This document shows, one piece after another, positions 1-64,000 of a DNA stretch of 64,000 nucleotides (position 1 is its first letter; each line of letters begins with the position of its first letter). The stretch lies in contig JBDRGP010000029.1 in the NCBI GenBank assembly GCA_043817645.1, positions 58,226 through 122,225 on the forward strand, in the 5' to 3' direction. The position numbers and the translations under genes were made by a program. The stretch comes from Candidatus Woesearchaeota archaeon (GTDB lineage: Archaea > Nanobdellota > Nanobdellia > SCGC-AAA011-G17 > JACPIM01). The notes below the pieces were generated by a model that did not search any database, was not told the DNA's origin, and saw nothing but the letters and a program-made list of their open reading frames with translations.

Positions 1-342
1 AACCTCAAAACCCTTACCTCCAAGATACCTACAAGTCTCTAAAATACAAGGATGTTCAACTTTTGTTGTTATAATATGCCCCTTTCCTTTTGAAAGAGCC
101 AATCCTTTCAAGACAGTATTATTTGACTCAGAACCGCAACTAGTAAAAACAATTTCCTCTGGCTTTGCACCAATAGCCTTAGCAACAATCTTTCTTGAAC
201 TATCTAGAGCCTCTTTTGCCTCTGATCCAAAATCATGAACAGAAGAAGGATTACCATACTTTTCAGTAAGATAAACATCCATTACTTTAGCAACTTCAGG
301 ATCTACCTTAGTTGTTGCTCCATTATCCAAATAAACTTTCAT
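1..342 (-). CDS. iscS: Cysteine desulfurase (IscS/NifS family), N-terminal part; the 3' end runs off the window edge
   Basis: The reverse-strand translation starts MKVYLDNGATTKVDPEVAKVMDVYLTEKYGNPSSVHDFGSEAKEALDSSRKIVAKAIGA...FTSCGSESNN, the classic class-V aminotransferase/NifS N-terminus. Its ATG overlaps the stop of the upstream regulator ORF (ATGA at 339-342). Confidence 0.85.
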   Translation of the reverse strand, partial: MKVYLDNGATTKVDPEVAKVMDVYLTEKYGNPSSVHDFGSEAKEALDSSRKIVAKAIGAKPEEIVFTSCGSESNNTVLKGLALSKGKGHIITTKVEHPCILETCRYLGGKGFEV

Positions 343-728
343 TTCCTATCCTCGCAACAATTAACCAATACCGGCCTACATTGCTCAGTCACATTACAGA
401 ACTGTCTATGAATCCTACATAGCTCTCCTGAATCCTTTACAACCCTCAACAATCTCTGAATTTCTCTCAAAACTGAAAACTTATCATCTATATTTGAAGC
501 AGATTTGGAAATTTCTTCCAAAATGGACTTATTAAACTTTACTTTTGCCCCTCTTTTTTTACTGATATATTGACTCACAGCAGCCCTATCTATCTGCAGT
601 AATTCAGCTATCCTGCTCTGTTTTAACCCACCAGATTTCATATAAACAGCCAAATACCTCCTGATGGTAGGTATTACATAAAATACTTCAATCTCCTGAG
701 GCAATAAAAATCCATTTTTGTTAACCAT
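339..728 (-). CDS. HTH transcriptional regulator (sigma-70 region-4 / DUF134-like helix-turn-helix) with a C-terminal Cys-rich tail; translationally coupled to iscS
   Basis: 129 aa. The HTH segment is GLKQSRIAELLQIDRAAVSQYISKKRG. The C-terminus is CRIHRQFCNVTEQCRPVLVNCC, with 5 Cys. The 4-nt overlap is with the iscS start. Confidence 0.55.
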   Translation of the reverse strand: MVNKNGFLLPQEIEVFYVIPTIRRYLAVYMKSGGLKQSRIAELLQIDRAAVSQYISKKRGAKVKFNKSILEEISKSASNIDDKFSVLREIQRLLRVVKDSGELCRIHRQFCNVTEQCRPVLVNCCEDRK

Positions 729-781
729 AGTTAAAAGTAACGATAGTTAACATTTATAAATATTTCTATCAACTAAAATTC

Positions 782-1795
782 TCAAGTTTCAACTTCAATT
801 AGACCATCTTTAACCTTAAACTTAACATCCAAGAACTTCTTAATAATCTCAATATTGGTTTTAGCATGCTCTGTCATCTCTAAAAACTTAAACTTTCCAC
901 CTTTACCAAAAGCCAAAAAAGGCAATAACTGATCTAACATAAACCCATCCACCGTTGCTTTACCATCTACATACCTTAACAATCCCTCGGCACATTCCCT
1001 ACCAATAACCTCGCTTTGTTTACCTCTCTCGCCTACAACATCATAACCAACCAAACTATCTTCAAAATCAAACTTACACAAAATACCAGAACCAGGACAA
1101 ACAGAATCAACATACTCTACTTTCCGTCTAATAGGAATATCAGAGAACTTTCTTCCAATTAAACCCACAGCAGATTGAGATTGTCTTTCAGCAACATTAG
1201 CTTTTTTTAAATGTGAAGATGCAATAGAAAATAAACCAATGCTATTTAACTCTCTTCTCTCAATCAAATCCAAATATTCTAATTTAGTTTTTTTAATTTT
1301 AGAATCAACAATAGCACCGCCCTTAGGATAAAATCCATTTCTTAAAACCTCTATATTATTTTTTAATCCAATTTTTTCTAATAAAGGTAAAAAAACTTCT
1401 TGTAAGTATAAGATGCTCGGAGCATACAAATTCCAAGTACCACCACCAATTATTCTTACATTTAAATCACTATTCAAACTAGCTAAAAAAAGAGTTTGCA
1501 ATATCAATGCTGTAGAGCCAGCAGTTCTAACCTGAATTTTTAATTTCTTTTTTGTTATCTTGCCAGGGATAAATTTCAATTCTTTGCTATACAACTCGTC
1601 CCCAGAAACCTCAGCATCGCACAATTTTTTAACAGATTTAATAGCCTGTAAATGTTGTTCCCTTAATCCGGGATTCTCTCTTTTTGCTCTGATATTTTTA
1701 ATTGTAAAAGATTGTTGAGTTAAGGCTGAGAGGCCTAAGGATGTCCTAAGTATTTGTCCTCCACCTTCCAAAACGCTTCCATCAATAGTTATCAT
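782..1795 (-). CDS. rtcA: RNA 3'-terminal phosphate cyclase
   Basis: 337 aa. The N-terminus MITIDGSVLEGGGQILRTSLGLSALTQQSFTIKNIRAKRENPGLREQHLQAIK matches the RtcA signature. Confidence 0.9.
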   Translation of the reverse strand: MITIDGSVLEGGGQILRTSLGLSALTQQSFTIKNIRAKRENPGLREQHLQAIKSVKKLCDAEVSGDELYSKELKFIPGKITKKKLKIQVRTAGSTALILQTLFLASLNSDLNVRIIGGGTWNLYAPSILYLQEVFLPLLEKIGLKNNIEVLRNGFYPKGGAIVDSKIKKTKLEYLDLIERRELNSIGLFSIASSHLKKANVAERQSQSAVGLIGRKFSDIPIRRKVEYVDSVCPGSGILCKFDFEDSLVGYDVVGERGKQSEVIGRECAEGLLRYVDGKATVDGFMLDQLLPFLAFGKGGKFKFLEMTEHAKTNIEIIKKFLDVKFKVKDGLIEVET

Positions 1796-1874
1796 CTCTC
1801 AAAATAAGGGTTTTCTCACTTTTAATAGTTTACCAAAAGCAACTCTTAAATATACATAAAAACTAATAAAATCT

Positions 1875-2231
1875 ATGTCTCTAAAGTTCATTATAGGAAT
1901 TATTCAAATAGTTTTATCCTTAATTCTTATCGCAGGGATGGTAATAGGCTTAACAACAATAAGATCGACAGTTAAAGAAGGTATTCAAGCAGGCTCACCA
2001 AGGATCCCAGAAAATTTAAGATCTCAAATAGATCTTTCAACCATAAACAAAATAGTCATAAGTTCGAGTGTTTTATTTGGAGTAATAGGAATTTTATTTT
2101 TACTACAAGGCCTCATAAACCTAAAAAAAGAAACTCCTAAAATAGAACCTCCTAAAACCAGTTCGAATAAAAAAGAAATTAAACCAACAACTCAAGTAGA
2201 TGTAAAAGAAGATATTCCTGATGAATATTGA
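1875..2231 (+). CDS. Small membrane protein, hypothetical
   Basis: 118 aa with two hydrophobic helices and a Lys/Pro-rich C-terminus. No recognisable family. Confidence 0.4.
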   Translation: MSLKFIIGIIQIVLSLILIAGMVIGLTTIRSTVKEGIQAGSPRIPENLRSQIDLSTINKIVISSSVLFGVIGILFLLQGLINLKKETPKIEPPKTSSNKKEIKPTTQVDVKEDIPDEY

Positions 2232-2921
2232 TCATTTTTTCATATAAAACTTTCTTTTATCTTCGTCAAACCTTTCTATAGCATACCTTAACATTGTTCT
2301 TGGCATTTTTTTATAATATTTTTTCAAAAACCTTTCTTCTTCCTTTTGATCTTTTTTTCCAACCTCTCTTAACATCCACCCAACAGCCTTATGAATTAAA
2401 TCATGCTTATCTTTCAATAAAATCTCAGAAATCTTAAAAGTATCCTCAAATTCTCCATTTCTTATAAAAACAAAAGTTGAAATTACAGATATTCTTTTTT
2501 CCCATAAATCACTAGAATTAGCTAATTTGTAAAGTACCGAACGGTCTTTATCAAGTAAGTAAGGACCTAAAAGCTTAGGCGCAGTTAAATCCACCAGATC
2601 CCAATTATTCACGTACTTTGTATGAGATAAATAAAAGTCAATAATTTTTTTATCAAATGTTTTTTGGTAATTATCAACAAGAATTAAAAGTGCTACTAAT
2701 CTTTCTTCATGAATCCTACTCAAAAGCAATTTTTTTATATCGCTAAATTGAATATCTTTATATTTTTTAGTAATAGCTCTTGAATCTCCAACTGGGATCC
2801 CAAGAAAAATATCCCCTTCTCCATACTGACCTTTTCCTGTTTTAAAAAAATTTGAAAGAATTTTTGCTTTTTCTGGGTTTTTTAATTGTTGGAGTTCTTT
2901 TTTGAGATTTGATAAAGTCAT
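2232..2921 (-). CDS. DNA alkylation repair protein (AlkD-like HEAT-repeat glycosylase family)
   Basis: 229 aa. The N-terminus ELQQLKNPEKAKILSNFFKTGKGQYGEGDIFLGIPV matches the conserved start of the DNA alkylation repair enzyme family. Confidence 0.7.
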   Translation of the reverse strand: MTLSNLKKELQQLKNPEKAKILSNFFKTGKGQYGEGDIFLGIPVGDSRAITKKYKDIQFSDIKKLLLSRIHEERLVALLILVDNYQKTFDKKIIDFYLSHTKYVNNWDLVDLTAPKLLGPYLLDKDRSVLYKLANSSDLWEKRISVISTFVFIRNGEFEDTFKISEILLKDKHDLIHKAVGWMLREVGKKDQKEEERFLKKYYKKMPRTMLRYAIERFDEDKRKFYMKK

Positions 2922-3063
2922 AGTAAAATCTACTCTTTAAATGTTCTATTTAATATTATGCATACCTGAACGTAGTGAAGGCGAAGAGCAAAGCGACGCA
3001 GAGTTTTAGGCAACCAAAAGATTTATAGATAAGTTAAACTTAGTTAAAATAAGGTGAAATAAA

Positions 3064-3297
3064 ATGGTACAAGCATTAGTTCAAATCAATGAAAATACGA
3101 ATCGGGTATTAAACGTGGTAAAGGCGAAATATGGGCTGAGAGATAAAGGCGAGGCCATACAATTTGTAGTAACTAAGTATATTGAAGATGAGAATGAACC
3201 CGAGTTAAGACCGGAGTTTATAGAAAAGATGAAGAGGGTAGAGAAGCAAAAGAGTATTCGGGTGAAGGGTTTTGCTAAAAAATATGGGTCTACGTAA
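3064..3297 (+). CDS. Small ribbon-helix-helix-like (CopG/antitoxin-like) protein
   Basis: 77 aa. A predicted beta-strand QALVQI is followed by two helices (NRVLNVVKAKYGL / DKGEAIQFVVTKYI). The stop codon is embedded in a perfect 19-nt palindrome at 3288-3306. Confidence 0.4.
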   Translation: MVQALVQINENTNRVLNVVKAKYGLRDKGEAIQFVVTKYIEDENEPELRPEFIEKMKRVEKQKSIRVKGFAKKYGST

Positions 3298-3381
3298 TAC
3301 GTAGACTAGAAATCTTTGATTTCGTTAATAAATAATTTGATTTTCAATTAATCTTCTATTAAAATTAATTCATTCAAAATA

Positions 3382-3792
3382 TTAGACACGACGTCCACGC
3401 CTAAAGTGCTTTTTTCTGCAACCATCAGTAGGAGTAGCAGTAACATCCTCAATAACACCAATTCTTAAACCCATTCTAGATAAAGCTCTTATAGCGGCTT
3501 GTGCACCAGGACCAGGATTATTAGGCCCATTATGCCCGCCAGGAGCTCTAATTTTAATATGAATAGCATTCACACCTTTCTCAAGAGCAGCCTCTCCTGC
3601 AATTTTAGCAGCATTTGTTGCAGCAGTAGGAGAACTTTCTAATCTATGTGCTTTAACAACCATGCCGCCAGAGGCTTTCGCTATTGTTTCAGAACCTGTA
3701 ATATCCGTAATATGGATTATACTATTATTATAACTGGCATAGATATGACAAACTCCCCATCTCATTGGTCTTTGCTCTTTTTGAAATACCAT
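3382..3792 (-). CDS. rps11: 30S ribosomal protein S11 (uS11)
   Basis: [110 protein letters not shown] is the canonical uS11. Confidence 0.9.
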
Positions 3793-3865
3793 ATCAAAAA
3801 TCTGCGAATATTTGTTTATAAACTTTATGAAAACCTTTAAAAATGAATTTATCTTTATTCAGAGA

Positions 3866-3964
3866 AGCAGAGTAGAACAGAATTGCCTTAAAGGTAGTGT
3901 TCAATCAGGAGTGTTCGCTGGGCTCATAACCCAGAGGTCGTTGGTTCAAATCCAACCTCTGCTA
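3866..3964 (+). tRNA. Initiator tRNA-Met (anticodon CAT, 3925-3927) with an apparent ~24-nt insertion in the D-loop (non-canonical intron)
   Basis: Folded by hand. The acceptor is agcagag/ctctgct with an A1:U72 pair. The D-stem is gaac(3875-78)/gttc(3913-16). The anticodon arm is ctggg-CTCATAA-cccag, with the GGG:CCC pairs typical of archaeal initiator tRNA. The T-arm is gttgg-TTCAAAT-ccaac and the discriminator is A. 34 nt lie between the D-stem halves, where 8-11 are expected. Confidence 0.65.
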
Positions 3965-3970
3965 GCGAAT

Positions 3971-4002
3971 CCAGGAGTTTTACTACTCTTGGATTTTTTT
4001 TA
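3971..4002 (+). terminator. Hairpin (ccaggag...ctcttgg) followed by a T9 tract immediately 3' of the tRNA
   Basis: The hairpin has a 7-bp stem with one G:U. A T-run follows, as is typical of archaeal termination signals. Confidence 0.45.
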
Positions 4003-4078
4003 TTTACTTTTTGCCATTCTCTAAATTTTTTAATGTGCTTCGACTGCCTAAATTTAATAATTCTTATTGTGATACTTT

Positions 4079-4276
4079 TTAACCCTTATTTTTAATCTTC
4101 AAATAGCGTCCAACAGACAATTTACAAGCCCTAGCATTCCTTATTTGACTATCAATAATTACCTTCTGTTGTTCACTCCAAACTTCATCAGGATTATTTT
4201 TAACATAATTAGCCCAGTAGTCTACAAAGTTCATCCTATCTTCTTTATTATCCCTACCAGGTTTAAGTTTTTTCAT
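4079..4276 (-). CDS. Hypothetical small protein
   Basis: 65 aa. It overlaps the upstream nucleotidyltransferase ORF by 14 nt. No recognisable family. Confidence 0.35.
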   Translation of the reverse strand: MKKLKPGRDNKEDRMNFVDYWANYVKNNPDEVWSEQQKVIIDSQIRNARACKLSVGRYLKIKNKG

Positions 4277-4889
4277 TTTCTATAAGTCTCTTATAATCAT
4301 CAATCTTTTTAAAATCTATCTTTTCTCCAAACACTTCTTCAATATGCTTCGCATCTTCTAAATCCTTATCAGATTTTAAATAATACTTCTTGAAGGCTAT
4401 TTGCTTCTCCAATGAAGAAACATAAACCTCACTAAGTTTAGTTATAACAGTAATCCTATCGCTGAACGTTTCTTTTGCTAACCTATCTTTCGCAACTTTA
4501 ACTTCAAAATTTGGAATAGTTTCATTTTTTAAAGCAAAGCGTATTGCCAGATCATCCATTAGATATTTATACATTTCATCAACATTACTCGTATTTAAAC
4601 ACCAGAATCCATTTTCTATTAAATCACTACAAAGAAGATTAAACTTCTCTTTATTTACTTCCTTAATAAAAACGTCTACGTCCTCAGTAGACCTGGACCT
4701 CCCAAACAAAATAGAAACATATCCGCTAACAATAACGTAATCTGTATGCTTTTCCAGTATTTTTGTAAACTTGACCACAAATCTATCTAATTCATTTATG
4801 ACCTTGTCTAACCTTATAGTGCTCTTGTCAATAAATTCCATAGAATAAATAAAGTCTTTAATTTTATAAACCCTGCGCGTGTTTGTCAC
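4263..4889 (-). CDS. Nucleotidyltransferase-fold protein (Pol-beta-like NTase domain)
   Basis: 208 aa. VIVSGYVSILFGRSRSTEDVDVFI fits the hG[GS]x9-13Dh[DE]h NTase signature. Confidence 0.55.
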   Translation of the reverse strand: MTNTRRVYKIKDFIYSMEFIDKSTIRLDKVINELDRFVVKFTKILEKHTDYVIVSGYVSILFGRSRSTEDVDVFIKEVNKEKFNLLCSDLIENGFWCLNTSNVDEMYKYLMDDLAIRFALKNETIPNFEVKVAKDRLAKETFSDRITVITKLSEVYVSSLEKQIAFKKYYLKSDKDLEDAKHIEEVFGEKIDFKKIDDYKRLIENEKT

Positions 4890-4962
4890 GTATGCGTCGT
4901 TCAGAAAATATATATTGAAGAATACATAACAAAATAATACCAGTAAGGCCTAACTAAAACAA

Positions 4963-5223
4963 ATGGAAATCAAAAAGAAAGCCTGGCCAGAATTATTCCA
5001 AGCTGTTTTAGAAGGAAAAAAGAAATTTGATCTTAGATTGGCAGATTTTGAATGCGCTCCAGGAGATACACTAATTCTTGAAGAATGGGATCCAGATACT
5101 AAATCCTACACAGGAAGAAAAATAGAAAAGAAAATAACCTATATCCTTAAAACAAAAGACCTAAAATTTTGGCCTAAGGAAGATATAGAAAAACACGGAT
5201 TTCAGGTCATGTCTTTTGAATAA
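4963..5223 (+). CDS. DUF3850 / ASCH-PUA-like small RNA-binding-fold protein
   Basis: 86 aa. WPELFQAVLEGKKKFDLRLADFECAPGDTLILEEWDPDTKSYTGRKIEKKITYIL matches the conserved DUF3850 pattern (WPEYFEAV..GKKTFE.R..D..F.VGD.L.L.EY). Confidence 0.6.
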   Translation: MEIKKKAWPELFQAVLEGKKKFDLRLADFECAPGDTLILEEWDPDTKSYTGRKIEKKITYILKTKDLKFWPKEDIEKHGFQVMSFE

Positions 5224-5227
5224 TATT

Positions 5228-5370
5228 CAAGTCTTACCAGCAATACAATTAGCACATAAACTTCTTTCTCTACTAAAGCACAAATCACACACTAAAGACC
5301 CACAGCGTATACAACTATTCTCACCTATATTCTTACCACACGCAATACAGATTTTAACCTGCTCGACCAT
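5228..5370 (-). CDS. Small zinc-ribbon protein (four CxxC pairs), not in the ORF track
   Basis: The reverse-strand translation is MVEQVKICIACGKNIGENSCIRCGSLVCDLCFSRERSLCANCIAGKT (47 aa). Confidence 0.4.
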
Positions 5371-5414
5371 ATAATTTCATAACAGTTATATACTATTTAA
5401 TCCTTTCTTTTCGT

Positions 5415-6263
5415 ATGTCTCAGGACGTAATATTTTACTATGTAAAGGTATTTCCAAAACTAAAGAAATTCCTAAAAAACAGGGAAATAGCCACCATTAT
5501 GAAGCTAAAAGACACTGAAATAGTAAGAAGAGGCTCAAATCACCCTCCTTTATACATAAAAGACCTAAAAAAAATCAACAAAAAGTTCCAGGAACTAAGA
5601 AAAGGCAACATCCACCTAAAAGACATAGAATCCCAATTGTCCAATATCCAAATAAAAATTTGGCAATATTTCGTTCCTAGAAAACTCATAGAGCTACATT
5701 ACGCAGTCAATCAAGAACACCCAAATAAACCCTTAGAAAGAGTATATTTTGACATAGACAGAAAAGACATTCCAGCAGAAAAAGCACAATTAGTAGCCCT
5801 AAAATTAATAGAAACCATAAAAAAAGATAAAACCTTCAGATTAGAGTATAAAATATTTCCTATGTGGACAGGAAACTCCTTCCATATATACCTTTTATTA
5901 AAAAAGAAAATTCCTCATTCTTTTTATGAAAAAAACTTCCATGTAGATATAAACCACCAAAAAGACTCCTTTACTGGAAGATGGGCTCTTAAAATAAACA
6001 AAGAACTAAAAAACATTAAAGTAGTAGCAGGCCATCAGAAAAAACAAGGCTATATCAACATAGATCCTTCACAATCACCATCAGGTAAAATTTCTCGTTC
6101 TCCCCTTTCCTTATACATAAAAAATTATTCTTCAATAAGGGGTATTGCCCTCCCCTTAACCATAGAAGACTTAAAAAATAAAAACCTAATAAAAGAATTA
6201 AGGGGTTACACTATAGAAAAAGTTATAAAAAATCTCAATAAACTAGCTAAAAAATTACCATGA
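5415..6263 (+). CDS. Archaeo-eukaryotic primase (AEP) catalytic-subunit-like protein (PriS-like)
   Basis: 282 aa. It has a motif I DxD (RVYFDIDRKD), a motif II SGxxxH-like (MWTGNSFHIY) about 40 residues later, and a motif III hD (YINIDPS). The spacing is consistent with PriS. Confidence 0.5.
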   Translation: MSQDVIFYYVKVFPKLKKFLKNREIATIMKLKDTEIVRRGSNHPPLYIKDLKKINKKFQELRKGNIHLKDIESQLSNIQIKIWQYFVPRKLIELHYAVNQEHPNKPLERVYFDIDRKDIPAEKAQLVALKLIETIKKDKTFRLEYKIFPMWTGNSFHIYLLLKKKIPHSFYEKNFHVDINHQKDSFTGRWALKINKELKNIKVVAGHQKKQGYINIDPSQSPSGKISRSPLSLYIKNYSSIRGIALPLTIEDLKNKNLIKELRGYTIEKVIKNLNKLAKKLP

Positions 6264-6652
6264 CCACCTTAACAATAAAACACATCAATGTAACTAATTT
6301 CAAACCAAAAGAGATTAGAGCACAATTAGAGATAGGATTTGATAAGGGAGACAAACCCCAAACCATAAATAAAGAATATCTCTTAAAAAATCCAGAAGAA
6401 CTTCTAACACAAATATTTTTAGACATAAAATCAAAAGACAGAGTAATAATCGATGATCCAACTTTAGACCCGGTAGAAAAATTAGAGATCTATTCTCCGA
6501 TTATTATAAAAGATGAAGAGCAAGTAGAAGCAAAAATCTATCAGTTCATAAAACAATTATGTGAAAAAGCAGCGCATATAAAAAACACAAGAGACGCTAA
6601 AGTACATATGAAATTATTTGATGAGTTTAAGACTGCTTCTTTGCAGATATAA
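6260..6652 (+). CDS. Hypothetical protein translationally coupled to the AEP primase (possible small primase partner)
   Basis: 130 aa, overlapping the primase by ATGA. No recognisable family. Confidence 0.4.
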   Translation: MTTLTIKHINVTNFKPKEIRAQLEIGFDKGDKPQTINKEYLLKNPEELLTQIFLDIKSKDRVIIDDPTLDPVEKLEIYSPIIIKDEEQVEAKIYQFIKQLCEKAAHIKNTRDAKVHMKLFDEFKTASLQI

Positions 6653-6691
6653 CAAAAAAAGTTTAAATACACTAAAAGCTAAAAATAAAAG

Positions 6692-7660
6692 ATGATATGC
6701 CTATCTTTAGAAGGGACCGCCCATACGGCAGGGTGTGCAATAGTAACAAGTAAAGGAAATATCCTATCAGATATTAGGGATATGTACACTAAAGAAACAG
6801 GAGGAATAATCCCATCAGAAGCAGCACAGCATCATAAAAAAGTATTCCCCGGATTAATTAAAAAAGCAATAAAAGAAGCAAATATTAAAAAAATAGACTT
6901 AGTGGCTTATTCAAAATCACCAGGACTTCCACCATCACTAAAAGAAACCCTAAATGCAGCAAAAGATATAGCAAAAGATCTAAATGCACCATTAATCGGT
7001 GTAAATCATTGTATCTCTCACCTTTCATCTGCGCATTTCTTCACAAAAACAAAAAATCCCATATACGTTTTTGTTTCCGGCGCCAATACACAAATAATTT
7101 CTTTAGAGGGTGAAAGATTTAGGCTACTAGGAGAATGTATTGACATGGGTTTAGGAAACGCCTTAGATAAGTTTGGTAGATCTATAAACCTAGGTTTTCC
7201 AGCAGGCCTAAAAATAGAAGAATTGGCAAAAAAAGGAAAATACATAGAACTACCTTATACAATAAAAGGAATGGACTTATCTTTCTCAGGCATAATCACA
7301 TCAGCAATTGACAAATTTAAAAAAGGAGCTAAAAAAGAAGATCTCTGTTTTTCAATACAAGAAACATTATTTGCAATGCTAACAGAAGTTACAGAAAGAG
7401 CATTAGCGCATACAAGAAAAAATGAAGCGGTTATAATCGGAGGAGTGGCGGCAAATAAAAGACTTTCAGAAATGCTTTCAATAATGTGTAGAGAAAGAAA
7501 TGCTAAGTTTTATGCAGTTCCTTTAAAATATTCTGGAGATAATGCTGCGATGATCGCTATACAAGGAATCTTAGAATACAAAGCAGGAAACCGAACAAAA
7601 CATCCGGACATAGAACCATATCAAAGAATAGATGAAATAAAAGTTAGTTGGAAATACTAA
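6692..7660 (+). CDS. kae1: tRNA N6-adenosine threonylcarbamoyltransferase Kae1 (TsaD family), not fused to Bud32
   Basis: 322 aa. It starts MICLSLEGTAHTAGCAIV and includes NAPLIGVNHCISH; the fold is ASKHA, Kae1-type. Confidence 0.9.
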   Translation: MICLSLEGTAHTAGCAIVTSKGNILSDIRDMYTKETGGIIPSEAAQHHKKVFPGLIKKAIKEANIKKIDLVAYSKSPGLPPSLKETLNAAKDIAKDLNAPLIGVNHCISHLSSAHFFTKTKNPIYVFVSGANTQIISLEGERFRLLGECIDMGLGNALDKFGRSINLGFPAGLKIEELAKKGKYIELPYTIKGMDLSFSGIITSAIDKFKKGAKKEDLCFSIQETLFAMLTEVTERALAHTRKNEAVIIGGVAANKRLSEMLSIMCRERNAKFYAVPLKYSGDNAAMIAIQGILEYKAGNRTKHPDIEPYQRIDEIKVSWKY

Positions 7661-8268
7661 TAACTAGGACCAGTTTGTCCTTGATAAAAAGTTGTACTTC
7701 TTTCTACATCTCCAGGAGATGATTTCACAACCAGAATTTTATCAGAATAGACTCTATTATTTACGCAGTTATTAGTTGGTACACTGCTAGGACAAGCTGT
7801 TATCACATATAAAGCTGGCCTTCTGTCGTAAGGTACCCTAAAAGATGCTTTTCTGGGTGTATAACAATTAGAACCAGAATCACTCTCTCCAGGATTTAAC
7901 TCAAAACCAATTTTACATATATCTCCTATACTATCAACTTTAAGACCACTAATCGCATTCCTAAAGTCTACCTTATCATCCCATATACCATCCTTGTTAG
8001 GATAAATTTCAAAATGTACAACCTGGCCTTGCCTCACAACATATCTGCCGTTCTCATTCACAATATCAGGAGAATCAGGAGAAACAATTTCTATTCGAGT
8101 AGTTTCCTCTTCAGATCTTTCAGCAAAAAATCTCCCACTAGAATAACCACTACCGCTATAACCATAAGCAGTAGCACCAGTATACTGACTAATAAAAGAA
8201 AACACAACTAGCCCAACAACTAATACTAATAAAATTCCCACACCCCTTTTCATAGCATCATAGTCCAT
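7657..8268 (-). CDS. Secreted or membrane-anchored hypothetical protein
   Basis: 203 aa with an N-terminal TM/signal segment and a Gly/Ser/Tyr-rich linker. No recognisable family. Confidence 0.45.
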   Translation of the reverse strand: MDYDAMKRGVGILLVLVVGLVVFSFISQYTGATAYGYSGSGYSSGRFFAERSEEETTRIEIVSPDSPDIVNENGRYVVRQGQVVHFEIYPNKDGIWDDKVDFRNAISGLKVDSIGDICKIGFELNPGESDSGSNCYTPRKASFRVPYDRRPALYVITACPSSVPTNNCVNNRVYSDKILVVKSSPGDVERSTTFYQGQTGPSY

Positions 8269-8293
8269 TTTTTCTTATATAAACCTTATTATT

Positions 8294-8722
8294 TTAACAT
8301 TCTCCTGGTTTATATTTGTTTACATTTTGACAAGCCACACAACTATTGCTATAGGTCTTCCCATCATCACCACAAACCGGGTCATATTCCTGAGTACAAA
8401 ATTCCCCAACTTCCTCAGGACAATCTATATCTTCCACAATTAACCCAGTACACCTCCAATTAATACTAACCTCTCCAGTTTCAGTTTTCACAACACAAGC
8501 AGGATTACACCCCTGTTTTTCAATATCTAAATCTATCCACCAGGTTTTTGTACCTTCATTACAAAGAGCCTTCCCCAAATTTCCTTGATTACATTCACTA
8601 TCCAAAGCAATTTTTCTAGCATCGCTCAAACTCATACCAGCACATAGCTCCGTTCCTAACTCACACCCAACTATCAAAAAAAGAACTCCAACTATTAGTA
8701 AACTAATTAATATTTTTTTCAT
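8294..8722 (-). CDS. Lipoprotein with a C-terminal Kazal-type protease-inhibitor domain
   Basis: It has a signal peptide plus LIVGC lipobox. The C-terminus CTQEYDPVCGDDGKTYSNSCVACQ matches the Kazal signature (C-x-PVCG-x-DGKTY-x-N-x-C-x-x-C). Confidence 0.6.
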   Translation of the reverse strand: MKKILISLLIVGVLFLIVGCELGTELCAGMSLSDARKIALDSECNQGNLGKALCNEGTKTWWIDLDIEKQGCNPACVVKTETGEVSINWRCTGLIVEDIDCPEEVGEFCTQEYDPVCGDDGKTYSNSCVACQNVNKYKPGEC

Positions 8723-9015
8723 TTTCCAATTGTAGACCCTTTCTCACACCTATTATCTATACACACACAACCAAAATCCTCGCATTGTTCCACACAATCA
8801 AATTCCTCACAGATATCCGTCTCAAGTATATCATAATATTCTCCATTCATACACCGACAAATATCCGGTTGAGCTAAACAATCGTCTTTAGTCTCACAGA
8901 ATTCATAACCCGCTATCATTTCAGGAGGAGGCCTAAAAATATGGTCTAACCATAAACGCCCTCCAAAAACAACTAAAACAACTACAACAACCAAAACAAA
9001 AAATACTTTCTTCAT
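8719..9015 (-). CDS. Small secreted Cys-rich protein (14 Cys in 98 aa)
   Basis: It has an N-terminal signal/TM, then CETKDDCLAQPDICRCMNGEYYDILETDICEEFDCVEQCEDFGCVCIDNRC. It has 4-nt overlaps with both neighbouring genes. Confidence 0.5.
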   Translation of the reverse strand: MKKVFFVLVVVVVLVVFGGRLWLDHIFRPPPEMIAGYEFCETKDDCLAQPDICRCMNGEYYDILETDICEEFDCVEQCEDFGCVCIDNRCEKGSTIGK

Positions 9016-9989
9016 CCCCGCCTCACACTAAACTTAGGATTCTCCAAATTTTCTCCAGCATCTAAAAAGAACGTAAATCCTCTAAGACTTCCTTCAGCAC
9101 TTGTATTTTTTTTATCTAACTTCACACCGATTTTCTCAGCAACACCAGATAAATATTCTTTCAATTCTTCCTTACTTGCAAACTTGATATTTGTCTCAAG
9201 TTTTTTTCCTTGAAATTCCACTTCAATAGGTTTGTTATATTCATCACAAATTATACCAGTTATTTGATGGTCATGCAAAAAAGGTTCTATCCTACCCAAC
9301 CCGAACACATCATTCACTAAATAATATTTAACATTAGTATCGTGTCCTTCCTGTAAATTAAATTTCTTTCCATACTTCTGAATAAGCTCCCATCCTTTTT
9401 CCATATTCTTAATTTTTCTTTTCTTCTTAATCTTATTCAAAACTTGTAAATCAATACCATCTAAGTTAGGCTCATCAACTATATATTTATCAGCAACATT
9501 CACTGATGCAAGAACTCTTTTAGTTATTTTATCCTTAATTAAATCCTTATGACCAATGAGTGTTTCATCTCCTTCCAATAACCTTCTCCTTCTTTTTTTA
9601 AACCTATCCGGCTTTCTAGGTTTCTTAAATCTATCTGAAACATTAACTACTTTTTCAACATACTGCGGAACATCCTTATATTCATGAATACCCACCTCGC
9701 CAATAGGTTTTGGAACAGGCTCTACAGAAACCCCAACAGGAATCTTAAACAATTTTCGTTTTATATTGTCCTTTAAGTTTGTCCTAGCACTTAAATTCTG
9801 CCTCAAACGCTCAAGAGACAAAGGACCATATTTTTTCTTTACAAAAGTATAAGCGCAGCCCCTCATAAAAGTTTCTAAAACAAAAACATTTTTCACAACT
9901 TCTGGATTTTCAATTTTACTTAGAATATTTTGCAAATCTTTCTTCTGCTCTTCCCACTCTTCATCATACAAAAAAACAGTCTCATTCAT
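9012..9989 (-). CDS. Hypothetical 325-aa protein (basic KR-rich centre), member of the coupled operon
   Basis: Long ORF with no recognisable family. It overlaps the downstream gene by 4 nt and the upstream gene by 1 nt. Confidence 0.5.
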   Translation of the reverse strand: MNETVFLYDEEWEEQKKDLQNILSKIENPEVVKNVFVLETFMRGCAYTFVKKKYGPLSLERLRQNLSARTNLKDNIKRKLFKIPVGVSVEPVPKPIGEVGIHEYKDVPQYVEKVVNVSDRFKKPRKPDRFKKRRRRLLEGDETLIGHKDLIKDKITKRVLASVNVADKYIVDEPNLDGIDLQVLNKIKKKRKIKNMEKGWELIQKYGKKFNLQEGHDTNVKYYLVNDVFGLGRIEPFLHDHQITGIICDEYNKPIEVEFQGKKLETNIKFASKEELKEYLSGVAEKIGVKLDKKNTSAEGSLRGFTFFLDAGENLENPKFSVRRG

Positions 9990-10333
9990 TAAAACATACT
10001 CCCAAAATCTTCTTTCTCATTTGTATTCAAAGGTATGTTCTCTTTACTTCTCACAAACCTCTCTAAAAGTAACAAACCATGTGCAATCTTCTTATTTTGT
10101 TCCAAAAGATCGGTTAATTTTCTAGCTAAAGGTTCTTTGATCTCGCCTTTTTCAATATGTTCTGCAGCTTTTTGAAAAATTTCTACCAAACCATCAACTT
10201 TTTTTGTCAAAATATTCATAGAAATTAACAAATCTGCAGTTTTTTTCTGCAATTCTATATTATTTTTTACTAAATGATCTATAATATCTTGTTTAGTAAT
10301 ACGTGAAGAAGATTTTCTTACCAAAAATTTCAC
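9989..10333 (-). CDS. Hypothetical helical protein, first gene of the coupled operon
   Basis: 114 aa with predicted coiled-coil/helical character. Confidence 0.45.
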   Translation of the reverse strand: MKFLVRKSSSRITKQDIIDHLVKNNIELQKKTADLLISMNILTKKVDGLVEIFQKAAEHIEKGEIKEPLARKLTDLLEQNKKIAHGLLLLERFVRSKENIPLNTNEKEDFGSMF

Positions 10334-10477
10334 CTCTTAATACAAAATTTTATAATATACATACAAAAAACTACTATAAAAAGCTTTTTATTGCATATTT
10401 AGCACAAAAATCCACTAAAAAAACCAAAAATTGCAAAAATCACAACTTTTTTAAACACTTAATCCTCAGTTTTACCT

Positions 10478-10645
10478 ATGGCAGATAATAAAATACAAAT
10501 GCCCCAATCTGGTGGGGGGATAGTAAGGTATTTTGATGATTTTAAGAGTAAAATAGAATTTAGCCCCTGGGTTATCATCGGGGTAATAATATTTATTATT
10601 ATTTTAGAGCTACTTTTACACAAAATTAACCTTTTAGGTTTTTAA
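10478..10645 (+). CDS. Preprotein translocase subunit Sec61-beta (archaeal SecG), not in the ORF track
   Basis: The translation MADNKIQMPQSGGGIVRYFDDFKSKIEFSPWVIIGVIIFIIILELLLHKINLLGF (55 aa) has the conserved GxxRYF(D/E)(D/E) motif and a C-terminal TM helix. Confidence 0.65.
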   Translation: MADNKIQMPQSGGGIVRYFDDFKSKIEFSPWVIIGVIIFIIILELLLHKINLLGF

Positions 10646-10691
10646 ATATCTCAGAAGTTTTATATACTCAGAAGATTCTGATATTTATAGC

Positions 10692-11021
10692 ATGATTCCT
10701 AATATTAATCCCAAACAAATGCAGCAGATGATGAAGAAGCTAGGTATGAAACAAGAGGAAATTGAGGCATCAGAAGTAATAGTAAAATGCATAGATAAAC
10801 AAATCCGTGTTGTAAACCCTCATGTAACTAAAGTCCATATGGCAGGTCAAGAAAGTTTGCAGATCACAGGAGAGTTTGTAGAAGAAGACCTAGAAAGCTT
10901 CTCAGAAGATGACCTTAAAACAATCATAGACCAAACAGGTTGCACTGAAGAAGAAGCAAAAAAGGAATTAGAAAAAACAGGAGATCTCGCTGAGGCGATA
11001 TTGAAACTAAAAAAAGAATAG
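10692..11021 (+). CDS. nac: Nascent polypeptide-associated complex protein alpha (NAC domain plus C-terminal UBA)
   Basis: N-terminal NPKQMQQMMKKLGMKQEEI and the NAC domain are present. The C-terminus DQTGCTEEEAKKELEKTGDLAEAIL is UBA-like. Confidence 0.85.
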   Translation: MIPNINPKQMQQMMKKLGMKQEEIEASEVIVKCIDKQIRVVNPHVTKVHMAGQESLQITGEFVEEDLESFSEDDLKTIIDQTGCTEEEAKKELEKTGDLAEAILKLKKE

Positions 11022-11040
11022 ACCATATCTAATTTTTTAA

Positions 11041-11505
11041 ATGGAGACATATCACAATTCAATGAAAGACGCTAGTATGAGATTTAGGAATGCAGACCAC
11101 ATGGCTTATGTTACCTATCCCTTAATAAACGACCCTAAACTTATAGTAGTAATCACTGAGAATCTCTATCACGCCTTACTAAATGCAATAAATGCCTTAT
11201 TAGAATATGAGCATTACCATAAAAGAATAGAGTTTATACCAGAAAGTCTAAATGAAAAAATAAAAACTTTTAGAGACCAAATCTCAAAAACATACGGATT
11301 TCCAAGAGAAATAAGCGTAATCTTCGAAGACCTTCACAAAATAATTGAATTCAAAGAGAAAAGTCCGATTGAGTTTATCAGAAAAAGCAATTACATAATC
11401 TGCGATAACGCATACAGCACAAAAATGATCAATTTTCAAAAAATAAAAGGTCAGGTTATTATAATAAAACCATTCATACAAAAAGTTCAAAATATTTTAA
11501 ATTAA
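11041..11505 (+). CDS. Hypothetical protein, paralog A (shared ADHxxYVT N-terminal motif)
   Basis: 154 aa. RFRNADHMAYVTYPLINDPKLIVVITENLYHALLNAINALLEY aligns with paralog B. Confidence 0.5.
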   Translation: METYHNSMKDASMRFRNADHMAYVTYPLINDPKLIVVITENLYHALLNAINALLEYEHYHKRIEFIPESLNEKIKTFRDQISKTYGFPREISVIFEDLHKIIEFKEKSPIEFIRKSNYIICDNAYSTKMINFQKIKGQVIIIKPFIQKVQNILN

Positions 11506-11507
11506 AA

Positions 11508-11936
11508 ATGGATTTTGGAGATTATGAGGACAGTGCGGAACAGGAATTAAAAAGAGCAGACCATCTGCTTTATGTTACTTTGAAGTACACCAGAAATGTT
11601 GATGTAATCAAAAATATAATTAAAAGATTAATCAACGCGTATGATTTCACAGTACTTGAAGCATTAAATTACTTAAAAGTCAAAAAAATTCCTGATGTTC
11701 CTAGAATGAGAATGAAACTTTTAGCAGAAAAACTGCCAAAATTAGGAAAGGAAGCAAAGTTCTACTTAGTTTTAAAAGAAATAGACGCTGCACCATTCAA
11801 AAGAACAGAAGAATTCAGAAAAAACGTAACTCTACTTACTAAAGTGATGAATGTGAATATTGAAAAAGTAAAAGCTTATTTTGAAAGAACTATGCTTTTT
11901 GTAAAGACCATTGAAGAGATGGTTAAGAAAAAATGA
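11508..11936 (+). CDS. Hypothetical protein, paralog B of the upstream gene
   Basis: 142 aa. LKRADHLLYVTLKYTRNVDVIKNIIKRLINAYDFTVLEALNY aligns with paralog A. The gene is separated from the neighbouring genes by 2-4 nt. Confidence 0.5.
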   Translation: MDFGDYEDSAEQELKRADHLLYVTLKYTRNVDVIKNIIKRLINAYDFTVLEALNYLKVKKIPDVPRMRMKLLAEKLPKLGKEAKFYLVLKEIDAAPFKRTEEFRKNVTLLTKVMNVNIEKVKAYFERTMLFVKTIEEMVKKK

Positions 11937-12466
11937 CTAATTTCAAAGAAGTAGCAATGGCAGTTGGTATTGCAGTACTTTCTGCTTTATTTATTATTTT
12001 ATTAGTTGATGCTTTTTATGAGTCTCCCAAATACCTGGATTTTTGTGAAGAAAGATTTGAAAGGCCAGTAAGGCTTGTTTCTCCAGAAGAATGCGATCTC
12101 ACACAAACTGAAGAAGAAATTCAATGCCTTAATGATGATGGAATGCCAAGATACGACTTTGACGATAAAGGCTGCCAGGTATTTTCTTCATGCGATCTTT
12201 GTAGTAAGGAATATAGAGCTGTTAGCGAAAAATATAATAAAAATATCTTCTTGATTATGGCCCCCTTAGGAATATTATTAATCCTATTCGGAGTTCTGTA
12301 CAAAGTAGCCTTTTTAGGCAGCGGTTTTATGTTTGGCGGTATTATCGTACTAGCCTACGGCACTATAAGGTTTTTTGCAGATATGAACAAGTATGTAAGA
12401 GTTATAGTCATTTTTATTGAATTAATTCTCTTATTATTGATAGGTATTAAAAAGGTGAAAAAGTAA
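11933..12466 (+). CDS. Membrane protein with a Cys-rich extracytoplasmic segment
   Basis: 177 aa with an N-terminal TM, a loop carrying 7 Cys (CEERFERP...CDLTQTEEEIQCLNDDG...CQVFSSCDLC), then 2-3 TM helices. Confidence 0.5.
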   Translation: MTNFKEVAMAVGIAVLSALFIILLVDAFYESPKYLDFCEERFERPVRLVSPEECDLTQTEEEIQCLNDDGMPRYDFDDKGCQVFSSCDLCSKEYRAVSEKYNKNIFLIMAPLGILLILFGVLYKVAFLGSGFMFGGIIVLAYGTIRFFADMNKYVRVIVIFIELILLLLIGIKKVKK

Positions 12467-12593
12467 ATTTTCTAAAAAGGCTCTATTTCTAGACACTATT
12501 TATTATTTAGCAGTGGTTAAAAACAAAAAGATTTAAATACTAGTGAATAGATAGTAATAGTATCAAAATATCATAATTATGAGGTATTAAAAA

Positions 12594-12926
12594 ATGGAAA
12601 ATAAATATACACCACTGACTTTTATTAAAAATGTTAGAAAAATGGGTTTACCTATGGCTTTTGCGGAAGATTTAAGAGCGACTGCTAGGAGTGAATATGC
12701 AATTGAGAGAAAAACTGAGAGTTTAGCTTCTAAAGTAGGGTTCTCCGAAGAAAATGCAAAGGGGTTAGGAAGCCTTGCTGCCACAGGACATGCTTTAGCG
12801 ACACTCCCTGCCTTAGTTGCAGGTCTTGCAGTTGTTGTTCCATGTGCTTTAGTTTCTAATGTTTATAAAATATCAAGGATGACAAACCGAGCTATGAAAA
12901 ATCCTTCAGCACAACCATCTGTATAA
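12594..12926 (+). CDS. Hypothetical protein, compositionally GC-richer than its surroundings
   Basis: 110 aa, Ala/Leu-rich C-terminus. Local GC is visibly higher. Confidence 0.3.
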   Translation: MENKYTPLTFIKNVRKMGLPMAFAEDLRATARSEYAIERKTESLASKVGFSEENAKGLGSLAATGHALATLPALVAGLAVVVPCALVSNVYKISRMTNRAMKNPSAQPSV

Positions 12927-12992
12927 GGATAATTATAAGGCAAGATTTTTCTCTCTTTCTTATTTTTTTATATTGTTTATATCCAAAAGACC

Positions 12993-13010
12993 TTACAGCT
13001 CACAAAAAAC
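12993..13010. repeat. 18-bp direct repeat TTACAGCTCACAAAAAAC, left copy (right copy at 15218-15235)
   Basis: The 18-mer is identical at both sites. The left copy is part of an 8-bp-stem hairpin (acagctca...tgagctgt). Confidence 0.6.
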
Positions 13011-13085
13011 TGAGCTGTAAACTTAGCGTCATCTGTTCTTATTAGATTTCGACAGATTTTTAAACTTCGGGTTCCTAATAATTTT

Positions 13086-13244
13086 ATGAAAGTTATGAAA
13101 GTGGTTGATAAAAAAGTGGGAAATACGACTTATTTCAAATATAGGATCAATCTACCGAAAGAGGCAGTTGAGAAACTAAATCTCCTCGATAAAAATCTAA
13201 AAGTGAAAGTTGAGAAAGGCAAGATTATAATAGAGAAGGAGTAG
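13086..13244 (+). CDS. AbrB/SpoVT (swapped-hairpin) family small DNA-binding protein, not in the ORF track
   Basis: The translation is MKVMKVVDKKVGNTTYFKYRINLPKEAVEKLNLLDKNLKVKVEKGKIIIEKE (52 aa). This resembles AbrB/MazE-type looped-hinge-helix domains. Confidence 0.45.
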   Translation: MKVMKVVDKKVGNTTYFKYRINLPKEAVEKLNLLDKNLKVKVEKGKIIIEKE

Positions 13245-13277
13245 CAATTCGGGTACCGATAAGTTTATATAGTTCGG

Positions 13278-14156
13278 GTGCCTAATTATAGCATGAAAGA
13301 TGCTATAAAATGTAAACATTGTTCAAGTTCGAACTTTTGCAAGAAAGGATTTAGAAAGACAGATTATCGAGGGAAAATTCAAAAATATTATTGTAAAAAC
13401 TGTAAGAGATTCTTTACAAATGATGAGGGGTTTTATAGAATGAGATTTAATCCTAAAACGATAACCATGTCTGTTGATATGTATTTATCAAATCTATCAT
13501 CAAGAAAGATGAGAAACCAATTAACAAGGCACTTCTCGATAAAAGCCAGTCACATGACTATACTAGACTGGGTTAGAAGATATAGCTTGAAAGTTCATAA
13601 GTTTGTTGAGAACTTAGGTTACAATCTTGGAAATCATTTTTATGCAGATGAAACGGAGATTAATAGATTAGGACACAGAGATAATTTCTGGGCTTGTGTT
13701 GATTGGGACACAAGAATGATAACAGGAATACATTACTCTGTTGCTACAAATATAAAAGAAGCAACAGTTTTCATACAGAAATCAGTTAGCAAAGGAAAAC
13801 CAAAATACATTCAAACAGATTCGGCTCAGTTTTACCCGAAAGCGTTCAAGAAATTATTTTATTCAAATAAAATTGGTGGCTTGGTAGTAGAGCATAAAAT
13901 ACAAAATGTTAGAAAAACTAAGATACATAACTATAAGATAGAAACCGTTTTCATGAAAATAAAAGATAGAGTCCATGATTTTAGGGGACTAAAGGCCTTA
14001 TGGTCTGCTCCAATAATCATGACTGGTTTAACAATACAGCATAATTTCATAGAACCTCATTGTAATAAACAAGAGTTTCCTTGTAACCTTGCTGGAGTTG
14101 ATTTAGGTTTAAAAGAAAACAGATGGTTGGATTTAATAAGGATGAGTTCACGATGA
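13278..14156 (+). CDS. IS6-family transposase (archaeal type with N-terminal zinc finger)
   Basis: 292 aa. The N-terminal CKHCSSSNFC...CKNCKRF is a Zn finger. The DDE region includes ADETEI, and length and organisation are typical of archaeal IS6. Confidence 0.7.
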   Translation: MPNYSMKDAIKCKHCSSSNFCKKGFRKTDYRGKIQKYYCKNCKRFFTNDEGFYRMRFNPKTITMSVDMYLSNLSSRKMRNQLTRHFSIKASHMTILDWVRRYSLKVHKFVENLGYNLGNHFYADETEINRLGHRDNFWACVDWDTRMITGIHYSVATNIKEATVFIQKSVSKGKPKYIQTDSAQFYPKAFKKLFYSNKIGGLVVEHKIQNVRKTKIHNYKIETVFMKIKDRVHDFRGLKALWSAPIIMTGLTIQHNFIEPHCNKQEFPCNLAGVDLGLKENRWLDLIRMSSR

Positions 14157-14170
14157 TAAACAGTTATTCA

Positions 14171-15103
14171 TTAAACTTTTCGCCACACATCCCTGTATAA
14201 TTTAGTGGGAGTTCCTTTGCCCTCCCAATCTCTGAATTGTTTCATCCACGCCTGGGATACGAATAGATCATCTAGAAATCCTATTGTCTGTTTAGGGCTC
14301 TTTACAAATTTACCTGCCAAAACTGCCCATGCCTTTGGATTAACCATAGATGTCCTTTTTCCATCATTAAGCCACGTCTCAGAAGTTATATGATAGTCTT
14401 CGGTTCCATCTTCTCTACTTTCAAGCTCAAAGTAACCTCTTGCACACTCCCCAAGTTGATTCGTAGTAGGATACCACCCTCCAAAATCTCTAGCTATTTG
14501 AGCGCAATGATAATCCAAGGTCCCTCTTTTAAAATTGCTTGGCCCCTTCACAATCTCCTTTGGATCAAAAGAGAATCCATCATTAAAGTGGACTATCGTG
14601 GTTGCAAATTTTCCTTTTGGCTTGAGAATCATGTGAACTAATTTAAACATTTCTTGATATATTTGATCTTGCTTACCTTCTACAGCATCTTGAACTTGTA
14701 CAAAGTGTTCAGCAGATCCATTAGCAATAACTCCATCAAAAGAATTAGCCCAAGAATCCGGCATATTTCTGTAATTCATTAACCTAACATCCAAACCATT
14801 CTTAACACACCTTCTAGCTTGTTTTTCTGATACGGTGATACCAACTGCAATGGTCCCCCGGTTCTCTGCGGTTTTTAAAACTCTTCCATATCCACATCCA
14901 ATATCCAGAATTCTAGCTCCGCTACCACAACCTATCTGATCAAGTAACCAATTAGCTTGGTTTTCTTGAGCTTTCTGGTATGATTGCTCAGGATCTCCGT
15001 TGTAAACCCCATCCGTAAAATCTGAAATCCCGCAAGAGGCAAATGCATCTAAGAAATCATAGCAACTCATAACTGCCTGAGAGGTATTTTCTATATCTTC
15101 CAT
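14171..15103 (-). CDS. SAM-dependent methyltransferase of the cyclopropane-fatty-acyl-phospholipid synthase / mycolic-acid cyclopropane synthase family
   Basis: 310 aa. The SAM motif ARILDIGCGYGRV is followed by TIAVGITVSEKQ and later SFDGVIANGSAEHF. The arrangement is collinear with CmaA/Cfa enzymes. Confidence 0.65.
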   Translation of the reverse strand: MEDIENTSQAVMSCYDFLDAFASCGISDFTDGVYNGDPEQSYQKAQENQANWLLDQIGCGSGARILDIGCGYGRVLKTAENRGTIAVGITVSEKQARRCVKNGLDVRLMNYRNMPDSWANSFDGVIANGSAEHFVQVQDAVEGKQDQIYQEMFKLVHMILKPKGKFATTIVHFNDGFSFDPKEIVKGPSNFKRGTLDYHCAQIARDFGGWYPTTNQLGECARGYFELESREDGTEDYHITSETWLNDGKRTSMVNPKAWAVLAGKFVKSPKQTIGFLDDLFVSQAWMKQFRDWEGKGTPTKLYRDVWRKV

Positions 15104-15217
15104 CTTAAAGATTGAATTTTATAAATACTTATAAACATTTATCTGATGGAATGATATAAAATTTTAACTAAGATATATCATCTAAAGATCATCTTACCAG
15201 TCTAGATGACGTTTACT

Positions 15218-15235
15218 TTACAGCTCACAAAAAAC
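15218..15235. repeat. 18-bp direct repeat TTACAGCTCACAAAAAAC, right copy
   Basis: It is identical to 12993-13010. An adjacent 7-bp inverted repeat tcatcta/tagatga lies at 15178-15209. Confidence 0.6.
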
Positions 15236-15283
15236 ATATATTTAAATACCCAAATTCCCATATTCTTAGTACAATGAAACGAG

Positions 15284-16471
15284 TTGATTGTTTTCATAAA
15301 TTCGTATTCTAGAGATTTTAATAGTTATAACTTTATTAAAAATCCCAAAAATAGTTTCCCCAAAAGTGGTCTAACCGTCAGAACGAAAACATTTAAATAT
15401 GCCAAAGTCTTTTATGAGTTTATGGAAAAAAGAGTGGTATTCCCAAAAGGGAAACAAAGGGAGTTTTTAGTCTCTTCAAGAAAAGAACTAAAACTAACCT
15501 GGCCGGAATTTGCTGAAAAAGTCGATACAAAAAGAAAAACTCTAGAAAAGGCCTATAGATATGAATATTGTTCGATGCCATATGGGGTTTTTTCTAAAAT
15601 AGTTAATGAAAGAAACATCAATAAAAAGAGACTTATTAGAGATTATAATATCAAAATAGTAAAAGGAAGTAGATATGGTGCAATTGGAAGGAAGGTGTTA
15701 GGAGAAAAAAGAGCGAAATTAGGCAATATCAACCTTTTATTTGAAAATTCTATACATCCATTTAACACTAGCGTTATAAAATTAAGCAAATATGATGAAA
15801 TTAAGAGAATAAAATTTCCAAATAAATTAACTCCAGAATTAGCTGAAGAAATCGGCATGCATATAGGAGACGGTTTTTTATCCAAAAGAAGGAACGAATA
15901 TCGTTTAAAGGGGAATAAAAATAACGAAAAAGATTACTACAAATACTTCATCAAAAAGCTTTACAAGACTTTGTTTAATTTAGATATTAATCTAAAAGAA
16001 TATGAATCGACATATGGATTTGAAATAAGCTCAAAAGGTCTCTGGACATTTAAAAATAAAATTTTGGGTATTCCATCAGGGAAAAAAGATGATATAGATT
16101 TGCCCGCAATTATAAAAGTGAATGACAAAGATATCCTAACTTCATTTATCCGAGGAGTTTTTGACACAGATGGTTGTGTTAACTTCAAAAGTGGATACGG
16201 TCTAAAGGGATATTACCCAAGAATAGAGATAACAATGCTCTCAAAAGATTTAATAGGGAGCATATCGGAGATATTATATGCATTGGGATTAAAACCATAT
16301 AAGCATCAAGATAAACTAGGATATTGGCATATTACTTTAAATGGCTATGAAAGATTTGAAAGATATAATAAATTAATAGGATGGCATAATCCCAAACACT
16401 TAAGAAAGATAAAAAAATGGAAAAAACAATATCCAAAATTAGGAAAGGATGTAATGGTAGGGGTAGTGTAG
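15284..16471 (+). CDS. Free-standing LAGLIDADG homing endonuclease (two LAGLIDADG motifs) with a ~180-aa N-terminal extension
   Basis: The motifs are IGMHIGDGFL and IRGVFDTDGCV. The last ~5 codons and the stop run into the 5' end of the tRNA-His gene. Confidence 0.7.
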   Translation: MIVFINSYSRDFNSYNFIKNPKNSFPKSGLTVRTKTFKYAKVFYEFMEKRVVFPKGKQREFLVSSRKELKLTWPEFAEKVDTKRKTLEKAYRYEYCSMPYGVFSKIVNERNINKKRLIRDYNIKIVKGSRYGAIGRKVLGEKRAKLGNINLLFENSIHPFNTSVIKLSKYDEIKRIKFPNKLTPELAEEIGMHIGDGFLSKRRNEYRLKGNKNNEKDYYKYFIKKLYKTLFNLDINLKEYESTYGFEISSKGLWTFKNKILGIPSGKKDDIDLPAIIKVNDKDILTSFIRGVFDTDGCVNFKSGYGLKGYYPRIEITMLSKDLIGSISEILYALGLKPYKHQDKLGYWHITLNGYERFERYNKLIGWHNPKHLRKIKKWKKQYPKLGKDVMVGVV

Positions 16472-16546
16472 CCTGGTTAGTTTTTACCCAGAAAACACGC
16501 AAGTCTGTGGAGCTTGAGATCGCGGGTTCAAGTCCCGCCCCTTACC
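16456..16546 (+). tRNA. tRNA-His (anticodon GTG, 16507-16509) with encoded G-1 and an apparent ~14-nt insertion in the D-loop
   Basis: Folded by hand. G-1 pairs with C73. The acceptor is gtagggg/cccttac, and the D-stem is gtgt(16466-69)/acac(16495-98). The anticodon arm is caagt-CTGTGGA-gcttg, and the T-arm is gcggg-TTCAAGT-cccgc. 25 nt lie between the D-stem halves, and the insert can form a gtttt/aaaac hairpin. Confidence 0.6.
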
Positions 16547-16568
16547 CGTTTTCAAAAAAGAGGTCAAA

Positions 16569-17825
16569 ATGAAACTTGAAAGATGTAAAGGAACAGTAGA
16601 TTTTCCACCAGAACAAAAAATAGCAAGAGAAGAAATAGTAAGTACCCTAACAAAAGTATTCAAAAAATACGGTTTTGACCCTTTAGAAACCCCAATTTTA
16701 GAGAGATATGATACCTTATCAGCAAATTACGCAGGAGGCGCAGAAATCCTTAAAGAAACCTTCCGATTGAAAGACCAGGGTAATAGAAGTTTAGGATTAA
16801 GATATGACCTAACAGTTCCTTTAGCGAGATTTATTGCAATGAATCCTCAAATTGCATTCCCATTTAAAAGATATCAAATAGAAAAAGTATTCAGAGATGG
16901 CCCAATAACAAGAGCAAGAATAAGGGAATTCTATCAATGTGACGTAGATGTAGTAGGAAGCAGATCTCTATCATACGATGCTGAACTAATCCAACTTTCT
17001 CTAGATGCCTTAAAAGCTCTAAAATTAAAATGCATCATAAAAGTAAATAATAGAAAATTACTAAATGAAATTGTAGATTACGCAGGAATAAAAAAGGATC
17101 CCAATTCAGTAATCTTAGTCATAGACAAATTATACAAAATTGGCAAAGAGGGCGTTGAAAAAGAATTAAAAGAACTAGGGCTAAAAGAAGAGCAAATTAA
17201 AAAAATCACAAAAACTATCTCAGTAAAAGGCACTAACAAAGAAAAACTAGAAAAAATCTCAAAAATAATAAACAAAGAGGGCATAAAAGAACTCAAAGAA
17301 GTTTTAAAATATTTCGAAAAAGATGTTGAATTTGATCCAACATTGGCAAGAGGCCTAGCTTACTACACAGGAACGGTTTTTGAAATTGTCTTAAAAAATA
17401 AAGACTTGGGCTGCAGTGTTGGCGGCGGTGGAAGATATGACAAAATGATTGGAAGTTTTGTTGGAAAAGGAGAAATTCCTGCTACAGGCATCTCATTTGG
17501 ATTAGAACCTCTAAGTTACTGCATAAGCAAATTAAGAAAAGGAAAAAAGACAAATACAGAATTATTCATAATACCTATAAAAACCACAGAAAAGTCCTTA
17601 AAAATTGCTAAGAAATTAAGAGATTCCAATATCAACACAGACATAGACCTAAATAATAGAAACATCTCAAAAAACCTAAATTATGCAAATAAAAAAGATA
17701 TCCCTTATGTTCTATTCATAGGAGAAAAAGAACTAAAACAAAAGAAATTCAAATTAAGAAACATGATCACAGGAAAAGAACAATTATTCACATTAGAAAA
17801 ACTAACAAAATATCTAAAAAACTAG
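16569..17825 (+). CDS. hisS: Histidine--tRNA ligase
   Basis: 418 aa. It has the class II aaRS motifs and RGLAYYTGTVFE; GGGRYD is present, plus a C-terminal anticodon-binding domain. Confidence 0.9.
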   Translation: MKLERCKGTVDFPPEQKIAREEIVSTLTKVFKKYGFDPLETPILERYDTLSANYAGGAEILKETFRLKDQGNRSLGLRYDLTVPLARFIAMNPQIAFPFKRYQIEKVFRDGPITRARIREFYQCDVDVVGSRSLSYDAELIQLSLDALKALKLKCIIKVNNRKLLNEIVDYAGIKKDPNSVILVIDKLYKIGKEGVEKELKELGLKEEQIKKITKTISVKGTNKEKLEKISKIINKEGIKELKEVLKYFEKDVEFDPTLARGLAYYTGTVFEIVLKNKDLGCSVGGGGRYDKMIGSFVGKGEIPATGISFGLEPLSYCISKLRKGKKTNTELFIIPIKTTEKSLKIAKKLRDSNINTDIDLNNRNISKNLNYANKKDIPYVLFIGEKELKQKKFKLRNMITGKEQLFTLEKLTKYLKN

Positions 17826-18151
17826 ACTGGAATTTCCACCATACTTTCTTTCAACCCTTCTTCTACTTCTTGTTTTAAACAAATATTATATAACTCTATT
17901 AATTTTTTTACTGCAGGATTCTCAGTATTTAATCTATATAGCTTAGCTCTTCCAATTGCTCTGTCATAGTCCAAAAAACCTCTTTTAATCATTTCGTCCC
18001 ATATTCTAATAACCGTAACCTTAGACACATTACTATTTCTTATAACGTCTGATTGGTGTACAGGAAGACCTCTACAAGTTATCAAGTACTTTACCACTCT
18101 AGCCATACTTGAATTACCCATAGTTTTAACAAAAATTGAAGTTTCCATCAT
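17822..18151 (-). CDS. Winged-helix transcriptional regulator (small, MarR/TrmB-like wHTH)
   Basis: 109 aa. ARVVKYLITCRGLPVHQSDVIRNSNVSKVTVIRIWDEMIKRGFL is a typical wHTH. Confidence 0.5.
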   Translation of the reverse strand: MMETSIFVKTMGNSSMARVVKYLITCRGLPVHQSDVIRNSNVSKVTVIRIWDEMIKRGFLDYDRAIGRAKLYRLNTENPAVKKLIELYNICLKQEVEEGLKESMVEIPV

Positions 18152-18243
18152 AATTTTTCAATGCATACCCAGTATATAAATGTTTCGTTATTATACCACA
18201 TGGTATAGAATAAGTATTTAAATAAACTAATAATATTAATTTT

Positions 18244-18510
18244 ATGAAAGACCTAATTAAAAAAGAGGTACTAAGATCTCTGATATTATCAAGAAGGTGG
18301 GGCGCTAAACATACAGAAATCAAAAACCTAGAAAAAGGAATCTCCACTTATCTTCTCGATACCAAATCAGGCAAGAAAGCTTTTCAAAAAGCCATTAAAG
18401 AATTAATAAAGGATAATTTGTTATTAACTAAAAAATCTACTGGAGAGATTCATGCCTCTCTAAATCCAAGAAAAAAACAGGAAATTATGAACCTTGTAGA
18501 ATCATCATAA
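18244..18510 (+). CDS. Hypothetical small protein (possible wHTH)
   Basis: 88 aa, basic. Weak HTH-like pattern. Confidence 0.35.
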   Translation: MKDLIKKEVLRSLILSRRWGAKHTEIKNLEKGISTYLLDTKSGKKAFQKAIKELIKDNLLLTKKSTGEIHASLNPRKKQEIMNLVESS

Positions 18511-18515
18511 AATAT

Positions 18516-19091
18516 CTAAAAAGTCTCCACCCCAGTACCTAAGAGAATAGTCATAACTAACAAAGCTACAATTACTACCAAAAGCAGTATAACTGCCCAA
18601 GGTACAATATAAATCAAAGTTGCTTTTAAATTGCTAAATTTATACATCTTATTTGTTCCGATAATAATCAAAACCAAAGAATAAATCCAAACAAAAAGAT
18701 TAACAATAGGAATCCATCCAAAAACTAGTTTAGGAGTTACACTATACGCATACAATTTATACGCATCAGAATAAGTTCTTCTTCCACGAAACACTCTAAG
18801 CCAAATAAACAAAAACCAAGCTATCAAAAAACTAGCCCCTAACAAAAGAGCATAATTTATCAAAGAAGTTTGAATTAATGGGATAAGACCAAGTTTGGGA
18901 ATAGGAAATGGAAGAAACCAAGTATATGCCCTTGACCAAAACGAAGATATAATCACACTAAGCACAGCAGAAATTAAACTCAATATAAAGAAAAACCTAA
19001 AAGCCTTACCAAGACCTTTTTCCTTATCTACAGCAGAAAAGAACTTTCCAGGATGAAATAGAATATCTCTTACCTTTTCAATTATATTCAT
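18516..19091 (-). CDS. Yip1-like integral membrane protein
   Basis: 191 aa with 5 TM helices. The N-terminus MNIIEKVRDILFHPGKFF is typical of Yip1/DUF1282. Confidence 0.45.
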   Translation of the reverse strand: MNIIEKVRDILFHPGKFFSAVDKEKGLGKAFRFFFILSLISAVLSVIISSFWSRAYTWFLPFPIPKLGLIPLIQTSLINYALLLGASFLIAWFLFIWLRVFRGRRTYSDAYKLYAYSVTPKLVFGWIPIVNLFVWIYSLVLIIIGTNKMYKFSNLKATLIYIVPWAVILLLVVIVALLVMTILLGTGVETF

Positions 19092-19128
19092 AAATAAAAA
19101 AGAAATTTAGAAGTTTATAAAGTTAATC

Positions 19129-21288
19129 TCAAGGCAAAAGATCCATCCTGTAAGACCACAACCAAACCTCGCAATTTTCCACTTGATGGGCTCTAGAAGT
19201 TATACAAAGTCCTAAAACTTCTTGATTTTCATCAAACTCCGCATATAAACCATAAAAATCATCAAAAGTAGTACCCCATCTCCTATGTCCTCCCTCATAA
19301 TCATACATAACACTCTCGCCACATTCAACTGATTCAGGATATGCTCTAAGAAAATCCTCTAAGTTATCTCCTATACCAATTCTTCTATTCGTCTCACCTG
19401 TCCACCCCGGACCTACAAAGACATGTCCCAAATTGTTATAGGACCAAAGTAAATGAACACCACCATTAATACTTCTCATCTCTAAAGTATCTCCGTAACC
19501 TCCATCATGTCCTTCAAAAATATCAAAATCAGGACAATCATCAGCCAGGTGGTTTCTATCAGTAGTTCGAAGCCTTAAACCACCAAAACCAGCATAATTC
19601 ACTTCGAGAAAAATATTAGAATCCTGACTTAAACAATCGCTATAGCCGACCGGGGGTGGAGGAGTAAAACCAAAAATAAACATCTTTTTTTCTCCTGTAG
19701 AAGTATGCAAACCCCAATAAGGCTCAACAGGCGCCCAGTCTTTCCAAGGTTGATCAAATGCCTCAAAAAAGGAAAAGGCTATTCCAGCATGATTCTCATT
19801 GTATAATAACTCATAAAAAAATTCCAACTGCGTTAACTCACTAACTTCAGGATCACCACTAGTAGGCATTCCCGTTTCTTTAATCAAGATTTGTTTCTCA
19901 CCAGCAATGTTTTCCAATTGCCCATATACTTCAGCAACTCTAGCAGCCGCTTGTATAGGATCCTTTATATTCAACCAATAAGGATGGACATTTGGCAATA
20001 AAAATTCTCCAAACCCTACTAAATCCGGATTCTCAAAATAATCTTCAAATTGCTCTGTTGTTGAAACAGGCTTTTTAGTTCCGTTTCTTAAAGTTCTCCC
20101 AGCAGCAAGCAAATCTTCCAAAGTGTATCCACCATTTTGACCCAATAACTCATTTCCAATACAATAGCCATTAGAATATTCTCCCACATCGATAGCATCC
20201 TGTATCAAACCACCATTATTAGTAAACCAAACACCTGTAATCACACTCGCAAACCCAACTTCTTTTGCTATTCTTGGCACTTCTTTTAATGTACTCTCAA
20301 CATCATAAGTTATCAAACCAGTAAATCCTTCTTCTCTCAAAAGTTCTAAATCATCTCGTATACTCTCAACACTTGGAAATATTCCCTGCGTGGGATCAAA
20401 GTTTCTGGGAGCATAAGTTACCCACATACGACTACTTAGACTATTAGTTAAATTACGAACATTCCACTCATAACCCCAATCAAGCCTAACATCAAACGTT
20501 ATCTGCAAAGATTCACTAAGAGCAATCCCATCGCTTGCTTTAAAAGAAACCGTATCCATACCAACAAAATCAACATCAACTAATTGATATGTCAATTTAT
20601 TAGTATCAGTTATAACCGCAGTCCCATATTGCGGTTCATTAACAACCAAAAAAGTCAGGTCATCTCTATCTACATCACTCCCATACATATACACAGCCTT
20701 AGGATCTGTTCCACGAACAATGGCTTCTAAAGTATTGGCGCTAACAATAGGTGGATCATTCACATTTGCAACATTAATTGTAACCTTAGAACTGTTACTA
20801 TCAAATTCCCCGTCATTAGTCCTAAACCAGAAACCATCTTCCCCAAAAAAATCAATTTCAGGAGTATATGTCGCAACATTGCCATCCAATACAACCTCAC
20901 CATGGCTAGAACTACTAGTAACTCTAAAAGTCAAATCATCACCATCCTCATCAGTACCATTTAATACAATACCTAAAGGCGTTTCTTCCAGTACATTTAC
21001 ATTCATATCCCCAGTTTTAGGAGCATGATTAATATCCTCACCCTGCTGTGAATCTCCATCGCCAGAGCCCCCATCACCCACTGGAGGATCTGGAGTAGTA
21101 TTACCATCTCCTAAAAAAGGATCTTGAGGAGTTTCATCAATTATTGGATCATCTACTGGATATTCAGTCACAGGAGGCTCAGTAAGAGGAACAGCAGAAG
21201 GCGTAGGCGGTATACACCCCCATCCAGCAACTCCAACAACACCACCAATTAAATATTTTTTTAAAGACCTCATTTTCGCACCTCCCAA
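19129..21288 (-). CDS. Secreted protein: signal peptide, Thr/Pro/Asp-rich linker, two cadherin-like/VCBS-type repeats, and a GH17-like (beta-1,3-glucanase-like) TIM-barrel domain
   Basis: 719 aa. The repeats are NHAPKTGDMNVNVLEETP...TYTP and NDPPIVSANTLEAI...TYQL. The glycosidase motifs are CIGNELLG (acid/base region) and LIKETGMPTSGD, which matches the GH17 nucleophile motif TETGWPS. Confidence 0.55.
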   Translation of the reverse strand: MGGAKMRSLKKYLIGGVVGVAGWGCIPPTPSAVPLTEPPVTEYPVDDPIIDETPQDPFLGDGNTTPDPPVGDGGSGDGDSQQGEDINHAPKTGDMNVNVLEETPLGIVLNGTDEDGDDLTFRVTSSSSHGEVVLDGNVATYTPEIDFFGEDGFWFRTNDGEFDSNSSKVTINVANVNDPPIVSANTLEAIVRGTDPKAVYMYGSDVDRDDLTFLVVNEPQYGTAVITDTNKLTYQLVDVDFVGMDTVSFKASDGIALSESLQITFDVRLDWGYEWNVRNLTNSLSSRMWVTYAPRNFDPTQGIFPSVESIRDDLELLREEGFTGLITYDVESTLKEVPRIAKEVGFASVITGVWFTNNGGLIQDAIDVGEYSNGYCIGNELLGQNGGYTLEDLLAAGRTLRNGTKKPVSTTEQFEDYFENPDLVGFGEFLLPNVHPYWLNIKDPIQAAARVAEVYGQLENIAGEKQILIKETGMPTSGDPEVSELTQLEFFYELLYNENHAGIAFSFFEAFDQPWKDWAPVEPYWGLHTSTGEKKMFIFGFTPPPPVGYSDCLSQDSNIFLEVNYAGFGGLRLRTTDRNHLADDCPDFDIFEGHDGGYGDTLEMRSINGGVHLLWSYNNLGHVFVGPGWTGETNRRIGIGDNLEDFLRAYPESVECGESVMYDYEGGHRRWGTTFDDFYGLYAEFDENQEVLGLCITSRAHQVENCEVWLWSYRMDLLP

Positions 21289-21334
21289 CAGGATTATATC
21301 CCTAAAATAAAGAAAAACACTATTTATTCTTTAC

Positions 21335-21404
21335 CAATATTGAATATATTTCACAATATTGAATATATTTAAGTAAGCTTTATATATTTTAAAATATTCA
21401 ATAT
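21335..21404. promoter_or_regulatory. Repeated operator-like motif CAATATTGAATATATTT (two direct copies plus one inverted half-site) in the divergent promoter immediately upstream of the AbrB-PhoU regulator gene
   Basis: Copies lie at 21335-21351 and 21354-21370. An inverted copy aatattcaatat lies at 21393-21404, 4 nt before the ATG at 21409. Confidence 0.4.
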
Positions 21405-21408
21405 CCAT

Positions 21409-22407
21409 ATGAAAAGAAAACTAATCAAACAGGGACATAATACAACAACAGTAACCTTACCAATAAATTGGGTCAAAAAATTAAATCTAAAAAGCGGTGA
21501 TGAAGTTGATGTTGAAGAACAGGGGAATTCATTAATAATAAATGGAAAAGAAAGCAATCAACATAAGAGCACAACCCTAGATATTTCTGATTTTACTGTA
21601 CCTATGATTTGGAGATTTTTCCAACCAGCGTATAGACAAGGTTATGATGAAATAAAAGTAGCATTCAATCCTGATAAAAAAAATTTTGAAAGTGTTTATC
21701 ATTATTACACAACACAATTTGCCTATACAAAACTTGGAGAAAAACGTCCTGCAAAACCAGCCGTAGATATGATCCAAGAACTTATAGATAGGTTCATAGG
21801 AATAGAAATAATGGATATAGGAAAAAATTATTGCATAATAAAAGATATGACTGAACCAACCACAAAAGAATACCCAAATTCACTAAGAAGAATATTTATG
21901 ATCATTTCAAACATATTTGATAGAGTAATAACAGCAATAGAAAACAATGAAATAGGTGATATAAAAATCTGTAAAGAGCTTCATACAATGGACCTAAATG
22001 CTGATAGATTTATAGACTATTGCTGCAGGATACTAAACAAAATAAATGACTCCGCACCTCAAAGAAAAAAAGCTTCTATATTCGCTAGTTTATTTATTCT
22101 TGAGTTACTTTCTGACGAATTTAAATATATAGGTGTTCACTTAGCCAAAGCAAATAAAAAAGTAAGCGATATTCTACCTTTTGGAGAAAAAGTTAGGGAA
22201 CATTTCAAACTTTATGAAAACCTATTTTATAATTTTGACAGAGACTTAGCCATAAAATTCGGAAAAAATGATTTCTCTATTTATGATGAACACTCTAGTT
22301 GGAAGAAAAAGATAGCAGGAGAAAATAAAAGTATAGCCGGACATTTAATGCAAATTAGCAAATATTTACTCTGCTTAGTAGAACTCAGAATAGAAATGGA
22401 ATCATAG
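21409..22407 (+). CDS. PhoU-family regulator with an N-terminal AbrB/SpoVT DNA-binding domain
   Basis: 332 aa. The N-terminus KRKLIKQGHNTTTVTLPINWVKKLNLKSGDEVDVEEQGNSLIING is an AbrB swapped-hairpin. The helical remainder is consistent with the archaeal PhoU-like architecture. Confidence 0.5.
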   Translation: MKRKLIKQGHNTTTVTLPINWVKKLNLKSGDEVDVEEQGNSLIINGKESNQHKSTTLDISDFTVPMIWRFFQPAYRQGYDEIKVAFNPDKKNFESVYHYYTTQFAYTKLGEKRPAKPAVDMIQELIDRFIGIEIMDIGKNYCIIKDMTEPTTKEYPNSLRRIFMIISNIFDRVITAIENNEIGDIKICKELHTMDLNADRFIDYCCRILNKINDSAPQRKKASIFASLFILELLSDEFKYIGVHLAKANKKVSDILPFGEKVREHFKLYENLFYNFDRDLAIKFGKNDFSIYDEHSSWKKKIAGENKSIAGHLMQISKYLLCLVELRIEMES

Positions 22408-22457
22408 ACAGATAACCTTAAATAATAATTTCAACTCCATTTAATAGAGGTGATACC

Positions 22458-23603
22458 TTGAAAGATATTTCTGAAAGAGAACTGGAACTCCCGGATGCTG
22501 TAATTGGAAAACTCTTACAAATAGCAGCAGAACACAAAGAAATAATCTCTCTAAGCGTAGGAGAACCAGATTTTATAGCACCAAAACCAATAAGAGACTA
22601 CACTAAAAAGATAGTAGACAAAGCAACACATTATTCACCAACAGAAGGCAGATCTGATTTAAGAGAAGCTATTGCAAAAAAGCTAAAAAAAGATAATAAA
22701 CTAAAATGTACACCAGATAACATACTAGTTACAGTAGGAAGCCAAGAAGGTATGATATCGGCATTAGCAACAACTTTAGATGTTTCTGAACAAGTTATCC
22801 TGCCAAGTCCTTCTTACTTAGCATACATCCCTCAAATAGAACTCTTAAACGGCGTTCCAATTTTATTCCCATTAAAAGAAGAAGATAATTGGAGTATTAA
22901 TCCAGACAATCTAAAAAAAGTAATAGACAAGAAGAAATCAAGAATAATCCTAATTAACACTCCAAGTAACCCAACAGGCAATGTTCTAAGTAAAAAAATT
23001 TTAGAAGAAATAGCAGACATCGCAGTAGAATATGACTTATGGATATTCTCAGATGAGGCCTATGAAAAATTAGTTTATGATAAAAAACATATCTCGATAG
23101 GAAGCTTAAACGGAATGGAAGACTATGTTGCAACCTTCCAAACCTTCTCAAAAAGCTATGCAATGTGCGGTTATAGACTAGGATATGTGTGCGCTCCAGA
23201 AGACTTAATAAAACCCATGACAAAAGTAAGCCACTACCTAACTTTATCAGCACCAACAATATCACAATTAGTAGCAATAAAAGCATTACAACTACCAAAC
23301 AAGCATATAGAAGTAATGAGAAAAGAATACGACAGAAGAAGAAAATTTCTAATAAAAAGGTTAAACGATTTAGGCTTAAACACGCCAACACCTCACGGAG
23401 CATTTTATGCATTCTCAAATATTAAACATCTAAGCAAAGATAGCTACAAATTCGCTAAAACCTTGCTAAATAAAGCAAAAATTGCAGTTGTCCCAGGCAG
23501 AGAATTCGGAAGATTTGGTGAAGGCTATATCAGATTTAGTTATGCAACAGACCTAAGTAAAATAAAAATTGCAATGAGTAGATTAGAAAATTTTATCAAA
23601 TAA
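22458..23603 (+). CDS. Class I/II aminotransferase (aspartate aminotransferase family)
   Basis: 381 aa. It has SPTEGRSDLREAIAKK, NPSNPTGNVLS and FSKSYAMCGYRLGY (the PLP-lysine region). Confidence 0.85.
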   Translation: MKDISERELELPDAVIGKLLQIAAEHKEIISLSVGEPDFIAPKPIRDYTKKIVDKATHYSPTEGRSDLREAIAKKLKKDNKLKCTPDNILVTVGSQEGMISALATTLDVSEQVILPSPSYLAYIPQIELLNGVPILFPLKEEDNWSINPDNLKKVIDKKKSRIILINTPSNPTGNVLSKKILEEIADIAVEYDLWIFSDEAYEKLVYDKKHISIGSLNGMEDYVATFQTFSKSYAMCGYRLGYVCAPEDLIKPMTKVSHYLTLSAPTISQLVAIKALQLPNKHIEVMRKEYDRRRKFLIKRLNDLGLNTPTPHGAFYAFSNIKHLSKDSYKFAKTLLNKAKIAVVPGREFGRFGEGYIRFSYATDLSKIKIAMSRLENFIK

Positions 23604-23607
23604 TAAA

Positions 23608-24054
23608 ATGCTAGGATTCGGAAAAGGGAAGATTGAAATTCAAATTAATAAGTACCAATACTCTCCTGGCGAAACTATCCAGGGAAACATAGCTTTAACT
23701 TTAAAAAAAGCACTAACAGGAAAAGAACTTAGCATAAGAATTCTTGGAGAACAAAAAATCTCCCAAGTTTATGGTGCAAGAAGATCCTATAGAATAGTAA
23801 AAATCTTTGACTTTAAGCAACCGCTCCAAGTCCAAAAAGATTATATAGCAAATCAACAGTTAATATTCCCTTTCAAAATAAAAATCCCTCTAAATATCAA
23901 CAGCCAAACACAAATGGAAGGAAAATTAGGAACTGTTTTAAAAGTTGCTCAAACATTTTCAGGAACAAGAACCAGAACAAAATGGTATCTAATAGCAAGA
24001 TTAAGTGTTAAAGGTTTTGACATAACTAAAAAAGTTCAAATCACCGTAACTTAA
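23608..24054 (+). CDS. Spo0M/arrestin-N-like beta-sandwich protein, hypothetical
   Basis: 148 aa. The N-terminus GKIEIQINKYQYSPGETIQGNIALTLKK resembles Spo0M-family starts. Confidence 0.35.
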   Translation: MLGFGKGKIEIQINKYQYSPGETIQGNIALTLKKALTGKELSIRILGEQKISQVYGARRSYRIVKIFDFKQPLQVQKDYIANQQLIFPFKIKIPLNINSQTQMEGKLGTVLKVAQTFSGTRTRTKWYLIARLSVKGFDITKKVQITVT

Positions 24055-24293
24055 AGTTGATCTTCTAATTCAAGCAAAGCATCTAAAGGTCCCCAAACCT
24101 TCACCCCTTTTCTATTTTCTACATCTCCCATACGCTTCCTTTGTTGTTCTCTGTATTCATCATCCCTACGAAGAACATCTTTAACATCTTTAGAAGCCCA
24201 AGGGAAAGCATGAGATATCCTAACCATAAATCTTTCGTAAGGACCAAGGGGCTTATACTTTCCATCTAAATCCGACATTTTAACCACAATCAA
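24051..24293 (-). CDS. Hypothetical small protein coupled to the M42 peptidase
   Basis: 80 aa, with an ATGA overlap with the upstream gene. Confidence 0.35.
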   Translation of the reverse strand: MIVVKMSDLDGKYKPLGPYERFMVRISHAFPWASKDVKDVLRRDDEYREQQRKRMGDVENRKGVKVWGPLDALLELEDQL

Positions 24294-25342
24294 CCAGCAC
24301 TGATATCTGGAGGATTCTTAAGGAACTCTACTAATAAACTAACTGCATTGTCGATATCATCTAAATGAGCAAGTCCTGAAGGGCTGTGCAAACCTCTTAC
24401 AGGCACTCCTACAACAGCAGAGGGTACTCCCCCCTTAGAAATAGAGATATTTATTGCATCTGTAGTTCCTCCTTCAGAGACATCAGGCTGTATTGGAATC
24501 TTTTTTTTCTTAGCTATTTTCAAAATTTGATCATCTATACAAGGACTTGAAATCATCTCCTCATCTTTGATAGTCAATGTAGGACCAGCACCCAATGTTT
24601 TTGAAGGATGTTCCAACCAATCATCACAATCAGTAACATCCACAGCTATCGCCATATCCGGTTCTATTATATAACTTGAAGTTTTAGCACCATATAATCC
24701 GACTTCCTCTTGCACTGTAAACACAAAAAACACTTCATTTTGGGGATTCTTTAATCTTTTAATAACCTCCATCAAAATATAACAACCAATCCTATCATCA
24801 AGGGCCTTACCCAATACCACCTTTCCATTACCAATTATTTCTGCATTGGGATAAAGAGAAATAAAAGAACCAATGTGCGCTTTTTCTTTTTCTAACTCGC
24901 TCTTTGATAAACCAGTATCAACAAACATATCGCGAATACCTACCTTATCACCAGCATCTAATGAACAAGAAATATTATCCGTAGTTATCACTCCCGGAAT
25001 ATCCCCTTTTCTTGTTTTGATCACAACCTCTTCATTTAATAAAACAACAGGATCCATACCACCGACAGTAGCAATCCTCACTTTCCCATCTTTCTCTATA
25101 TTTTTAATTATTAAACCAATTTCATCCATATGTGCAGCGATCATAATTTTATAGGGATTTCTTGATTTTGTTTTTTTATGAGCAATCAAGTTACCCATCT
25201 TATCAGTATTAACACTGCTAACGTGTTGCCTTATCTCTTTAGTTATGATATCTCTAACTTCCATCTCCTTTCCAGAAACCCCAAAAGCATTAATTAATTT
25301 TAATAAAGAATCATATTTTTTCATGTTGATCGCTCTCCACAT
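24290..25342 (-). CDS. M42-family aminopeptidase (TET/FrvX-like)
   Basis: 350 aa. It has MIAAHMDEIGLIIKNIEKDG and conserved Asp/Glu/His metal ligands. The reading frame overlaps the upstream gene end. Confidence 0.85.
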   Translation of the reverse strand: MWRAINMKKYDSLLKLINAFGVSGKEMEVRDIITKEIRQHVSSVNTDKMGNLIAHKKTKSRNPYKIMIAAHMDEIGLIIKNIEKDGKVRIATVGGMDPVVLLNEEVVIKTRKGDIPGVITTDNISCSLDAGDKVGIRDMFVDTGLSKSELEKEKAHIGSFISLYPNAEIIGNGKVVLGKALDDRIGCYILMEVIKRLKNPQNEVFFVFTVQEEVGLYGAKTSSYIIEPDMAIAVDVTDCDDWLEHPSKTLGAGPTLTIKDEEMISSPCIDDQILKIAKKKKIPIQPDVSEGGTTDAINISISKGGVPSAVVGVPVRGLHSPSGLAHLDDIDNAVSLLVEFLKNPPDISAG

Positions 25343-26616
25343 GTTAAATAATTACATATCTGCCCAGTATGCCTCGCTCTATCTGACTTAAACCTCTTTA
25401 TAGCCTTCTCCAAAATATTCATACCCTCATCAATTTCCTTTCTAGACACAATATAAGGAGGAATAACTCTTATTCCCTTCTCAGCACACCCTAATAAAAC
25501 CAACCCGTGCTTCAAACATTCAATAATAACATTGTTTTTCATTTTTCTTGAACTTAAATCAAATGCAACCATCAACCCTAAACCTCTCACCATAGATACT
25601 GAAGGATTACGTTCCTGTATCTCATCTAACCTCTTTTTTATATAAACTCCTTGTCGATTAATATTATTTAATAGTTTTCTTTTTTTAATTATTCTTATTG
25701 TTTTTGCTCCTACTGCCAAATCAATCAAATGCCCTCCCCCCCAAGTAGAAGAAAGAGATCCCGTTTCAACAGGAAATAATTTTTTATTAGTTACCGCAGC
25801 ACCAACTTGCAAAGCCTTACCAGAACTCATTATATCAGGTTTTAAATTAAAATTTTGAAAAGCCCACCATTTACCAGTTCTTCCCATACCAGCCTGAATC
25901 TCATCAAGAATCAATGGAATATCGTATTGTTTTGTAAAGTTTCTCAGCCCCTTCATCAATTCCTTAGGAGCAACATTATAACCACCTTCTCCTTGCACAG
26001 CCTCAACAATAATAAACCCAATCTCCTTCGCACTTAATTCTTGCGCCAATAATCTATTTAACTCATCCAAGGCCCTAGTTGTATAAGGCAATCTTTTCAC
26101 AGGGATACTAAAAAAATTCTTTTTCTGCACAGCTTTTGAATTTGTACATGACAACGCTCCAAGAGTTCGTCCATGGAAACCTGCATGAAAAGAAATTCCA
26201 AACTTGGCTTGTTTTTGTTTTCTTAAAGCAATTTTAATACAATTCTCAACAGCTTCAGCTCCAGAATTTATTAAAAAACCGGCATTCAAACCAGGGGGAG
26301 TGATTGACAAAAGTTCTTCTAATAATCTTAAGTGCTCCTCAACAACAAAATCCTGTCCAGCATACTTCACAGGCTGTTTTCTATACCTTCTAATAACCTC
26401 ATTTAATTCTTTGTTGCCATAACCCAAAGGATTCGAAGCTATCTGGCATGCAAAATCTAAAAAGGTGTTTCCATCAATGTCCTTAAAGTAACATCCCAAG
26501 CCCTCACTAGAACAGACTATAGGATAAGCACTAAAACCACCGTTTAATCTTTTTAATTTACTCAATATCTTAGACGACTTTGATCCAGGTATCTTTGTAT
26601 TTATTTGGATTTTCAT
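25321..26616 (-). CDS. Class III aminotransferase (acetylornithine/GABA aminotransferase family)
   Basis: 431 aa. It has LILDEIQAGMGRTGKWWAFQ, the PLP motif, and SSGKAL (Schiff-base Lys region). Confidence 0.85.
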   Translation of the reverse strand: MKIQINTKIPGSKSSKILSKLKRLNGGFSAYPIVCSSEGLGCYFKDIDGNTFLDFACQIASNPLGYGNKELNEVIRRYRKQPVKYAGQDFVVEEHLRLLEELLSITPPGLNAGFLINSGAEAVENCIKIALRKQKQAKFGISFHAGFHGRTLGALSCTNSKAVQKKNFFSIPVKRLPYTTRALDELNRLLAQELSAKEIGFIIVEAVQGEGGYNVAPKELMKGLRNFTKQYDIPLILDEIQAGMGRTGKWWAFQNFNLKPDIMSSGKALQVGAAVTNKKLFPVETGSLSSTWGGGHLIDLAVGAKTIRIIKKRKLLNNINRQGVYIKKRLDEIQERNPSVSMVRGLGLMVAFDLSSRKMKNNVIIECLKHGLVLLGCAEKGIRVIPPYIVSRKEIDEGMNILEKAIKRFKSDRARHTGQICNYLTCGERST

Positions 26617-26912
26617 CTCCTTTCTTTAGTCTTCTTAACCTCCAAAATTATCAACCTAATTGCCTTCACAACCATGGCAAGAGTATAAGGCACAATTATA
26701 GCAAATATTAAATTTAACAAGAATAATCCGGCACCAGTAATGTTGGGTATCAGTACATTAGGACCTAAAAGAAAAAACAACGCCTGAGCAATAATCAAAA
26801 AAATAATCAATGCAACTAAATCAGGAGCAAGTTCCCTAGCAATCCCTTTAACTACCCCCGTATGAAACGACTCTTCCTCTCTATAAACTTTTTTTACTTG
26901 TCTCTTCTTCAT
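26613..26912 (-). CDS. Small membrane protein
   Basis: 99 aa with 2 TM helices, overlapping the aminotransferase by 4 nt. Confidence 0.4.
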   Translation of the reverse strand: MKKRQVKKVYREEESFHTGVVKGIARELAPDLVALIIFLIIAQALFFLLGPNVLIPNITGAGLFLLNLIFAIIVPYTLAMVVKAIRLIILEVKKTKERR

Positions 26913-27078
26913 CTCTCTTCCTCTTTTTAATTAAAAAAAATTATCCTTTTATATTAGTTGATCTAAAATGTCCGCCCTTTTTGTATTTATTATATCTAGC
27001 TTTAGCTTTCTTGTCCTTCTTAGACTTCCTTTTCCCACCAGTGTAATCGTAATCTCCCATGTTTTAAAATAAAAAAAT

Positions 27079-27477
27079 TTATTTAAAAAGTTTTCTTGTA
27101 TCTTTATTTATGAGCAAAACCCATAACATAAACACACCGATCACAGTTCCGATTGGAAAACTAAACAATCCCAATATTGCTAGTATTATCTGTACAACCT
27201 GCGCCCACTTCTTGTACTGTAGTATTGCTTTACCTAAGTAAACATAGACTATACCCAAAACCAACATAATCACTGCGCCAAGGATCAATGCACCTCCAGT
27301 AATCTCACCAACTATGCCACTAGGTAAAATTTTAGATAAAATCCCTAAAGATGCCAATAAAGTTCCGCCTAGAAACAATAAAAGCGCACCAACTATCAAC
27401 AATGCACCATAGACATAATCTATTGTAGAAACTGCTTTAATAATTCCTGGAACTTTTTTTGTTGTAACTTTAGCCAT
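27079..27477 (-). CDS. Small polytopic membrane protein
   Basis: 132 aa with 4 predicted TM helices. Confidence 0.4.
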   Translation of the reverse strand: MAKVTTKKVPGIIKAVSTIDYVYGALLIVGALLLFLGGTLLASLGILSKILPSGIVGEITGGALILGAVIMLVLGIVYVYLGKAILQYKKWAQVVQIILAILGLFSFPIGTVIGVFMLWVLLINKDTRKLFK

Positions 27478-27496
27478 TTTTTCCTCCCTCTAATTT

Positions 27497-28951
27497 TTAA
27501 TCTATCTGAGCCTTCTGTAACTTACCACTATAATCAATATAAATAACTTTTGTCTCAGAAAACTCATGAATTCCTTCTATGCCAGCTTCTCTTCCATTCC
27601 CAGTATCCTTAACACCTCCAAAAGGCAAATGAACCTCAGATCCTATAGTTGAAGAGTTAATATAAGTAAGTCCAGTTTCAATTTCTTGAGCAGCTATCAT
27701 CGCATTCTTAATATCTTTAGTATAAATAGCAGAACTTAAACCATAACTTACACCATTACAAACTCTTATAGCCTGACCTATACCTGAAACAGGAATTAAA
27801 GAAACAACAGGACCAAAAATTTCTTCTTGGGCAATCCTCATTTTAGGTTTTACATTTGTAAATAAAGTAGGTTTAAAGAAAAATCCTTTCATATCAGCTC
27901 TTTCACCACCACATAATAACTTAGCTCTTTGTTTTTTACCAACTTGAGTGTAATATTCAGATTTTTCAACAGCTTTTTCATTAATCAAAGGACCAACATC
28001 AGTGCTTCTTTTCAAACCACTTCCCAATCTCAATCTTTTAACTCTTCTAAGTAACCTTTCTTCTAACTCTTTCTTAACTTTTTTATGAACAATAACTCTA
28101 GAAGCAGCAGTACATCTTTGCCCAGTTGTACCAAAACCTCCCCAGACAATACCATCAACAGCTAAATTTAAATCAGCATCCTCCATAACAATAATAGCAT
28201 TTTTTCCACCCAGTTCTAAACCAACTTTCTTTAGACCAGCATTAGCAACTATAAATTTCCCAGTTTCAACAGAACCAGTAAAAGACAAACCTTGTATTCC
28301 AGAATGTTTCACAATAGGCTCACCAACATCTTTAGCAGAACCAGTAACTAAATTAACAACACCTTTGGGCAAACCAGCCTCTTCTAAAATCTTAATTAAC
28401 TCAATGGCATTTCCAGGAGTATCTGAACTTGGTTTAAGCACACAAGTATTCCCGCAAATTAAAGCAGGAGCCAATTTCCACGCAGGAATGGCTATAGGAA
28501 AATTCCAAGGAGTTATCAATCCAACAACACCCAAAGGAATCCTAATGGTCATACAAAATTTATTCTTTAATTCACTTGGAGTAGTATACCCAAATAATCT
28601 TCTACCTTCCCCAGCCATGTACTCAAAAACATCAATAGCTTCCTGGACATCACCCGTAGCCTCGCTATAAACCTTGCCCATTTCAAGAACTTCAAGCTTA
28701 GCCAGTCTTTCTTTATGTTTCTTTAATAAACGAACAACCTCAAATAAAATCTCAGCTCTTTTAGGCGCAGGGGTTTTCTTCCATAATGGCAAGGCTTTCT
28801 TAGCAGCCTGAACAGCCTTATCTACATCATTTTTATTCCCCAATTGATATCTCCCAAAAGGTCTTTCATTAGCAGGATTCAGACTAATAAACTTTTTTCT
28901 AGAAGAAGAATTGACAAACTTACCACCGATATATAATTTTCCTTCTCTCAA
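27497..28951 (-). CDS. NAD(P)-dependent aldehyde dehydrogenase
   Basis: 484 aa. It has LELGGKNAIIV (catalytic Glu region), FTGSVETGKFI, and the catalytic Cys in GQRCTAASR. Confidence 0.9.
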   Translation of the reverse strand: MREGKLYIGGKFVNSSSRKKFISLNPANERPFGRYQLGNKNDVDKAVQAAKKALPLWKKTPAPKRAEILFEVVRLLKKHKERLAKLEVLEMGKVYSEATGDVQEAIDVFEYMAGEGRRLFGYTTPSELKNKFCMTIRIPLGVVGLITPWNFPIAIPAWKLAPALICGNTCVLKPSSDTPGNAIELIKILEEAGLPKGVVNLVTGSAKDVGEPIVKHSGIQGLSFTGSVETGKFIVANAGLKKVGLELGGKNAIIVMEDADLNLAVDGIVWGGFGTTGQRCTAASRVIVHKKVKKELEERLLRRVKRLRLGSGLKRSTDVGPLINEKAVEKSEYYTQVGKKQRAKLLCGGERADMKGFFFKPTLFTNVKPKMRIAQEEIFGPVVSLIPVSGIGQAIRVCNGVSYGLSSAIYTKDIKNAMIAAQEIETGLTYINSSTIGSEVHLPFGGVKDTGNGREAGIEGIHEFSETKVIYIDYSGKLQKAQID

Positions 28952-29043
28952 AAAACCACCCCTTTATACAACTAGATTACAACTTCATTCTTTATAAGTT
29001 TTATTACTAAAGGTATAAATAGGATTAAATATTCAAGGGAGAT

Positions 29044-29484
29044 ATGGAAATAGTTAGAGAGTTCCTATCTACAGTCTTCATAGTAAAAGACAGAAAAGTG
29101 TTGCTAAATCTGAATGCAAACTGCAATGTTTGGGTTCCAGTAGGTGGCCATATAAAACCAAATGAATTGCCCTGCGAATCAGTAATTAGAGAGGCAAAAG
29201 AAGAATCTGGATTGGATATCGAACTAATTTCGCCTTATGACAAATCAAAGACAAGAAATCTAATCCAACCTGTACACATACACTTGGACCATATTAAAGA
29301 GGATCATAAACATATTAACTTAGTTTATTTTGGGATTATAAAAGGAGGAGATTTCAAAGAAATAAGCGATGACAAAGCTCCTTCAAGATGGTTCTCCAAA
29401 GAAGAATTAGAAAAAGAGGGATTACTACCGAATATAAAAGAATGGGCTCTTGAAGCTCTTAATCAACTAGGGGATAAATATTAG
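29044..29484 (+). CDS. NUDIX hydrolase
   Basis: The Nudix box is GGHIKPNELPCESVIREAKEESGL. Confidence 0.75.
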   Translation: MEIVREFLSTVFIVKDRKVLLNLNANCNVWVPVGGHIKPNELPCESVIREAKEESGLDIELISPYDKSKTRNLIQPVHIHLDHIKEDHKHINLVYFGIIKGGDFKEISDDKAPSRWFSKEELEKEGLLPNIKEWALEALNQLGDKY

Positions 29485-30161
29485 TTTTCCCCAAGAATAA
29501 CCACACTCTCGAGTTCTGAATTTAATCTCTCAACATGAGAACCAAACTCAGTACGTACTTCTTCATATCTTGCCGTTGCACTTTCTAGCTCCCCATTCAA
29601 CTCACCAAGTCTTGTCTCTGCTACCCTTTTCTTAATAACATTCCCATTTGACACATAACCTTCCAACTCACCTTGACAGTTTCTAATATCTTGATTTATC
29701 CCATCAAGTGTCCTACCAGTCCCATCAAAAACAGTGTCCTCACCAAAGGTCAAAACATATTTTCCTGTTTCCTGAGAAAATGAAATCGGCGGAAGACAAT
29801 TTCTACCATTATAAGCAGTTAAGCTCTCATCTCCCTCACTAACTTTTGTTTTGCTTGTTACTCCAGTAGGATCAAGATAAAATGTTAAAGGTGAAGATAC
29901 ACCTTCTAGGAAACGTAACCAATTAGACTCTTTTAAATTCGAGTAACTCGCTATATTTGGAGAATCGCCAATTGTAACTAATTTAATTGCAGGACTTCCT
30001 GGAAGAGTCACTCCGAGGCTTAAACATAGTCCCATTATGCCTCCAAAAAGGCGTTTTTCTCCAGTTTTCCCGAACAAAGCCAATCCAACAGGCGGCACTG
30101 CTACAGCCACAGCTACTTTTCCAGCATTTTTAAGCACTTTATTTCTTGTGTCTTTTTTCAT
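29481..30161 (-). CDS. Hypothetical protein with N-terminal TM and C-terminal coiled-coil; GC-richer
   Basis: 226 aa. No recognisable family. Composition differs from its neighbours. Confidence 0.4.
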   Translation of the reverse strand: MKKDTRNKVLKNAGKVAVAVAVPPVGLALFGKTGEKRLFGGIMGLCLSLGVTLPGSPAIKLVTIGDSPNIASYSNLKESNWLRFLEGVSSPLTFYLDPTGVTSKTKVSEGDESLTAYNGRNCLPPISFSQETGKYVLTFGEDTVFDGTGRTLDGINQDIRNCQGELEGYVSNGNVIKKRVAETRLGELNGELESATARYEEVRTEFGSHVERLNSELESVVILGEN

Positions 30162-30197
30162 ACAAACCTACATAAAATAAGTTATGTAAAAAGAACT

Positions 30198-30911
30198 TTA
30201 CTCTTCAATATGCTCAGTAACCTTAATCTCACCAAACTGCTTTTCCTGAGTTAAATCTATTTTACCCTGATTTTCTAAATGCAATAAAGGAACAAAAGTA
30301 TCAATCTTATCTATTTTGTTTCCAGAAGGAGTTAATTCAGTAAAAGTAACTATAGGCCGTTTACTAAAAAATTCTTTAATTTTAGCATAAAGATTCTTAA
30401 TCAAAATAGAAATATCGGCTTTGTTTAAAGGAATCTGCGCTTCTCTTATAACTCTTTCGTCTCTTCTTCTCAAGCCTCTCTTATTCTCAACATCTAGAGC
30501 TTTTTGTAAAGCCTCCATCAAATCATTCAGATTAACCTTTCTTTTTCTTGTTTGAGGAGTCTTAACTAATAACTTAGGCACTTTCTCATCAGAATAAAAA
30601 CGCTCATCGCTATCATCGCCCAACAAATCTTCCTCAGATTGGAACAATAAACTATCAAATTCAGCTAAATTCTCATCCACCAATTTCACAGATTTTATCT
30701 TCAATAAAATAGAAGAAGCCAACACAACTTTCCCAGAAATAAAGAAATTATGCACTTCTAATTCTTTTATTTTTTTCAAATATCTTTCAGATAATAATGA
30801 GATATTTATGTCCCAGGGATCCAGTTCTTCACTTTTCACTAATTCATAAATAATAGACTGCCAAGTAATCTCATCCTCATCCATAAGCATTTCATAGATC
30901 TTATCTTGCAT
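30198..30911 (-). CDS. scpA: Segregation and condensation protein A (kleisin)
   Basis: EITWQSIIYELVKSEELDPWDINISLLSERYLKKIKELEVHNFFISGKVVLASSILLKIKS matches the ScpA N-terminal domain. It has a C-terminal winged helix. Confidence 0.75.
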   Translation of the reverse strand: MQDKIYEMLMDEDEITWQSIIYELVKSEELDPWDINISLLSERYLKKIKELEVHNFFISGKVVLASSILLKIKSVKLVDENLAEFDSLLFQSEEDLLGDDSDERFYSDEKVPKLLVKTPQTRKRKVNLNDLMEALQKALDVENKRGLRRRDERVIREAQIPLNKADISILIKNLYAKIKEFFSKRPIVTFTELTPSGNKIDKIDTFVPLLHLENQGKIDLTQEKQFGEIKVTEHIEE

Positions 30912-31126
30912 AAATCTGAAATCTAAACTTTCTTTATATATGTTATTATATATATGTTATCATCTATAAGTGGTTATCACGGAAATGTTTATAAATTGTT
31001 CCAATATCTCTAAGAGCCATATCACCTCTTTTTTCCCAGGGGATATTAGCTCAGGTTAATTTCCCCCGGGTTTTATACTCCTTAGCAGAATAATACATAT
31101 AAACTCATAAATAATCTCTCCCTAAA

Positions 31127-31408
31127 ATGGACAAAAAAACAACAATAATTTACATCCTTATAGCAATAATAATATTCTTAATCGCTTTTATAATAGCAAG
31201 CAAGTACCACCAAATCCAATTAGAAAAACAGCAATTAGCTTTCCAAGAGGGTATTAGACAAGGACAATTAAGTGAACAAAGAAACGCTTTAACTCAAATA
31301 CAAACAACAGGAACCTATACAATACCCATAATAGACGAAACCAATCAAACACAATTAATCAAATTAGGAATAATTCAACAAGCAGCCTTACCAGAAAACG
31401 AAGAGTAA
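31127..31408 (+). CDS. Small membrane protein, hypothetical
   Basis: 93 aa with an N-terminal TM and a Gln-rich tail. Confidence 0.35.
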   Translation: MDKKTTIIYILIAIIIFLIAFIIASKYHQIQLEKQQLAFQEGIRQGQLSEQRNALTQIQTTGTYTIPIIDETNQTQLIKLGIIQQAALPENEE

Positions 31409-31440
31409 TGCTTATATAATAAAGAAGGGTACTAAATAAT

Positions 31441-32307
31441 ATGGTGAATATCGGTCTTCTTGCTAACAAAACTAGACACTATAGTACCAGAAGGTTAATT
31501 GAAGAAGGAAAAACTCTAAATCAAAACATAATAAGTATAGGAACAGGAAACATATGCCTTTTTGTTGATAATCAATTAAGATACACCATCCACAGAAAAA
31601 AATCACCAATAGACGTGATATTGCCGAGATTTGGAGACAGACATTGGAATTTCTTTATGACAGTACTAAAACATTTTGAAAGAACAGGCATTCCATGCAT
31701 TAACACAAGCGAAACGATAGATATATGCAAAAATAAATACCTAACAAGTCTAGCTTTAAAAAAGAAAAGAGTCCCACAACCAAAATGCGCACTTGCTTTC
31801 TCAGAAAAAGATATGTTGACCTATATTAAAAAAATGGAAAAACCTCTAGTACTTAAATTAATAGATCAATCATTTGGCCAGGGCGTTTCAAGGATTAATG
31901 ATGACATAGAAGCAGAAGATTGGCTCGAAACAGTCCTAAGTTTCAAATCCCCAATTTACATTCAAGAATACATCCCGCATCCTGGAGAAGATTATAGAAT
32001 ATTAGTTATAAATCATCAAGTTGTTGGTGCCATGAAGAGAAAAGCAAAACCAGGTGAATGGAAAGCAAATATTGCTCTAGGAGGAACTCCTTGCCCTTAC
32101 AGACCAACTGAAGAAGTAAAAGAAATTGCAATTAAGAGCAGTGAAGCTGTTAAAGCAGGTGTATGTGGAGTAGATTTAATGATTCATGAAGGAATTCCAA
32201 AAGTCATAGAAGTCAACCACAACCCGCAATTTAAAGGTCTTGAACAAGTTTCTAAGAACATAGCCAAAGAAATAATGAAATACACCGTTAGGAAAGCAAA
32301 AAGATGA
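31441..32307 (+). CDS. RimK-family ATP-grasp ligase
   Basis: 288 aa with an ATP-grasp fold. The C-terminal motif is MIHEGIPKVIEVNHNPQFKG. Confidence 0.65.
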   Translation: MVNIGLLANKTRHYSTRRLIEEGKTLNQNIISIGTGNICLFVDNQLRYTIHRKKSPIDVILPRFGDRHWNFFMTVLKHFERTGIPCINTSETIDICKNKYLTSLALKKKRVPQPKCALAFSEKDMLTYIKKMEKPLVLKLIDQSFGQGVSRINDDIEAEDWLETVLSFKSPIYIQEYIPHPGEDYRILVINHQVVGAMKRKAKPGEWKANIALGGTPCPYRPTEEVKEIAIKSSEAVKAGVCGVDLMIHEGIPKVIEVNHNPQFKGLEQVSKNIAKEIMKYTVRKAKR

Positions 32308-32861
32308 CAAAACGGGTTTTTATGGTTCACGGTTGGGAAGGTTATCCGGAAAATCATTGGTTTCCATGGTTAAAAAAAGAACTAGAAACAAAAGGATTTG
32401 AAGTTTTTGTTCCAGCTATGCCAGATACAGATCACCCAAAAATGGGAGCATGGTTAGAACACTTAACAAAAATTACTAGAGCCCCAGATAAAGACTGTTA
32501 TTTTATTGGCCATAGCTTGGGTTGCATAACAATTCTTAGATACCTTGAAACTTTACAAGAAAATCAAAAAATTGGTGGCGTTATTTTTGTTGCTGGTTTT
32601 ACTTCCAATTTAGGGTATGAAGAACTAGAAAGTTTCTTTACAAAACCAATCAATTGGGAAGAAATAGAATCTCATTGTAGAAAGTTTGTTGCTATCCATT
32701 CTGATAACGACCCTTATGTTTCATTACATTATAGAGATTTTTTCAAAGAAAAGCTGAATGCTAAAATCTTTACCGAGCATAAAAAAGGTCACTTTAGCGG
32801 AAGTGAGGGCATTAAAGAACTCCCAGTAGTCTTAGATGAATTATTAAAGATGGCTAAGTAA
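32304..32861 (+). CDS. YdeN/RBBP9-family alpha/beta serine hydrolase
   Basis: It has VFMVHGWEGYPENHWFPWL and the nucleophile GHSLGC. 185 aa, with an ATGA overlap with the ligase. Confidence 0.65.
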   Translation: MTKRVFMVHGWEGYPENHWFPWLKKELETKGFEVFVPAMPDTDHPKMGAWLEHLTKITRAPDKDCYFIGHSLGCITILRYLETLQENQKIGGVIFVAGFTSNLGYEELESFFTKPINWEEIESHCRKFVAIHSDNDPYVSLHYRDFFKEKLNAKIFTEHKKGHFSGSEGIKELPVVLDELLKMAK

Positions 32862-32864
32862 TAC

Positions 32865-33911
32865 TCAAACCAATGAATCCCTTATCTTCACATTCCTGCC
32901 TTCTTTATTTTTTATAACCTTAAACTGGTCAGGTATAATCCTATGCTTCTTGCATCCTTTTATGCTAAGAATTGACAAAATCCGTTCACCTTTTTCCACC
33001 TTAGCCTGTATTTTTTTACTGAAGATTATACCACAAGCCTTAGCAACAATTTTATCAGTTCTCTCATCCAAAGGATTATGAACCTCTCCAAGAATCTCTC
33101 CCTTATGAACGTAACTTCCTAATTTTTTATCCATCTTAAGAATCCCCTCAACATCCGCTATATACGCATCTCTCTCAACATCTGGTACATGATACTGAAA
33201 TCTAGGCAAGATTAATTTTCCATCCGTCATATGGTGGTGCATCAATAGATTATTAATTCCCATTAAACCTACCTGAATAAACTTCTTAAACAAAACCAAA
33301 CCACCGCCTAGTTCCACTGTTAAAATAGGCACATTTAATTTCTTAAAGGATTCAATAGCCATCATTCCAGGTTTTCCTTCCCTTTCCATAATGACCTCAG
33401 TACCAAATAAAGCACCAATATCAACTGTACATCCACCAGTGCAAATCCTCTTTTTATTGATATGCACTCTTGTATGGGGGAACAAGGCACTTTCAGTACC
33501 AGAACCATGACAATCTATACCAAAACTGCACTGGGTTATTACATCTTTAAAAATCTTATTAGCAACATTATTTGACAAACTTCCATACCCCTTGCTAAAA
33601 CTTCTATTCAAATCCTGATTACCTACAATGTTTCTTCTTTCAGCACGGTATCCCAAAATATTCAAAACAGGCAGTATCACAATAGTTCCTTTTAATTTAG
33701 ATACATCCAAAGAATGAAAAAACTGTTGAACCAAGTCTATACCATTTAATTCGTCTCCGTGCATACCCCCAGAAATAAAAATCGTCTTCCCACTGCTTCT
33801 TCCAGCAGCAATATACACAGGAAGCTTAACAGGGTTTCTTTTGTATGTACCAACCCTCAAACTTCCTCTGGTTATCCTCCCTCTTTTTTCAATACAGGTT
33901 CCAACTTTCAT
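32865..33911 (-). CDS. Succinylglutamate desuccinylase/aspartoacylase (AstE/AspA, M14-like) family protein
   Basis: 348 aa. ISGGMHGDELNGIDLVQQF contains the zinc-binding HxxE-type motif of the AstE_AspA family. Confidence 0.65.
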   Translation of the reverse strand: MKVGTCIEKRGRITRGSLRVGTYKRNPVKLPVYIAAGRSSGKTIFISGGMHGDELNGIDLVQQFFHSLDVSKLKGTIVILPVLNILGYRAERRNIVGNQDLNRSFSKGYGSLSNNVANKIFKDVITQCSFGIDCHGSGTESALFPHTRVHINKKRICTGGCTVDIGALFGTEVIMEREGKPGMMAIESFKKLNVPILTVELGGGLVLFKKFIQVGLMGINNLLMHHHMTDGKLILPRFQYHVPDVERDAYIADVEGILKMDKKLGSYVHKGEILGEVHNPLDERTDKIVAKACGIIFSKKIQAKVEKGERILSILSIKGCKKHRIIPDQFKVIKNKEGRNVKIRDSLV

Positions 33912-34308
33912 TTACAAATCCGAAACTATTAAAAAGGATTATAAACCTTTATTTTCTTATAATATTTAAAGAGGTGTGTATTTTGGAACATATATTTAAA
34001 GATAACCGGGTAGAATTGTTCTTTGGAGTACTCATACTATTCCTAAGTTTTGCAGGAGTGTTAGGATATATTCCAAGGGAATTTATACTGAACGTCTATC
34101 TTCTAGTAATATTCTTTCTAGGGATCATGTTGGGGAGTATGTTAATTTTATATGCACTTCAAGATTATTTTAAAGGTGCTCCGGCCCAGAGAAACATTAG
34201 AAGAACTAGACCAAGAAGAAGGCGCCGTTAAACCCAACTAAAGGAAAAGCTTAAAAAGTACCATTTATTGAGTATCTAAATCTTCAGTAAAACATATAGG
34301 GGGTTAGT

Positions 34309-34881
34309 TTGATGGAAGAAAATCAAAGCGAAAAAGGCGCAATTACAGTCAAAAAAAGTATATTGTGGAAATCTGGCACATTTGTGTTTGCAGTATTATT
34401 CATAATAAGCTTATTTACTGGTGGATTTGGACTAAGAAATGATGAATCTGACGCAACTGGAAATGTTATAGCAAACGACCAAGCACCCAATCCAAATATA
34501 GTATCTGAAGACTGGACTGTTTTCGAAAATGAACTTCCAGCAGAAATCAAATCACAAATATTAGCATTTGATAAAGAAAATCCAGAACCTTACGAAGGGA
34601 GGATAACGGAATTTAAAAATTATGATTCCATCCCAAAGACATTAACGGTATTCTACAGTGCAGGCTGCGGATGGTGTAAGCGCTATTATCCAGTTCTTCT
34701 CGAAGCAATGGACAAATATCCTGAAATTGAGATTTATACCCTAGACCTGGGTAGCAATAGTGACGTAGGAAGCATATATGCTGTAAGAGGAACACCAGCA
34801 AATATAATTAATGGTAAATACCTAGTTAGCGGATATATGCCAATAGAGGATTTATCAGAAGTTTTAGACAAACTAAATTAA
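34309..34881 (+). CDS. Membrane-anchored thioredoxin-fold thiol-disulfide oxidoreductase
   Basis: 190 aa with an N-terminal TM. The active site is AGCGWCKRYYP (CxxC). Confidence 0.65.
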   Translation: MMEENQSEKGAITVKKSILWKSGTFVFAVLFIISLFTGGFGLRNDESDATGNVIANDQAPNPNIVSEDWTVFENELPAEIKSQILAFDKENPEPYEGRITEFKNYDSIPKTLTVFYSAGCGWCKRYYPVLLEAMDKYPEIEIYTLDLGSNSDVGSIYAVRGTPANIINGKYLVSGYMPIEDLSEVLDKLN

Positions 34882-35085
34882 TATCAATTTTTTCTTTTTT
34901 TATTCCCTTAAATATATAAGTATCATGGGAGTCTTACTGCTAAACCCGCTCATACTAGTACTGAAACTCATCACAATGTTAATGCGAAAATTGAGAAAAA
35001 ACTGGCTAAGGCTCGGGCAAAAGCGATGAAGAAATCTAGTAAGTAGAAGGAAAATTTAAAAAGAAGTATATTCCTTTATTATTTA

Positions 35086-35447
35086 ATGAAAAGGGGTTAT
35101 GCTAAGATCTACTTTATTGTTCTTATTCTTTTAGTTAGTTTTAGTTTCTTTTTTAATTTTGATGGTTTGAAAGATATTACTGGTAGGATTTCTAGAGAAG
35201 AGTTATGCAAATCTGATATTTGTGATACTGATCTTTTTGTGGGTGGTGAAGTTGTTGGACGTGCGAATGTTTGTGAGAAGGAAGGAAAGATTGAGATTAG
35301 AGAACATTACGCTGGAGAAGAATATTATCCAGACACTTATGGTGGGCTAGAGAATTCTAATGGTGAATATCACTTTACTTTATATGATGGTAGAGATGCG
35401 ATGGTTTATTTTGCTTTTACTGAAGATAGAAGGAGAAAATGTTCTGA
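35086..35447 (+). repeat. Mosaic ~360-bp duplication shared with 41020-41393 (5' ends of two secreted-protein genes)
   Basis: The first ~125 bp and the last ~125 bp are near-identical, including a 100%-identical block tattatccagacacttatggtgggctagagaattc...gaaaatgttctga. The middle ~90 bp is divergent. Confidence 0.7.
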
Positions 35448-37374
35448 TAAGAGTGTTGTAGAGGTGGATGAGGAAGAGGTTTAGGGAATAATTGGAGTCA
35501 ATTGTGAGAGTCTATCAATTGAGGAGTGTACAGCAAATTCGGAGAGATGTGAAATTGCAAATGTAGAAGTAGCTTCTTCTGGAGGATGTGGACGGGAGAC
35601 AACTTCCTTTAGAGATAGGTGCATTGATAAACGAACCGAAGAAGCGTGTGAGCTTAATGGTGGGGAAATTTGTAGTGGTTGTTGTGAAAATATACTTTTT
35701 TCTACAGATGAATTTGTTTGTTGCAGACAGAATAATTGCTTTGTTGACGAACTTACAAGAGACTATACTGGATTAAGATGGGTGTGGACAAACGAATATA
35801 AGTTTATACCGATTGATAATGCGAAAATTACAAGAACATTTCCTGATGGGGAGTATGTGGTTGTTGCTAAAGATATTTATGGCACAACATATAGTGCGAT
35901 ACTTGATAAAGATATAGAAGGGCGTCCCTTAGAAGGAATATCGTCTTATAAATTTAATCTAGGCCCCTATGATCCTCTGAGGGAGGTAGATTTACTTGAA
36001 AGTGAGTGTCTTTTTAGTATAACTTCAATTAGAGATGGTAAACTCTATCCTACTATTAATCCAAGGACGGGTTTGCGAGGAACAATATTTTCTTTTGCTT
36101 TTTCTGTTGATTCCACTGGAATAGAATATATGCCTGCTTCTAGCGATTCTGCTGGAATAGAAAGTGTGTTTGTTTCTACTGTTTCTTCTGGTTTTTCATA
36201 TAGAGTAAATACGGTGGAAAGGGAAGTAGAGAGGGCATATTTTGTACTTTCTGATTTAGGGGGTAATGAACTTTTAGTAGCGGATATGTATGACGATGGA
36301 TTACACGGAGATGGTGAAAACGGTGATTATATGTTTGGTGCAATATTTGACTCTTCATCACTTCCAGTTGGACTATACAAACTTCGATTTTATGTTATAG
36401 ATAATTTTGGCATGGATAATAGTCGAGATTTTTCTTTGAAAATTGAGGATGAATCGGCATTTCAATCTAATTGTATTGAGGTTTATCGAGGTCATAATAG
36501 AGTTGAGGCTCATAACAGAGCAAATGCAATCTTTATCGGGTATGGTTATGATTCCATAACTGATGTAGCAGAGATAAGTAGATGGCAGATGGATAAGCTT
36601 TTGGAGTTAACGCCTTTTAATGAGAATCGAAATAAAATTAATTTTTGGGTGGTCAATGAGATAGGAAGTTTAGACTTATGTCATGATGTAGACTACATTT
36701 TTTATGAATCTGTGGATTGTATTTCGGATTTAAAACAAAGATGCCCCTTTTCAAATGCATTTGTAAATCATCTTGTAAATAGGGATTTTAGATCGCATGC
36801 ATACCCCGCTGTTGAAGAAACTCATAACTCCTTTCCTCTAGAGAGATTGGGTCGCGATTATTTGCTCGCTCATGAGTTTGGGGGGCATACTTTTGGCAAA
36901 CTGTTAGATGAGTATGTAGAACCTGATAATCCAGACAATGTTTTGAATAGTCTCTTCCATGATATACCGTATGTGCTTCCGCAATATGGACCTAATTGTT
37001 ATTCTACTATCGAAGACACTACTTATGATCAATGTTGGCAAAATGCCCCTTGGAAGGAGTTTTTTGGTAGAGGTTGTGGTGATGAAGGCGTAATTGATTG
37101 TGAAAACCTTGTTTTAGAGAGGCAAAGATGCATACTCGCGTGTATAGATCTGTATGAAGATTTGAATGAAAGAACGTCTTGTGTGGATTCTTGTCCAGTA
37201 TACCCAGAAGGTGCTGAAAGAGAAATTACTTGTGTTGAGGGTTGCCAATTATTTGAGCATGGTACCTTCAGACCGAATCACTGTAGTCTTATGATGGCTC
37301 CTGAATTTTGCCTATATTTCGGCTTGTGGAATGAGCATTTATTACAGCAAAAATTAAATCAGTATTCGGAATAA
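35086..37374 (+). pseudogene. Secreted Cys-rich protein: one continuous reading frame (~762 codons) interrupted by a single in-frame TAG at 35482-35484; the C-terminal part carries an HEFGGHT...DEY zincin-like motif
   Basis: ORFs 35086..35484 and 35782..37374 are in the same frame, with no other stop between them. The first ~120 codons are near-identical to the start of gene 41020..43314. Confidence 0.5.
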
Positions 37375-37410
37375 AAACATTTATAAGGTATATTTTTCAG
37401 TATACAGATT

Positions 37411-37890
37411 ATGAGACTTAATCAGAGAATACTAAAAACAGGCCTTGCACTAGGTGCATTATCCCTGGGTGGATGTATATGGGATCTTGAGTCACTTCTA
37501 AAAACAGAACCTGCAACTCCTCTTGTTGGTATGTGGCGTGAACAGGCTGCTTATTCGTGTAGTGGTCAGAGAATCAATAGTAGAGAACCATTTAGAGAGT
37601 TAGTATTTGGAGATAGTTCTTTTACTTTTACCTGGGCCCCTTTTGAGAGTTATGTTGATTATTGGGGTACTTATTCATATAATTCGGAAAGTGGAGAAGT
37701 TGTTATGAGTATCACAGGAGGGAACCAGATTCCGGAAGTATATGATCTTAGGGGTAATGTTTCTTTTAATGAAGATGGAACACTTCACCTTGAGGATATG
37801 TTCTTTGGTTTTCCAGGAGTTCCTTGGAATGATTCTACAGAAAGACTGGATGAAAGACCATGTAGCTATGTTATTGAAGAATTTTTCTAG
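37411..37890 (+). CDS. Lipoprotein, hypothetical
   Basis: 159 aa. It has a signal peptide and lipobox LSLGGC. Confidence 0.45.
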   Translation: MRLNQRILKTGLALGALSLGGCIWDLESLLKTEPATPLVGMWREQAAYSCSGQRINSREPFRELVFGDSSFTFTWAPFESYVDYWGTYSYNSESGEVVMSITGGNQIPEVYDLRGNVSFNEDGTLHLEDMFFGFPGVPWNDSTERLDERPCSYVIEEFF

Positions 37891-37943
37891 GAATAGTTAA
37901 AATAAAAACATATTTAAATAAAACCTTATTCTGTTAATTAGAA

Positions 37944-38507
37944 ATGAAAAAGAGGTTAATCTTATTATCTGTTATCCTGTTCTCTATAGTTGTTTTTCCT
38001 GTTGTAATTTCTGGTTCTTTGGAAAAGGTATTTGTTTTAAAATTATCTTATGATTCTGGAGTTATAAAACAAGAAAGTGTTTATGTTACTCCCATGTATT
38101 TTTCTGAAAAAAAAGATCAACCAGAGGGTGGCTATTTAGCGAAGTTGCTATCCGTGGACAAAGAAGAGTTATATTCCGTGGGGTTTGAGTTTCCGCTTGA
38201 AGTAACAGATTTGCCAGTGCAGAGATTAGAAAAGGGAGAAATTGATCTTTATTTACCCTATAACTCTAATGCAGAAAGAATAGAGATATTCTCTCCAGAA
38301 GGAGATAAAGTATTGGACATTGATGTAAGAGGGTTTATTGAGAATGTTTGTGGTGATGGTGTTTGCGATAAATTAGAAAGTTATGAGTCCTGTAGTTTAG
38401 ATTGCGGGAAAGCTGTTTTTAGTTTTGTAAAAGATTTTGGTGTGTTTATTGCGGGAGGGGTAATCCTTATAATTTTGTTAGTTTATTTAATAAGAAAAAA
38501 ACATTGA
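37944..38507 (+). CDS. Secreted protein with C-terminal TM anchor and a Cys-rich module
   Basis: 187 aa with a signal peptide. It has NVCGDGVCDKLESYESCSLDCG and a terminal TM plus KKH. Confidence 0.45.
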   Translation: MKKRLILLSVILFSIVVFPVVISGSLEKVFVLKLSYDSGVIKQESVYVTPMYFSEKKDQPEGGYLAKLLSVDKEELYSVGFEFPLEVTDLPVQRLEKGEIDLYLPYNSNAERIEIFSPEGDKVLDIDVRGFIENVCGDGVCDKLESYESCSLDCGKAVFSFVKDFGVFIAGGVILIILLVYLIRKKH

Positions 38508-38592
38508 CTGTTATTAAACCCCTACCGGAGATCTAAACTCCAAAAACTAAAATAGCACTGAAGCTTAGTTCTCCGGCGGGTAAAAGAGGTGA

Positions 38593-39399
38593 TTATTTTT
38601 TAATGTTTGCATTTGTCCATGTAAAGTTAAACATGGTTTCCATTGCTTGTGAAAAGAACTTGGAATTTACCCAAATTCCTGTATCATATGTTTCGTGAGT
38701 GCTTTTATCATCTGTTGCAATGAACATTAATTCTCTTCCATCAATTAAAGCAAATCTTGCTCTGATTGGATTTATTGATCTTAACTCTGCAAATTGTTTT
38801 ATTTCAGATGCTTTTTTTTGAACCTCTTCATTAAAGGGTGTTGCGATTCTTATTTTGATACCTTTATCCTTTAATTTCTTTAATCTAAACTTTAACTTAT
38901 CAAATTTTCTTAAAAGACCTTCAGGAGTTGTAACTATAATAACGGACTTTTTAGCATTTTGAAGCATTGCGTCTAAATGGTCATAGATATTTTCTCTTCC
39001 TTTTATTGTACCAGCAAGAGATTCTGGATCTATTTTTTCAATACCTTGTTTGAATAAAAGCTCTATATCTCTAAACATTTTGTCTTCTTTTACATCGCCT
39101 AAATGTTTAAGTTTCGCATCAGCACGCTCTTTTACATTTTTTCTTACTCTTTTTATGACTTCTTCTGGTGTGATTGCAATGTATTTTATTGGTTTTCCTA
39201 GCTTCAATATGGTAAATCCTTTCTTTTCTAGGCTTTCTAGAACGTCATAGGATCTTGATCTAGGAACATTTGAGATATCTGATAATTCTCCAGCTGTAGC
39301 TATTCCTCTTGAGAGTAATGCTGTCCAGATCTTGACTTCATAAATATTTAAATCAAATGCAGATCTCAACTTCTTTAGGAAACTTTCTTGAACTATCAT
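38593..39399 (-). CDS. TrmB-family transcriptional regulator
   Basis: 268 aa. The N-terminal wHTH LNIYEVKIWTALLSRGIATAGELSDISNVPRSRSYDVLESLEKKGF and the C-terminal sensor domain match TrmB. Confidence 0.8.
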   Translation of the reverse strand: MIVQESFLKKLRSAFDLNIYEVKIWTALLSRGIATAGELSDISNVPRSRSYDVLESLEKKGFTILKLGKPIKYIAITPEEVIKRVRKNVKERADAKLKHLGDVKEDKMFRDIELLFKQGIEKIDPESLAGTIKGRENIYDHLDAMLQNAKKSVIIVTTPEGLLRKFDKLKFRLKKLKDKGIKIRIATPFNEEVQKKASEIKQFAELRSINPIRARFALIDGRELMFIATDDKSTHETYDTGIWVNSKFFSQAMETMFNFTWTNANIKK

Positions 39400-39469
39400 T
39401 TTTTACTACTCTAGGATGAGCAACGAGGTATATAAACCTTTCGGTTATGACCTTACCCTACAGTAGTTA

Positions 39470-39844
39470 ATGGAAGGGTTTATAAAGGAGTTATTTGCCG
39501 TATATTCTATGGCAAATCAAAGAGAAGTACCAGGACCTCTAGATGTGAGGGTTACAGGGGGTGGACTAGTAAGGGCTCCGTCTCTTAATATGGAAGTGGT
39601 ATTAACTCCAAGAGTGCCAGGCCTTACAGAGTATATTGCTGAAGCAGGTGCAGATGAATTGATGAGGATGGTAGAGCAATTGTGTGGAGATTCAGCTGTT
39701 CGATATCGGGGCTGTTCTCTTTATAGGGATGGAGTAAAAGCACAGTTTGCAGATATGAGTGAAGCTCGAAGGCTTGCTGACTATGTTAATGGGAGAGGGT
39801 TCTTGATTTTTAAAGCTGATGTTGCTCCAATTCCAAGAGGCTAG
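39470..39844 (+). CDS. Hypothetical protein with strongly atypical (GC-rich) composition
   Basis: 124 aa. Gly/Ala/Arg/Val-rich codons (ggg, gcc, cgg) are otherwise rare in this window. Confidence 0.35.
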   Translation: MEGFIKELFAVYSMANQREVPGPLDVRVTGGGLVRAPSLNMEVVLTPRVPGLTEYIAEAGADELMRMVEQLCGDSAVRYRGCSLYRDGVKAQFADMSEARRLADYVNGRGFLIFKADVAPIPRG

Positions 39845-39913
39845 ATGCTATTTTCTATCGAGTATTAGTATTAAACAATATTTTTTTAAATAGGTGAATC
39901 TTTCTATTTTTGT

Positions 39914-40849
39914 ATGAAAGAGTTTGATATTGCTATTCTTGGAGGTGGGGTTACTGGGTTAGCTGCTGCTGTGTATTCTGCCAGATTCAATATGAAAACT
40001 ATTGTTTTTGGCGGTAGATTAGGTGGTTTGATTCAAGATACACATTTGGTTGAAAATTATCCTGGTTTTAAGAGTATTTCTGGATTTGATCTTTCTCAAA
40101 ATATTTTAAATCATGCTAAAGCTTATCCTGAGCAGGTTACGATTAATGAAGAACTTGTTAAGGATGTTGAGAAAACTAAAGATGGTTTTTTAGTTAAAGG
40201 TGCTAAAACTAATGTTAAAGCTAAAACTATATTGTTTGCTACTGGAACTAGAAGAAGAAAGTTAAATGTTCCTGGTGAAAAAGAATTTGCCAATAAGGGT
40301 GTAAGTTATTGTGTAACCTGCGATGGACCATTATTTAAAGGGAAAAAATGCATTATAATTGGTGGGAGTGATAGTGCTGTAAAAGAATCTTTATTACTTG
40401 CTGAATATGCTTCTAAAGTTTATATTGTTTATAGAAAAGAAAAAGTACACCCTGAGCCAATAAATATGAAAAGGGCTGAAGAATTAATTAAAAAAGGAAA
40501 AATTGAGATTATTGGTAATACTAATGTTGTTGAGGTTAAAGGTGATAAGTTTGTTAGTTCTGTTATTTTTGATAAAGCCTATAAGGGAAGTAAAGAGTTT
40601 AAGTGTGAAAGTGTTTTTATTGAGATTGGTCATATAGTTGAGAGTGAGTTGGCTAAAAAATTGGGTGTTAAGTTGGATGAAAAAGGAGAAATAATTATTA
40701 ATTTTGATTCTAAGACTAATGTTGCTGGTGTTTATGCTGGTGGTGATGTTGTTGCAAGAGCTTGGAAACAGGCTATTGTTGGTGTTGCTGAAGGTGTTTT
40801 AGGAGTTAATTCTGCTTATGAGTATATACAAGAGCAGAAAGTTAAATGA
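39914..40849 (+). CDS. trxB: Thioredoxin-disulfide reductase
   Basis: 311 aa. It has FAD motif ILGGGVTGLAAAVY, redox CVTCDG and NADPH motif IIGGSDSAV. Confidence 0.85.
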   Translation: MKEFDIAILGGGVTGLAAAVYSARFNMKTIVFGGRLGGLIQDTHLVENYPGFKSISGFDLSQNILNHAKAYPEQVTINEELVKDVEKTKDGFLVKGAKTNVKAKTILFATGTRRRKLNVPGEKEFANKGVSYCVTCDGPLFKGKKCIIIGGSDSAVKESLLLAEYASKVYIVYRKEKVHPEPINMKRAEELIKKGKIEIIGNTNVVEVKGDKFVSSVIFDKAYKGSKEFKCESVFIEIGHIVESELAKKLGVKLDEKGEIIINFDSKTNVAGVYAGGDVVARAWKQAIVGVAEGVLGVNSAYEYIQEQKVK

Positions 40850-41001
40850 AAAAAGTAGTATTTTGTCCTATGTGTAGATCTACAAATGTGAGTTTTGATG
40901 CTAGATTAGAAATTGTTTATCCTGTTTGTAAAAATTGCGGATTTAGAAGTATTGGCATGGATTTTCCTCACAAAATTGTTAAGAAATCCTTAAAAAGGTA
41001 G
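40846..41001 (+). CDS. Small C4 zinc-ribbon protein coupled to trxB (ATGA overlap), not in the ORF track
   Basis: The translation is MKKVVFCPMCRSTNVSFDARLEIVYPVCKNCGFRSIGMDFPHKIVKKSLKR (51 aa). Confidence 0.4.
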   Translation: MKKVVFCPMCRSTNVSFDARLEIVYPVCKNCGFRSIGMDFPHKIVKKSLKR

Positions 41002-41019
41002 AAAGTTTGTTCTTTTTGT

Positions 41020-43314
41020 ATGAGAAGAGGTTATGCTAAGATCTACTTTATTGTTCTTATTCTTTTAGTGAGTTTTAGTTTCTTTTTTAATTTTGATGGT
41101 TTGAAAGATATTACTGGAAGGATTACTAGAGAAGAGTTATGTACTGATGATATTTGTGATACTGATCTTTATGTAGGTGGCGAGATTCTTGAAGATGCGC
41201 GTGCAAATGTCTGTAAAGAGGAGGGAATAGTTGGTGTGAGAGAGCGCATTTCTGAGTTTCCTAGAGAATATTATCCAGACACTTATGGTGGGCTAGAGAA
41301 TTCTAATGGTGAATATCACTTTACTTTATATGATGGTAGAGATGCGATGGTTTATTTTGCTTTTACTGAAGATAGAAGGAGAAAATGTTCTGACGAAAAT
41401 ATTATAGAGGAACCTTCTGTTTCGAAGGAAGGGACTTTTACTGTTTCAAATCCTTGTATGGGACTGCCAGAAGATGAATGTGGACTAACAGAAGGATGTG
41501 TTGTAGATTATAGGGAACAGGGTCAATCAGGTGGAATTGGAAATTGTTTTGGTAAACAAACGCAAATAGTACCTGTGTGTCTTGATGGCGGAGAAGAATG
41601 TGTTCCTATTTTACCTACTACGCCTGAAAAAACCTTAACTTTTGTGGATGAAAAAGATGTTCCTATTGAAGTTACTGTAACAAAAACTAATTCTGGATTT
41701 TCTTTTCGTAGGAGTTCTGGAGGCGAGTATTCAACAAACACACTAGCAACTGGAGAGTATTGTACGGTTGTAGGAGTGAATTTTCTCACAGGTATTGAAA
41801 ATTATAACTATCAAATGCAGATCGAAAGTTGTAGTGGAGAGGGAGAAAATAGGATTTGTACATATGTCCCAAATGATCTGACCTGGAATCTTGTTGATAC
41901 AGAAGGAGAATATGTTTACAACCAGGCGTTGAGTGGTGAAAATCAAGAAGAAAATTGCCCTCCTCTTCTTCCTGCCACCTTTTCTTGCCCTGAAGAAGGC
42001 TGCCCAAATCCCTATCCTGGATTGTGCAATATCTGGGCTCTTCCTGTTCAGATTCCTGTTTTAATAGGTGCATATTGTGATGGGTGGGATGCACGAGAGT
42101 TAGCTACTGGAGCAAATGCACAACAAGAAGTAGCTGATTGTGATCAGCGGGTGAGGGATGCTATTGAAGGCAGTGGAGAATGTAATAATAATCCGCCAAC
42201 CGTTTCATCTAGTGGGAAGTCAACGCCCAACTTTAAGGAAGGAGATAAATGCGAGCTAATGTGGGCTGTTAATGATATTGAAGATTCTTCAAATCAAAAA
42301 GAAACAGACCTTTTTGTCCCGCGCATTATAGATGAACCCTCCATTAATGATCTTTTTTCTAAAAACCCTCCTTATGAACAGATTATGCCTTATGTTATAT
42401 ATGATAAAGAAGGCAAACTCTATTCTCAAGGGACCAATTTATTTAGGAGGGTGGTAGGAAGAGCTATTGATTCTGGGACTGATCAGGATGGTAAGCTTTG
42501 TCAAGAAAAAGGAGAGGCAGAAACCTCAAAAGAAATAATAATCCCAACGGTTGAATTTCGAGGGAAGAAGGCCGTCCAGTTACCGACGCTTAAATTTGAG
42601 ATTACCAAAACCACCTACAAGGATAGTTGTGATCCTAAGGGGATACTTGATGCGGGGTTTGTTATTGAGACAACCATTGAAAGATGGCTTATACTTGAGG
42701 ATTGTCAGATTGCGGGAAAGACTACTCTTAATTTTAAGTATAGAAATATGTTCTTAGGATCTCCATCAAATTATTCTGTGAGAACGGGACTTTTTGAAGC
42801 AGTTGAGAAGGCTTTGGAGGGGGGTATAAGTGAAGCCAATCTTGAAAAGGTCAAAGGATTTATCTTTAGGTATTATACTCCGCCACCCCACAAGGAATGG
42901 CAATATGCTCCTTTAATTGTTGAGTCTGTCGATGGAAAAGTATACTTAAGCACTATTGATCACGAGATGACTGAAGGGCTTGCCTTGCTTCCGAATAAAC
43001 AGAAAGATTTATTATTGACTCCGCCAGGGAGTTTGAACTTTAAAAGTATAGAAAATGATGAAGGTGAGGAGGCACTTAGATCAATTGAGATTAATGTGGA
43101 AGAAGGTGCTAATGGTGCGGCTAAAAGATGTTTCAATAATCTAAAAGAAGATGATCAAGATGGGGGATTTTGGGGAAAAAGGAGTATAAGACAAGAGAAC
43201 CAAGCTAAAAAATTTGCTGAAATAGAGGCTTTCTATACTGGATATATTAAAGGACACTATGATAAACTAGGAGAATATTTTGAAAACGCAAGGTCTTGTC
43301 TTTGTAAGGAATAA
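41020..43314 (+). CDS. Large secreted Cys-rich protein, paralog of 35086..37374 (shared N-terminal module)
   Basis: 764 aa with a signal/TM, then many Cys pairs. The first ~125 codons are near-identical at the DNA level to 35086-35447. Confidence 0.6.
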   Translation: MRRGYAKIYFIVLILLVSFSFFFNFDGLKDITGRITREELCTDDICDTDLYVGGEILEDARANVCKEEGIVGVRERISEFPREYYPDTYGGLENSNGEYHFTLYDGRDAMVYFAFTEDRRRKCSDENIIEEPSVSKEGTFTVSNPCMGLPEDECGLTEGCVVDYREQGQSGGIGNCFGKQTQIVPVCLDGGEECVPILPTTPEKTLTFVDEKDVPIEVTVTKTNSGFSFRRSSGGEYSTNTLATGEYCTVVGVNFLTGIENYNYQMQIESCSGEGENRICTYVPNDLTWNLVDTEGEYVYNQALSGENQEENCPPLLPATFSCPEEGCPNPYPGLCNIWALPVQIPVLIGAYCDGWDARELATGANAQQEVADCDQRVRDAIEGSGECNNNPPTVSSSGKSTPNFKEGDKCELMWAVNDIEDSSNQKETDLFVPRIIDEPSINDLFSKNPPYEQIMPYVIYDKEGKLYSQGTNLFRRVVGRAIDSGTDQDGKLCQEKGEAETSKEIIIPTVEFRGKKAVQLPTLKFEITKTTYKDSCDPKGILDAGFVIETTIERWLILEDCQIAGKTTLNFKYRNMFLGSPSNYSVRTGLFEAVEKALEGGISEANLEKVKGFIFRYYTPPPHKEWQYAPLIVESVDGKVYLSTIDHEMTEGLALLPNKQKDLLLTPPGSLNFKSIENDEGEEALRSIEINVEEGANGAAKRCFNNLKEDDQDGGFWGKRSIRQENQAKKFAEIEAFYTGYIKGHYDKLGEYFENARSCLCKE

Positions 43315-43323
43315 ATGTAGGTG

Positions 43324-43566
43324 TTATAAACCTGCAGGGAAATCTACTGAAAGATTCTTTAAGGGTTCTAGTGCTTGGTACAACCTACATCCTCCATAGA
43401 TTGCACCTAAAAGAACCGCTATTGCTGCACCAATTATTAATGGTTTAATGTATGGGCTTTTATTATTTGTGTCAGTTGTAGCATAATTTAGAGTAGGAAC
43501 TGGTTGTTGACTTGTTTGCGCTTCTCTTTCAAGTGGATTTCCTTCTGGGATTTTTTTGTCTATCAT
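43324..43566 (-). CDS. Small membrane protein
   Basis: 80 aa with a C-terminal TM. Confidence 0.35.
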   Translation of the reverse strand: MIDKKIPEGNPLEREAQTSQQPVPTLNYATTDTNNKSPYIKPLIIGAAIAVLLGAIYGGCRLYQALEPLKNLSVDFPAGL

Positions 43567-43705
43567 ATTTATTAGAAGATTTTCTTCTTTTTAAATCTTT
43601 CTATTTTTACCACTTTTTAGAGACAATATTACTAAATTTATTTTTGAAGAAATCTTTATATACCAGTCATTTGGTCATTTGTATATTTAACAAGGGGGAA
43701 TTATT

Positions 43706-44812
43706 ATGGAAATGTTTGATGAATTTGGTCCTGAAAAGATATTAGAAGTTTATAATCCTAAAGTTGGAATGAGGGGTTTTGTTGTGATCGATAATACGAG
43801 CTTAGGCCCTGGAAAAGGAGGAACAAGAATGACTCCTTCTGTTTCTAAAGAAGAAGTGTTTAGATTAGCAAGAACAATGACATGGAAGAATGCTTTAGCG
43901 GATTTGCCGTTTGGTGGTGCAAAATCTGGAATTATAGCTGATTCTAAGAAGATTGATAGGGAAAAGAAAAAGACTATTGTAGAGGCTTTTGCTGAAGGGT
44001 TGAAAGTTGTTTCTCCTAGCCAGTATATTGCCGCTCCTGATATGAATATGGCTGAAGAAGAAATGAAGTGGTATGCTGAAAAAAATGGTGATATGAAGAG
44101 TTGTACTGGAAAGCCTAAGGATTTAGGGGGATTGCCTCATGAATTAGGAAGTACTGGATTTGGAGTTTATCATTCTTTGTTAGTTGCTGCTCCTTATGCT
44201 GGATTAGATATTGACAAGGCTACAGTTGCTATTGAAGGATTTGGTAATGTTGGGTGGTTTGTTGCTAAGTTTTTGAAAGAGCATAAATGTAAATTGGTTG
44301 CTGTTTCTGATTCTTCTGGTGTGATTTATAATAAAAAAGGATTAGATTTTAAGAAATTAGCTAAAGTTAAGAAAGAGAAAGGTAAAGTAACTGCTTATGG
44401 TGAAGGCGAAGTTATGCCAAGTAATGATATTTTAGATGTTGATGCGGATATTTTAGTTACTGCAGCAATTCCTGATTTAGTTAAGGGAAGTGATGTTGAT
44501 AGATTAAAATTTAAGATGATTGTTGAAGGGAGCAACATTCCTATGATTGAAGCTGTTGAAAGAGAGTGTTTTAAGAAAGGCATATTAATGGTTCCTGATT
44601 TCTTAGCAAATGCTGGTGGTGTAATTAGCAGTTATGTTGAGTATACAGGTGGTGGTGAAGAAGAGATGTTTAAGATGGTTGAAGAAAAAATAAAGAAAAA
44701 TACAGAGATGGTTATGAAGGCTGCTAAAGAAAAAGGAGTTTTGCCTAGAGATGCTGGTATGGAGATTGCTGTTGAAAGAGTAATGGAGAAATGTAAGGTT
44801 TGTAGAGTATGA
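43706..44812 (+). CDS. Glu/Leu/Phe/Val dehydrogenase family protein (short glutamate-dehydrogenase-like)
   Basis: 368 aa. GPGKGGTRMTPSVSKEEVFRLARTMTWKNALADLPFGGAKSGI is the catalytic-Lys region of the GDH family. It has a C-terminal Rossmann fold. Confidence 0.85.
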   Translation: MEMFDEFGPEKILEVYNPKVGMRGFVVIDNTSLGPGKGGTRMTPSVSKEEVFRLARTMTWKNALADLPFGGAKSGIIADSKKIDREKKKTIVEAFAEGLKVVSPSQYIAAPDMNMAEEEMKWYAEKNGDMKSCTGKPKDLGGLPHELGSTGFGVYHSLLVAAPYAGLDIDKATVAIEGFGNVGWFVAKFLKEHKCKLVAVSDSSGVIYNKKGLDFKKLAKVKKEKGKVTAYGEGEVMPSNDILDVDADILVTAAIPDLVKGSDVDRLKFKMIVEGSNIPMIEAVERECFKKGILMVPDFLANAGGVISSYVEYTGGGEEEMFKMVEEKIKKNTEMVMKAAKEKGVLPRDAGMEIAVERVMEKCKVCRV

Positions 44813-45351
44813 ATTCGGTATTAATACTATCAATTATTCTTTTTATTTGGATTGTTCTTACTTTTTTAATTCCTATTTTAACGTTTCCCAGAATGCCTTT
44901 AATTGATTTTAGTTTGCCTGTTAAGTTGCCAAAAGAATTGAAAAAAGAGATTAGTAAACTAAGAAAAATTAAAGCTAAGAAAAAAGTTATTCTTGAAAGT
45001 TTAAATTTTATTAAGAAAAATTTTGAGAGTAATTCTCTTTTATTATTTTTAAAGTTGCATAGACATTATTATAAGGATTTAAGCTCAATTTTAAAGAAGA
45101 GGGGATTTTTTCCCTGCCATATTCTGGCTTTTATTTTGAGGGTGTTATTGATTGAGAGCGGGAGATTCAAGGAAGAAGATATTAAGGTTCATTATACTTT
45201 TTATAGTGGGATTATTCATGAGTATTTGAAAGTTTTTGTTAAAAATAACTGGGTTAATGTTGATCCTTGGGCGTATAATCAAGGTGTTCCTTTTGGGAAG
45301 TTTGGTATGGGACCGGTAATTGATTGGTTTAGGTTTAAAAAAAGAATATAA
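44809..45351 (+). CDS. Hypothetical membrane-associated protein coupled to the dehydrogenase gene
   Basis: 180 aa with an ATGA overlap with the upstream stop. It overlaps, on the opposite strand, the putative continuation of the dph2 remnant. Confidence 0.4.
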   Translation: MNSVLILSIILFIWIVLTFLIPILTFPRMPLIDFSLPVKLPKELKKEISKLRKIKAKKKVILESLNFIKKNFESNSLLLFLKLHRHYYKDLSSILKKRGFFPCHILAFILRVLLIESGRFKEEDIKVHYTFYSGIIHEYLKVFVKNNWVNVDPWAYNQGVPFGKFGMGPVIDWFRFKKRI

Positions 45352-45353
45352 TT

Positions 45354-45617
45354 TTATCCTGGTTTCGGAGTTAATTCTTTTGGAGAGGCATGACCGAATT
45401 GTATTAGTAAATCTATGTTTTTTATATTTGGATAATCGCAAGCTCCCCAGCAGGATTGTAGCCAGATGAAGATGTTTGCTTTTGTTTGTTTTTTTAGATA
45501 TTTTGTTATTTCTGTTGCTTTTGGTTTTAGGCCGTCTGGTAATTGGATTAAAACATTTTTTGCTTTTGTTTTTTTTATTTCTTTTACTGCCTTTCCTAGT
45601 TCTAGATTGTATTCCAT
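45354..45617 (-). pseudogene. dph2: Truncated N-terminal fragment of diphthamide synthase Dph2 (radical-SAM 3-amino-3-carboxypropyl transferase)
   Basis: 87 aa. KNVLIQLPDGLKPKATEITKYLKK...WGACDYPNIKNIDLLIQFGHAS matches the Dph2 N-terminal third (VLIQxPEGLK...YGACD...DALIHLGHS), then stops. The full protein is about 330 aa. Confidence 0.5.
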
Positions 45618-45672
45618 ATTTTAGTAAAAAAGAGATATTTTTATAAAGATTATGGAAGTGGTACTTCTTGTG

Positions 45673-46101
45673 CTAGATAAAGAGGAGTTTATTTTCCAGA
45701 AGGATCTCTATATCTCTACTTCTTTCCCTACTCCCTACAATTATGAGTGTGCTATGTCTTGGGTACTCCGTTAGGTTTTGAATAAAGCCTTTATAATCTT
45801 TCTTAGGAGTGATTATACGGTAATTTCTTGAAGTGTCGCTATGGAATTTTACTCCTCTAAAACCCACTCCGCAGGGTATTAATAAATTACTGTCTGGCTC
45901 TGGAGCATATTCAATGAAGAGATTATTCCCTACTTCCTGATTAGGCATTATTTCTACATATTCGGCTTTAACAACATTTGGATCCATATGTCTTGCTTTG
46001 TCTATGGCTGGAGCTAGTATATCTGTACTCATTGATAGTCTACGGAGCAATCTACTAAATTCAATATTGATGGCTTCTTCTATGATTATTGTTGGTAGCA
46101 T
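45673..46101 (-). CDS. Hypothetical protein
   Basis: 142 aa. No recognisable family. Confidence 0.4.
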   Translation of the reverse strand: MLPTIIIEEAINIEFSRLLRRLSMSTDILAPAIDKARHMDPNVVKAEYVEIMPNQEVGNNLFIEYAPEPDSNLLIPCGVGFRGVKFHSDTSRNYRIITPKKDYKGFIQNLTEYPRHSTLIIVGSRERSRDIEILLENKLLFI

Positions 46102-46193
46102 GCTTTTGAGCGTGAATAAGCAAGTAATTTAAAGCTTTTGCTCTGATTGGTTAGGTAAATTTTAAAAACATCAAAGGCTCTATTGAGTCTAAA

Positions 46194-46892
46194 ATGCGGT
46201 TATTTTGGGTTTTAATTGTGGTTTTTGTAGTTATTATGATTAACGGTTGCGGTCCTAATCAAAAATCAGATACTGGGGGTGGAGAGAATATGATACACGA
46301 GGATGTTTCTTTTGAGACTGAAGATGGAGTTAAGATAGTTGGAGATTTGTATAAAGGTGGAGAGAAATGGATAATTTTATTGCATATGTATACTGTTACT
46401 AAGAAAAGTTGGGAAGACTTTGCTGAAGAGTTACAAGAAAAAGGCTATAGTGTTTTAGCTATAGACTTTAGAGGGCATGGTGAGAGTGATTTGGAGTATG
46501 ATGACTTTAATGAGCAAGATTTTAATAATATGCTTTTAGATGCTAAGGGAGCTAAAGATTTTTTAGGAAAAAGTAAAAATGTTGTGATGGGTGCTAGTAT
46601 TGGCGCTAATATTGCTATTAAGTTTGCTAATGATGTTGATGGTGCTGTTGCATTAAGTCCTGCTTTTAATTATAAAGGGATTTCAACTAGAGATGATGCC
46701 TCAGGTGTTAGTAAACCTGTTTTGATTGTTGTGAGTGATGAAGATACGCAAAGCGTTGGGGATTCTAGAGAGTTAAATGGTTTAATTTCTGGAAGTAAGC
46801 TAGAGGTTTATAGTGGAAAAGGACATGGGACTAATATGTTAGATAGAGAAACTAAAGATATGGTATTGAGCTGGTTGGATGAAAACTTTTAG
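46194..46892 (+). CDS. Alpha/beta-hydrolase lipoprotein (dienelactone-hydrolase/esterase-like)
   Basis: Lipobox INGC. It has DFRGHGESD and the nucleophile elbow GASIGA. Confidence 0.65.
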   Translation: MRLFWVLIVVFVVIMINGCGPNQKSDTGGGENMIHEDVSFETEDGVKIVGDLYKGGEKWIILLHMYTVTKKSWEDFAEELQEKGYSVLAIDFRGHGESDLEYDDFNEQDFNNMLLDAKGAKDFLGKSKNVVMGASIGANIAIKFANDVDGAVALSPAFNYKGISTRDDASGVSKPVLIVVSDEDTQSVGDSRELNGLISGSKLEVYSGKGHGTNMLDRETKDMVLSWLDENF

Positions 46893-47184
46893 TGAGAAAG
46901 TTTATGATAAACTGAGAACGGTTCCTAAAGGGAAGGTTACAACTTATAGAGACTTAGCACGTTCTGTAAATTCAAAAGCTTATAGAGCTGTTGGTAGAGC
47001 AATGAAGAGTAATAAAAATCCTGTTAAAATTCCTTGTTTTAGGGTTGTTAAAAGTTCTGGAGAGGTTGGGGAGTATAGTGGTAGAGGCGGTGTTAAAGAG
47101 AAAATAAGAAAATTAAGGAGAGAAGGTATTTGTGTTAAAGGGAATAAGATAATTGATTTTGAGAAGTTTGTTTATAGGTTTTAA
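46879..47184 (+). CDS. ogt: Methylated-DNA-protein-cysteine methyltransferase-like protein (short, DNA-binding/active-site domain only)
   Basis: 101 aa. It has VTTYRDLARSVNSKAYRAVGRAM and an active-site-like IPCFRVV, where the canonical motif is PCHRV. Confidence 0.6.
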   Translation: MKTFSEKVYDKLRTVPKGKVTTYRDLARSVNSKAYRAVGRAMKSNKNPVKIPCFRVVKSSGEVGEYSGRGGVKEKIRKLRREGICVKGNKIIDFEKFVYRF

Positions 47185-47621
47185 TTTATAGTTTTCCTTT
47201 CTTCTTTTACTATTTGTGTTGCTAAAGGAATAATTTTTGGAAATTCAACACCTCTGTTGTTTAAATATTTATCAACTTTTTTTGCTTCAAGTGCTTCTAC
47301 AATAACCTTTTCTGCGTGTTCCATATCAAAATTTTTGCAAGAGAAGATATCAACAAAGGCATGTTCTTGTTCAACAAATGTATGGATTACAATATGACTT
47401 TCTGCAATAAGAACAAATGCTGATATACCTCCTTTATCAAAGCTAGTTTCTTTTCCAGGATAGGAAGTAATTTGAGGTGGTGCAATTTTAGTCATACCGA
47501 TTTCAGAAGGCAATTTATCTAAGAAATTATAAATGAACTGGAGATCGTTTAGTTTCTCTTTGTTGCACCCGTATAGATCTAACATTAGATGGGGCCCAAA
47601 TCCGAAAGTTGTCTGATTCAT
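47181..47621 (-). CDS. speH: S-adenosylmethionine decarboxylase proenzyme (class 1b)
   Basis: 146 aa. It has the LIAESHIVIHTFVEQEHAFVDIFSC motif, with self-cleavage Ser in ESH. Confidence 0.8.
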   Translation of the reverse strand: MNQTTFGFGPHLMLDLYGCNKEKLNDLQFIYNFLDKLPSEIGMTKIAPPQITSYPGKETSFDKGGISAFVLIAESHIVIHTFVEQEHAFVDIFSCKNFDMEHAEKVIVEALEAKKVDKYLNNRGVEFPKIIPLATQIVKEERKTIN

Positions 47622-47754
47622 CTTGCATAAATATCATCCCAATTAATAGAAGAATTATGAGAATTTTTGCTTAAAAAGCTTTCTGTTTCCTGTTTGTAGC
47701 ATTTTTGGAATGGTAAATAAATTTATATATCCTGTAAGAGGTTGAATTAGTTAT

Positions 47755-50304
47755 ATGTATTATAACTTGGGGAAAGAAGAGGTTTTACGTAAATTAGATA
47801 CTTCTGAGAAAGGTCTGTCTGATAGAGAGGTTAGTGCCAGATTAAGGAAATATGGGAAGAACGTTATAAAGAGAAAACATAAGATAAATCCTGTAGTTTT
47901 ATTTTTGAAGCAATTTCTGGATCCTTTGGTTATTATTTTACTTATTGTTACTATTGTGAGCTTTTTTTTAGGGGAGTATTTGGATTCCGTTGTTATACTG
48001 GCTATACTCCTTATAAATGCTATAATTGGATTTGCTAATGAGTATAAAGCTGAAAAGTCAATTGAATTATTACAAAAATTAACTGCTTTACACTCTAGGG
48101 TGCTAAGGGATGGAAAAGAGAAAATAATTCCTGCCTCTAATTTAGTTCCTGGGGATATTATTGTTTTTGAGAGCGGGGACAGGATTGGAGCTGATGTGAG
48201 GGTAATTCAGCAGAGTAATTTGGGTTTGGATGAAGCAATTTTGACAGGTGAGAGTACTCCAGTAAACAAACAATTACACGCTATTGGGCATCATTGTGAA
48301 AAAATCATTGTTGCTGAGCAAAGCAATATGGTGTTTAAAGGAACTACTGTTGTTTCTGGAAGAGGCAAGGGCGTGGTTGTTAGTACTGGCATGAATACTG
48401 AGATGGGAAAGATTGCAGAGTTGGTTCAAGAAGTTGTGAGTGTTAAAACTCCTTTGCAGAAAAGATTGAAAAAATTAGGGCATAAGTTGACTGTTGGTGC
48501 TGTGTTTATTTCTGTTTTAGTTTTTAGTATTGGGATCTTTAGAGAAATGGGGATTTTTAATATGTTTAAGACTGCTATTGCTTTGGCTGTTGCTGTTGTG
48601 CCTGAAGGTTTGCCTGCTGTTGTTACTGTAAGTTTAGCTATTGGTGTGAGAAGGATGTCTAAAAGGCATGCTCTAGTTAGAAAATTGAGGGCTGTAGAAA
48701 CTTTAGGAAGTACTCGTGTTATTTGCAGTGATAAGACAGGGACGATAACCAAGAACGAGATGACTGTTAGAAAAATATTTGCTCATGGCAAAATGTTTGG
48801 TGTTACTGGGGTTGGTTATGGTGTGAGAGGAAGTTTTCTTTATAAGGGAAAAGAGGTTAATTCCCATAGTTTGCACAATATGTTTAATGTTGCTGCTAGT
48901 TGTAATAATTCTGCTCTTCCAAATATAGGGGATCCTACTGAGTTGGCTTTATTGGTTTTAGCTAAAAAAGGAGGAGTAAATAAAATTGAAGAAAGGGTTC
49001 GTGAATTTCCTTTTGATGCTAAAGAGAAGTATATGTCTACTACGCACAGGATTCATGGGGAGGAAGTTACTTTTTTGAAAGGTGCTCCTGAGAAAATTCT
49101 TGGTTTTTGCGATTATATTGAGATTGGTGAGAAGATAATTAAATTAGATAAAAAAGGCAAGGAGAAGGTTTTGGATAAGAATCATGAGATGACTTTAGAG
49201 GCTCTGAGGGTTCTAGGGTTGGCTTATAAAAAGCACGACAAAGCTGTTTTTTTGGGCTTGGCTGGGATGATTGATCCTCCTAGAAAAGAGATTAAGAATG
49301 CAATAAAAGTTGCTCATAAAGCAGGTATTAGAGTTATAATGATTACTGGAGACCATCAAAACACAGCTAAAGCTATTGCTAATAAAGTTGGTATTGCTGG
49401 GGATGTGATGGAAGGAAAGGACCTGACTAAGGAAAAATTGGGAAGAGTAATAAATAAAGTGAATATTTTTGCCAGGGTTGATCCTGAGCATAAAGTTATG
49501 ATTCTAGATGTTTTACAGAAGAAAGGTGAAGTTGTAGCTATGACTGGAGATGGTGTTAATGATGCTCCTGCTTTGAAAAAAGCCGATGTTGGTATTGCTA
49601 TGGGGATTAAAGGCACTGATGTTGCTAGAGATACAAGCGATATTGTTTTAGCAGATGATAATTTTGCTTCTATTGTTAAGGCTGTGAAAGAAGGAAGAAT
49701 TATTTATGATAATATCAAGAAGTTTGTGAAGTTTTTGTTAAGTGCCAACATGGGTGAAGTTGGGATTATAGTAGTTAGTCTGTTATTAGGAATGCCTTTG
49801 CCATTACTGCCTTTGCAACTGTTGTGGATTAATTTGGTTACAGATGGGCTGCCTGCTTTAGCTTTGGGTGTAGATAATTCTAATGTCGATGTTATGAAGA
49901 GAAAACCTAGAGAGAAGAAAGAAACTATTTTGAAAGGAACTTATGGGTTTATCTTTATTGCTGCTATAATAGCTACTGTGGTTATGTTGGGTCTATTTAA
50001 GTACAATCTGAAAGATGGGGTGATGGAGGCCAGAACCGTTGTATTAACTGCCCTGATTTTGTTTGAGCTATTTTTGGCTTTTAGTTGTAGAAGTGAGACT
50101 AGTGTATTTAAATTGAAAGTCAATAAATGGTTGTGGGGCGGTGTTATTTTAAGTGTTCTATTGCACTTGACTATTATGTATACTCCCTTGAATGCTGCTT
50201 TTCAACTAGTGCCTTTGGGTATTGCGGACTGGTTTTGGATAGTTTTATTTAGTAGTTTAGGGTTTGTATTCTTTGAGGTGAAAAAATTAATATGGCACTC
50301 TTAG
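47755..50304 (+). CDS. P-type cation-transporting ATPase (type II, Ca2+-ATPase-like)
   Basis: 849 aa. It has phosphorylation motif CSDKTGTIT and TGDGVNDAPALKKADVGIAMG. The fold is 10 TM. Confidence 0.9.
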   Translation: MYYNLGKEEVLRKLDTSEKGLSDREVSARLRKYGKNVIKRKHKINPVVLFLKQFLDPLVIILLIVTIVSFFLGEYLDSVVILAILLINAIIGFANEYKAEKSIELLQKLTALHSRVLRDGKEKIIPASNLVPGDIIVFESGDRIGADVRVIQQSNLGLDEAILTGESTPVNKQLHAIGHHCEKIIVAEQSNMVFKGTTVVSGRGKGVVVSTGMNTEMGKIAELVQEVVSVKTPLQKRLKKLGHKLTVGAVFISVLVFSIGIFREMGIFNMFKTAIALAVAVVPEGLPAVVTVSLAIGVRRMSKRHALVRKLRAVETLGSTRVICSDKTGTITKNEMTVRKIFAHGKMFGVTGVGYGVRGSFLYKGKEVNSHSLHNMFNVAASCNNSALPNIGDPTELALLVLAKKGGVNKIEERVREFPFDAKEKYMSTTHRIHGEEVTFLKGAPEKILGFCDYIEIGEKIIKLDKKGKEKVLDKNHEMTLEALRVLGLAYKKHDKAVFLGLAGMIDPPRKEIKNAIKVAHKAGIRVIMITGDHQNTAKAIANKVGIAGDVMEGKDLTKEKLGRVINKVNIFARVDPEHKVMILDVLQKKGEVVAMTGDGVNDAPALKKADVGIAMGIKGTDVARDTSDIVLADDNFASIVKAVKEGRIIYDNIKKFVKFLLSANMGEVGIIVVSLLLGMPLPLLPLQLLWINLVTDGLPALALGVDNSNVDVMKRKPREKKETILKGTYGFIFIAAIIATVVMLGLFKYNLKDGVMEARTVVLTALILFELFLAFSCRSETSVFKLKVNKWLWGGVILSVLLHLTIMYTPLNAAFQLVPLGIADWFWIVLFSSLGFVFFEVKKLIWHS

Positions 50305-51239
50305 TTGATTTTATACTCTTTTTTATATTCGCTTTTGTATTAGCAAGGAGTAGTATTTGGGTGATTAGAAGTTTAGGAAGAATTTCTTCTTTTATGAGAA
50401 TTAGTGAATTCACTGCAGGTTTTGTTATTTTGGCGTTAGCTACTACGCTTCCTGAACTATTTGTTGGTATCAATGCCGCTCTTAATAAAGCGCCTGCCTT
50501 AAGTTTAGGAAATGTTATTGGAAGTAATATTGTTAATTTAACTTTAGTGCTAGGTATTGCAATTTTAGTTGGTAGAGGTATCTTAGTTGAAAGCAAGATT
50601 ATCAGACGAGATGCTTTTTACATGCTTTTGATTGCCAGCTTGCCTGTATTATTAATGTTGGATGGAAGGGTGAGCAGGTTTGATGGATTTATTTTACTTT
50701 TTGCTTTTTTGGTTTATATGCTGAAAATGCTTAAGGAAAGAAAGATGTTTGAAAAACCTGTAAACCACTATAAGCCTTATGGTATGTTCAATAGTTTTGG
50801 ATTGTTCGTTATTAGTATGATTTTGTTGATAATAAGTTCAAATTTTCTAGTTAAATTTGCAGTGAATATTTCTAGAGATCTTAATGTTGCTCCAATATTG
50901 ATTGGATTATTTTTGGTAGCTATTGGAACTTCTCTTCCTGAATTGGTTTTGGGTATAAGGGGGGTCTTGGCAGATCATAAAGATTTGGTTATGGGAGATA
51001 TTATTGGGAGCGTGGTTGTGAACTCTACATTAGTTTTGGGGGTTACTGCATTGATTTTTCCTATAATCGCTAACTATACCTTGTTTATAACCAGTGCTTT
51101 TTTTATGATGGTTGCTTGTTTATTGTTCTTAGCATTTGTAAATACTGATACGAAACTTACTATACGTGAAGGAGTAATACTTCTTATGCTCTATGTGGGT
51201 TTTATTATTGTAGAAATAGGGTTGAATGTATTCAAGTAA
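50292..51239 (+). CDS. Na+/Ca2+ exchanger (CaCA family, YrbG-like)
   Basis: 315 aa. The two alpha-repeats are GNVIGSNIVNLTLVLG and GDIIGSVVVNSTLVLG. Confidence 0.8.
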   Translation: MALLVDFILFFIFAFVLARSSIWVIRSLGRISSFMRISEFTAGFVILALATTLPELFVGINAALNKAPALSLGNVIGSNIVNLTLVLGIAILVGRGILVESKIIRRDAFYMLLIASLPVLLMLDGRVSRFDGFILLFAFLVYMLKMLKERKMFEKPVNHYKPYGMFNSFGLFVISMILLIISSNFLVKFAVNISRDLNVAPILIGLFLVAIGTSLPELVLGIRGVLADHKDLVMGDIIGSVVVNSTLVLGVTALIFPIIANYTLFITSAFFMMVACLLFLAFVNTDTKLTIREGVILLMLYVGFIIVEIGLNVFK

Positions 51240-51254
51240 AAAAAGAAAAGAAAA

Positions 51255-51524
51255 TTATTTCTTAAGCATCCATATTCCAAATAGGATGAATAAGATAGTC
51301 CACCATTGAACTGTCCACCAGGCGAATCCACCTAGGTCTCTTATTAAATAAAGAACTCCTAAAATCAATAATATCCATCCTAAACCTTTTGAATGACAAC
51401 AGCATGGATTAAATCCACAAACCCTGCATACGGTTCCTGATGGAACACTTAAGGCTTTTGATAAAGTTGCCTTACTGCCCCTTTTAGATGATGATCTTTT
51501 TCGTGAAGCTTTTCTTTTAGCCAT
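51255..51524 (-). CDS. Small membrane protein with basic N-terminus and Cys cluster
   Basis: 89 aa. It has CRVCGFNPCCCH, then 2 TM helices. Confidence 0.4.
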   Translation of the reverse strand: MAKRKASRKRSSSKRGSKATLSKALSVPSGTVCRVCGFNPCCCHSKGLGWILLILGVLYLIRDLGGFAWWTVQWWTILFILFGIWMLKK

Positions 51525-51608
51525 TAAATTAACACCCCCTATTTTTAAAGAAATACTGTGTTTCTATTTATAAATTAATGTAACTATCCTGAAGTGTTGT
51601 TTTTGTTT

Positions 51609-51893
51609 TTACTTTTCTGTGAGCTCTTCAACTTCCTTTTTTCCTTTTTCTAACTCTTTTTCTTGCTCTTTGTCTTCTTTTAGTAAAAGAGCTTGAAATT
51701 CTCCTACGTGTGTTTTTTCTTCTTGTGCTATCTCTAAGAGAATTTTTTTTAGATTATTGTTTTCTGTCATTGCAGCCATTTGTTCATAGAGATTTATGGC
51801 GTCTAATTCTGCTATTATTCCTGCTCTTAATATTTCTGTGTCTAATACTTCTTTTTTTACTTTTTCAAGTCTAATTGGTAATTGTGATAACAT
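51609..51893 (-). CDS. Ferritin-like (rubrerythrin-type diiron motif) small protein
   Basis: 94 aa. ELDAINLYEQMA...EEKTHVGEF shows E...E-x-x-H diiron-ligand spacing. Confidence 0.4.
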   Translation of the reverse strand: MLSQLPIRLEKVKKEVLDTEILRAGIIAELDAINLYEQMAAMTENNNLKKILLEIAQEEKTHVGEFQALLLKEDKEQEKELEKGKKEVEELTEK

Positions 51894-51991
51894 TTTTTAC
51901 CTCCTGTCTTTTGCGATATCTCTAGGTTTTTATACTTTTTCTAGATTTTGGTTCCCTTCAGAAAAAATTCCTATAACGGGAGGGGAGAAAC

Positions 51992-52654
51992 TTAACTTCT
52001 ACTTAGACTCCTTACCTTAGTCTTTAAAGCATTATGCAACTCAGCAATTCTATCTACATATCCCAAAACCTTTTTTACGTCATTTAGATCAATTGAGTTT
52101 CTTGGTGCAACTATATACCCTTCCATAGCTTTAATTGCTTCTATAAAATAGTTTTCAGAATCGCTAGCAGTTTGCGTTTCAAGAACAGTTTGCGCCTTCA
52201 ACCTCTCAACCAAGTAACCGGGGACTAAACCTAATGTTCTACTAAGTGCTCCTATAGTTTTTAAGGTAGGATCAATTATTCTTCCTGTTTCATAGGATGA
52301 AATTTGTGGCGAGGTAGTTCCTGTCATTTCAGAAACTTCTCTTTGAAGCAATCTTCTTGCTTTCCTTTGTTTAGCAAAAACTCTTCTAACATAATTATCA
52401 ATTTGTTCTCCATGTAATAAACCTTCATTTCCTAGATCTTCAACTTGCCCATTGTCCGTCCTATAAAGAACAATAGGGATTAAACCAAGTCCATGAGCAA
52501 TTTTTTCAATAGAAGATAGACGAGAGTTTCCTCTCTCAAGGATATGACGTAAAGTTGTCTCGGGTATTCCTACAGTTCTTGCTATACCATGCACATTCAT
52601 TCCTAAGTCTGCCAAAAGTTCTTCCAGTCTCCTATGAATCAATTTTCTTTGCAT
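51992..52654 (-). CDS. XRE-family transcriptional regulator with two HTH domains; GC-richer
   Basis: 220 aa with two Cro/C1-type HTH segments (GIARTVGIPETTLRHILERG and LLQREVSEMTGTTSPQISSYETG). Confidence 0.55.
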   Translation of the reverse strand: MQRKLIHRRLEELLADLGMNVHGIARTVGIPETTLRHILERGNSRLSSIEKIAHGLGLIPIVLYRTDNGQVEDLGNEGLLHGEQIDNYVRRVFAKQRKARRLLQREVSEMTGTTSPQISSYETGRIIDPTLKTIGALSRTLGLVPGYLVERLKAQTVLETQTASDSENYFIEAIKAMEGYIVAPRNSIDLNDVKKVLGYVDRIAELHNALKTKVRSLSRS

Positions 52655-52766
52655 GTCTAAGTACGATTTAGCAGACTATTTATAAAAGTTTCCATCATTT
52701 TACCACCTTGGAGGGTTAACATTAAAAATAGATAATAAATTTTGGGGGTGGAATTTTCTTTAAGGT

Positions 52767-55700
52767 TTATAGCTTTAAAGAAGTAATTTTAGAAATTCCG
52801 TTTTGCTGCATTGAAACACCATAGATATAATCTGCTTCTGTTATTACATGGTCGTTGTGGGATATCATGACTACTTGAGAGGATTTTGCATATTGACAGA
52901 CTAAATTTGATAATAATTGTGAGTTTGTTTTGTCTAATGCTGCGTCTACCTCGTCTAGTAAGTAAAAAGGAGCTGGTTCATATTCTTGGATTGCGAAAAT
53001 TAAAGCTAGAGCTGTTAATGTTTTTTCTCCTCCTGATAAAGAGTGTAGGTCAAGGAATTTTGTTCCTGCTAATCTTACTCTTATGTTTATACCGCCGTCT
53101 AAAGGATTTTCCTTGTTTTCTAATTCCAGGTATGCATCACCTTTCGAGGATAAAGTTAAAAAGATTCTTTTGAAGTTTTCTGCTATTTCTTTATAGGTTT
53201 TTAAGAAAACACGCTTCTTTTTTCCTTCTATTTGAGTCATCATGCCTAAGACGTCGTCTTTTTCTTTTTGCAATGAGCCTTTTTTTGTGTTTAGTTCTTC
53301 AAATTCTTTTAATATTATCTCATAAACTTCCAGGGCTTTTAAATTAACATTTCCGATGTTTTTTAGCATTCTTTCAAAGTCAGTTATTTCTCTTTTTAGA
53401 TCTTCAGCAGATATGTTTCTTCTTAATTTTGTTCCTATATAAGGTTCATACTCTTGTTGTAGTGCTTCTAGCTCTGCAACGATTTTTGCTCTTTGCAAGG
53501 AGATTTCATTCATCTTTTTTTCAACTTCTCTTTGCTTAAAGTCCTCTTGAGATATGAAGGATTCGTATTTTCTTATTTCTTCTGTTATTTTATTTCTTTT
53601 ATTGAAAAGCGCTTTGTAGTTTTCTCTGAATTTCTGCTCTGATTTTTCTGCTTCTTTTAATTTTTGTTGTTGTAGTTTTGAGGTTTCTTTTAATGATTTT
53701 TCTTCTTCTGAGAACTTTTTGATTTCTTTATTGTGTTGTGTTATGATTTCTTGTATTTTTTCAATTTCTGGATTGTGTATGGAAGATATTTGGCTTTGGA
53801 AGTTTTTTATTTGTGTGTTGATTTGTGTTAGTGATTCTCTTTGTTGTTTGTGTTTTTCATGGAAGTCTTCAATCTTAGATTGCTTTTCAGATGGTTTTCT
53901 TTCTGCTTTTAGTCTTTCAATCTCTCTTGATAGATTTATTTCATCTGCTTGTAAAGATTTTATTCTTTTTTCTGATTGTTTAATTAAGGAGGATAATTCT
54001 GTTCTTTTGTTCTTTAATTTTGATAGGTCTGCTATTTTTGACGAGTGCTGGAGTTTTGTCATTTCTGCTTCTAAAATTGCTTTATCTTTTGATAAGGTTT
54101 GTATAGAAAGCTGTTCTTTTTGTTTGTGTGTTAATAATTCAGTTAAATCAGTTTTTAAGGTTGATATTTCGCTTTCTTTTTGTGAGATTTTAAGGTCTAT
54201 GTCTTTTTGTTCGAAAATCCCTAATGTTCTTTTTCTAAAACCGCCTATCATTGCTCCAGACGGTTCTACTAAGTCTCCATCTAAAGTAACCATTCTTACT
54301 CTTCCAATACCCACTTTTCTTGCTGTTTGCAGGTCTTCTATAACTAAAGTTGAGCCAAAGACATATGAAAAGGCTTTTTCGAATTTTTTGTCGTATTTTA
54401 TTAAGTTTTTTGCTGCGTCTATAACACCTGTGAAATTCTTTAATTGCTCCAGTTCTTTTTCTCTTGAGCTTATTTGCAGTTTATTCAAAGGCAAGAACAT
54501 GGCTATGCCTGCTTTTTTTTCTTTTAAGGTTTTAATGCAATCGCTTGCAGTTAAGTCTGTGTCTGTTATTATACTATTTATTCTTCCTGAAGCTGTCACT
54601 TCTAAGGCTGTTGAGTACTTATTGTCAACCTTTCCTAAGGCGGCTATTGTTCCGAATACTCCTTTTGTTTTTGAATTTAATATTGTGCTTATGGCTTGAT
54701 TTCCTGAGAGAGATTGGGCAATTCTTATTTTAGTTCCTTGTAATGTGGATAATTCTTCTTTTAATTGAGAGGTTTTTTGATGATTTTTTTCTATTAAAGT
54801 AGTTGTCACATTGGATCTATCTACTAGCTTTGATAGAAAATCTTCTGCTTTTTTTAATTCTAGGAATTTTTTCTTTAATAACGGAGAGGATAATTTATCC
54901 AAGGTTTCTTCTATATGCGCTAATTCTTGGGAATTTTGGTTTTTCTGGATTGTTTCACTTGAGATCTCATGTTTTATTTTGAAGAATTTATTTTGGAAGG
55001 AATCTAATCGGGATTCTAATTTTTCTAATGAAGAAATATCTTGTTTTTTTCTTAAATTTTGGATATCTGAGGTGGTTTGTTTTTCTTCTTGTTCTAGAGT
55101 TTTTGATTTTGTTTTTAATTCTTGGAGTTCTTTTTCTAAGGAGCTTATTTTTTCATGGATTTCTTTTTCATCTGTGTTTAGAGAAGAGATTCTTTGTTTT
55201 ATATGAAAAATTTCATTTGTTACTGTTTCTAGTCTCGCTGAGTCTTTTATGATTCTTTCTCTTAAAGCTTCTGTGTTTTTTTGTAGGCTGATTTGCTCTA
55301 CTTCGCCTTTTTCCTCGATTTCATTGTTTGTGTTTTCTAATTCTGATTTCTTTTGTTCTATTTTTTCTCTAAATTCTTGTATTTTTTTAACTGTAGAGCT
55401 TATGTTTGATTGGCGTTTTTTTATCTTTGATTCTATTTCATCTTTTTTGAATTCCTTATCTTTTATTTGTAAGTATAAGTGTGTTGCCTTACTTTCCTTA
55501 ATCCTTGATTCTAATTCTTTGAATTTTAAGGCTTGATCTCTCTCTTTTTTTAATTCTCTTAAATGGACTTCTCTTTCTTTTAAGATTAGGGCTGCGTCAT
55601 TTAATTTTTGTTCTACTTTTTCTAATTCTAGAAATGCTTTATGTTTTTTATCTTCGTATACTGATATTCCTGATATGTCTTCTATTAAGACCCTTCTTTC

Positions 55701-56168
55701 ATCCGGTTTCATTTCTGTAAATAATACTATGTCTCCTTGCAGGACTATGTTAAAACCGTCTGGGTTTATTCTTGCTTTTGAAAGTAGGTCTACTGCTTGC
55801 TGTCTTGTTCTTTTTTCATCATTAATTTTGTAGATTGAGTTTCCTGATTGTTTTACTACTCTTGATATTTTTACTGAGTTTGTAGCTAAAGGAAATTCTT
55901 TTTCTTTGTTTGTAAAGAAGATTGCTACTTCTGCTTCTCTCATTGGAGAGCCTTTTTTTCCTCCATTGAAAATTAAAGATGCTGCGTTTTCTGCACGCAT
56001 TTGTTTTGCTGAAGTTTTACCTAAGACGAACGTGAAAGCATCCATTATGTTTGATTTCCCAACTCCATTACTGCCTATAACTGCCGAGAATCCATTACTA
56101 AATTCTAGATCGATTTGTTTTGCAAAGGACTTAAACCCCTTAATTTGTATCTTTTCTATGTAACTCAT
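52767..56168 (-). CDS. smc: Chromosome segregation protein SMC
   Basis: 1133 aa. It has N-terminal Walker A GSNGVGKSN, long coiled coils, a hinge, a C-terminal signature LSGGEKTLTALALIFAI, and Walker B LLDEVDAALD. Confidence 0.9.
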   Translation of the reverse strand: MSYIEKIQIKGFKSFAKQIDLEFSNGFSAVIGSNGVGKSNIMDAFTFVLGKTSAKQMRAENAASLIFNGGKKGSPMREAEVAIFFTNKEKEFPLATNSVKISRVVKQSGNSIYKINDEKRTRQQAVDLLSKARINPDGFNIVLQGDIVLFTEMKPDERRVLIEDISGISVYEDKKHKAFLELEKVEQKLNDAALILKEREVHLRELKKERDQALKFKELESRIKESKATHLYLQIKDKEFKKDEIESKIKKRQSNISSTVKKIQEFREKIEQKKSELENTNNEIEEKGEVEQISLQKNTEALRERIIKDSARLETVTNEIFHIKQRISSLNTDEKEIHEKISSLEKELQELKTKSKTLEQEEKQTTSDIQNLRKKQDISSLEKLESRLDSFQNKFFKIKHEISSETIQKNQNSQELAHIEETLDKLSSPLLKKKFLELKKAEDFLSKLVDRSNVTTTLIEKNHQKTSQLKEELSTLQGTKIRIAQSLSGNQAISTILNSKTKGVFGTIAALGKVDNKYSTALEVTASGRINSIITDTDLTASDCIKTLKEKKAGIAMFLPLNKLQISSREKELEQLKNFTGVIDAAKNLIKYDKKFEKAFSYVFGSTLVIEDLQTARKVGIGRVRMVTLDGDLVEPSGAMIGGFRKRTLGIFEQKDIDLKISQKESEISTLKTDLTELLTHKQKEQLSIQTLSKDKAILEAEMTKLQHSSKIADLSKLKNKRTELSSLIKQSEKRIKSLQADEINLSREIERLKAERKPSEKQSKIEDFHEKHKQQRESLTQINTQIKNFQSQISSIHNPEIEKIQEIITQHNKEIKKFSEEEKSLKETSKLQQQKLKEAEKSEQKFRENYKALFNKRNKITEEIRKYESFISQEDFKQREVEKKMNEISLQRAKIVAELEALQQEYEPYIGTKLRRNISAEDLKREITDFERMLKNIGNVNLKALEVYEIILKEFEELNTKKGSLQKEKDDVLGMMTQIEGKKKRVFLKTYKEIAENFKRIFLTLSSKGDAYLELENKENPLDGGINIRVRLAGTKFLDLHSLSGGEKTLTALALIFAIQEYEPAPFYLLDEVDAALDKTNSQLLSNLVCQYAKSSQVVMISHNDHVITEADYIYGVSMQQNGISKITSLKL

Positions 56169-56191
56169 ATTTAAATAAGGTCAATTTTTGG

Positions 56192-56217
56192 TTTATATAG
56201 GTTTTTATAAATGAAAA
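56192..56217. promoter_or_regulatory. 26-bp promoter-containing direct repeat, copy 1 (TATA-like TTTATAAA on the minus strand, 24 nt upstream of the smc ATG)
   Basis: TTTATATAGGTTTTTATAAATGAAAA is identical to 56920-56945. The spacing to the downstream ATG is the same. Confidence 0.55.
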
Positions 56218-56245
56218 AACTACTGATTTGAGTTGTTTTATTTTT

Positions 56246-56896
56246 CTAACAAACTCTCTGGCCCAAATATATGAAATGTATTGTAAGACCTCCTCCCCAC
56301 TGCCTTACAACTTTAGGAATAGCTAATTTTGTGTTAAATCCCGCCTGATCCATCAGTCCTAAGCAGTCTTCTAAACCGAGGCGTGTGTGTATTTTATGGG
56401 CTTGTTTATCACCTAATAAACGGCGCTCTCTGAATTCACTTTTAAGTTGACCCCATCGAGAAAAGAATTCGCCAATATCCATCCCTTTCATAGCGTAATC
56501 TATTATTCTAACGTACCCGCCTACTTTAGCATAGGATGCAATTTCTCTGCTAATTGATAGTGTATCTTCATGAATAACTGCTAATCCAAGCACTACATCA
56601 AATGTTCTATTGGGTTTTTTATCTGAGTATTCTACGTGCATATGTTGTAAACCCCTATTCCTTGCTAGCCTGATTTTCTCTTTATTTCTATCATATGCCT
56701 GAACAGTACATTGCGGGAAATAAACTGCAGTTACATAAGGTGAGCTGCTGGTTCCGCAACCGAATATTAGTATAGAAGCAGGGTCCATCAAACTTCTAAT
56801 ATTCATAAAAAGACGGCCTGGGGTGGTACGATTGAAAGCGCTTCTTTGGTCTGGGGTGAGTACGCGAGTATCCAGTTGTATGGTTGGTGTATACAT
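56246..56896 (-). CDS. Class I SAM-dependent methyltransferase; GC-richer, flanked by the duplicated promoter repeat
   Basis: 216 aa. The SAM motif is ILIFGCGTSS. Confidence 0.55.
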   Translation of the reverse strand: MYTPTIQLDTRVLTPDQRSAFNRTTPGRLFMNIRSLMDPASILIFGCGTSSSPYVTAVYFPQCTVQAYDRNKEKIRLARNRGLQHMHVEYSDKKPNRTFDVVLGLAVIHEDTLSISREIASYAKVGGYVRIIDYAMKGMDIGEFFSRWGQLKSEFRERRLLGDKQAHKIHTRLGLEDCLGLMDQAGFNTKLAIPKVVRQWGGGLTIHFIYLGQRVC

Positions 56897-56919
56897 AAAT
56901 ATAAAGGATTTCTGAGGAA

Positions 56920-56945
56920 TTTATATAGGTTTTTATAAATGAAAA
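56920..56945. promoter_or_regulatory. 26-bp promoter-containing direct repeat, copy 2 (24 nt upstream of the methyltransferase ATG)
   Basis: It is identical to copy 1. The 24 nt between the repeat and the ATG are also similar in the two copies. Confidence 0.55.
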
Positions 56946-57088
56946 TTGCCCATATTCTTCGTGGTGGAAAGATTTATAAAGCCCAATTAACAAGTTGAAT
57001 AGTAGAGCATTAAAGTTGAAGAGAAAGCACTTGCATAAACATGGGCTATTTCGCTTTTTCTATTGTGGTGCTATATATGAGGTAAAAA

Positions 57089-58276
57089 ATGAATTTATTT
57101 GAAGAATTTGGCTTAAGCCATGAGTTATTAACATCAATTAAAGAATTGGGGATTACTACTCCAACTCAAATCCAAGGATTATCAATTAAGGATATAATCT
57201 CAGGAAAGGATATTATAGGAGAATCAGCTACTGGTTCTGGTAAAACACTAGCTTTTGGCTGCGGTATAGTGGAACAAATTATGCCTAAAGAGGGATTACA
57301 GGCTATGATTTTGACTCCTACAAGAGAACTTGCTGAGCAGGTTAAGGGATCATTGAGACAACTTTCGAATAAGAAAGGTTTGAATGTTACTTCTGTTTGT
57401 GGAGGGGCTGCGATAAACCCACAGGTTAAAGATTTGTTAAGGGCTGAGGTTGTAGTTGCTACTCCTGGCAGACTATTAGACCATCTTAGGAGAGGGTCTG
57501 TTAATTTATCAAAGATTAAGTTGCTTGTTTTAGATGAGGCTGATAGAATGTTTGATATGGGATTTATTGAGGATGTGGAAAAAATTATTCATGCTTGTCC
57601 TAAAAAGAGACAAACTTTATTTTTTTCTGCTACGATTTCAATGAGAGTGAGAGATCTTGCTAAAATGTACATGGTTGATCCAAAAAAAGTTTCGGCAGTG
57701 AATCAGGTTGATCCCAGTAAATTGAAACAGGTTTATTATGACTTGCAAAGGAATATGAAACTTTCTTTACTTGCACACTTATTGCAACAGGAAAAATCAG
57801 GGCTGGTTATGGTTTTTTGTAATACTAGAAGAAACACTGATTTTGTTACTAAAACTCTTAGAGCAAATAGGATTAATGCAATATCAGTTCACGGTGGTTT
57901 ATCTCAAAATAAGAGAAATCGGACTATTGAATTGTTTAATGGTGCGAAAGTGGGTGTTTTAGTTTGTACTGATGTTGCTGCCAGAGGTTTGCATATTGAT
58001 AATGTGTCTCACGTGTATAATTATGATCTTCCAAAGGATGCAAAGGACTATGTTCATAGGATAGGAAGAACAGCCAGGGCTGGTGAAGAAGGAAAGGCAG
58101 TCAGCCTTTTATGTGATTTTGACTATCCCAATTTTTCTAGGATACAAGAAGAATACCCGGGATTTGTGATTGATAAGATGGAAAGGCCTTATATTCAGAA
58201 ATTGGCAGTAATGCGGATGGATAATCAGAGAAGACCTCCTTTTAGAAGGGGTAATTCTGGGTTTAGACGTAGGTGA
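57089..58276 (+). CDS. DEAD-box ATP-dependent RNA helicase
   Basis: 395 aa. It has Q-motif, GSGKT, PTRELA, DEAD (VLDEADRM), SAT, and HRIGRTARAG. Confidence 0.85.
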   Translation: MNLFEEFGLSHELLTSIKELGITTPTQIQGLSIKDIISGKDIIGESATGSGKTLAFGCGIVEQIMPKEGLQAMILTPTRELAEQVKGSLRQLSNKKGLNVTSVCGGAAINPQVKDLLRAEVVVATPGRLLDHLRRGSVNLSKIKLLVLDEADRMFDMGFIEDVEKIIHACPKKRQTLFFSATISMRVRDLAKMYMVDPKKVSAVNQVDPSKLKQVYYDLQRNMKLSLLAHLLQQEKSGLVMVFCNTRRNTDFVTKTLRANRINAISVHGGLSQNKRNRTIELFNGAKVGVLVCTDVAARGLHIDNVSHVYNYDLPKDAKDYVHRIGRTARAGEEGKAVSLLCDFDYPNFSRIQEEYPGFVIDKMERPYIQKLAVMRMDNQRRPPFRRGNSGFRRR

Positions 58277-58500
58277 TTATTTGTTTATATTACTACTATT
58301 AGAATAATGGCCAACAGTAGTTGAGAAAGTAAATTATTTTTAATAGAAAACTAAGTTTACTCTACAAATTTATCCTTCACTATCCATTGATTTCTAAAGA
58401 AAATCTACAAAAAACCTAAATTTTTGTTACAATTTTACAGAAACAACAATAAAAAATATACCACCAACTAGAACCTTTCTATAATAAATAGAAAGAACCA

Positions 58501-60066
58501 TCACGTTGGAGGATCTTCATAAACAACACGATAAAGAATAACAGAAAACAGCTTAGCAGTAATGATAGGTTTATCACTAATTCTTCCATATACAACCAAA
58601 GAAACACAAATATTCACTAAAACCCACAAATTATACAAACACACTGAAAATAAGAAATAAAACAACCTTATCAAGTAATTCTTACTAGTAGTTCTGGCCT
58701 TAAAATCATGATCTAATTGCCTATATCCAGTTTCAATACCCCATCTTTTAGAATACCAATAATAAAGATAATGAGCTAATTGTTCTGGAACATGAAAATT
58801 AGTGATAAAGGCTCTTTGAATACCTTCCTCATCATCTACTAGAATTAGATTAACTTTGGCTTTCTCCTTCTTACCAAACTCAAAATCTTTAATTATTCTA
58901 GCTCTACAATCCAAACTTTTATCCATCCAAGCCTTAACTCTATCACTCCTTACTTTAGGCATTACAAACTTAATTCTATTGGCCTTAAGAACATTAATCA
59001 CCTTTGGCTTATCAAAACCCCTATCTAAATAAGCCTTATCAATATTTATTTTATCTTTAACTCTTTTAATTATTTTATCAACTAAGTCCTCTAAATTATC
59101 CAATTTATGCATTAATATGGCATCAATCGTAAACCTTCTTCCAGCAACCACAATAGCACATGTAATAAATTGATGAAAATGTGTTGTACCTCTATCTAAT
59201 TTCCCTTCAATTACATAATCATCGTTCTTATCACCATAATAAGGAATATTATGAATGTCTATAGCTATATCTAACTGTCTTCTTCTTAATCCTCTATAAT
59301 TTCTCTTAGCAAAGTTAAAAATAGTGTTAAATACATTATCAAACATCTCTTGTATTATTGTTTTATTACTAAATTTATTAAAGTGATATAACATAGTCCA
59401 GCCACTAGGACATTTCGATTCTGAATTTAATTCTTTAAAAGTTTCAGTACCATTATGGGCAAAATCATGTGTTTGTGCAACATGTACCAAGACATCTAAC
59501 AAATCTTTAGTAGTAAACTTACCATTATTTTTAATCTTAATATCAATTTGCGGATAAATTAATTTCTTTACTAATTTTATAGTTTCTTTTTTTATTTTTC
59601 TTTGTTCTTTAATCTCTTTATTTTTTTGATTAACTGCATTTTTTACTAATTCTAAATCTAAAATAACTCCTTTTTTAGTTGCAGTTTTAAGAATTAATTT
59701 TACTATATTATTTAATTCAAAAAATAAATCTTCATCAACTTTATTCTGGAAAAATCTATTATACCAACTTTTAGCAGGTAAAACTAATTTATTACTCTCT
59801 TTATGAAATCCTAAATGTAACGCTTCTTCCTCCGTTATTTGATCTAATGCTTTATGAAAGAACCTTATTGCTTTGATTTTCTTCCAAAGATAGAATTTCA
59901 GTAAAGATTCAGGAGAGAATTTAGATTGTCTTTGATTGATTACATTGGTAGTATTAGAGAGATCTAACTTGGATAAAATAAAAGAAACCTTAATACAACT
60001 TGTAGTATCAAGGCTTTCAAAAATTTTATTAAGTTCAGATTCCAAATAGCCAATAGAGTTTTTCAT
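58501..60066 (-). CDS. DDE transposase (IS4/ISH3-like family)
   Basis: 521 aa. It has DRGFDKPKV..., a typical DDE-IS4 C-terminal region. Confidence 0.6.
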   Translation of the reverse strand: MKNSIGYLESELNKIFESLDTTSCIKVSFILSKLDLSNTTNVINQRQSKFSPESLLKFYLWKKIKAIRFFHKALDQITEEEALHLGFHKESNKLVLPAKSWYNRFFQNKVDEDLFFELNNIVKLILKTATKKGVILDLELVKNAVNQKNKEIKEQRKIKKETIKLVKKLIYPQIDIKIKNNGKFTTKDLLDVLVHVAQTHDFAHNGTETFKELNSESKCPSGWTMLYHFNKFSNKTIIQEMFDNVFNTIFNFAKRNYRGLRRRQLDIAIDIHNIPYYGDKNDDYVIEGKLDRGTTHFHQFITCAIVVAGRRFTIDAILMHKLDNLEDLVDKIIKRVKDKINIDKAYLDRGFDKPKVINVLKANRIKFVMPKVRSDRVKAWMDKSLDCRARIIKDFEFGKKEKAKVNLILVDDEEGIQRAFITNFHVPEQLAHYLYYWYSKRWGIETGYRQLDHDFKARTTSKNYLIRLFYFLFSVCLYNLWVLVNICVSLVVYGRISDKPIITAKLFSVILYRVVYEDPPT

Positions 60067-60096
60067 TAGTCTGGGAAACTCTGTTCTAAGGGTGGG

Positions 60097-60267
60097 CTAG
60101 TACTTGCCCTTAGGACTTAATTGTAGATCAACTATCGCTTGCCACATACTTCTAAATTGCATATCCATTTCCTGATGTTCATCACAAAGCACTCTTCTTA
60201 GTATTGGATTGAACTTTCCAGGTTTTTTGCAATACTTGCAAGGCCTGTAGGTTCTAATGAGTTTCAT
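60097..60267 (-). CDS. Small zinc-finger ORF upstream of the transposase (orfA-like), not in the ORF track
   Basis: The translation is MKLIRTYRPCKYCKKPGKFNPILRRVLCDEHQEMDMQFRSMWQAIVDLQLSPKGKY (56 aa). Confidence 0.4.
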   Translation of the reverse strand: MKLIRTYRPCKYCKKPGKFNPILRRVLCDEHQEMDMQFRSMWQAIVDLQLSPKGKY

Positions 60268-60380
60268 TGAATCACCTCCTTTTCTAGTAGTATTATAGTA
60301 GTATGTAATACTTATATTTAAAGATTATTGTAATACAATAAATATATCTTTATATAATACTTTAAAGACATAATACCTTT

Positions 60381-60512
60381 ATGACAAGAAAAACCACTAG
60401 TATAAAGATAGACCCAGAGCTCTGGAAGAGGGTAAAGAAGCATTGCATAGATAGAGATATGGATATTTCTGATTTTATAGAGCAATTATTAAAGAAGAAT
60501 TTACCAAAATAG
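60381..60512 (+). CDS. Small ribbon-helix-helix (CopG-like) protein, not in the ORF track
   Basis: The translation is MTRKTTSIKIDPELWKRVKKHCIDRDMDISDFIEQLLKKNLPK (43 aa), a typical RHH strand plus two helices. Confidence 0.45.
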   Translation: MTRKTTSIKIDPELWKRVKKHCIDRDMDISDFIEQLLKKNLPK

Positions 60513-60605
60513 TCAAATGGATGCATTTAATGAAAACATTATTTATCAGTGGTAAACAAGCTATTTATATCCAATTGATTACTTATTTTTAGAAAAGGGG
60601 GGATT

Positions 60606-63600
60606 TTGATAAAAAAGAATATTCTTTTGCCGATATTCATTTTATTAATAATTATAAGTTTCTCTGCTATTGTTATCTCTCAAAAAACTTCTCTTCAAAA
60701 AGCAAATTCTATAAAGAACATAGATGATTCTGATATGCTTTATAAGTTTACACATTTAAAAGGATATAAATCTATCAGTTTTGATATCTCCTCTTCTAAG
60801 GACTTTAATATTAATAAAGTTGAAAAAATTGATACTTTTTCTGATAAAAAAGTTGGGAATATATTTAAATTGAATAATTTAGCTGTAGAAACGGAGTATA
60901 AAGAGGTAGACACAAGTTTTTTTAATACAGATACAAGACCTGTAAAGCAGACTTATATCATAAAAAATTTATTAGATAAATCTAGAGATATAAAGTTAAA
61001 TATAAAATACGAAATTGACTCTTCTACTATAACATGGAATGGTACAGAATATGAAATCACTGAAACTCCTAAACATTTTGAGGCCTTTTATGTTGAAGAT
61101 GAATTTTTTCCCGATAATGAACTTTCTCCTGAAATTGCTATTAAATCTTTAACAGGGCATACTTTATATTTTGGTAATAATTATTATGATTTTAAAGATG
61201 TAGTTGATTTGGATTATAAAGTTTTAATATATTCTAAAGAAAATAAAAATTATATTGGTTTAGAAATAAAATCCGATATTGATTCTTTAGAAGAATTTGT
61301 GATAGATCCTGAAATTGGGTGGACAACCAGGATTGTAGATAATTCAGCAAAGGGAGCAAGGGATGTGTTTGCAATAGATATGGATAATGATAATGACATA
61401 GATGTAGTTGGCGCATCTTTTGCAGGATTGGTTAATAAGATTGCCTGGTATGAAAATGATGGAAACTCTCCTCCAAGTTGGACCACTAGAAACATAAGTA
61501 CAATCATTGTTTGGAGTGAACCACGTTCAGTCTATGCAATAGACATAGATAATGATAATGACATTGATGTGTTGACTGCATCTTCTCAAGACAATAGGGT
61601 TGCCTGGTATGAAAATGATGGGGGTTCTCCTCCAAGTTGGACTACAAGAAACATAACTACTTCTGTTGATGCAGCACAGGATGTTTTTGCAATAGACATA
61701 GATAACGATAATGACATTGATGTGTTGAGTGCATCTTATTATGATAATAAGATAGCATGGTATGAGAATGATGGATCTACACCACCATCCTGGACCACTA
61801 GAAACATAACTACTTCAGCAAATGGAGCTCGCTCTGTTTTTGCAATAGATATGGATAATGACAATGATATAGATGTGTTAAGCGCTTCGGGAAGTAAGGT
61901 CGCTTGGTATGAGAATGATGGAAGTACTCCTCCTAGTTGGACTGCTAGAACTATAACTACTTCAGCAAATGCACCAAGGCGTGTGTTTGCAATAGATATG
62001 GATAATGATAATGACATAGATGTGTTAAGCGCTAATTATGATAAGATAGCTTGGTATGAGAATGATGGAAGTACTCCTCCCAGTTGGACTGCTAGAACTA
62101 TAACAACTTCAGTAGGTGCAGCAAGGGATGTGTTTGCAATAGACATAGATAATGATAAGGATATAGATGTGTTGAGTGCATCTTCTCATGATGATAAGAT
62201 AGCATGGTATGAGAATGATGGAAGTACTCCTCCCAGTTGGACTACTAGAATTATAACAACTTCAGCAGATGCAGCATATTCAGTCTATGCTATAGATATA
62301 GATAATGATGGAGATGTGGACGCTTTAAGTGCATCTACTACAGATGGTAAGATTGCTTGGTATGAAAGTCGTTTAGACCCTTCTTCTATTTATAAGTATT
62401 TGTGGGTCCCATTTGGAAATTGGAACTCTCAACAGGAATTTGAAAATGATGCTAAAAAAAGAGCAGACTTTTTCCTAGAAATTTCTCCTTTACAATCCTG
62501 TAAAAGTAAAGCACAGAATATTTATATTGATATTGACTGGGTAGAAGTTAATTGCCCCTATGTGACATCAGACATTCCTGAAAAAAAATTATTACAATTT
62601 ACAGAAAAGTGCGCAAAGGCTTATATATTAGACACTGGTATAGGACCTTATGAAAAAGCAATAAGCTTTTCTAAAGATGATTTTTGTGATAGTTGTGCTG
62701 GAAAGGCTACTCTAGGTGGAAAATATGCTTATGCTGAAACTGAGTGGAGTGGGGTTGAGCATCTAGAAATCGCCGCACACGAATTAGGGCATACTTATTT
62801 TGTATGTGATGAATATAAATATCTTGGAACTTCAGGATGGTCTAATGAGAATAATGAGTTGTTATTAAAGCACGGGTTTGGTTGCCCGAATCCTTGGACT
62901 GATACATATGATGAGTATAATGAAACACACTCTAACCATCCATGTTTAGAGGATGATAGTGGAAGATGTATTCGCGAGGGAAAATGTTGTGGTGCCTTTA
63001 ATGACCCAATTAGCCATTACGATGGAATTTATTCTGCTGCTGGCAATGATTGTACTGATGAGACTACCTATAATGTTGTTGGGTGGGGTGGCACAGAGAG
63101 AAGATGTGGATATAGTACCGATTCTTACAACAAATTAGCAGAATTTTTAACTTGTTCAGATAATCTACGATCCAACGGAAATGGAAATATCACAAATGTT
63201 TCATATTTAGGTTTGCTATTTAATATAACTAATCCAACACAGGAAAATGTCACTTTGGGTGACAGCTTTGTTCATAGAGGATTGTTGCCTAAGAAATTAG
63301 GCGTCAATGATAGTCTTTATGAACTAAAGATCACTAATGCCAATAATCAAACTATAGATTCAGATCCATTACCAGTATTCTACTTTGAACTAGTGCAATA
63401 TGACAATGCAACTATAAATGTAAGCGATGATAAAAATGAAAGTTTTATTGTTAGTGAGTTAGAATACACATCAAATTGGGAAATGTTGCAGGTTTATAAA
63501 AACGATTCTTTAATTTATGAAGTCAATATTTCTCATTTATTATGCAATGAAAATGATATTTGTGATGAAAAAGAGAACTTCTTTAGCTGTCCACAAGATT

Positions 63601-63977
63601 GTAGTTCTGGAAGTAGCGACAATATATGCGATGGACAAGATGATGGAATATGCGATCCAGATTGTTATTATAGTGCAGATGCTAATTGTGCATTAGATTT
63701 AACTAATCTTACAATAGTATCGCAAAATGGGACAGAATTCATTTTTAGATTCGTTATTAATAACTTTTGGAATAATACTATCTCAAATATAAGTTGGATA
63801 TTAGATCCAGAGATTAATGATATTATGTCAGAATTAACTCTTAATCTTGAGACTAATGAAACAGCTTTTGTCTATGTGGAATATGATTATACTAACACAG
63901 GCAATTATACTGTATTAGCAGCTGTTGAAACTAGTGAATTATCTGATACTGAAACAGTTTCTGTGGAGGTCATATGA
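60606..63977 (+). CDS. Giant secreted protein: N-terminal signal, 8 tandem FG-GAP/VCBS-like beta-propeller repeats, HExxH zincin-like domain (HELGHT...DEY), Cys-rich C-terminal domains
   Basis: 1123 aa. The repeat unit V(F/Y)AID(I/M)DNDNDIDVLSAS..DKIAWYENDGSTPPSWTxRxITTS occurs 8 times with Ca-binding DxDxDxD loops. HELGH is at 62778-62792. Confidence 0.65.
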   Translation: MIKKNILLPIFILLIIISFSAIVISQKTSLQKANSIKNIDDSDMLYKFTHLKGYKSISFDISSSKDFNINKVEKIDTFSDKKVGNIFKLNNLAVETEYKEVDTSFFNTDTRPVKQTYIIKNLLDKSRDIKLNIKYEIDSSTITWNGTEYEITETPKHFEAFYVEDEFFPDNELSPEIAIKSLTGHTLYFGNNYYDFKDVVDLDYKVLIYSKENKNYIGLEIKSDIDSLEEFVIDPEIGWTTRIVDNSAKGARDVFAIDMDNDNDIDVVGASFAGLVNKIAWYENDGNSPPSWTTRNISTIIVWSEPRSVYAIDIDNDNDIDVLTASSQDNRVAWYENDGGSPPSWTTRNITTSVDAAQDVFAIDIDNDNDIDVLSASYYDNKIAWYENDGSTPPSWTTRNITTSANGARSVFAIDMDNDNDIDVLSASGSKVAWYENDGSTPPSWTARTITTSANAPRRVFAIDMDNDNDIDVLSANYDKIAWYENDGSTPPSWTARTITTSVGAARDVFAIDIDNDKDIDVLSASSHDDKIAWYENDGSTPPSWTTRIITTSADAAYSVYAIDIDNDGDVDALSASTTDGKIAWYESRLDPSSIYKYLWVPFGNWNSQQEFENDAKKRADFFLEISPLQSCKSKAQNIYIDIDWVEVNCPYVTSDIPEKKLLQFTEKCAKAYILDTGIGPYEKAISFSKDDFCDSCAGKATLGGKYAYAETEWSGVEHLEIAAHELGHTYFVCDEYKYLGTSGWSNENNELLLKHGFGCPNPWTDTYDEYNETHSNHPCLEDDSGRCIREGKCCGAFNDPISHYDGIYSAAGNDCTDETTYNVVGWGGTERRCGYSTDSYNKLAEFLTCSDNLRSNGNGNITNVSYLGLLFNITNPTQENVTLGDSFVHRGLLPKKLGVNDSLYELKITNANNQTIDSDPLPVFYFELVQYDNATINVSDDKNESFIVSELEYTSNWEMLQVYKNDSLIYEVNISHLLCNENDICDEKENFFSCPQDCSSGSSDNICDGQDDGICDPDCYYSADANCALDLTNLTIVSQNGTEFIFRFVINNFWNNTISNISWILDPEINDIMSELTLNLETNETAFVYVEYDYTNTGNYTVLAAVETSELSDTETVSVEVI
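61340..62345 (+). repeat. Eight ~120-bp tandem coding repeats (beta-propeller blades) inside the 60606..63977 gene
   Basis: The strings gatggaagtactcctcccagttggac and gcaatagatatggataatgataatgacatagatgtg recur at ~120-bp period. Confidence 0.7.
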
Positions 63978-64000
63978 GAATGAAAAAATTATTAATTGCC

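Follow-up and report, generated by a model that had tools for sequence, protein, structure and literature searches.

The window analysed here is a stretch of 64,000 nucleotides (64 kb) from a member of the Woesearchaeota, a lineage of DPANN archaea, and its first few hundred positions hold a small regulator gene that is followed, on the minus strand, by the beginning of a cysteine desulfurase gene. The features to which we refer below are as follows.

1-342, minus: 5' part (114 codons) of a NifS/IscS-type cysteine desulfurase gene (Pfam), which runs off the window
339-342, minus: ATGA stop/start overlap in the sequence (regulator TGA at 341-339, desulfurase ATG at 342-340)
339-728, minus: regulator gene, an open reading frame of 129 aa
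349-353, minus: GAGGA, a putative Shine-Dalgarno-like element in the sequence, 6 nt before the desulfurase ATG and within the last codons of the regulator
357-419, minus: putative metal or Fe-S ligand motif C104-x2-H107-x9-C117-x6-C124, from conservation
564-620, minus: helix-turn-helix (HTH), residues 37-55, from AF2 helices 37-44 and 48-55
721-734, no strand assigned: predicted operator site 2, a perfect palindrome, TTAACCATAGTTAA, covering the start codon (726-728) and the predicted transcription start
737-750, no strand assigned: predicted operator site 1, a palindrome with one mismatch, GTAACGATAGTTAA, downstream of the TATA box and ahead of the predicted transcription start
753-760, minus: TATA-box-like TTTATAAA in the sequence, the putative archaeal TATA element of the operon promoter
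782-1795, minus: rtcA (RNA 3'-phosphate cyclase RtcA), ending 53 bp upstream of the regulator
2232-2921, minus: DNA-alkylation-repair protein gene
3382-3792, minus: ribosomal protein S11 gene
5415-6263, plus: LigD Prim-Pol-like protein gene

The genes on the far side of the regulator are ordinary housekeeping and repair genes, and we saw no link to the regulator among them. An identical protein is deposited at NCBI under the name 'MAG: transcriptional regulator [Candidatus Woesearchaeota archaeon]', and it is also encoded on a longer contig (L001, gene 10001-10390). The protein is laid out as a conserved N-terminal segment (PQEIEVFY-IP), an Xre-type HTH, a helical middle domain and a Cys3His tail. 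Its AF2 model is all-helical with a pLDDT of 87.5, and confidence falls in the final 20 residues to 71 and then 59. In an alignment of 62 sequences, the word-indexed close homologues of the regulator, the HTH is the most conserved region and Q11, E12, P20, S52, Q53, Y54, K58, R59 and C104 are invariant. More broadly, the family comprises 1759 clusters (50% identity) at E ≤ 1e-3, including 737 at E ≤ 1e-10. One relative of 226 aa (P0076) appears to be a tandem duplication of the entire regulator domain.

The desulfurase fragment in the window (114 aa) matches Pfam Aminotran_5 with E = 2.9e-25, as a class-V aminotransferase and group-I cysteine desulfurase. Its full-length counterpart on the longer contig scores 510 bits on the NifS model TIGR03402, slightly below the cut-off, and passes the cut-off of the IscS-subfamily model PRK02948. 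The gene calls for the regulator and the desulfurase on that contig (10001-10390 and 10387-11544) likewise overlap by 4 nt, and the third gene of the operon, which starts with MYSKKIMEMFQDPKF...GREGNFRCGD, matches NifU/IscU scaffolds.

Linkage to iron-sulfur cluster assembly genes

A scan of one genome per species identified 411 sites that encode a relative of the regulator, and we surveyed the neighbourhoods of the best 80 of these 411 loci, in species-representative genomes, by tblastn with Suf, NifS and IscU references. Almost all of these 80 loci belong to Woese-, Nano-, Aenigmat-, Iain- or Nanohaloarchaeota; some of the metagenome-assembled genomes are labelled 'uncultured Methanosarcinales', which is a record label only. 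In 78 of the 80, the next gene downstream of the regulator is a same-strand Fe-S biogenesis gene, so that the linkage spans several DPANN phyla and three operon types. A stricter classification of the first downstream gene returned a NifS-type desulfurase at 35 loci, sufB at 26 and sufC at 14, and left five unclassified by the script, three of which still have a desulfurase that overlaps the regulator or is fused to it. The rest of a sufBDSUC or sufCBDSU set, or iscU, stands behind this first gene. For example, a relative with 61% identity (P0003) overlaps and heads a complete sufB-sufD-sufS-sufU-sufC-FeS_assembly_P-HesB operon. At the remaining two loci, L057 and L069, the regulator gene stands alone.

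The coupling is also physically tight, with the regulator overlapping the next Fe-S gene at 34 loci and separated from it by 0-30 nt at 23 (together 57 of 75). In two sequences the regulator and a NifS-type desulfurase are fused in frame (L046 6001-7524, 507 aa; P0104, 506 aa), and since the two fusions are 85% identical over their full length, the fusion is conserved and does not reflect an assembly error. A close relative (L025) has two separate genes with a 10-nt overlap. Inserted genes also occur: four loci (L036, L037, L058 and L068) carry an extra gene between regulator and desulfurase, roughly at positions +360 to +1170 nt relative to the PQEIEV codon, which by sequence motifs only is alpha/beta-hydrolase-like (257-260 aa), and another (L084) carries in this position a motif-based pair of hemerythrin-like (139 aa) and cupin-like (103 aa) genes.

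Distant relatives with a CxxC-type tail (P0053, P0054 and P0061) share the same architecture and have no adjoining Fe-S genes; their neighbours are LemA and the NrdR-RNR-thioredoxin genes, or an amidohydrolase. At L086 4540-4932, L089 5001-5396 and L088 5001-5384, where distant members have a CxxC...C tail, the gene either stands between LemA and a small open reading frame, behind which come NrdR, ribonucleotide reductase and thioredoxin, or adjoins an amidohydrolase gene. This group has the look of a paralogous subfamily whose regulon differs and is possibly redox-related.

A predicted palindromic operator and its covariation with the recognition helix

Alignment of the regions upstream of the regulator revealed a 14-bp palindrome, TTAAC-N4-GTTAA (often TTAACTATAGTTAA), which either follows a TTTATA(A/T)A box immediately or, as ttaactATGGTTAAc, overlaps the start codon. 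The box precedes the operator in most of the aligned regions. In the window, both predicted sites lie at the promoter end of the regulator gene, whose intergenic region towards the rtcA stop at 782 spans 53 bp. Archaeal transcription starts about 26 nt downstream of the centre of the TATA box, and from this spacing the transcript should begin within a few nucleotides of the regulator ATG.

To count occurrences we searched the 200 nt that precede the conserved PQEIEV codon with a strict pattern, TT[AC]AC-N4-GT[GT]AA. It is present in the upstream regions of 64 of 81 loci, as compared with an average of 0.09 loci, and never more than 3, in first-order Markov simulations of composition-matched upstream regions. 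The 15.5 kb of upstream sequence contains 70 such sites and the remaining 751 kb contains 4, an enrichment of roughly 850-fold. Many of the 17 loci that lack a strict site have a version with one or two mismatches. Relative to the TATA octamer, 22 operators begin 1-9 nt downstream and 12 begin 17-19 nt downstream; the regular expression for the octamer was strict and recognised it for 38 of the 70 sites, so these distance classes are indicative only. The window promoter has one operator of each class, and tandem operators 14-16 bp apart also occur at four other loci (L020, L035, L050 and L078).

Site 2 is the sole perfect match to the operator in the 64-kb window. Nine matches were found in total, where 5.8 are expected, and the seven one-mismatch matches that lie outside the promoter pair were rejected as further operators since they fall within chance. 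Over the ±6-kb flanks of the surveyed loci, only one convincing extra site was found. This is a perfect operator, TTAACTATTGTTAA, at L011 2015-2028, about 4 kb upstream of the regulator. It is flanked by a divergently oriented peroxiredoxin gene (1411-1974, minus) on one side and by a Rieske-type gene (2030-2335, plus) on the other, which gives a hint that in some genomes oxidative-stress genes may belong to the regulon.

Several variants of the site were observed. The loci L025 and L046 have operators with a 3-bp spacer (TTAACAACGTTAA and TTAACAATGTTAA), and upstream of the regulator the former also carries a tandem of two copies of TTAACGATAGCTTTA. The arrangement over the start codon is found in the window and at about 20 loci (e.g. 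L026-L028, L033, L040, L048, L052, L059, L061, L062, L066, L067, L071 and L077). Where the operator overlaps the start codon, the same bases are both operator and coding sequence, and the Met-Val-Asn N-terminus is thus dictated by the DNA site.

A second line of evidence ties this palindrome to the regulator itself. The recognition helix comprises R48-I55 (RAAVSQYI) and is followed by the conserved K58 and R59. In several lineages the operator takes the symmetric form TTCAC-N4-GTGAA, and residues 49 and 50, which form the N-terminus of the recognition helix and are Ala-Ala in the window protein, covary with position 3 of the half-site. TTCAC half-sites accompany all eight regulators with Ser-Thr at these residues and 10 of 67 others (Fisher p = 2.6e-6, uncorrected for phylogeny). 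By Ser49 alone, the proportions are 13 of 19 versus 5 of 56 (p = 1e-6, likewise uncorrected). The Ser-Thr sequences are mutually 43-58% identical, which argues that the signal does not come from one recent clade. Moreover, both half-sites change symmetrically and in step with the recognition helix, as predicted for a dimeric HTH protein that reads a palindrome.

Based on the gene linkage, the conservation and position of the operator, and the covariation between helix and operator, these sequence comparisons indicate that the regulator is very probably an operator-binding autoregulator of Fe-S genes. The initial annotation had noted the ATGA overlap between the regulator stop and the iscS start, which we find both in the window and on the longer contig. 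It had taken the recurrence of the iscS linkage in other genomes as a test, and the linkage holds and widens to suf operons. It had also suggested looking for an operator palindrome upstream of position 728; such a palindrome exists, overlaps the start codon and is conserved at the 64 loci described above.

The HTH, the Cys3His tail and its candidate cofactor

The regulator lies below the cut-off of every family in Pfam and NCBIfam, both of which were scanned. Its closest Pfam relationship is to HTH_3, at residues 29-61 (18.4 bits against a cut-off of 23), a model matched by 47 of 62 family members with a best E of 3.8e-6; Sigma70_r4_2 is matched by 10 of the 62. Weak NCBIfam matches to the Tfx family (E about 0.01) are confined to the HTH. 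A family profile searched against all PDB sequences retrieved only lambda-repressor-like, Cro and HipB HTH domains, with a best E of 5.5e-4. The HTH is thus Xre/Cro-like by sequence, and in the structural model it is a generic three-helix HTH. At best, to judge from these matches, the protein joins an Xre-type HTH of divergent sequence to a new C-terminal domain of about 70 residues, helical and bearing the Cys3His motif, for which no solved or modelled counterpart was found.

Membership of the Rrf2, SufR and DUF134 families was considered and rejected for lack of sequence matches. At E ≤ 1 the window protein matches neither Rrf2 (PF02082) nor DUF134 (PF02001), and in the NCBIfam scan at the same threshold it matches no SufR model (COG2345 / TIGR02702). 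Similarly, neither PF02082 nor PF02001 is among the 25 families listed of the 31 that the 62 members match at E ≤ 0.01. The description of the HTH as DUF134-like in the initial annotation is therefore replaced by Xre/Cro HTH_3 as the closest relationship by sequence, while its statement that the protein is unrelated in fold to IscR fits the finding that neither Rrf2 nor SufR was matched.

The tail, ELCRIHRQFCNVTEQCRPVLVNCCEDRK, contains five cysteines (C104, C111, C117, C124 and C125) in 26 residues, and residues 1-103 contain none. At the cysteine frequency of the window, 1.5%, the probability of at least five cysteines in 26 residues is about 4e-5. The 62-sequence alignment separates these residues into two groups: C104 is invariant, C117 and C124 are at least 90% conserved and H107 is present in most sequences, while C111 and C125 are peculiar to the window protein. 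Across 257 full-length relatives, 225 have the pattern C-x2-H-x(3-16)-C-x(1-8)-C and a further arrangement, in which the first pair is C-x2-C (CxxC...C...C), occurs in 19, so that about 95% keep C-x2-H/C...C...C. The commonest spacing is H-x9-C-x2-C (72 relatives), followed by H-x9-C-x6-C, the type of the window protein (61), and H-x10-C-x2-C (27). All five cysteines had initially been put forward as a cofactor-sensing group whose spacing should recur in orthologs. Their presence stands, and a motif is indeed kept in orthologs; as judged from the alignments, however, the conserved unit is a four-ligand Cys3His (or Cys4) site, formed by C104, C117 and C124 together with H107, and not a set of five cysteines. 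Since the distant relatives outside Fe-S operons keep the motif, the site is family-wide and not specific to Fe-S operons.

From its conservation, the Cys3His site is likely to bind a metal cofactor. Whether this cofactor is an Fe-S cluster that serves as the signal is a closer call, and we put its chances at even or slightly below. Cluster occupancy would be the most economical signal because the regulator controls, and is sometimes fused to, the machinery that makes clusters.

The alternative that best survives these data retains the operator-binding autorepressor and takes the Cys3His site as structural zinc that stabilises a C-terminal or dimerisation domain, with the protein acting in simple autoregulation or responding to a signal other than Fe-S. 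The HTH and operator evidence would fit this reading equally well. CxxH...CxxC and CxxC...CxxC are classic zinc-knuckle pairs, the common C-x2-H-x9-C-x2-C pattern among them, and paralogues unconnected to Fe-S operons retain the motif. Yet the second ligand pair is separated by anything from x1 to x8, a range that a rigid zinc knuckle would not usually show, and IscR provides a precedent for a ligand set of three cysteines and one histidine in a protein whose gene leads an Fe-S operon. It also seems less likely that the very small genomes of DPANN archaea would keep a dedicated regulator that receives no signal. On balance, we regard structural zinc as possible and somewhat unlikely.

A more doubtful possibility is a thiol switch resembling those of the CstR/SqrR or RsrA type, in which the cysteines, with or without zinc, would react with desulfurase persulfide or with oxidants, and formation of a di- or polysulfide would release the repressor. 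The regulator does adjoin, and is sometimes fused to, a persulfide-generating enzyme, and the extra operator at L011 lies between peroxiredoxin and Rieske-type genes. However, a conserved histidine that is replaced solely by cysteine points towards metal ligation over a pure thiol switch, and half of the loci have suf operons, in which SufS is encoded several genes downstream. We therefore consider such a switch improbable.

More improbable still is that the protein is not chiefly a transcription factor and instead acts as an accessory or carrier in Fe-S assembly, docking on the desulfurase or scaffold and retaining only an HTH-like fold. Conserved in-frame fusions and tight translational coupling to Fe-S genes would suit this role, but it leaves unexplained both the conserved palindrome on the regulator's own promoter and the covariation of recognition helix and half-site, and no other part of the protein is as well conserved as the HTH. 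Finally, a generic Xre-type regulator or antitoxin that merely happens to precede a desulfurase, a reading to which the frequency of ATGA overlaps in compact genomes and the weakness of the HTH_3 matches might lend themselves, is refuted by the finding that 78 of 80 genomes show the Fe-S linkage, which extends over several DPANN phyla and three types of operon, and we give it practically no credence.

A proposed Fe-S homeostatic loop and its relation to known regulators

We hypothesize that the regulator is an autorepressor of the Fe-S assembly operon whose Cys3His site senses Fe-S cluster status, a reading that we hold to be somewhat probable. The protein would bind TTAAC-N4-GTTAA, presumably as a dimer, through its Xre/Cro-type HTH. 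Given that site 1 is placed between the TATA box and the predicted transcription start and site 2 on the start itself, occupancy of the two would be expected to block recruitment of RNA polymerase, which is the usual mode of repression in archaea from such positions. In this scheme, C104, H107, C117 and C124 would ligate an Fe-S cluster made by the machinery under the control of the regulator, and the cluster-loaded form would repress. A shortage or oxidation of clusters would leave the protein in its apo form, which would dissociate from the operator and allow induction of the operon. We assign repression to the holo form because only that direction yields negative feedback, as it does for IscR on isc and for SufR on suf. 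Moreover, the conserved fusions of the regulator with NifS suggest that the sensing cluster may come directly from the desulfurase/scaffold pair that the regulator controls. Overall, the proposed circuit would be a homeostatic loop like those of IscR and SufR, operated by an unrelated protein family. The core idea of a metal- or cluster-sensing regulator that acts on its own Fe-S operon, with which the analysis began, is in this way partly supported, and is favoured as far as computation reaches.

The regulation of Fe-S biogenesis is well understood in bacteria, where IscR, SufR and RisR serve as examples. DPANN archaea have few regulators and cannot be cultured alone, and comparative genomics is consequently the main route to their regulatory logic. 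In the literature searched, which left most subscription-journal papers outside, we found no description of a dedicated archaeal regulator of Fe-S biogenesis, and nothing relevant on COG2522, on Fe-S regulators of DPANN or Woesearchaeota, or on Xre proteins together with suf. A 2026 review of the sensors covers bacterial ones only. It is conceivable, and we advance it tentatively, that the protein is the founder of an undescribed family of archaeal Fe-S-sensing factors, combining an Xre-type HTH with a new Cys3His domain, and the first dedicated regulator of Fe-S homeostasis in Archaea.

The system offers a candidate that is easily tested: the protein is 129 aa long, its predicted operator of 14 bp is well defined, four residues are candidate ligands, and a fusion to the desulfurase occurs naturally. 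If the Cys3His site binds a cluster, evolution would have solved the same homeostatic problem independently in this family, with a new fold for an Fe-S sensor; if it binds zinc, a new pair of operator and repressor for archaeal Fe-S operons would still result. More generally, the near-invariant operator would permit prediction of the regulon across DPANN genomes.

Among known systems, the best sequence matches of the HTH are to Cro/C1 (Xre) repressors such as phage Cro and the C-proteins of restriction-modification systems, which are small dimeric repressors that act on palindromes of about 14 bp in their own promoters. In contrast to these, the regulator has the additional PQEIEVFY-IP segment at its N-terminus and the helical Cys3His domain at its C-terminus. 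DUF134 / UPF0251 proteins are likewise small archaeal and bacterial HTH proteins, of a sigma-r4-like three-helix type, but PF02001 is not matched by the window protein at E ≤ 1.

In function, the closer parallels are to SufR and IscR. SufR is an autoregulated suf repressor that represses in its [4Fe-4S] form (PMC6034842; bioRxiv 10.64898/2025.12.26.696629), and IscR forms a homeostatic loop with the machinery that it controls, acting as a cluster-loaded repressor of isc (PMC13066941). Like SufR of cyanobacteria and actinobacteria, the regulator is encoded at the heads of suf operons, but SufR is a bacterial protein of an unrelated sequence family, has roughly twice the size and uses four cysteine ligands with long spacers. 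The resemblance to IscR extends to the position as first gene of an Fe-S biogenesis operon, to a predicted palindromic operator on the regulator's own promoter, and to three cysteines plus one histidine, which are the cluster ligands in IscR and conserved candidate ligands here. The cluster ligands of E. coli IscR are C92, C98, C104 and H107. Their order, C-x5-C-x5-C-x2-H, differs from the C-x2-H-x9-C-x2/6-C of the regulator, as do the operator sequences, and IscR is bacterial and has the winged-helix Rrf2 fold, to which the regulator has no match. The regulator is thus probably an undescribed archaeal counterpart of bacterial IscR and SufR, and in it a familiar regulatory logic is realised by a new protein family, with a new operator and in a new domain of life.

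Follow-up and report, generated by a model that had tools for sequence, protein, structure and literature searches.

A 64-kb window of archaeal DNA, the whole stretch that was analysed, carries at positions 3866-3964 of the forward strand what is very probably a functional gene for the initiator tRNA-Met, with a D-loop that is split between tRNA positions 15 and 16 by a 24-nt intron of the EndA type. Related genes with an intron at the same position were found in a number of other genomes, and the pairing within the precursor, its conservation among these relatives and the way in which a tRNA scanner handles the gene are used below to evaluate this assignment and its alternatives.

Gene layout and initiator identity

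Read from its letters, 3866-3964 (+) is an archaeal initiator tRNA-Met gene made up of a 5' exon, a 24-nt intron and a 3' exon. Its sequence can be written as AGCAGAG TA GAAC (34 nt) GTTC G CTGGG CTCATAA CCCAG AGGTC GTTGG TTCAAAT CCAAC CTCTGCT A, and the parts of the gene and its flanks are the following:

3830-3833 (+): BRE-like A-rich run, preceding the TATA box
3836-3843 (+): TATA box, TTTAAAAA, at -30 to -23 relative to the 5' exon
3866-3880 (+): 5' exon, tRNA positions 1-15, with the acceptor strand AGCAGAG, U8 and A9, the D-stem strand GAAC, and A14 and G15
3875-3878 (+): D-stem 5' strand GAAC, which in the precursor serves as the 5' side of the central helix (4 bp) in the splicing motif
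3881-3904 (+): intron, 24 nt (AATTGCCTTAAAGGTAGTGTTCAA), between tRNA positions 15 and 16
3905-3964 (+): 3' exon, tRNA positions 16-73, with the remainder of the D-loop (TCAGGAGT), anticodon arm, variable loop, T-arm, acceptor strand and discriminator A
3913-3916 (+): D-stem 3' strand GTTC in the 3' exon, the mature partner of GAAC
3925-3927 (+): anticodon CAT, given by ARAGORN for both the spliced and the unspliced sequence
3967-4001 (+): terminator-like 12-bp hairpin followed by a T-run, one site found compared to 0.3 expected

The acceptor stem consists of 7 bp, all of them Watson-Crick and including A1:U72. The strand in the 5' exon pairs perfectly with 3957-3963, and this stem has a probability of ~1.0 in the partition function calculated for the 99-nt precursor, which folds at -31 kcal/mol (z = -2.6 compared to shuffles). 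Three consecutive G:C pairs closing the anticodon stem (29-31:39-41) are an identity element of initiator tRNAs, and G29-31:C39-41 are present here (CTGGG CTCATAA CCCAG), with the anticodon CAU in the 7-nt loop CTCATAA. The A1:U72 pair, for its part, is a hallmark of the archaeal initiator (PMC5393177). In the window it is formed by A3866 and T3963, with a probability of 0.89 in the ensemble, and all 29 members of the family described below start with AGC and end with GCTA.

A first-pass annotation of this DNA had proposed an initiator tRNA-Met on the basis of A1:U72, the GGG/CCC anticodon stem, the CAT anticodon and the TTCAAAT T-loop, and all of these elements were located where it had placed them. 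The D-stem halves GAAC and GTTC are indeed 34 nt apart in the sequence, and the D-loop insert, which had been put at ~24 nt, comes to exactly 24 nt (3881-3904) when intronless orthologues are used as the reference. It had further been claimed that a perfect cloverleaf is obtained once the insert is removed, and splicing in silico, that is, deletion of the intron, does yield a flawless 75-nt cloverleaf with the anticodon CAU. This 75-mer was compared with an nhmmer profile of 7 intronless archaeal initiator tRNAs, where it obtains 56.8 bits over profile positions 2-75. The CCA end is not encoded.

The two exons can also be considered separately. The 3' exon matches both the Rfam tRNA model and a covariance model, R1, which was built from 7 intronless initiator tRNAs. 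The 15-nt architecture of the 5' exon recurs in 28 relatives and in the intronless orthologues, and its occurrence by chance can be estimated at ~6e-6 from the base composition of the window. The 13-mer to which this value refers has to supply the D-stem strand, T-R at 8-9 and an acceptor strand that pairs perfectly, and to lie no more than 60 nt upstream of the 3' part.

When the 60 nt upstream of the 29 genes are aligned, T-T-T-A-W-A-A-A is found fixed at -32 to -25 in nearly all of them and is preceded, again in nearly all, by an A-run at -39 to -35. Given the distance at which archaeal TATA boxes are known to lie, the BRE and TATA elements at 3830-3843 would constitute the promoter of the gene, and their spacing is the one expected for a transcription start near the mature 5' end. 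The hairpin and T-run at 3967-4001 are likely to act as the transcription stop. A weak match to the Rfam SpF41 sRNA covering 3864-4004 (30.4 bits versus a gathering score of 52) was dismissed, as it resembles a tRNA-like T-arm plus terminator.

Intron boundaries and splicing motif

The intronless orthologues from Woesearchaeota and Micrarchaeota read ...GGGCAG/YCAGGAGTGCCC... (general form ...CAG/YCAGGAGTG..., with the slash at the junction), and the window reads ...GAACAG/TCAGGAGTGTTC... after deletion of 3881-3904, which is the same junction. This settles the junction unambiguously, exon 1 ending at G15 (3880) and exon 2 starting at U16 (3905), and the predicted spliced junction is ...GUAGAACAG joined to UCAGGAGUGUUCG... 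The elements around the two sites are:

3879-3881 (+): 5' splice-site bulge A14-G15-a, 3 nt, with the predicted cut at 3880/3881
3882-3898 (+): intron hairpin (outer helix h'), ATTGCCT / TAA loop / AGGTAGT, from folding and covariation
3899-3902 (+): intron GTTC, 3' strand of the central 4-bp helix, a mimic of the true D-stem 3' strand
3903-3905 (+): 3' splice-site trinucleotide a-a-U16, with the predicted cut at 3904/3905, an open junction and not a closed bulge

In the precursor ensemble, GAAC at 3875-3878 pairs with the intron GTTC at 3899-3902 with p = 0.88, compared to 0.09 for its mature partner at 3913-3916. For G15 and the base that opens the intron, the probability of being unpaired is 0.97. 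Six pairs of the intron hairpin have probabilities of 0.81-1.0, and the closing A:U pair has 0.43. At the other end of the intron, a-a-U16 is unpaired with a probability of at least 0.95, and the "AA" ahead of the 3' exon is at least 90% conserved in the family. Both predicted cuts fall two bases into their trinucleotide, which is the symmetric geometry of bulge-helix-bulge substrates.

The 3' site differs from the 5' site in how it is closed. Inspection of the sequences by eye revealed no exon-side helix there; the CAGGAGU that follows a-a-U16 has unpaired probabilities of 0.76-0.92, and U8 and A9 find no partner in it. A strict hBHBh' (3-4-3) motif was rejected for this reason, and the motif at 3875-3905 is a bulge-helix-bulge of the relaxed HBh' type, the two classes being used as defined in PMC3239211. 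Since the closing helix is missing at the 3' site, an EndA of strict specificity is not expected to cut there. The bulge-helix-bulge that the first-pass annotation had anticipated is thus present within 3875-3905, with its 5' site in a proper 3-nt bulge, but not in the strict form.

Relatives and covariation

A scan of 185,579 species-representative genomes for exon 1 followed, at a distance of 10-40 nt, by exon 2 up to and including the anticodon loop gave 43 loci. Twenty-eight of them are initiator tRNA genes with an insert of 21-38 nt exactly at 15/16. Another 13, caught via a chance upstream anchor, are uninterrupted initiator tRNA genes and serve as controls (one is bacterial, one is truncated and one, L028, has an insert in the T-arm). 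In the remaining two, L020 and L026, the intron lies one or two positions upstream of 15/16. The 28 intron-bearing relatives come mostly from metagenome-assembled genomes labelled Woesearchaeota or Nanoarchaeota, and one is labelled Aenigmatarchaeota. A few carry the labels "Methanosarcinales" or "bacterium", which are doubtful because the G+C content is 31-36%, compared to 55% in genuine Methanothrix loci.

We have also scanned 241 million metagenome records for the subfamily of the window, in which the D-stem strand is GAAC, allowing a gap of 0-30 nt. One further gene was obtained, with a 22-nt intron at the identical site, and no intronless allele of this subfamily was present in these records; all four members of the subfamily have the intron. 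The 15/16 intron is very probably inherited, at one position, across a large Woesearchaeota/Nanoarchaeota clade. Homologues of the window proteins that neighbour the tRNA gene were not found in the related loci, and synteny is uninformative here.

The covariation was analysed with an ungapped pseudo-alignment of 29 genes, in which each intron was represented by its first 7 and last 12 bases between exon 1 and exon 2. The first base of the insert is nearly always A, and its last two are AA, preceded by four bases that can pair with the 5' strand of the D-stem. The complementarity is retained through several different sequences, namely GAAC with gttc; GGGC with gcct, gccc, gtcc or gctc; GGAC with gtcc; and GAGC with gctc or gttc. 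Across the 29 genes 96.6% of the cells of this central 4-bp helix are paired, with double changes between GC and AU at two pairs (11 and 12), and for the intron hairpin the value is 80.5%, with double changes at all six tested pairs. When the partners are slid by 1-3 columns as a control, the pairing falls to 35-50%, and none of 500 shuffles reaches the observed covariation score.

The mature D-stem is 100% paired in the family. The exon strand equivalent to GAAC thus covaries with both the intron strand and the mature strand, which means that it has two alternative partners, one before and one after splicing. Unconstrained folding of the segment from the D-stem to the intron gives the arrangement of 4 bp, a 3-nt bulge and a hairpin in most relatives. 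Model R1 aligns end to end (positions 1-75) to all 23 relatives that have a single intron, with 75-84 bits, and the surplus bases fall in the D-loop.

Genomic surroundings

The tRNA gene lies near the gene for ribosomal protein S11 at 3382-3792 (-). An RNA 3'-phosphate cyclase is encoded at 782-1795 (-), and the open reading frame at 6692-7660 appears, from its translation alone, to specify a Kae1-like protein. These archaeal neighbours and the G+C content of the window, 33.5%, fit a DPANN-type archaeon.

Apart from the initiator gene, a single tRNA is called in the window, a "tRNA-Gly(ccc), 91 nt" at 16457-16547. This gene was found to be a tRNA-His(GUG) at 16456-16546 that is mis-called as Gly, and it has a 15-nt D-loop intron at 16479-16493. 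Without the intron it yields a perfect cloverleaf, in which G-1 is encoded (16456) and position 73 is C, and R1 aligns with the gene end to end, placing the extra bases in the D-loop. It is situated directly upstream of the gene for histidyl-tRNA synthetase. The wrong label is caused by the D-loop intron, as is the case for the initiator gene, and short D-loop introns are accordingly seen in both tRNA genes that are visible in the window.

Proposed splicing pathway and alternative explanations

On the basis of the established framework of archaeal tRNA splicing (PMC4090602, PMC6379350, PMC5829648), the following pathway can be proposed. Transcription would begin at A1 or immediately upstream of it, ~25 nt downstream of the TATA box (3836-3843). 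In the precursor, as folding and covariation show, the D-stem strand GAAC pairs not with its mature partner but with the decoy GUUC supplied by the 3' end of the intron. The resulting 4-bp helix, with the A14-G15-a bulge and the intron hairpin on the 5' side and the unpaired a-a-U16 on the 3' side, makes up the relaxed HBh' motif. A splicing endonuclease (EndA) of broad specificity would then cut after G15 and before U16, and a ligase of the RtcB type would join the exons, both steps being modelled on known archaeal tRNA splicing. The freed GAAC could now pair with GUUC at 3913-3916 to form the D-stem of the canonical 75-nt tRNA, and CCA would be added after splicing.

The enzymes were searched for in the sequence at hand. 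With the M. jannaschii EndA as query, a sequence validated against PDB 1A79 (E = 8e-111), phmmer --max and tblastn searches of the 76 open reading frames gave no EndA in the 64-kb window; the best weak match, at 32304-32861, is a serine hydrolase. Pfam scans of 20 window open reading frames detected neither EndA nor RtcB, and the 43 related loci gave no tblastn matches to EndA.

One could argue from this that the gene is dead, with the 24-nt insertion inactivating the initiator tRNA and a functional copy being located elsewhere in the genome, as only 64 kb of the genome are in view and no splicing enzyme is encoded there. We consider this very improbable. Another 29 loci, from distinct species, have their insertion at this same site; compensatory changes maintain both the decoy helix and the hairpin of the intron, the two exons are perfect and the promoter motif is conserved. 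In addition, the intron is present in every member of the GAAC subfamily, with no intronless allele in the metagenome records. A functional gene that is spliced accounts better for these observations.

A slightly more remote option is that the insert is retained, so that the mature tRNA would have an enlarged D-loop with an extra hairpin. Nothing positive speaks for it. The 5' strand of the D-stem is captured by the insert (p = 0.88), which means that the D-arm, the U8-A14 interaction and the core contacts of G18/G19 could not form. Selection moreover keeps the geometry of the 4-bp helix and 3-nt bulge together with the conserved "AA", features that a splicing endonuclease needs and for which the core of a tRNA has no obvious use, while the length of the insert varies between 21 and 38 nt. 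Removal of the insert by splicing is, again, the preferred interpretation.

Equally hard to sustain is the gene that the scanners report, namely an uninterrupted 72-nt tRNA-Met with the upstream complementarity being a leader or due to chance:

3893-3964 (+): 72-nt tRNA-Met called by ARAGORN, Rfam and model R1, with its 5' end inside the intron

All three programs choose it, with 38.2 bits for Rfam (above the gathering score) and 64.0 bits for R1, which ranks it first in the window and loses three of the four D-stem pairs. We attribute the preference of R1, which scored the unspliced sequence, to the cost of a 24-nt insertion. As a tRNA, the 72-nt form is poor. It has G1.U72 in place of A1:U72, a U3.G70 pair, a U6.U67 mismatch and a D-stem of only 3 bp that includes a G.U pair. 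Its cloverleaf has an energy of -12.1 kcal/mol, compared to -24.0 kcal/mol for the spliced 75-mer, and when folded freely to minimum free energy it does not adopt a cloverleaf. Against the initiator nhmmer profile it obtains 50.4 bits, aligned only from position 14, and its first 10 nt fail to align.

The context of this call points in the same direction. The acceptor stem of the scanner call has a probability of 0 in the ensemble of the 99-nt precursor, and the TATA box would be at about -53 relative to its 5' end. The upstream exon, for which a chance match has the probability of ~6e-6 given above, is conserved in all relatives, and no fold of the 72-nt kind is seen in them: ARAGORN finds none of the 28 when they are unspliced and 23 of the 28 after splicing in silico, the other five being interrupted again in the T-arm or variable region. 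Since none of the unspliced relatives is found, the 72-nt call is an artefact, a coincidence of the window's own intron sequence. These results also bear on two points of the first-pass annotation. Its expectation that scanners fail on such genes holds, as ARAGORN mis-bounds the window gene and misses every unspliced relative. An alternative fold without an insert, which it had named as evidence against an intron, is reported at 3893-3964, but this fold is degenerate and absent from the 28 relatives.

Finally, two other kinds of intron are rejected. A self-splicing group I or group II intron would need a catalytic core of hundreds of nt, compared to the 24 nt of the insert, and no Rfam intron was matched, either at the gathering score or with E<=1. 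A canonical 37/38 intron conflicts with the intact anticodon loop CTCATAA and with the location of the insert at 15/16.

Comparison with known systems

Introns in the D-loop and relaxed HBh'/hBH motifs are known to be cleaved by EndAs of broad specificity (PMC3239211, PMC5829648), and non-canonical introns of the D-arm with relaxed motifs are well documented (PMC5829648, PMC3241643, PMC3239211, PMC12397907). DPANN EndAs with an extra L3 loop go together with many disrupted tRNA genes, and some DPANN tRNA sets could not be completed by prediction (PMC5829648); the window gene is the kind of case that was anticipated in that work. For non-canonical introns, tRNAscan-SE 2.0 has a routine whose training set came from Crenarchaeota/Euryarchaeota and Thaumarchaeota (PMC8450103). 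D-loop introns of the non-canonical kind, and their connection with the DPANN variants of EndA, are already established, and the present results do not overturn the current understanding. A 15/16 intron conserved among the initiator tRNAs of DPANN archaea was not described in the part of the literature that was covered.

A further-reaching proposal, which we regard as possible though rather doubtful, is that the 15/16 intron is old, clade-wide and obligatory in the only initiator tRNA gene of a large DPANN branch (Woesearchaeota/Nanoarchaeota and possibly Aenigmatarchaeota), its site having been kept for a long time while the sequence of the hairpin turned over. If this were true, all translation initiation in that branch would depend on an EndA that cuts a relaxed, half-open motif, and the intron might be maintained as a maturation checkpoint or as a protection from integrating elements. 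The dependence of an essential tRNA with a single function on relaxed-motif splicing also leads to the prediction that these organisms have an EndA of broad specificity, and the 30 natural substrate variants could be used for testing how EndA recognizes relaxed motifs.

The main value of the result is practical and concerns the annotation of tRNA genes in DPANN genomes. As a clade-specific marker the 15/16 intron appears to be undescribed, and it is invisible to ARAGORN (0/28). Genomes of the clade may for this reason seem to lack an initiator tRNA or carry one that is drawn incorrectly, and mis-called tRNAs with introns affect the tRNA complement and the completeness estimates of DPANN metagenome-assembled genomes.

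Compared to the canonical 37/38 intron with its hBHBh' (3-4-3) motif, the window intron likewise has a 4-bp helix in which the exon pairs with bases from the intron's 3' end, a 3-nt bulge, and cuts located two bases into each trinucleotide, and the enzymes are presumed to be identical. It differs in that the 3' bulge lacks the exon-side helix and that the helix borrows a strand of the D-stem, not of the anticodon.

The closest counterparts are the Methanopyrus kandleri pre-tRNA-Glu(UUC), with an intron at 20b/21 (HBh'), and the Aeropyrum pernix pre-tRNA-Thr(UGU) (PMC5829648, PMC3241643), which also have short D-loop introns spliced by proteins. As in the window, one site is in a 3-nt bulge beside a 4-bp helix and the other is without a closed bulge, so that an EndA of broad specificity is needed. 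The window intron is, unlike these, in an initiator tRNA-Met, at 15/16 and in a DPANN/Woesearchaeota-like genome, and, far from being sporadic, it occupies one fixed site in at least 29 genomes.

ARMAN-2 and other DPANN archaea with EndAs of the epsilon2 or L3-loop type (PMC3239211, PMC5829648) likewise have small genomes with many non-canonical or multiple introns, and they share with the window gene the relaxed hBH/HBh' motifs and the incomplete tRNA sets given by tRNA finders. The published examples from ARMAN-2 interrupt the T-loop, at 59/60 and 53/54, whereas the window intron is at 15/16.

The permuted tRNA-iMet of Thermofilum pendens, disrupted at 59/60 (PMC3218864), is similarly an essential initiator gene that needs bulge-helix-bulge processing and for which scanners return a low-scoring partial call. 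In contrast to that gene, the exons in the window are collinear and contiguous, and the disruption is a simple cis-intron.

Direct repeat in the initiator tRNA gene

The initiator tRNA-Met gene carries a 7-nt direct repeat, AGTGTTC, at window positions 3896-3902 and 3910-3916. The first copy is made up of the end of the intron hairpin and the decoy GUUC, that is, the intronic segment that pairs with the 5' strand of the D-stem in the precursor, and the second copy of the end of the D-loop and the real D-stem strand. The splicing motif accounts for the four nucleotides at the core of the repeat. The other three nucleotides are peculiar to this window, and the spurious 72-nt scanner call (3893-3964) is due in part to them.

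D-loop intron in tRNA-His

Window 16456-16546 (+) holds a gene that ARAGORN reports as a 91-nt tRNA-Gly(ccc). This assignment was rejected, as the gene is that of tRNA-His(GUG), split by a 15-nt intron in the D-loop:

16479-16493 (+), tRNA-His intron, AGTTTTTACCCAGAA, 15 nt, at about position 20a/21; its boundary can slip by 1 nt inside an A-run

Once the intron is taken out, a perfect cloverleaf for tRNA-His(GUG) is obtained, with G-1 encoded at 16456 and C73 as the discriminator. In the window, Rfam recognises the T-arm alone. The splicing motif has 4 bp, CUGG:CCAG, with UUA and AAA on its two sides. The 5' site is effectively in a loop, and the motif is hBH/BHL-like. The surroundings of the gene are as follows:

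13278-14156, IS240-type DDE transposase ORF, 2 kb further upstream
15284-16471 (+), ORF of 395 aa with a LAGLIDADG_3 domain (homing-endonuclease family), its 3' end falling within the first 15 nt of tRNA-His
16569-17825 (+), histidyl-tRNA synthetase gene, directly downstream

Surroundings of the initiator tRNA gene

782-1795 (-), RNA 3'-terminal phosphate cyclase (RtcA) gene, 2 kb from the intron-bearing tRNA
3815-3822, palindromic TTTATAAA, 23-30 nt before the start codon of S11, which lies at 3792 on the minus strand
4963-6652 (+), small ORF cluster shortly downstream of the tRNA: one ORF is DUF3850/ASCH-like, one has a weak likeness to LigD primase-polymerase (5415-6263), and one of 130 aa is unannotated

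The RtcA linkage is not conserved among the related loci, and its proximity is therefore probably a coincidence. The palindrome would be well placed to give the ribosomal protein S11 a promoter of its own, divergent from that of the tRNA, with a leaderless mRNA. The ORF cluster could be a mobile-element remnant.

Related initiator tRNA loci

Six of the related loci (L002, L025, L033, L038, L039 and L044) have the intron and are labelled "Methanosarcinales" or "bacterium"; their G+C content is 31-36%, and their exons are of the usual Woesearchaeota type. The genuine Methanothrix loci L009 and L021 have 55% G+C and a gene without the intron. The taxonomic labels given to the bins of the six look wrong.

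In L004, L012, L024, L025, L028, L029 and L038, one or two more inserts (about 22-60 nt) are found in the variable-loop/T-arm region, either added to the 15/16 intron or replacing it, and L012 seems to hold three inserts. In two genomes labelled "uncultured archaeon" (L020:3364-3470 and L026:4128-4233), the initiator tRNA is interrupted by ~30 nt, in the pattern AGCGGGGTAGAGCA|aggtaat...ccctcga|AGCCTGGA, with the helices arranged differently; the L020 gene also has an aberrant 3' end. These two inserts sit 1-2 positions upstream of 15/16 (about 13/14-14/15), which suggests that insertions recur on the 5' side of the D-loop.

Follow-up and report, generated by a model that had tools for sequence, protein, structure and literature searches.

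Genes and features of the locus

The window, by which we mean the whole 64-kb stretch of DNA analysed here, belongs to a low-GC archaeal contig (~31-36% GC within the window) and carries on its forward strand two overlapping ORFs, which an earlier note on this DNA had located correctly (Table 1). The first encodes a 282-aa protein identical to a database record of a Candidatus Woesearchaeota MAG (hypothetical protein ABIB47_04725), and the second a 130-aa protein, referred to below as the partner. Their junction reads TTA CCA TGA ACC, with the partner ATG lying inside it, so that this codon and the stop of the upstream gene share the 4 nt ATGA. The 282-aa ORF can not be extended upstream and its closest homologs share the start residue, and we therefore regard its short N-terminus as genuine. 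A TTATATA sequence to the 5' side of this gene may be the archaeal TATA box of a leaderless transcript covering both ORFs, a tentative reading in a genome of ~31% GC.

We observed that the DxD, SxH and hD motifs of AEP-superfamily polymerases, to which the earlier note had drawn attention, are present in the 282-aa protein and in that order. In an alignment of 81 homologs with 43-76% identity to the window protein, the residues D113, D115, H157 and D217 of these motifs are invariant, as are R39, R62, W83, Y85, Y96, N99, E101, G153, F156 and Y171 and, following motif III, S219, P222, G224, K225 and R228. Strands are predicted by AF2 under all 3 motifs (E107-116, on which D113 and D115 lie, E156-166 and E213-217). 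As judged from these sequences, the putative catalytic motifs are confirmed as real, far beyond chance.

The immediate neighbours of the pair are housekeeping genes, namely those for Kae1, which begins 39 nt to the 3' side of the partner, ribosomal protein S11 and tRNA-Met; at the Pacearchaeote counterpart they are S12, S7 and EF-2, and among relatives TsaD is found in 4 co-directional neighbours. We searched the ORFs scanned in the 64-kb window for ligase, PE, Ku, metallopeptidase, PriS and PriL, and found none of them. The Ku probes did, as a positive control, detect the Ku gene of an Aenigmatarchaeal locus described below, but their negative result in the window is weak evidence. As ligase, PE, Ku and metallopeptidase were not found there, a role in repair rests on the relatives of the protein.

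Several other features of the window are included in Table 1. The tRNA-Met gene, between the S11 gene and a nucleotidyltransferase-like ORF, is read through by a spurious ORF. The small DUF3850/ASCH-domain gene directly 5' of the AEP gene occupies the same position on a duplicate short contig. To the 3' side of Kae1 are 3 consecutive small Cys-rich ORFs (203, 142 and 98 aa) with signal-peptide-like N-termini, the 142-aa member having a C-terminal Kazal-like motif (CGDDGKTYSNSCVAC); from their sequences, these are probably secreted or surface proteins.

Table 1. Positions of features in the window and, in the last rows, at related loci
Feature	Position	Strand	Remarks
RtcA, RNA 3'-terminal phosphate cyclase	782-1795	-	3.6 kb from AEP gene
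AlkD-like DNA alkylation repair enzyme	2232-2921	-	PF08713, E 4e-65; ~2.5 kb upstream of AEP gene
Spurious ORF	3812-4024		read-through of tRNA-Met gene
tRNA-Met (CAT)	3893-3964	+	
DUF3850/ASCH-domain protein	4963-5223	+	86 aa
TTATATA box	5386-5392	+	centre ~26 nt 5' of AEP ATG; read from sequence
AEP gene	5415-6263	+	282 aa; stand-alone AEP-superfamily primase-polymerase, LigD-PolDom / NHEJ-Pol type, divergent archaeal family
AEP motif I, RVYFDIDRKD	5739-5768	+	residues 109-118; D113 and D115, predicted metal-binding aspartates
AEP motif II, TGNSFHIY	5868-5891	+	residues 152-159; H157, predicted nucleotide-binding histidine
AEP motif III, YINIDPS	6051-6071	+	residues 213-219; D217, predicted third catalytic aspartate; followed by conserved SGK..R.P.SL
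Partner gene	6260-6652	+	130 aa; translationally coupled to AEP gene; no Pfam, PDB or fold match
Three Cys-rich ORFs	7657-9015	-	203, 142 and 98 aa
325-aa ORF	9012-9989	-	no Pfam match at E<=0.001
DDE transposase, IS240 family	13278-14156	+	
LAGLIDADG_3 homing-endonuclease-domain ORF	15284-16471	+	395 aa; just 5' of histidyl-tRNA synthetase gene
530-aa ORF	35782-37374	+	no Pfam match at E<=0.001
764-aa ORF	41020-43314	+	no Pfam match at E<=0.001
DDE_Tnp_1 transposase	58501-60066	-	
AEP, ligase and glycosylase gene group	L003:10001-18807		Methanobacterium sp. MBAC-LM, CP187261
PE-AEP operon	L045:77-1442	+	Aenigmatarchaeota
Ligase-Ku operon	L045:6780-8488	-	~5 kb from PE-AEP
PhageMetallopep gene	L002:11733-12116; L017:3157-3522; L023:10856-11248; L039:10843-11232; L072:10849-11238; 9 further loci		often immediately adjacent to AEP gene
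Distant partner relatives	L084:3-476 with L084:473-862 (relative and coupled unrelated ORF); also L086, L087, L088		none beside an AEP gene

Relationship of the 282-aa protein to LigD polymerase domains and to PriS

Pfam searches with the window AEP returned LigD_Prim-Pol (PF21686) as the sole significant family (E 7.7e-7; 29.4 bits, relative to a gathering cutoff of 27.4), the match extending over residues 3-277 of the protein and positions 3-250 of the 254 in the profile. By this sequence measure, the small margin over the threshold marks the family as an outlying subfamily. No match to DNA_primase_S was seen in the Pfam search of the window protein, even at E<=1, and the NCBIfam model ligD_pol matched it at a sub-threshold level only. 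Among the 81 members of the alignment, 55 matched LigD_Prim-Pol (best E 2.3e-12) and a single one matched DNA_primase_S, weakly.

Sequence searches of the PDB yielded no match, either with the window protein alone or with an HMM of the family, so that a connection to PolDoms of known structure depended on Pfam, on hhalign and on comparison of folds. When the family profile was aligned by hhalign with the sequences of 4 solved PolDoms taken from the PDB, a probability of 96.3% was obtained (E 1.9e-9; 242 aligned columns). The identity to solved PolDoms is very low (14-17%). The hhalign alignment placed D113 and D115 on D137 and D139 of the Mycobacterium tuberculosis (Mtu) protein, H157 on H178, which lies in the Mtu sequence SGSKGLH, and D217 on D227. 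The segment following motif III, IDPSQSPSGKISRSPLSL in the window protein, was aligned to VDWSQNSGSKTTIAPYSL, the Mtu stretch being given also as SQNSGSKTTIAPYSLR.

An AF2 model of the AEP, made with the family alignment as input, had a pLDDT of 96.2 and a pTM of 0.92. In a Foldseek comparison of this model with the PDB, the Mtu LigD PolDom was the top match (E 1.8e-9, TM 0.62), followed by Prim-PolC and by the NHEJ Pol of Methanocella paludicola (Mpa), and PriS chains ranked lower, with TM values of 0.25-0.44. The AEP fold that the earlier note had anticipated is thus indicated by a Pfam match above threshold and, in agreement with it, by the AF2 model and Foldseek. Motif order and predicted 3D fold both place the protein in the AEP superfamily, with an intact active site, in which D113, D115 and D217 are the predicted metal ligands and H157 the predicted nucleotide ligand, in a PolDom-like scaffold.

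The same data bear on a proposal made in the earlier note, that the protein is a strongly reduced PriS. Profiles, hhalign and Foldseek all favour the LigD PolDom branch instead. The statement that it is ~60 residues shorter than PriS is numerically correct, since PriS chains in the PDB have 327-346 aa, but it does not hold as a sign of reduction: LigD-type polymerase domains have 283-301 aa, and at 282 aa the protein is of normal PolDom size. Methanobacterium, in which the family also occurs, has canonical PriS/PriL. Cluster-2 DPANN, Woesearchaeota included, have all been reported to possess a fused PriS-PriL primase (PMC7414124), which is regarded as their replicative primase (PMC10250227). 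The divergent family is thus an additional AEP and not the replicative one, and the replicative primase expected in the lineage of the window is the fused PriS-PriL. The AEP and its partner together lack the marks of a replicative PriS/PriL(/PriX) complex, and we consider it highly improbable that they constitute a strongly reduced replicative primase, with a minimal PriS in the form of the 282-aa protein and a minimal PriL- or PriX-like regulatory subunit in that of the 130-aa protein.

The 130-aa partner

The partner has 8 close homologs, and a profile search of 1.84 billion representative proteins detected 86 representative clusters; we conclude from this that it is a real gene. All 86 clusters consist of stand-alone proteins of about 125-135 aa that match the profile from end to end. 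Invariant residues include K57, S58, D65, D66, P71, E73, Y78, S79, P80 and a single cysteine, C101. With one invariant cysteine, the protein can not hold a 4Fe-4S cluster. Searches with the partner of Pfam, the PDB and fold libraries gave no match, and no similarity to PriL or PriX was detected. An AF2 model of moderate quality (pLDDT 77) has 3 N-terminal strands and several helices; the predicted fold combines a beta-meander with helices and is not all-helical. A PriX/PriL-like helper, as the earlier note had suggested for this ORF, is not what these properties describe. The most conserved stretch, residues 57-80, has a pLDDT of <50 and is predicted to be disordered in the protein alone, as expected of a binding motif.

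In 12 non-redundant loci, the window included, among the approximately 80 loci analysed (the best 80 of 151; see below), we observed a partner homolog directly to the 3' side of the AEP gene. The two genes overlap by 4 nt in 11 of the 12 and are separated by an 18-nt gap in the other. Across these loci the AEPs have from 42% to 74% identity to the window copy, and in a tree of AEPs they form two monophyletic Woese-/Nanoarchaeal groups and one singleton, with outer flanks that vary. A wider partner profile, built from 89 sequences, added no loci to the 12. The pairing of AEP and partner is real but clade-restricted.

Distant members of the partner family were found beside unrelated genes, and not beside an AEP gene, in 3 of 3 cases. 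Being a subunit of an AEP is therefore not obligatory across the partner family, which has a wider role than pairing with AEPs. At one of these distant loci (L084) a partner-family member is coupled, again by 4 nt, to an unrelated coiled-coil-like ORF. Two other ideas about the partner were considered and discarded. Where other loci have a small ORF to the 3' side of the AEP gene, this is no divergent partner homolog (hhalign probability <1%), and one recurrent group of such ORFs is an HExxH metallopeptidase. Nor does the partner compensate for an N-terminal segment that is missing from the window AEP, since AEPs with long N-termini are also coupled to a partner (L011, L029, L040, L046 and L078).

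Distribution of the family and its gene neighbourhoods

At least 215 members of the AEP family, with lengths of 240-316 aa, are detectable; every one is a stand-alone protein, and almost everywhere they are annotated as hypothetical proteins. The family is found in Woese-, Pace-, Nano-, Micr-, Aenigmat-, Iain- and Parvarchaeota and, outside DPANN, in Methanobacterium/Methanobacteriota, Methanocellales, Bathyarchaeia and Hydrothermarchaeota. When species-representative genomes were scanned, 151 AEP loci were obtained, and for the best 80 of these we called ORFs in the neighbourhoods and analysed them with HMMs and with Pfam in batch mode. The neighbour-joining tree of the AEPs broadly tracks taxonomy; the types of neighbours are clade-specific, and the flanks are housekeeping genes. 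A canonical PolDom was found in none of the best 80 loci.

Within this set, 11 loci of the Methanobacteria type have a gene for a ~587-aa three-domain ATP-dependent DNA ligase immediately to the 3' side of the AEP gene, and a second ligase gene 4-7 kb further on. At the Methanobacterium locus in Table 1 the order is AEP, 587-aa ligase, 3 ATP-cone ORFs, DUF72, UDG, Fpg/Nei and 559-aa ligase, which from its gene content looks like a base-excision-repair cluster with two ligases; the UDG, Fpg and ligase genes parallel the linkage of LigC, Prim-PolC and FPG in mycobacteria (PMC5663958). A stand-alone LigD-type 3'-phosphoesterase (PE) with an HxHxDxR motif is encoded at 8 of the best 80 loci and abuts the AEP gene at 4. 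One of the loci with a PE, from Aenigmatarchaeota, also has an operon for a 318-aa ligase and a 251-aa Ku (E about 1e-45), so that Ku, a small LigC/LigD-type ligase, a LigD-type PE and the divergent AEP are all encoded within 8.5 kb. By sequence, this locus looks like a complete DPANN NHEJ gene set that uses the divergent polymerase.

In the closed genome of a Pacearchaeote (CP061211), the AEP gene shows translational coupling with a metallophosphoesterase gene. In addition, 14 Pace- and Woesearchaeal loci have, co-directional and within 2.8 kb to the 3' side of the AEP gene, a gene for an HExxH metallopeptidase of ~125-160 aa (PF18894, PhageMetallopep) with the motif HELLHIPxxFGGGF. As a speculation, the link between polymerase and metallopeptidase could hint at repair of DNA-protein crosslinks. 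Downstream genes at L034/L056 and L082/L063, which by size had been candidates for PE or ligase, turned out to encode CBS, RadC, secreted proteins and a tRNA synthetase.

Possible roles of the AEP and its partner

In the aggregate, the observations are probably best explained by a Ku-independent repair polymerase of the LigD type that fills gaps or processes ends, together with a lineage-specific accessory protein. By analogy with characterised relatives, the enzyme would carry out short template-directed synthesis on damaged chromosomal DNA, either filling gaps or extending 3' ends, with rNTPs as its probable substrates and Mn2+/Mg2+ as cofactors. Relatives and gene linkage suggest that it would leave a nick to be sealed by an ATP-dependent ligase. 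The pathway may be one of Ku-independent excision or end repair, most like that of mycobacterial Prim-PolC/LigC (PMC5663958). In the Woese-/Nanoarchaeal clade the partner would be co-translated with the polymerase, and we think it has a slightly better than even chance of being a lineage-specific accessory or adaptor factor.

The part of this explanation most open to dispute is the partner. The 130-aa ORF may be functionally unrelated to a LigD-type polymerase and merely co-transcribed with it, belonging, for example, with Kae1 or to some other process; the contexts of the distant partner relatives described above, one of which likewise overlaps the gene of a different protein by 4 nt, speak for this, as do the absence of a partner from most members of the AEP family and the position of Kae1, which follows the partner closely in the window and also comes after it in some relatives. 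Yet in every one of the 12 partner-carrying loci the partner directly follows the AEP gene although the farther flanks differ, and the pairing has been kept in two separate clades and down to the lowest AEP identity among them, so that we look on an unrelated partner as a possibility of the lesser sort, rather unlikely on balance. At the other extreme, the AEP and partner could make up a repair primase-polymerase of DPANN that has gone unrecognised, with two subunits and no need of Ku, in which the small subunit docks through residues 57-80 and supplies in trans a DNA-end, 5'-phosphate or ligase-recruiting function, for which canonical NHEJ polymerases use their N-terminus and Loop 1, the family being a distinct and ancient archaeal third branch of AEP-proper beside PriS and LigD-PolDom. 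We regard this combination as unlikely; if true, it would provide a minimal route of break or gap repair for genome-reduced archaea.

Two further explanations concern the polymerase itself. Stand-alone AEPs are often encoded by mobile elements, and the window does contain DDE transposases and a LAGLIDADG ORF, which could be taken to mean that the protein is the Prim-Pol of an integrated plasmid, virus or defence island, with a function in replication of the element or in anti-viral defence. However, PHROGs and PADLOC scans gave no match for the AEP and only marginal ones for the partner (Cas6b, E 0.001, 17 bits), the neighbours are housekeeping genes, no helicase is fused to the AEP or encoded next to it, the transposases are >7 kb away, and the AEP tree follows archaeal taxonomy; an origin of this kind is extremely unlikely. 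It is also conceivable that the enzyme acts on RNA and not DNA, in repair or tailing with PE and ligase. Characterised PolDoms strongly prefer rNTPs (PMC5663958), PE is a ribonuclease and 3'-phosphatase (PMC4797286), 8 of the adjacent ligases weakly match the RNA_ligase model, and RtcA and Kae1 are encoded near the AEP in the window. Against this, all characterised members of the branch have DNA breaks or gaps as substrate, the linked ligases have the three-domain architecture of ATP-dependent DNA ligases, the associations with Ku, UDG and Fpg indicate DNA, and RtcA is encoded at some distance and on the other strand; we consider an RNA substrate very unlikely.

We therefore return to a Ku-independent repair polymerase with an accessory protein. 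How archaea repair DSBs and gaps is poorly understood, above all for the genome-reduced DPANN lineages, and NHEJ of the canonical Ku/LigD type is considered rare among archaea. The family described here is divergent, archaea-wide and so far unannotated, and to it the clade of the window adds loss of the N-terminus and a novel coupled partner. Divergent Prim-Pols of the LigD type are thus widespread, with clade-specific links to ligase, PE, Ku, metallophosphoesterase, HExxH metallopeptidase or the 130-aa protein. If the AEP is active, a repair module that resembles Prim-PolC and does not depend on Ku would be present in many archaea. The assignment also corrects a tempting mis-annotation of the protein as a minimal primase.

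Comparison with characterised polymerases

The features that separate AP-NHEJ polymerases from replicative primases have been listed by Brissett et al. 2013 (PMC3898472) and Bartlett et al. 2015 (PMC4797286), and we compared the window AEP with each of them. Its closest counterparts of this kind are the Mtu PolDom (2iru), Pae LigD-Pol (2fao) and, from Methanocella paludicola, the NHEJ Pol 5dmu. The segment that forms the 5'-phosphate pocket of AP-NHEJ polymerases (Mtu N13, K16 and K26) is absent from the window AEP, residue 3 of which aligns to Mtu S27, and from its closest relatives. Longer members of the family, most of the others having 5-20 extra residues, carry an N-terminal extension with the pattern K..L.PFG, which resembles DKVLYP..G of PolDoms; hhalign leaves it unaligned, and from its sequence it could represent what is left of the pocket. 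The apex (H83-R84-S85) of the PolDom Loop 1, a prominent surface beta-hairpin that serves in end synapsis, is placed by hhalign on L61-R62-K63, in which R62 is invariant; in contrast to a hairpin, AF2/DSSP predicts helices only between residues 39 and 91 of the window protein, in a helix-loop-helix arrangement. As the pocket is missing and no Loop 1 hairpin is predicted, recognition of substrate by the window clade is likely to differ from that of the LigD PolDom, and loss of the pocket would be a natural experiment on substrate recognition.

The template-splaying residues F63/F64 and the strand-displacement residue R53 are not clearly conserved. F63/F64 align near E35-I36 (pair I36/V37) in the window, where the family consensus has one Phe, and R53 aligns to M29 beside a gap, with a nearly invariant family Lys one residue off; both placements come from low-confidence parts of the alignment. 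Mtu residues 213-224, which form Loop 2 and include K217 and R220, align without gaps to residues 203-214 of the window protein, a GGHEK-containing stretch in which G206-H207 and K209/K210 are conserved. As to the AP-NHEJ system as a whole, Ku is linked to the AEP gene in only 1 of the approximately 80 family loci (best 80 of 151). We assign the window AEP to the LigD_Prim-Pol family and do not claim for it the functional class of AP-NHEJ polymerase.

Mycobacterial Prim-PolC (5op0, 6sa0), the LigC-associated and Ku-independent gap filler of BER, is a plausible functional analogue, although we do not claim membership. Prim-PolC keeps the 5'-phosphate pocket. It also has a C-terminal Loop-3 extension (G313-P333) for which there is no room in the 282-aa AEP, ending as this does ~6 residues past the PolDom core alignment. 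No ligase was found in the window, and within the AEP family an operonic ligase is seen only in the Methanobacteria clade. PriS (1v33, 1zt2 and human PRIM1) is clearly more distant than the PolDom: the window AEP is without Zn-binding or PriL-interacting modules, has no PriL or PriX partner, gives no Pfam DNA_primase_S match and lies in a non-replicative gene context. By both structure and sequence, the window AEP is a member of the LigD_Prim-Pol family, nearer to the PolDom than to PriS, and stands at the far edge of the PolDom branch.

Follow-up and report, generated by a model that had tools for sequence, protein, structure and literature searches.

Gene content of the element

A complete insertion sequence (IS) of 2217 bp lies on the plus strand at positions 13011-15227 of the window, the whole 64-kb stretch of DNA analysed here. 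A preliminary description of this DNA had named three genes in the segment, an AbrB-like mini-ORF, an IS6 transposase and a methyltransferase of the CFA-synthase type, and all three identifications hold. The AbrB/MazE-like mini-ORF of 52 aa (13086-13244, plus strand) has a TATA-like box at 13057-13064, 29 nt before its ATG. Its matches to AbrB/MazE profiles are sub-threshold (TIGR01439 at E 0.0075 and, for close relatives, PF04014 at E 1.7e-4). This small gene is kept in every autonomous family member examined, with a mean column identity of 85% over seven orthologues. The transposase of 287 aa (13293-14156, plus strand), with the ATG at 13293 also being the start chosen by gene callers, combines an N-terminal CxxC...CxxC zinc finger with an IS6-type DDE domain. 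It matches PF13610 with an E value of 2e-12 (47.8 bits, cut-off 27) and covers positions 1-201 of the 202 in NF033587 transpos_IS6 with an E value of 7e-26, although the score of 91 bits is below the curated equivalog cut-off of 125. The N-terminus resembles the IS1/IS1595 Zn domain (E 0.007), and homologues of the protein fall into 710 clusters.

The third gene, on the minus strand at 14171-15103, encodes a class I SAM methyltransferase of 310 aa of the CMAS/CFA-synthase type (PF02353 CMAS, E 3e-16). Its best match in the PDB is the CFA synthase 6bqc (E 1e-7), and its closest named relatives are found in Patescibacteria (~53% identity) and Planctomycetes (~45%). The segment had been described as a GC-richer block of 2.2 kb; this is true of the methyltransferase gene only (37-41%), whereas the transposase half, at 31-33%, is like its surroundings.

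Both internal promoters are accompanied by an operator-like 12-mer, TTCGGGTTCCTA, which has three copies in the window, all within the element, against 0.01 expected. Copy 1 is at 13066-13077 (plus strand). The other two, at 13248-13259 and 13273-13284 (plus strand), stand on either side of the TATA-like box that we read from the sequence at 13264-13271, 29 nt before the transposase ATG at 13293. The three copies co-vary within elements of the family. The conserved AbrB-like gene together with these co-varying sites suggests autoregulation, in which an element-encoded protein, for example the AbrB-like one, would act at the TTCGGGTNCC sites of the two internal promoters.

Boundaries and copies of the mobile unit

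The ends of the unit are defined by comparison with other assemblies, all of which are metagenome assemblies. In BLAST searches, sequence identity to four other contigs begins exactly at 13011 and stops exactly at 15227. In addition, stand-alone contigs of exactly 2217 bp with the identical sequence occur in two assemblies (L005/L029 and L038). The unit is bounded by imperfect terminal inverted repeats (TIRs) of 24 nt that start with TGAGCTGTAAA. The left repeat IRL, TGAGCTGTAAACTTAGCGTCATCT, occupies 13011-13034 on the plus strand; it belongs to an inverted pair (I1) of 37 nt with 76% complementarity, shows weaker similarity up to 13047 and is conserved across the family. The right repeat IRR reads TGAGCTGTAAAGTAAACGTCATCT on the minus strand and occupies 15204-15227. 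IS6 TIRs had been looked for near 13262 and at 14157-14175, and none are present there.

A second genomic site carries the 2217-bp unit with 100% identity, methyltransferase included, which bears out the earlier view of the segment as a discrete mobile block containing this gene. At copy 2 the left flank ends in ...TTATTTTA and the right flank begins with TTATTTTA..., and no 18-mer is present. The left junction of the window copy is also present in an independent assembly (L001), and one public contig (L002; GCA_018812805.1, JAHJCX010000020.1) fuses the flanks of the two copies, its left-hand flank being that of copy 2 and its right-hand flank that of copy 1; this contig may be a chimera or a real IS-mediated rearrangement. 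The block is thus a single insertion sequence of a DPANN archaeon that was active recently and has the methyltransferase as cargo.

Composite structure of the 18-bp repeat

Exact copies of TTACAGCTCACAAAAAAC at 12993-13010 and 15218-15235 were given in the preliminary description, and a search of the window reproduced them; the rest of the 64 kb holds no further copy with up to 3 mismatches allowed. The right 18-mer consists of the last 10 nt of IRR followed by an 8-bp target-site duplication, CAAAAAAC, at 15228-15235. The left 18-mer consists of a solo 10-nt copy of the IR tip, which reads TTACAGCTCA (TGAGCTGTAA on the opposite strand) at 12993-13002 on the plus strand, followed by the same CAAAAAAC at 13003-13010. 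This left duplication abuts IRL, and the solo tip copy, which does not belong to the element, is separated from IRL by exactly 8 bp. The 18-bp repeat is composite because the unit ends at its TIRs and has made an 8-bp duplication upon insertion. The relic is missing from the left flank of copy 2.

The left 18-mer does sit in a perfect hairpin, as had been noted, with a 10-bp stem and an 8-nt loop at 12993-13020. Its predicted DNA fold of -8.4 kcal/mol has a z score of -5.3, and none of 200 shuffles was equally stable. Two IR tips face each other across the 8-bp target, and the hairpin is therefore a by-product of this arrangement. The 7-bp inverted repeat reported close to the right 18-mer is likewise present (TCATCTA at 15178 and TAGATGA at 15203).

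The relic agrees with the IR consensus at 10 of 11 tip positions and at 15 of 24 positions overall. The probability that all 10 positions agree by chance at one given place is ~6e-7, calculated from base composition. The arrangement of an end, 8 bp and another end is found at three loci, namely the window (12993-13020), L027 and L014. At L027, the IR of another element (18/24 match) is abutted by a 676-bp NUDIX element, which has a duplication of its own, ATAAATAG, and at L014 an intact IRL is preceded, at a distance of 8 bp, by a decayed IR (17/24 match). Pure chance was rejected as the source of the 10-mer, given the probability of ~6e-7 per site and the three independent cases.

We propose that the relic is the remnant of another family end that formerly stood at this spot, so that the same 8-bp target would have been used twice, with most of the earlier element lost afterwards. 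Re-use of a target is to be expected because the family picks its targets very precisely. A partner left end, which would assign the 110-aa gene on the left to an older element as its cargo, was searched for with 8 of 24 mismatches allowed, and no IR-like sequence was found elsewhere in the window. No homologues of this 110-aa neighbour were found, leaving it an orphan. At L027 and L018, a search for the other end of the second element found none. No empty-site allele was recovered. A gapped pattern over both flanks had no match in JGI metagenomes, and exact-protein look-up of either flanking gene yielded no element-free allele, the contigs breaking at the element. As a whole, the locus is very probably best explained by a single, recently active IS6-like element with an 8-bp duplication and a composite 18-mer that includes an IR-tip relic.

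A family with variable cargo and a preferred target

The element is a member of a large IS6-like family that is common in DPANN archaea. Eleven complete members, of 866-4106 bp, were collected, and perfect 8-bp duplications, unrelated in sequence, flank all 11. The family consists of a conserved core, the 52-aa AbrB-like ORF plus the zinc-finger/DDE transposase, and of a variable cargo. At the position taken by the methyltransferase, relatives carry complete restriction-modification systems, peptidases, regulators and others. Cargo between the element's own inverted repeats, such as the bacterial-type methyltransferase here, is routine in the family, through which genes are therefore likely to enter the reduced genomes of DPANN archaea. 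Transposition is probably catalysed by the DDE enzyme with 8-bp staggered cuts in the target, by analogy with IS6.

Next to the right duplication, the host promoter in the flank has a TATA-like box, TTTAAATA (15241-15248, plus strand), 5 nt from the target duplication, which is the preferred context of the family. Of 32 flanks, 16 have a TATA-like 8-mer at a distance of exactly 5 nt from the duplication, whereas the background frequency is 0.3% (P ~3e-32 versus random positions). Every other TATA offset is taken by at most 2 flanks, and the histogram has a single sharp peak. At least nine of the 11 complete insertions fit the rule, compared with 1.2% of intergenic positions (P ~3e-16), as do five of six out-of-sample insertions. 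Selection alone was rejected as the cause of the spacing, given the small share of intergenic positions that fit the rule and the one sharp offset peak. In flanks other than those with IR relics, the likeness to the IR tip peaks where the flank abuts the duplication, with a mean of 4.65 of 11 matches versus 2.1-3.9 elsewhere. The TATA cue and the element-end cue may be one and the same, because the preferred half-site, nnAnnTTTAWA, is similar to the tip of the IR, TGAGCTGTAAA.

Based on these observations, we tentatively propose, rating it just below an even chance, that the family has a built-in targeting rule. The duplication would begin just outside the BRE position of a leaderless archaeal promoter, 6 nt before its TATA box on the upstream side. 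Recognition would proceed either through DNA bound by TBP/TFB or through a BRE/TATA half-site that mimics the IR tip, and the 18-mer would record that one 8-bp target, defined by the promoter, was hit twice in succession. If this is true, the family would be a transposon system that inserts into safe havens and shuttles cargo, among it restriction-modification systems and bacterial-type enzymes, in tiny DPANN genomes. Active choice of the target would also provide a simple, testable model of the way in which a transposon can locate harmless sites within a very compact archaeal genome.

Alternative explanations

Two other readings of the block concern its limits, and we consider both very improbable. 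The preliminary description favoured att-site duplications or cassette boundaries over an IS6 8-bp duplication; on this reading, a site-specific recombinase would have integrated the 2.2-kb segment as a cassette between att-type cores. The exact 18-bp direct repeat that brackets the genes, with one copy in a hairpin, is in keeping with this reading. However, no integrase or recombinase domain is encoded in the block or its neighbours, and the sequence shared by the copies stops at the TIRs, so that it begins directly after the left 18-mer and reaches only 10 nt into the right one. The 8-bp duplications of unrelated sequence in 11 of 11 family members also speak against it. The second locus refutes it already, as the identical unit with the same genes lies there between TTATTTTA flanks, a different 8-bp repeat, without the 18-mer; the preliminary description had itself named the same genes without the repeat as a refuting observation. 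Still less probable, indeed barely credible, is that the methyltransferase gene belongs to the host and has a short IS with only a transposase as its neighbour, which would reduce the mobile unit to ~1.1 kb. Typical IS6 elements are short and have a single gene (PMC7986276), and the GC content of the methyltransferase gene is different. But there is no IR behind the stop codon of the transposase, IRR being reached only after the methyltransferase gene, and relatives have other cargo at the same position; the identity of the entire 2217 bp at two sites refutes this reading as well.

The remaining alternatives concern the left 10-mer. It could be a chance or host pseudo-end that was bound by the transposase, with insertion one duplication-length away, as in IS911 and IS30; we regard this as unlikely, although it has several points in its favour. 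A given 10-mer is expected ~1-2 times per megabase, so the genome could offer such a site, and the non-relic flanks are most IR-tip-like just where they abut the duplication. Members of the IS3 and IS30 families that target TIRs are mentioned in PMC7986276. The relic spans just 10-13 nt, and a chance pseudo-end that attracted an insertion would look alike. However, the partners at L027 and L014 are real ends, though decayed or non-autonomous (18/24 and 17/24), and descent from an element is therefore the simpler reading for the window relic too. In addition, the relic and duplication in the window stand at the canonical distance from the TATA box, as expected of an earlier bona fide insertion. 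Less probable again, and in our view rather improbable, is that the junction is left from a head-to-tail tandem dimer or circle (IRR-spacer-IRL) whose left copy was deleted later. An IRR tip, 8 bp and IRL in succession, with a spacer of the duplication length, would fit copy-out/paste-in junctions, for which there are models in IS911 circles (PMC2909936) and in a scheme with two tandem copies in PMC7986276. Against this, the two abutting elements at L027 differ, one being the 676-bp NUDIX element and the other having another IR type, and therefore they do not form a dimer of one element, and no intact dimers were seen in ~408 kb of family loci. To our knowledge, IS6-type elements do not form circles. 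We therefore prefer the remnant of an earlier family end as the origin of the relic.

Comparison with known systems

The usual view of IS6 elements is that they are minimal, have no cargo and show little discrimination when choosing a target. According to PMC7986276, typical members measure 700-890 bp and have the transposase as their only gene. The present element lacks this simple organisation, having 2217 bp and three genes, with relatives of up to 4106 bp. It is like the archaeal IS6/IS26 branch (clades a-d in Harmer and Hall 2019, PMC6807381; clade A in Varani et al. 2021, PMC7986276) in its DDE transposase, which matches PF13610/NF033587 over the full length, and it shares with the IS6 family the 8-bp target duplication, here CAAAAAAC and TTATTTTA. 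PMC6807381 describes for archaeal members the catalytic signature E--F---K-R, which is present here as ETVFMKIKDR. IS6 TIRs are described as short and conserved, with a GG tip and cTGTt/caaa motifs, and those of archaeal members as longer and often without GG (PMC7986276; PMC6807381). The 24-nt TIRs of the present element agree with the consensus in having CTGT at positions 5-8, with AAA after it, but differ at the tip, which is TG. Two identical copies are compatible with replicative, cointegrate-forming IS6 transposition. Unlike the archaeal branch, the family has elements of 2.0-4.1 kb in place of 0.7-0.9 kb, a second conserved gene, the 52-aa AbrB-like one, and routine cargo. A further difference is the N-terminal zinc finger of its transposase, which the review reports for clostridial clade h.

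Target-site selection is strong in this family, and term searches in PMC6807381 and PMC7986276 gave no description of a sequence- or promoter-specific rule. A literature search in a limited collection returned nothing relevant on an IS6 family of DPANN archaea or on archaeal IS that target promoters. As far as our searches could tell, no earlier description of such a targeting rule for insertion sequences exists.

Among the IS6-family members listed in PMC7986276, ISDsp3 alone has a passenger gene. It resembles the present element as an IS6-type element with a non-transposition gene inside its TIRs (a transporter IS, 'tIS'). The methyltransferase likewise lies inside the TIRs, with 100% identity at both sites, and relatives have other cargo. 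However, ISDsp3 is a bacterial element present in a single copy, and its one passenger is hypothetical, whereas here a whole family carries diverse cargo.

The IR-targeted insertion of IS911/IS3 and IS30 and the targeted conservative integration of IS26 also place a new copy beside an existing end or IR-like sequence, with the ends facing each other (PMC7986276). The conservative route of IS26 gives no new duplication and leaves a shared boundary, whereas here an 8-bp spacer, the target duplication, separates the ends. Integron cassettes and the att sites of integrative elements have only the direct repeat at both ends in common with this locus. In those systems a recombinase is present and the repeat marks the unit boundaries; here neither is the case, and the repeat is absent from copy 2.

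Ty3 integrates at Pol III start sites and Tf1 at Pol II promoters. The likeness to the present family consists in a fixed position relative to core promoter elements, the avoidance of coding sequence and a compact genome; enzyme class, domain of life and mechanism differ. For the long repeat, the outcome is a correction, since it is a normal IS6-type duplication plus an IR relic and no new type of boundary. Three further points of interest are the routine cargo, the extra AbrB-like gene with its operator-like sites and the fixed spacing to TATA boxes and element ends.

Delimitation of the element

The 18-mer TTACAGCTCACAAAAAAC is present as exact copies at 12993-13010 and 15218-15235, and no further copy with up to three mismatches was found in the whole window. 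The left copy and the next 10 nt form a perfect hairpin (12993-13020) with a 10-bp stem and an 8-nt loop (-8.4 kcal/mol, z = -5.3), and a 7-bp inverted repeat lies close to the right copy (TCATCTA at 15178, TAGATGA at 15203); the direct repeats, the hairpin and the short inverted repeat were noted in the preliminary description. A repeat search revealed that 13011-13047 and 15191-15227 form an imperfect inverted repeat, perfect over the first 11 nt and matching at 20 of the first 24 positions. With these arms as left and right terminal inverted repeats (TIRs; IRL and IRR), the element spans 13011-15227 (2217 bp), and the 8 bp CAAAAAAC stand as a direct repeat on either side of it (13003-13010 and 15228-15235). 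Therefore, the 18-mer is composite, and it is explained as a target duplication joined to the probable relic of an inverted repeat tip. The right copy consists of the final 10 nt of IRR followed by the duplication, and the left copy of an extra copy of the same 10 nt outside the element, again followed by the duplication.

Contigs carrying the same transposase and methyltransferase were found by exact-protein look-ups. By BLAST, 100% identity starts exactly at 13011 and stops exactly at 15227, and a stand-alone contig of exactly 2217 bp, containing the element alone, exists in two assemblies (L005/L029 and L038). At a second site the identical unit (copy 2) is preceded by GTTGTTATTTTA (L002, L003, L028, L036) and followed by TTATTTTACAAT (L004, L032, L037). 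Copy 2 is a separate insertion for which TTATTTTA is the 8-bp target duplication, and TTACAGCTCA is absent from its flanks. The window left junction including the 10-mer also occurs in an independent Logan contig (L001). Identity that ends at these limits, together with the second copy, makes the methyltransferase cargo inside the element, so that the block is indeed mobile with its methyltransferase. The earlier reading of the 18-mer as att sites or cassette boundaries is not sustained, as the unit ends at the TIRs and copy 2 has the same genes with TTATTTTA and without the 18-mer; the object is a cargo-carrying IS6-like element. In one retrieved contig (L002; GCA_018812805.1, JAHJCX010000020.1, 5711-7943), the element has the copy 2 left flank (TTATTTTA) on one side and the right flank of the window insertion (CAAAAAAC) on the other; this contig is either a chimeric assembly over the repeat or a real IS-mediated recombinant.

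Directly left of the insertion, a 110-aa gene (12594-12926, + strand) found no homologue but itself among 5.8 billion protein clusters. To the right, ARAGORN predicts a 91-nt tRNA-Gly(CCC) at 16457-16547, likely with an intron since it is unreported by Rfam at the gathering score; it overlaps the 3' end of a LAGLIDADG-domain ORF with its stop at 16471.

Genes of the element

The element encodes a 52-aa ORF starting at 13086 with sub-threshold similarity to AbrB/MazE, a transposase starting at 13293 that matches PF13610 and NCBIfam transpos_IS6, and, on the minus strand, a 310-aa class I SAM methyltransferase of the CMAS/CFA-synthase type (14171-15103). These identities agree with those first assigned, whereas the GC enrichment described for the whole block applies to the methyltransferase gene only (37-41%, against about 31% for the remaining element). 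The nearest named relatives of the methyltransferase are from Patescibacteria/CPR bacteria (~53% identity) and Planctomycetes (~45%), not archaea, which together with the GC contrast suggests that the cargo was acquired across domains.

TATA-like boxes at 13057-13064 and 13264-13271 each lie 29 nt ahead of an ATG (13086 and 13293, respectively). The neighbouring host genes have the same TATA-ATG spacing, and this spacing suggests that the internal genes may give leaderless transcripts. In addition, TTCGGGTNCCKA occurs three times at the internal promoters (13066-13077, 13248-13259 and 13273-13284; 0.01 expected). In diverged relatives the three copies co-vary, reading TTCAGGTACC in L015 and TTCATGTRCC in L040, a pattern expected for sites of an element-encoded protein. 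This suggests that they are putative operators, for which the AbrB-like protein would be the obvious candidate binder.

Related elements in DPANN archaea

A search with the inverted repeat written as an IUPAC pattern yielded 21 loci from metagenomes and 7 from GTDB genomes, the latter from records titled Pacearchaeota, Woesearchaeota or Nanoarchaeota, and three more homologous transposases were traced to their own contigs. Eleven complete elements of 866-4106 bp were delimited, all eleven with perfect 8-bp duplications of unrelated sequence. Ten encode a transposase, the exception being an 866-bp non-autonomous derivative (L016, 735-1600). The 52-aa ORF accompanies the transposase in nine of these ten (67-88% identity) and is unconfirmed in L053. 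The transposases have 287-295 aa, a CxxC...CxxC motif, a DDE domain and the archaeal signature E--F---K-R (PMC6807381); 710 homologue clusters were found at E <= 1e-10, named by NCBI, where named, 'IS1/IS6 family transposase'.

The cargo varies between the same TIRs and includes complete restriction-modification systems: an NgoPII-type endonuclease with a C5 DNA methylase, Vsr and an HNH protein (L015, 4911-9016), and an N6/N4 methylase with an MvaI/BcnI endonuclease (L040, 4272-7896). Others carry an LD-carboxypeptidase (L035, 5336-7579), a TrmB regulator and a methyltransferase (L033, 2678-6113), or a CAP-domain protein and membrane proteins (L020; L043, 4718-8307). A 676-bp non-autonomous element in L027 carries a NUDIX gene only.

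Target selection next to TATA boxes

We regard the target rule, which was unexpected and lies outside the original finding, as the most interesting result. For 32 unique element ends (L012-L059 and the window), the sequences outside the element were aligned. In 16 of these flanks a TATA-like 8-mer (TTTATAAA, TATAAAAA or TTTTTAAA), usually with GG in front, begins after a gap of exactly 5 nt from the duplication (random-position background 0.3%, P ~3e-32); at each of the 44 other offsets, at most two flanks have one. Half of the flanks would be the expected share if a box stood on just one side of nearly every insertion. At least 9 of the 11 complete elements have the box at this distance, against 1.2% of intergenic positions (P ~3e-16), and the rule is obeyed by five of six insertions found later via different transposase homologues. 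Ten of 17 such flanks contain a substantial outward-reading ORF, whose ATG is 29-32 nt away from the start of the TATA box, a spacing by which the box is usually the core promoter of a neighbouring and apparently leaderless host gene. Directly upstream of this box, where a BRE would be expected, lies the element.

The preference extends beyond the box: position -14 is A in 27 of the 32 flanks and position -11 is T in 27, TATA-less flanks included. In outward orientation, the half-site preferred beside the duplication is nnAnnTTTAWA, which has A3, T6, T8, A9, A10 and A11 in common with the IR tip TGAGCTGTAAA. Flanks other than IR relics are most tip-like at this register, where on average 4.65 of 11 positions match (2.1-3.9 at other registers). 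The transposase might treat a tip-like target as a pseudo-end, and we speculate that this one mechanism could serve insertion beside TATA boxes as well as beside IRs.

Next to the window insertion, ATATA separates the right duplication from the box TTTAAATA (15241-15248). This box points right, but in the adjoining sequence (15241-15283) the first ATG (15274) opens a 12-codon ORF only; another TATA-like box, at 15392, belongs to the LAGLIDADG gene and precedes the ATG of that gene (15422) by 30 nt.

Probable insertion next to a resident end

For the extra 10 nt at 12993-13002, a chance match is excluded, since the flank composition gives P ~6e-7 for agreement at all ten positions at one given site. 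An earlier element is consistent with the box 5 nt past the right duplication: with the present element removed in thought, the relic and duplication stand at the canonical distance, and would be the expected trace of a genuine earlier insertion at this promoter. This architecture is repeated at two other loci. The L027 element (4840-5515) has the duplication ATAAATAG on both sides, and directly after the right copy, at 5524, comes an IR that belongs to another element (whole arrangement 4832-5547). L014 has a decayed solo IR with 17 of 24 consensus matches and, across 8 bp (GTTTTAAT), an intact left end. Thus, in the window and at two other loci, the distance between two ends is exactly one duplication length. 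The 8 bp beside a resident end were probably re-used as target, which would give [X][A][X][B][X] irrespective of the order of insertion, and in the window A would since have been reduced to 10-13 nt. No empty site was recovered by exact look-ups of flanking genes, a gapped two-flank pattern or a homologue search, so that any order of events and the descent of the relic from an element are inferences. Within the window, the relic has no left end with which it could pair.

Comparison with known systems

A 2021 review of IS6 elements gives them 700-890 bp and 8-bp duplications, with a passenger gene in one member only, ISDsp3 (PMC7986276). The present element agrees with them in duplication length and enzyme, but does not match their 'minimal' architecture. 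It shares the enzyme, the 8-bp duplication and a CTGT-containing TIR with archaeal IS6-like elements, among which it would be placed on these sequence features, and which may merit a separate family according to Harmer and Hall (PMC6807381). It differs from them in size, the second conserved gene, the zinc finger, the TG tip, routine cargo and target selection. In the limited collection of literature searched, neither this DPANN family nor TATA-adjacent targeting by an archaeal IS was described. End-adjacent insertion has precedents in the targeted conservative integration of IS26 and in the targeting of TIRs by IS3 and IS30 (PMC7986276), whereas here the spacing between the two ends equals a fresh 8-bp duplication.
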